A stretch of 64,000 bases of DNA from Octopus vulgaris (Eukaryota), in the NCBI GenBank assembly GCA_951406725.2, contig OX597821.1, positions 110,794,001-110,858,000 of the forward strand. The letters are read 5' to 3'. Positions 1 to 64,000 of the stretch are shown here, piece by piece. Position 1 is the stretch's first letter; every line of letters starts with the position of its first letter. The notes beneath the pieces were generated by a model. It was not told the DNA's origin and did not search any database. It saw nothing but the letters and a program-made list of their open reading frames with translations. A program made the translations under genes and the position numbers.

Positions 1-28481: not shown

Positions 28482-28845
28482 TATTTTAAATGGGGAAGGC
28501 TTGTTTATGGGATTGCCATAGGTTTCCCGTCCATAAAGGTTTTAGATTTATGGCGTATCGTCAGATCCCAAAAACCTGTTGGTCCGCGACTCCTTCAAAA
28601 TATGGAGGGGGAAATGCCTCACGACTCAAAGAAAAAAAAACTTTAAGTAGTGAGGCATTTCCCCCTCCATATTTTCAAGGAGTCGCGGACCAACAGGATT
28701 TGGGGATCTGACGATACGCCATAAATCTAAGCCCTTTATTGACGGGAAACCTATGGTAATCCCATAAACCGGCGTTCCCCATTTTTAAAATATACTGCTC
28801 AACATCTTAGAGTGTGCTTCTTCTTTCGGATTTGTTTTCTACAAA

Positions 28846-28847
<2 letters not shown>
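28482..28847. mobile_element. Fold-back mini-element with about 140-bp arms, HHR motifs and a 55-nt tail, between (TA)n tracts
   Basis: Arms 28482-28622 and 28650-28792 are near reverse complements. Confidence 0.85.
28703..28763 (+). ncRNA. Type I hammerhead ribozyme motif
   Basis: gggat-CTGACGA-(helix II, imperfect base)-GAAA-CC-tat-GG-TA-atccc; GUA triplet, predicted cut after 28758. Confidence 0.75.
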
Positions 28848-28883
<36 letters not shown>

Positions 28884-28886
<3 letters not shown>

Positions 28887-29039
28887 ACGGGCTTCTTTTA
28901 GTTTCCGTCTATCAAATACCCTCACAAGGCTTTGGTCGGCCCCAGGTTATAGTAAAAGACACTTACCCAAGGTGCCACACAGTGGGACTGAACCCGGAAC
29001 CATGTGGTTGGTAAGCAAGCTATTTACCATACAGCCACT

Positions 29040-29042
<3 letters not shown>
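28884..29042 (-). mobile_element. SINE family A, head portion
   Basis: Reverse complement of 2471-2635. Confidence 0.8.
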
Positions 29043-29102
<60 letters not shown>

Positions 29103-29189
29103 GAGGGTGAAAAATTAGTATGTATGTATGTATGTATGTATGTATATATGAACTTCTCACCACACGGACATACTTGCGCCTATAATGGC

Positions 29190-29388
29190 TTCAAAATTTG
29201 GTACAAGAGCAGAAACTTAGGGGGAGCTGTAAATCGATTACATCGACCCCTGTACTTGACTGGTGCTTATTTTATCGACCCCGAGAAGATGAACGACAAA
29301 GTCGATTTTGGCAGAATTTGAACTTTGAACGTAAAGCCGGACGAAACGATGTTAAGCAATTTGTCCGGCGTGCTAACTATTCTGCAAT
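29190..29388 (-). mobile_element. SINE family B, diverged
   Basis: Degenerate Meta-like core and head. Confidence 0.7.
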
Positions 29389-29899
29389 CAAAACAACGCT
29401 AATAGATTCATTTAATTACTATTTTAGAAATTCTATGTTTAGAATAAACAATTCAGCTACATTTCCTGGAAACGACTGTCTTCCTTTCAACACATTTATG
29501 CTTCCTTCCTTTAGCAAGGAATTGTTATTGAAACCCCCAGAATAACATTTTGTTTGCTATTAGAACCATTGTGCTCTCGGAAACAGGAAGAGTTCGATCT
29601 TTTGTATTTATCTTCCGATTTCCTTGTCTGTTTTTACCCACTCCAACCCCTGGATGCCTCTTACAGATATATTTCAACCAAGATGTGTTTGACGTGTCTA
29701 AATTTAAATATAAAACTACACAATTTTGAAAGAGTGAGATCAGACAAAAAGAAAAATAGAATTTCAATGAAAGCAGCCACGGCGATAACAACAAAAAACA
29801 GCAACACCAATAGCAGCAACAAAAACAACAAGAACAACAAATAACAAAAAACAGAAGCAAAACAACAACTACAACAACAAAAACGACAGCAGCAACAGT

Positions 29900-30087
29900 G
29901 GAGGCGCAATGGCCCAGTGGTTAGGACAGCGGACTCGCGGTCTTAAGAGCGCGGTTTCGATTCCCAAACCGGACATTGTGAGTGTTTATTGAGCAAAAAA
30001 CACCTAAGCTCCACGAGACTCCGGCGGGGTGGAGGTGGTGAACCCCGCTGTACTCTTTAACCACAACTTTCTCTCACTCTTTCTTCC
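29900..30087 (+). mobile_element. SINE family C
   Basis: ggaggcgcaatggcccagtggttagg...ggtttcgattccc. Confidence 0.8.
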
Positions 30088-30941
30088 TACTTCTGCCCCA
30101 AAGCAGAGGAACCCTGGTGTAATCCACTATGGTGTGGTAACCTTTCAGACCCTAGTCTTGATTGCGAATCCTCTGTACCCCAGGTTGGTTCTGCTCTCCA
30201 CCCGTTAAAAGCCACGGAATGAAGATAACAACGTAGCTTTTGCGCCCGTGCAACCGCCAGTCTTTTTCGTGTGGTGGGTGGATCTTCAAGTTGCCGCACG
30301 CATTCTTAGTAGCTTAGAGTAGGATCAAATTAGAGATTATTCTTTGTGGCTAATGGCGTGAATCCTGATTGGAAGAAGAAGAAGAAGAAGAAGAAGAAAC
30401 ATCAACAACAGCAACAAAAACAAGAACAACAAATAACAAAAAAATAGAAACAAAACAACTACAACAAAAGCAACAGCGACAATAAAAGAAACAAGTGCAA
30501 CAACAATAAAAATTAAATCAAGCGCAAATAAAAAACACAAACAAAAATAAAGTGCAAGGAATGATATGATGTCATGAATAACAATGGAGCGACGAACGTG
30601 CTCGCTCAAATTACTAGAAATAGCAGCCGAAACTCCTTTCATGTTATGAAAAAATAAGGTGAAGAACATAACTTTGGATAAAATTGCAACTACGATATGG
30701 GGTTGTCTGCAAAAATAATATTGGATGGTCATTGATGGAATGATTCGAGAATCGTTATTTGTTTGTTTGTTCGTTTGTTTTTTTGTTTTCCAATAAATTG
30801 TTATTCTGGAATTAGAATCATCGCAACGTCGACGACAAAGATGATGACAATAAGGAAGGAGGAGGAGGAGGAGGAGGAGAAGAAGAAGGAGAAGAAGAAG
30901 AAGAAGAAGAAGAAGAACAAGAAGAAGAAGAAGAAGAAGAA

Positions 30942-30985
<44 letters not shown>

Positions 30986-31125
30986 CGATGATGAAAAAAC
31001 AAGAAAAAAGAAGAAAAAGAAGAAAAAAGGAGGAGAAGAAGAAGAAAAAGAAGAACAAGAACAAGAAGAAGAAGAAGAAGTGATGATGATGATGAAGTGG
31101 AGATCATTTTGGTCATGGCAATTCA

Positions 31126-31214
<89 letters not shown>

Positions 31215-31413
31215 GATTAGAAATTTCTGTCGTTTTGAAATGTAATTCATATTTCTTGAAAAGATGAGTCGATAAATTATTCATGTACAGCAGACATCAG
31301 CCGACATAAAGAGGACGATAATAGAGTTAGTTAGGTTTAGAGTTTGTTAATAATGGTTTCATTTACGCTAGTGTTGTCACAAATTTGAACTAAAAACTAC
31401 CGTGACAAGTTGA

Positions 31414-31467
<54 letters not shown>

Positions 31468-31596
31468 AATAGTAAAGAGTGAAAAAACGACAGAAGGCTT
31501 AAATGTTAAAAAATATATATATTTGCGTCAATATGTCTGATGAATATTAGAAAATTTTAAAAAAAAATTTTTTTCTCTTATAATGACATAATTTAA

Positions 31597-31635
31597 AAGA
31601 AAGACCGGTTTCGCGTGTAGCTTTTCAAATTTCTT
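31597..31635 (-). ncRNA. Minimal type I HHR motif (U3-A8 variant) in the 3' pseudo-LTR
   Basis: aagaaa-t-TTGAAAA-GC-tacac-GC-GAAA-CCGG-TC-tttctt. Confidence 0.7.
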
Positions 31636-31768
31636 GTGACGTTATGTTTATGTTGAATAGAGTTATCGTTGTGTTTATGTTCCGGAGAGTTCTAAATAAG
31701 GGGAGGTAGTGGGTGATTTCTTCCGGTGTAAGGGAGATAATCGCTTAAAAATTTTTTTTTCCTTTCCC

Positions 31769-32788
31769 TTAATGTGAATTTCTCTTTATCAGTATGTTCG
31801 GATGGTTGAGTCTGGGCTTGTACTTTTCAATGAAGAATGTTTCCTTGTTTAGTCTAATTTGTGTTGATGATCCGAAAGCACATTGGTAAAATGGAAAGAT
31901 TAAAAATTGTGGTAGTAGTTGCTTTGCGCATTTCTCAATGTGCTCACTAAAAGGTATCATTCTATATTCTGGGAATGCAATCTGTTGTCGATGCAGTGTG
32001 CATCTACGTCTGAGTGATAGTCCCGTGGAACCCACGTAGTCTTGGTGGCAGCCCGAGCATTTTATGACATAAATTATGTTTTCAGAGGCACAAGTAAAGT
32101 TAGATTTGATCTTGAATTTCTGTCCCTCTTTAAAGAGGAATTCTGATCCTTCTAGCAGGTTAGGACATGTTGCACAGTTCGATCTACCACATTTTTTTAC
32201 TTTTGCATCCGTAATTTCAGAAGACAATTTTGCCTTTGTGAGAATCTTTTTAAGTGATTTAGGCTGTTTGTAGCTTTTAATGATTTGGTGTATGTTTAGA
32301 ATTTCCTTTAATTTTGGGTTTTTATGAAGTATTGGTAAATTCTGGGTGATGATGGTGAAGGCTTCTTTGTTTCTGGGGTTGTATGTAGATATGTAAGGTA
32401 GTATTTTCGGGGAAGGTGTGTTGTTGTGTTGAACTTTTCTTAAAGTTTCTATGTTGATTTCTGTTGCACGTCTGATCCCATCCTCTATGAGTTGAGCTGG
32501 GTAATGTCTGTCAATTAGGGTGTTTTTGAGTTCTTGCAGTCTAAAGTTCCTGGTATTTTGTTCTGACACTATTGTGCATATCCTTCTTGCAAGGTTGAAG
32601 GGGATGTTTGTTTTAGTGTGTCTTGGGTGGCATGAATTAAAAAGAAGGTATTGTTTGGCGTCTGTGGCTTTGTAAAAAATGTCTGTTTCTATTTTAAGGT
32701 TAATTTTTTTAATTAGTATATCCAAGAACGGGAGCTCCTTTTGGTTGTATTCCATTGTGAACTGTATATTTGGGTTTATGCTGTTCAA
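31769..32788 (-). CDS. PLE polyprotein C-terminal part: RT thumb, Cys-rich linker, GIY-YIG endonuclease
   Basis: LPFLD, KKCGRSNCATC, NIIYVIKCSGCHQDYVGST...RRCTLH...EH; frame extends upstream through WKRFLDDCF (RT catalytic DD). Confidence 0.92.
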   Translation of the reverse strand: MNSINPNIQFTMEYNQKELPFLDILIKKINLKIETDIFYKATDAKQYLLFNSCHPRHTKTNIPFNLARRICTIVSEQNTRNFRLQELKNTLIDRHYPAQLIEDGIRRATEINIETLRKVQHNNTPSPKILPYISTYNPRNKEAFTIITQNLPILHKNPKLKEILNIHQIIKSYKQPKSLKKILTKAKLSSEITDAKVKKCGRSNCATCPNLLEGSEFLFKEGQKFKIKSNFTCASENIIYVIKCSGCHQDYVGSTGLSLRRRCTLHRQQIAFPEYRMIPFSEHIEKCAKQLLPQFLIFPFYQCAFGSSTQIRLNKETFFIEKYKPRLNHPNILIKRNSH

Positions 32789-32871
32789 TAGGTTTTTAAA
32801 TTTTAGGAGTTTATCTGTGTTTTCATTCCAGAGAATAAAACAATCGTCTAAGAATCGTTTCCAATTCTCTT

Positions 32872-33639
32872 TTATGTATTGAGAGAGGGGTTTCCAAAGA
32901 TTGATAAAGATTCCTGGTAAATGATTATTTCCATGTATCCCATTGTTAAGTTCGCAATGACTGGTGCTGCCCTTGTACCCATAGCAATTCCGGATTTTTG
33001 ACGGTAAAATGTATTGTCAAACATGAAGTGGTTATTGTGTAGGATGAATTCAATTGATTTAGTAATGAATTCTTTACTGATCCTTTTTGGTATTTCTTCC
33101 GGAAATTGGTCTAACCAGAACTGTATTGCCTCCAGTCCATAATTATGAGGTATACTGGTATACAAGTTGACTACATCAAATGAAACCAGGATTGTTTCTT
33201 CCTTGGCTTTTTTTGGAAGGTGGTTTAACATATCTAAGTCATCTCTGATATGGCTATCGATATGTTTAAGGAAGGGTTTCAGGAGGATGTCCATAAGTAG
33301 ACTTAGTCTGTGTGTTTCACAGGTTGGGCCAGCTACAATGGGTCGTAGTTTTAGGTCCCCCGGGTTAGGTGTGTGTATGTATGTCTTTGGTGATGTTTTA
33401 ATGGTTTCATTTATAATTTGACTTTTATGAATTTTTGGCAAACCATAGAAAAGGCTAGGTTTGCATTTAAAGTTTGTTAGGAAGTCAATCTCTTTGGTTG
33501 TTAGTTCCTTTTCATGGGTTTTAATTAGTGAAGATAGAGTTTTCATTATTTTTTGTGGGGTGTAGTTGGTAATTTTTTCATAATGTAGGTCGTCATCAAG
33601 CAAGGAAATTACAAGATTTCTGTAGTATGATGTATCCAT
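32872..33639 (-). CDS. PLE reverse transcriptase core
   Basis: FYGLPKIHK, LRPIVAG, SFDVVNLYTSIP, YRQKSGIAMGTRAAP; frame is open upstream through IKEADKGNAVV to about 33941; 1-nt frameshift near 32887-32890. Confidence 0.92.
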   Translation of the reverse strand: MDTSYYRNLVISLLDDDLHYEKITNYTPQKIMKTLSSLIKTHEKELTTKEIDFLTNFKCKPSLFYGLPKIHKSQIINETIKTSPKTYIHTPNPGDLKLRPIVAGPTCETHRLSLLMDILLKPFLKHIDSHIRDDLDMLNHLPKKAKEETILVSFDVVNLYTSIPHNYGLEAIQFWLDQFPEEIPKRISKEFITKSIEFILHNNHFMFDNTFYRQKSGIAMGTRAAPVIANLTMGYMEIIIYQESLSIFGNPSLNT

Positions 33640-34033
33640 TATTACAACTGCATTTCCCTTGTCTGCTTCCTTAATGGTTATATCCTCATCATTTTGAAGT
33701 TCTATCAGTTCTTTCCATTGTGTAGTGTTAAAATTTGAGTTAGCTTTCTGTTTATGTATAGTATGGTAGGGAAAGTTCTCAATGTGGTTACAGAATTCGT
33801 CAAGATCTTTATTTCTTCCTCTGTGTGGGATGTGTTCACTTTTGTTCTTGACTAGTGATTCATCTTCAGTATTGAAACTGTTTGATGCTTCTGCTAGTCT
33901 TAATTTTCTGTAAAATTCTGTTATATTATCCTTGATTTCATTTTGTTGGCTCTGCGTGGAGTTGGTGTAAATTTGAGCCCTTTTGAGAGGATGTCAATTT
34001 TTATGTTAGAAAGAGGTTTGGTTGAAAGATTGA

Positions 34034-34702
34034 TTATCTTCGGTTTTTCCTTATTACTAGGTTCCAGCCTGTGTCCTGGTGTCCCTGGTCCCTGGCTAAA
34101 AAATGTTGGGTGTAATTTTGTTTGTATGAGTTGTCTGTGAGGTTGTGTGATATTTGGTCGGGGGAGTGGTGGTATTGTTGCCCCCGATCGTTGTGTGTGT
34201 GTGGGAATCTATGGTTGTTTTTGTTTGTGGTGTGTGTAAAATTTCTGTATGGGAAATATTTTTGTTTCGAACTGCTTGTATGTGGGATGTTGCTTGACAT
34301 AGTGTATTTTTGCGTTTGTCTTGTGTTTAGTGGGGACCAGTAATTTTGGTTCATGGGGTAGTAGCGACTTGTGTGTGGTGTATTTCTTATTCTAGTGTCG
34401 TTTTGTGCTGTATGGTGGTTGGGTCTGGTATTAGGATGTTGTTGGTGTGTTCTATTTTTGGTGTAATTTATTTCATAGACGCGTCGTCTGTCAGCTAGTT
34501 CCCTGTTAGGTCTTGCGTGGTTTGCAAAGGTTGGTTGTGGGTGATTTCTGTTTTTAGTGTATGGAGGATAGTTGGGGGTTGTTCGTGGGTTGTTTGGTTT
34601 TTCTTTTTTATTTTTTGTAATTTTCTTAAGGAAGGGATTATTTGTACCCAATTCATTTTTGAAAGTTGCACTGTATTTTTGGAAGAAGTCCATGTTTTTC
34701 AC
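34034..34702 (-). CDS. PLE N-terminal basic, low-complexity region (ORF1-like, 5'-truncated)
   Basis: Open 222-aa N/T/H/K-rich frame inside the element, overlapping the frame that encodes INLS...ILSKGLKFTPTP. Confidence 0.6.
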   Translation of the reverse strand: MKNMDFFQKYSATFKNELGTNNPFLKKITKNKKEKPNNPRTTPNYPPYTKNRNHPQPTFANHARPNRELADRRRVYEINYTKNRTHQQHPNTRPNHHTAQNDTRIRNTPHTSRYYPMNQNYWSPLNTRQTQKYTMSSNIPHTSSSKQKYFPYRNFTHTTNKNNHRFPHTHNDRGQQYHHSPDQISHNLTDNSYKQNYTQHFLARDQGHQDTGWNLVIRKNRR

Positions 34703-35029
34703 AAGTCCATGTTTTTAGTGAGCACATTGAGAAATGCGCAAAGCAACTACTACCACAATTTTTAATCTTTCCATTTTACCAATGTGCTTTCGGATCATCA
34801 ACACAAATTAGACTAAACAAGGAAACATTCTTCATTGAAAAGTACAAGCCCAGACTCAACCATCCGAACATACTGATACGGAGAAATTCACATTAAGGGA
34901 AAGGAAAAAAAAATTTTTAAGCGATTATCTCCCTTACACCGGAAGAAATCACCCACTACCTCCCCTTATTTAGAACTCTCCGGAACATAAACACAATGAT
35001 AACTCTATTCAACATAAACATAACGTCAC

Positions 35030-35068
35030 AAGAAATTTGAAAAGCTACACGCGAAACCGGTCTTTCTT
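35030..35068 (+). ncRNA. Minimal type I HHR motif (U3-A8 variant) in the inverted pseudo-LTR
   Basis: Identical inverted copy of 31597-31635. Confidence 0.7.
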
Positions 35069-35241
35069 TTAAATTATGTCATTATAAGAGAAAAAAAATT
35101 TTTTTTTTTAATTTTCTAATATTCTTCAGACATATTGACGCAAATATATATATTTTTTAACATTTAAGCCTTCTGTCGTTTCTTCACTCTTTACTATTTT
35201 CTGTATTTTCACCCACGTGCTTTCACAAACCAACTTTCTTA

Positions 35242-35276
<35 letters not shown>

Positions 35277-35282
35277 TTTGAG

Positions 35283-35739
35283 ACTTTTATTTATTTTAGC
35301 TATTTGACTGCGGCCATGCTGGAATACCACCTTTGGTCGAACAAATCGATTCCCAGGACTTATTCTCTTTAAGCCTAGCACTTGTTCTATCGCTCCCTTT
35401 TGCCGAACCGCTAAAGTGCGGAGACTTAAGCACCCAGCGTCAGTTGTCATGCGACGTTGGGAGGACAAACACAGGCACAAAAACACACATACATACGCGC
35501 ACACACACACACACACGCACACACACACGCACACACACACACACTTATATATGCGTGTGTATGTGTGTGTGTGTATACGACAGGCCTATTTCAGTTTCCG
35601 GCTATCAAATTCACTCACAAGGCTTTGGTCGGCCTGAGGCTATACAAGAAGACATTTGCCCAAAGTGCCACGCAATGGGACTGAACCCGGAACTATGTGG
35701 TTGGGAAGGAAGCTACTTACCACACAGCCAATCATGCGC

Positions 35740-35740
<1 letters not shown>
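35283..35740 (-). mobile_element. SINE family A, full length
   Basis: Reverse complement of 2471-2895. Confidence 0.85.
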
Positions 35741-35837
<97 letters not shown>

Positions 35838-35848
35838 ATATATATATA

Positions 35849-35884
<36 letters not shown>

Positions 35885-35903
35885 CGTATGTGCATATGCA
35901 TAT

Positions 35904-35938
<35 letters not shown>

Positions 35939-36068
35939 TTAAAGCTGCAAAATGAACCGTAAAATATGTGAATATAACTATTATGATAGGATCGAAAAAT
36001 TCTGGTGAAGAACGTGGGGAACGTCCAGAAATAAATAATTAATAATTAATAATAATAATAATAATAAT

Positions 36069-36611
<543 letters not shown>

Positions 36612-36891
36612 TATACACTTTCCATACAATAACCATCAGAGCATCACAACAAATCACAGCACATACCCAAGGCACACAGAGCTGCGCTCGGTAGTGAAGT
36701 GAAAGCACGCTATAAAAATAAAACTACTGAATAATAATAATAAATTGAAAGGATAGGGTCGCAAGTCGAGTGTTAGAAAATGAGATTAAAATAAAATATA
36801 AATGAAAAGTTCAATAACGAACGTACGATGTACAAATATATATACGAACATGTATATTAAACATATACGAACATGTATACTTACATATATT

Positions 36892-37230
36892 CCTCAACAG
36901 GCCCTGCCCTATTTAACATTGTCCCGAGGGAGATCAAAGAGGAAAAGGATCCCATCAACTTTAAACGGAGTCTGGATAGATTCCTTCAAAGAATACCAGA
37001 TAAGCCACCCATAATTGGATACAACTCACCCAACAAGAACTCACTACTTTAACAAAACTTGATACAACTCACCCAACAAGAACTCACTACTTGAACAAAA
37101 CTTGATACAACTCACCCAACAAGAACTCACTACTTGAACAAAACTTGACTTAAACAGGATTCGAAAAATCCTATCAGGTGGTGCTTTAAGTTAGACATGG
37201 CCTGGACCAATCTTTGGTCGAAACATATCT
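36892..37230 (+). mobile_element. CR1-like LINE 3' end
   Basis: STGPALFNIVPREIK...FKRSLDRFLQRIPDKP...NKNSLL, then a 3' UTR ending in a (tatctaagtt)2 tail. Confidence 0.7.
37018..37146 (+). repeat. 43-bp tandem repeat, three copies
   Basis: gatacaactcacccaacaagaactcactactt(t/g)aacaaaactt at 37018, 37061 and 37104. Confidence 0.95.
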
Positions 37231-37704
37231 AAGTTTATCTAAGTTTATATTTACATATGAATATATACGAACATGTATATAAAACATTATACGGACATTT
37301 ATATTTAAATATATTTACATATAAATACACACATACATAGCACTATACACACCAAGACACAACATAACGCATAGATATATCAACACATACATAACACATA
37401 TCTATTTCTTTATTGCCCACGGGTTGGCTAAACACAGAGAGGACAAACAAGGACAGACAAAGGGATTAAGTCGATTACATCGAACCCAGTGCGTAACTGT
37501 TACTTATTTAATCGACTCCGGAAGGAGGAAGGGCAAAGGTCGACCTCGGAGGAATTTGAACTCAGAATTTGAACTCTTCCATAAACAACCTTGCCCGGAC
37601 TTGTGCCTCGGAGGGTAAATTTCTAGGTGCACAATCCCATGGTCATTCATGACCGAAGGGGGTCACCCCCATGTATACGCGCGTGCGCGCACATATATAT
37701 GCAC

Positions 37705-38570
37705 ATCCCCTGGATATGTAAGAACACATGTGCGACAGAGTACTAGTGTGTTGATAGAAAATTTAAGAATAAGAGGAATTTGATGCAATGTGCATGGAGG
37801 ACTGCACTGGTTTGGTCATGTGATGCGGATTGATGTAGGCAACTACATAAAGAAGTGCCGATCATTCAAAACACACAGAACTCATCGAAGAGGGAGACCC
37901 AGGAAGATATGGGACGAAGGACTGAAAGCCGATCTCAGAACATTGTGTCTTGCGGAGGAGATGACAAAGGACCGAGATATCTGGTGCCTTGCTGTACTCA
38001 GGGAGACCCGTCCTCCACGGCAGAATGGTTAATGCCATTTCTCCTGCTGAAGAGGAATGGCATACAAGAGTCCTGCATTGGTGCCAAAAGCACCTCTGCT
38101 GGCGTCACATAAAAAAGCTCCCGTGCCAGGGTCACGTAATAGCTCCGGTGCTGGTGTCACGTAAAAAGCACCCAGCACACTCTGTAAAGTCGTTGGGCGT
38201 CAGGAAGAGCATGCAGCCGTAGAAAGCAGGCCAAATCAATCGGGATTCGGTGCAGCTCTCCTTCTTGCCAGTTCTGGTCAAACCTATTTCTTTACTACCC
38301 ACAAAGGGCTACACACAGAGGGGACAAACAAGGACAGACAAACGGATTAAGTCGATTACATCGACCCCAGTGCGTAACAGGTACTTAATTTATCGACCCC
38401 GAAAGGATGAAAAGCAAAGTGGACCTCGGTGGAATTTAAACTCAGAACGTAACGGCAGACGAAATACGGCTACGCATTTCGCCCGGCGTGCTAACGTTTA
38501 TGCCAGCTCTGGTCAAACCATCCAACCCATGCTGGCATGGAAAGCGGACGTTAAATGATGATAACGATGA
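37705..38570 (+). mobile_element. RTE-clade LINE 3' end with 3' UTR, interrupted by a SINE
   Basis: LHWFGHVMRI...RRGRPRKIWDEGLKADL...MTKDRDIW; ends in a (gat)n-like tail. Confidence 0.8.
38285..38509 (-). mobile_element. SINE family B inserted with TSD
   Basis: tctggtcaaacc duplicated at 38273-38284 and 38508-38519. Confidence 0.85.
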
Positions 38571-39324
38571 TACATATATAAAGATAATTTGTGATTAACA
38601 TTTTAATACCTCAATCAGGTTTTCATTCTGATACGTCAACGCTACAGTGGTGTTTGCTCGTACCATGCATCCATATGTCTGTCCGGTCTATTAGCATGCA
38701 TACACATAGATATACATGTGTGTTTGTGTACGTGTACACTGAAGCCATGAAACCGTCGTGCGAATGTGCAGAGGACGGAAGAACGAAAGAAAGAATGAAA
38801 GAAGAAAATAAGAAAGAAAGAAAAGGAAACAAGAAGTAACGGAATTCTTCAAATTAACTTCACATTTGTCTCATTATCTTGGAATGTAATTCAACGATGT
38901 AGATTCATAGTTCTTCTTCTCTCGTCAAACATAAATACACTGCCGTTTGCTAAAACGGATATTAGCGGAGAAGGAAACTACGCCATGCTGTTTTGGTGGC
39001 CAGCGGGGGAAGGAGGAGGCGTGGGGGGGGGGGGACACTGATGATATTTTGACGTCAGCAGTTTACCGGGTTTTAAAAACTTTAGATGTTCCTATAATGG
39101 ATCGAGATGTGTTTATCTTATTATTTACATTATTATATTACAAGATTGAATTGAAGCCGACAATTTTGGCAATAGATTCTCTCGTATCTGGGGGCCATGT
39201 TTTATCTAATTACTTCATCCCTTCTTTCTTTCTTTTTATTTTCCCTATTTCTACTTCCTCTCTCTCTCCCTCTATCTCCCTGTGTCTCTCTTTTCCTTTC
39301 TTTCTCTTCTCTCCACACACAAAT

Positions 39325-39364
<40 letters not shown>

Positions 39365-39418
39365 GCATACATATACATATATGCATACACATTTATTAGA
39401 TCTAAATATAAGTCTGCT

Positions 39419-39462
<44 letters not shown>

Positions 39463-39468
39463 CATATA

Positions 39469-39514
<46 letters not shown>

Positions 39515-39600
39515 TATATATAAACATATATTTATATATGTACGCATATATGTGTGTATGTGTTCGTTTGTGCATATATATATATATATTATTATTAATA

Positions 39601-39635
<35 letters not shown>

Positions 39636-39706
39636 TATGTATGTATGCATGTATGTATATGTATGTATGTATGTACTTATATACATATATATTCATTTAC
39701 ATATAA

Positions 39707-39765
<59 letters not shown>

Positions 39766-40413
39766 TGCATGTATTTGTGTATGCACTTAGCTATCTCTCT
39801 ATTTAATTATCCTTTTATCCCATTCTGCATACACGGTCTCTATCGGATTTTCAAATCATCAAGTAATCATTATGTTGCCCAGGGTTTCACTTAGAAACAC
39901 TGCTTATCGTTGGAAGTTCTCGGTTTGAATTTATTAATTTACAATCGTCAAGTTTTAGTCAGACACGAGAAGATTAATTTTCTATTGGAAATAAGCTTTT
40001 CCTCTAGTTATCTGTAGTGGTGGTAGTGATGGTGTTGTCGTTTAACCCCGGGCTACCTACGATTGAGTAGGCCTTTGATCACAGACGTACTAGTCATAGA
40101 CATTCTGTTATACATATCTAGGACTAAATCAGAGAGATTCGGTTACTGATTCTTGCAGTTCGAACGATGTTTTGAGAATCCTTCAGTGGCTCGTGGCAAT
40201 GTATTTATTTTAGTGATGGCTTGCAATAATCGGTAGGGCATCAATTAAAATTTCTTGCATACTTTATCTACGTCCTTTATTCATGTTCTGAGCTCAAAAC
40301 TCGCTCGCGTCGACTTTGTTTGTCATCCTTCTAGGCTCGATAAAATGAATACCAGTAATACAATGGTTTGATAAATACAAGTATTTAATTCAATATAAAT
40401 ACAAGTATTTATA

Positions 40414-64000: not shown

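Follow-up and report, generated by a model that had tools for sequence, protein, structure and literature searches.

Hammerhead viroids and viroid-like circular RNAs (Avsunviroidae) adopt a rod-like fold and carry hammerhead cores in both polarities, and pairing would block the active fold. In animal DNA, the closest described systems are the Penelope-like elements (PLEs). The accessible part of a 2014 study describes dimer-type hammerheads with a palindromic helix III in PLE repeats, a G10.1-C11.1 pair conserved among PLE hammerheads, and dual hammerheads on opposite strands ~100–700 bp apart; many dispersed motifs are probably tied to truncated PLEs, and activity in vitro is low (PMC4209133). 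An inverted, 5′-truncated PLE copy with a short 3′ tail is described in the available portions of both PMC8969392 and PMC8557442, the latter giving a tail of 30–40 bp and (TA)n targeting. PMC3846280 names the head-to-head layout as the commonest inverted PLE arrangement and proposes another way to reach such a structure, through self-priming on an antisense template. For Poseidon of Anolis carolinensis (PAc), PMC11167929 reports that both target strands are cut and extended, that two start sites set the tail, and that hammerhead cleavage is protein-assisted and dispensable for insertion. Retrozymes are defined by tandem units and are derived from PLEs, according to the available text of 10.64898/2026.07.22.740005.

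Recently active Penelope-like insertions have been reported in Octopus vulgaris, in a paper whose accessible text does not contain the word ribozyme (PMC13282606). Among the papers listed by a literature search combining octopus and hammerhead ribozyme, none dealt with the subject, as judged by titles and the openings of abstracts; supplements or repeat libraries may name the family considered here. We analysed a 64-kb stretch of O. vulgaris DNA, hereafter the window, that contains a hairpin with opposed hammerhead motifs. In our analysis, the hairpin very probably comprises two 3′ ends of one dispersed repeat, placed head-to-head in (TA)n by what was likely a single aborted PLE insertion, and the mirror hammerheads are predicted to be its passive, decaying by-product.

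Structure of the hairpin and its flanks

The original prediction placed a 366-bp hairpin with opposed hammerheads at this locus, and such a structure is present. Its two 154-nt arms are ~90% complementary, with mismatches in 12 of 141 ungapped columns, and are separated by an A spacer (Table 1). Because the tail that follows the right arm is unpaired, the 366 bp correspond to a ~313-bp hairpin plus tail. TA-type microsatellite lies at both outer ends, the 3′ end of the left arm pointing into a TA/CA tract, and within these microsatellite flanks no target-site duplication is discernible. The element had been taken as non-coding, and this is supported. The 366-bp copy holds no RT/GIY-YIG ORF. 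A scan for promoters and terminators gave nothing, using bacterial models that are not applicable to a eukaryotic host.

Table 1 Features of the hairpin and of the neighbouring element (positions in the window)
Feature	Position	Strand	Description
Left arm	28478–28631	−	5′-truncated 3′ end (pLTR-like) of the repeat, tail-less; 3′ end faces left
A spacer, 9 nt	28632–28640		Probable head-to-head junction of a single insertion; not conserved
Right arm	28641–28794	+	5′-truncated 3′ end of the same repeat as the left arm; 3′ end faces right
Optional tail, 53 nt	28795–28847	+	On the right arm only, without partner in the left arm; then (AT)n
Type I hammerhead, right arm	28703–28763	+	Core intact, GUA site; cut predicted at 28758/28759
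Type I hammerhead mirror, left arm	28509–28569	−	U16.1 to C at +28515; predicted inactive
Near-full-length PLE of another family	31461–35243	−	RT + GIY-YIG, frame broken; both ends in (TA)n

The hairpin RNA is predicted to fold as a rod of −245 kcal/mol. Eight of the 12 arm mismatches are transversions and only three give G-U on the plus strand; this scarcity of G-U and excess of transversions leave no sign of selection for rod pairing. The same eight transversions rule out A-to-I editing as the origin of the arm differences. Against Rfam, neither the hairpin nor the isolated right arm matched a hammerhead model, either at the gathering score or with the threshold relaxed to E 10, and all miRNA matches to the hairpin fell far below the gathering score, as generic hairpin scores.

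Hammerhead motifs of the 366-bp copy

The right-arm motif had been predicted with a 5-bp helix I and a GUA triplet, and both were recovered. Helix I pairs GGGAT (28703–28707) with ATCCC (28759–28763), the core consists of CTGACGA (28708–28714), GAA (28746–28748) and H17 (A28758), and helix III spans 28749–28757. When held against the core CUGANGA, GAAA and UH with helices I–III, the right arm fits, whereas the left arm fails at U16.1, in line with the earlier prediction that the minus-strand mirror is inactive. The left motif nevertheless keeps helices I and II better than the right one, in which substitutions at 28726, 28740 and 28754 weaken helices II and III. At its base, helix II offers no more than a U-G plus bulges, and the G10.1-C11.1 pair is absent (11.1 is G28745, and A9 is followed by U and then A). 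A generic type I descriptor matched three times in the window, at 28708 and twice in the neighbouring PLE, compared with a mean of 0.015 on 200 dinucleotide shuffles (3 of 200 with one match); the Rfam hammerhead models gave no match at the gathering score anywhere in the window.

Both motifs of this copy look damaged. Constrained to the active fold, the right motif has a predicted energy of −6.2 kcal/mol versus −14.2 kcal/mol for the minimum free energy (MFE) fold, a gap of 8 kcal/mol; the corresponding predictions for the left motif are −16.1 and −19.4 kcal/mol. The predicted pairing probability of the right helix I is 0.05 for the motif alone and 0.0 inside the full hairpin. By these folding models the right motif would misfold, and the masking of the right ribozyme by arm pairing, anticipated in the original prediction, is reproduced. 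The CUGANGA core occurs a single time per strand within 26.5–31 kb. With one cut site per strand, two same-strand cleavages cannot release a unit-length circle, and no circle is expected.

A dispersed family with two end points and variable joints

Contigs from four of 21 listed public sequencing runs, representing four studies, were aligned to 28482–28847 at 80% likeness; the best share of sampled words in any listed run was 0.14, none reached half, and no RNA run was among those listed. Matching contigs numbered 1,401, 1,312, 1,602 and 1,039 per run. On sequence likeness, the hairpin arm is a member of a dispersed, high-copy repeat family. Summed contig depth, which we do not equate with copy number, is concentrated on the last ~100 nt, with its maximum at bin 28755–28767 and only 0.4–0.9% of that peak at the centre bin (28625–28637). 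Truncation is only part of the reason for the low depth upstream of the hammerhead; the subfamily of this copy has also diverged there. One run contained a single differing contig over the A spacer, and in the other three coverage was absent or minimal; because inverted repeats break contigs, the absence of a spanning contig proves nothing.

The right-arm end of the repeat occurs in two forms. In the four runs, 24, 24, 33 and 27 contigs stop at 28794 and continue as (TA)n, and 22, 33, 31 and 22 contigs continue through the tail to 28847 and then enter (TA)n. Such a pair of end points agrees with what is described for PLEs, an optional tail and a preference for (TA)n targets (PMC8557442, PMC11167929). 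On the left-arm side, loose ends that precede 28488 consist of (TA)n in 16 and 21 contigs of two runs. Among the best 15 of 99 joints, nine lead from the left arm into the right arm; no two of them lie at the same place, and each is carried by one or two contigs per run. Only three of the nine keep both whole motifs, and no dominant head-to-tail joint is found among these 15. Recurrent joints at varying points indicate that head-to-head joining recurs in the family and that this hairpin is no conserved unit. A further joint, from 28794 to 28833 in one contig of each of two runs, switches strand from the tail-less end to the tail, which suggests that tail-to-tail arrangements occur, though rarely, among family copies.

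Among 40 of 111 entries, both arms depart alike from the family majority at no fewer than seven mirrored site pairs (28518/28754, 28546/28726, 28583/28689, 28586/28686, 28587/28685, 28591/28681 and 28592/28680). Such shared departures mean that both arms likely came from one template or were homogenised later; gene conversion between the arms could have done the latter.

We found no RT or GIY-YIG ORF linked to the family: the 366-bp copy has none and the neighbouring PLE shows no DNA similarity to the family. The loose ends of contigs, as listed, extend only tens to ~130 nt past the aligned part. Membership among the PLEs is therefore inferred from structure. The family pattern had no matches in metagenome contigs and none in viral contigs.

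A probable dimer-type ribozyme in the family

At 28515, the U16.1 state accounts for 90–93% of family depth, so the mutated left core is a rare family variant. The majority bases at 28726 (83–94%) and 28740 (83–91%) yield an 8-bp helix II, weakened in the right arm of the 366-bp copy. Those at 28754 (84–87%) and at its mirror 28518 (68–88%) make helix III a palindrome around a 1-nt loop. A palindrome around one unpaired base cannot close within a single molecule. In the 366-bp copy this palindrome is lost.

The shares of the minor changes at 28518 and 28520 vary in step between the runs (10.8/11.4, 10.4/10.6, 28.7/29.2 and 18.4/21.4%), the linkage of the two changes being drawn from matching depths and not read on single contigs; jointly, they would turn U-A into C-G. 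The self-duplex of the 9-nt helix III has an energy of −8.2 kcal/mol in the majority form, −11.6 kcal/mol in the minor form and −5.2 kcal/mol in the 366-bp copy, and none of the three folds alone. Helix III thus carries an apparent compensatory variant in the family. The original prediction had staked its reading on covariation of the helices among homologues: the covariation argues for a genuine family ribozyme, though one of dimer type, as in PLEs. As judged from these base frequencies, the family ribozyme looks real and dimer-type. An apparent natural compensatory change that is sensible only in a dimeric helix III offers a clean test case for dimer-dependent cleavage.

Origin of the hairpin

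We conclude that the hairpin most probably represents an inverted PLE insertion that was truncated twice. Its likeness to endonuclease-bearing PLEs (Penelope/Poseidon, Neptune, Nematis and Hydra) includes head-to-head inverted 3′ ends with a tail on one end, a (TA)n target and 5′ junctions that vary. In both, a type I hammerhead whose helix III is palindromic lies a short way upstream of the 3′ end. There are also differences. The hairpin copy lacks an ORF, and its family has a longer helix I and a 4+4 helix III palindrome. Two features of the sequence argue against PLE membership: the 53-nt tail exceeds the 30–40 nt described, and the G10.1-C11.1 pair that is conserved in PLE hammerheads is missing. 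A sense hammerhead upstream of two alternative reverse-transcription starts, which set the extent of the tail, is common to the family and PAc (PMC11167929), as are AT-rich targets in which both strands are cut. In contrast, the PAc ORF starts inside the hammerhead, and no such frame is evident in the hairpin arms; PAc cleavage moreover required protein and was not required for insertion in vitro.

Published PLE biology suggests how such an insertion could arise. A PLE RT/GIY-YIG protein would nick both strands of AT-rich DNA, and the element RNA would be reverse-transcribed twice from alternative sites, once from the tail end (28847) and once from the tail-less end (28794). Both cDNAs would halt after ~150–200 nt, and their 5′ ends would be joined. 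In the active family, the hammerhead may dimerise via its palindromic helix III and process tandem transcripts. In the 366-bp copy, by contrast, a read-through transcript would simply fold into a double-stranded stem.

The main rival differs in what the family is. It could be a non-autonomous, retrozyme-like PLE derivative, ORF-less and moved in trans by a PLE protein, with the hairpin a chance head-to-head insertion; we consider this unlikely, and adopting it would change little. The failure to find a linked ORF and the focus of depth on the last ~100 nt are compatible with such a derivative, as are animal retrozymes reported in the accessible text of 10.64898/2026.07.22.740005 as PLE derivatives, solo monomers included, but 5′ truncation also gives strong 3′ enrichment. 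The metazoan non-LTR retrozymes of that text resemble the family in being non-coding and PLE-related and in carrying a type I hammerhead, yet they are built of tandem units each with a hammerhead, whereas our locus has no tandem units and holds inverted copies whose 3′ ends run into (TA)n, and a dominant head-to-tail joint is missing from the best 15 of 99. A bolder variant, which we hold to be quite improbable, makes the family a hammerhead parasite of an octopod PLE, present in many copies, lacking an ORF and equipped with an obligate-dimer ribozyme. Its many head-to-head copies would be transcribed hairpins for small-RNA silencing or A-to-I editing, and editing would loosen the stem and enable cleavage.

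Other readings treat the whole hairpin as an entity in its own right. The long, near-perfect inverted repeat could suggest a MITE-like or foldback unit that amplifies whole, or a kept host gene for a hairpin RNA, and the three left-to-right joints (among the best 15 of 99) that retain both motifs lean in the same direction. We nonetheless deem either very unlikely: junctions vary and the centre lies below 1% of peak depth, a figure tempered by the breaking of contigs at inverted repeats; the one-sided tail makes the ends asymmetric; the arm mismatches do not favour pairing; and the sub-threshold Rfam miRNA scores speak against a hairpin RNA gene. The original prediction of a retrozyme- or viroid-like rod as a unit is not supported. 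A rod RNA whose hammerheads work in both polarities, and which replicates by rolling circle and was inserted into the genome, would account for the predicted rod fold, the cores on both strands and the predicted masking, but we regard it as extremely improbable. By symmetry the two strands give the same RNA, with one site each; the left core is mutated, a state rare in the family; neither the centre nor the pairing of two whole motifs is conserved; and the ends fit (TA)n insertion. Unlike in the Avsunviroidae, the hairpin motifs mirror each other within host DNA and one of them is mutated; each strand has a single site, and nothing indicates a circle. The claim of hammerheads in both polarities therefore stands insofar as motifs lie on both strands, but the two polarities are the geometric result of one inverted duplication.

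Since this arrangement was described in 2014, the hairpin matters little in itself and adds one more truncated PLE-type insertion. More broadly, it serves as a warning for scans, because an inverted PLE insertion alone can yield a rod with hammerheads in both polarities in animal DNA. A small gain is that hammerheads of octopod PLEs did not appear among the papers listed by our literature search, as judged by titles and abstract openings.

A neighbouring PLE and other features of the window

A near-full-length PLE lies 2.6 kb from the hairpin. It carries an inverted, 5′-truncated copy (34713–35205; 484 of 492 positions identical, 98%) and a tail of ~37 nt on the inverted copy only, a layout that equals the inverted-plus-tail layout of the hairpin but with a long main arm. 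The insertion is young. Its ORF is broken twice, near 34035 by a stop and near 32875–33016 by a frameshift. Weak RT and GIY-YIG matches span 31772–33993, relatives of the protein carry RT and GIY-YIG domains, and the linker, CX4CX2C, is of the Neptune/Nematis kind. The best named relative is labelled Argonauta hians (55% identity), in keeping with an octopod host, and a 99% identical fragment is present in the protein collection; a search of metagenome contigs with the protein gave 85 pattern matches, none of which was confirmed. As a donor of the hairpin this element was ruled out, blastn giving chance matches only. With DNA similarity to the hairpin family absent, it serves as an analogue and not as a shown donor.

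The pLTR of the neighbouring element has no hammerhead match in Rfam. Within its terminal repeat, at 31525–31640 and the mirror 35025–35140, lie two overlapping hammerhead candidates on opposite strands that share one CCGG palindrome. The sense candidate is a variant with a U3-A8 core, a G10.1-C11.1 pair and a GUC site, with one extra U before the core; the antisense candidate matches CUGANGA at +31537 and has three G-U pairs in helix I.

The window as a whole is microsatellite-rich. Of its 325 open frames, 133 remained after complexity filtering, and six of these matched Pfam at E up to 0.01. The curated cut-off was passed by a Transposase_1 fragment alone, a partial DDE domain at 46869–47204 (−). 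A 228-codon open frame at 19894–20577 (+), which adjoins a C-rich, strongly skewed stretch, resembles Synaptobrevin weakly, at E 0.0008 and short of the cut-off, probably by chance. Short interspersed repeats that are 73–85% alike occur at 2459–2875, 19199–19396, 28853–29052, 35275–35860, 42723–43957 and 46118–46542, among other places. One such repeat begins a few bases past the hairpin tail and overlaps the (AT)n flank of the hairpin; we take the short repeats flanking the hairpin to resemble octopus SINEs.
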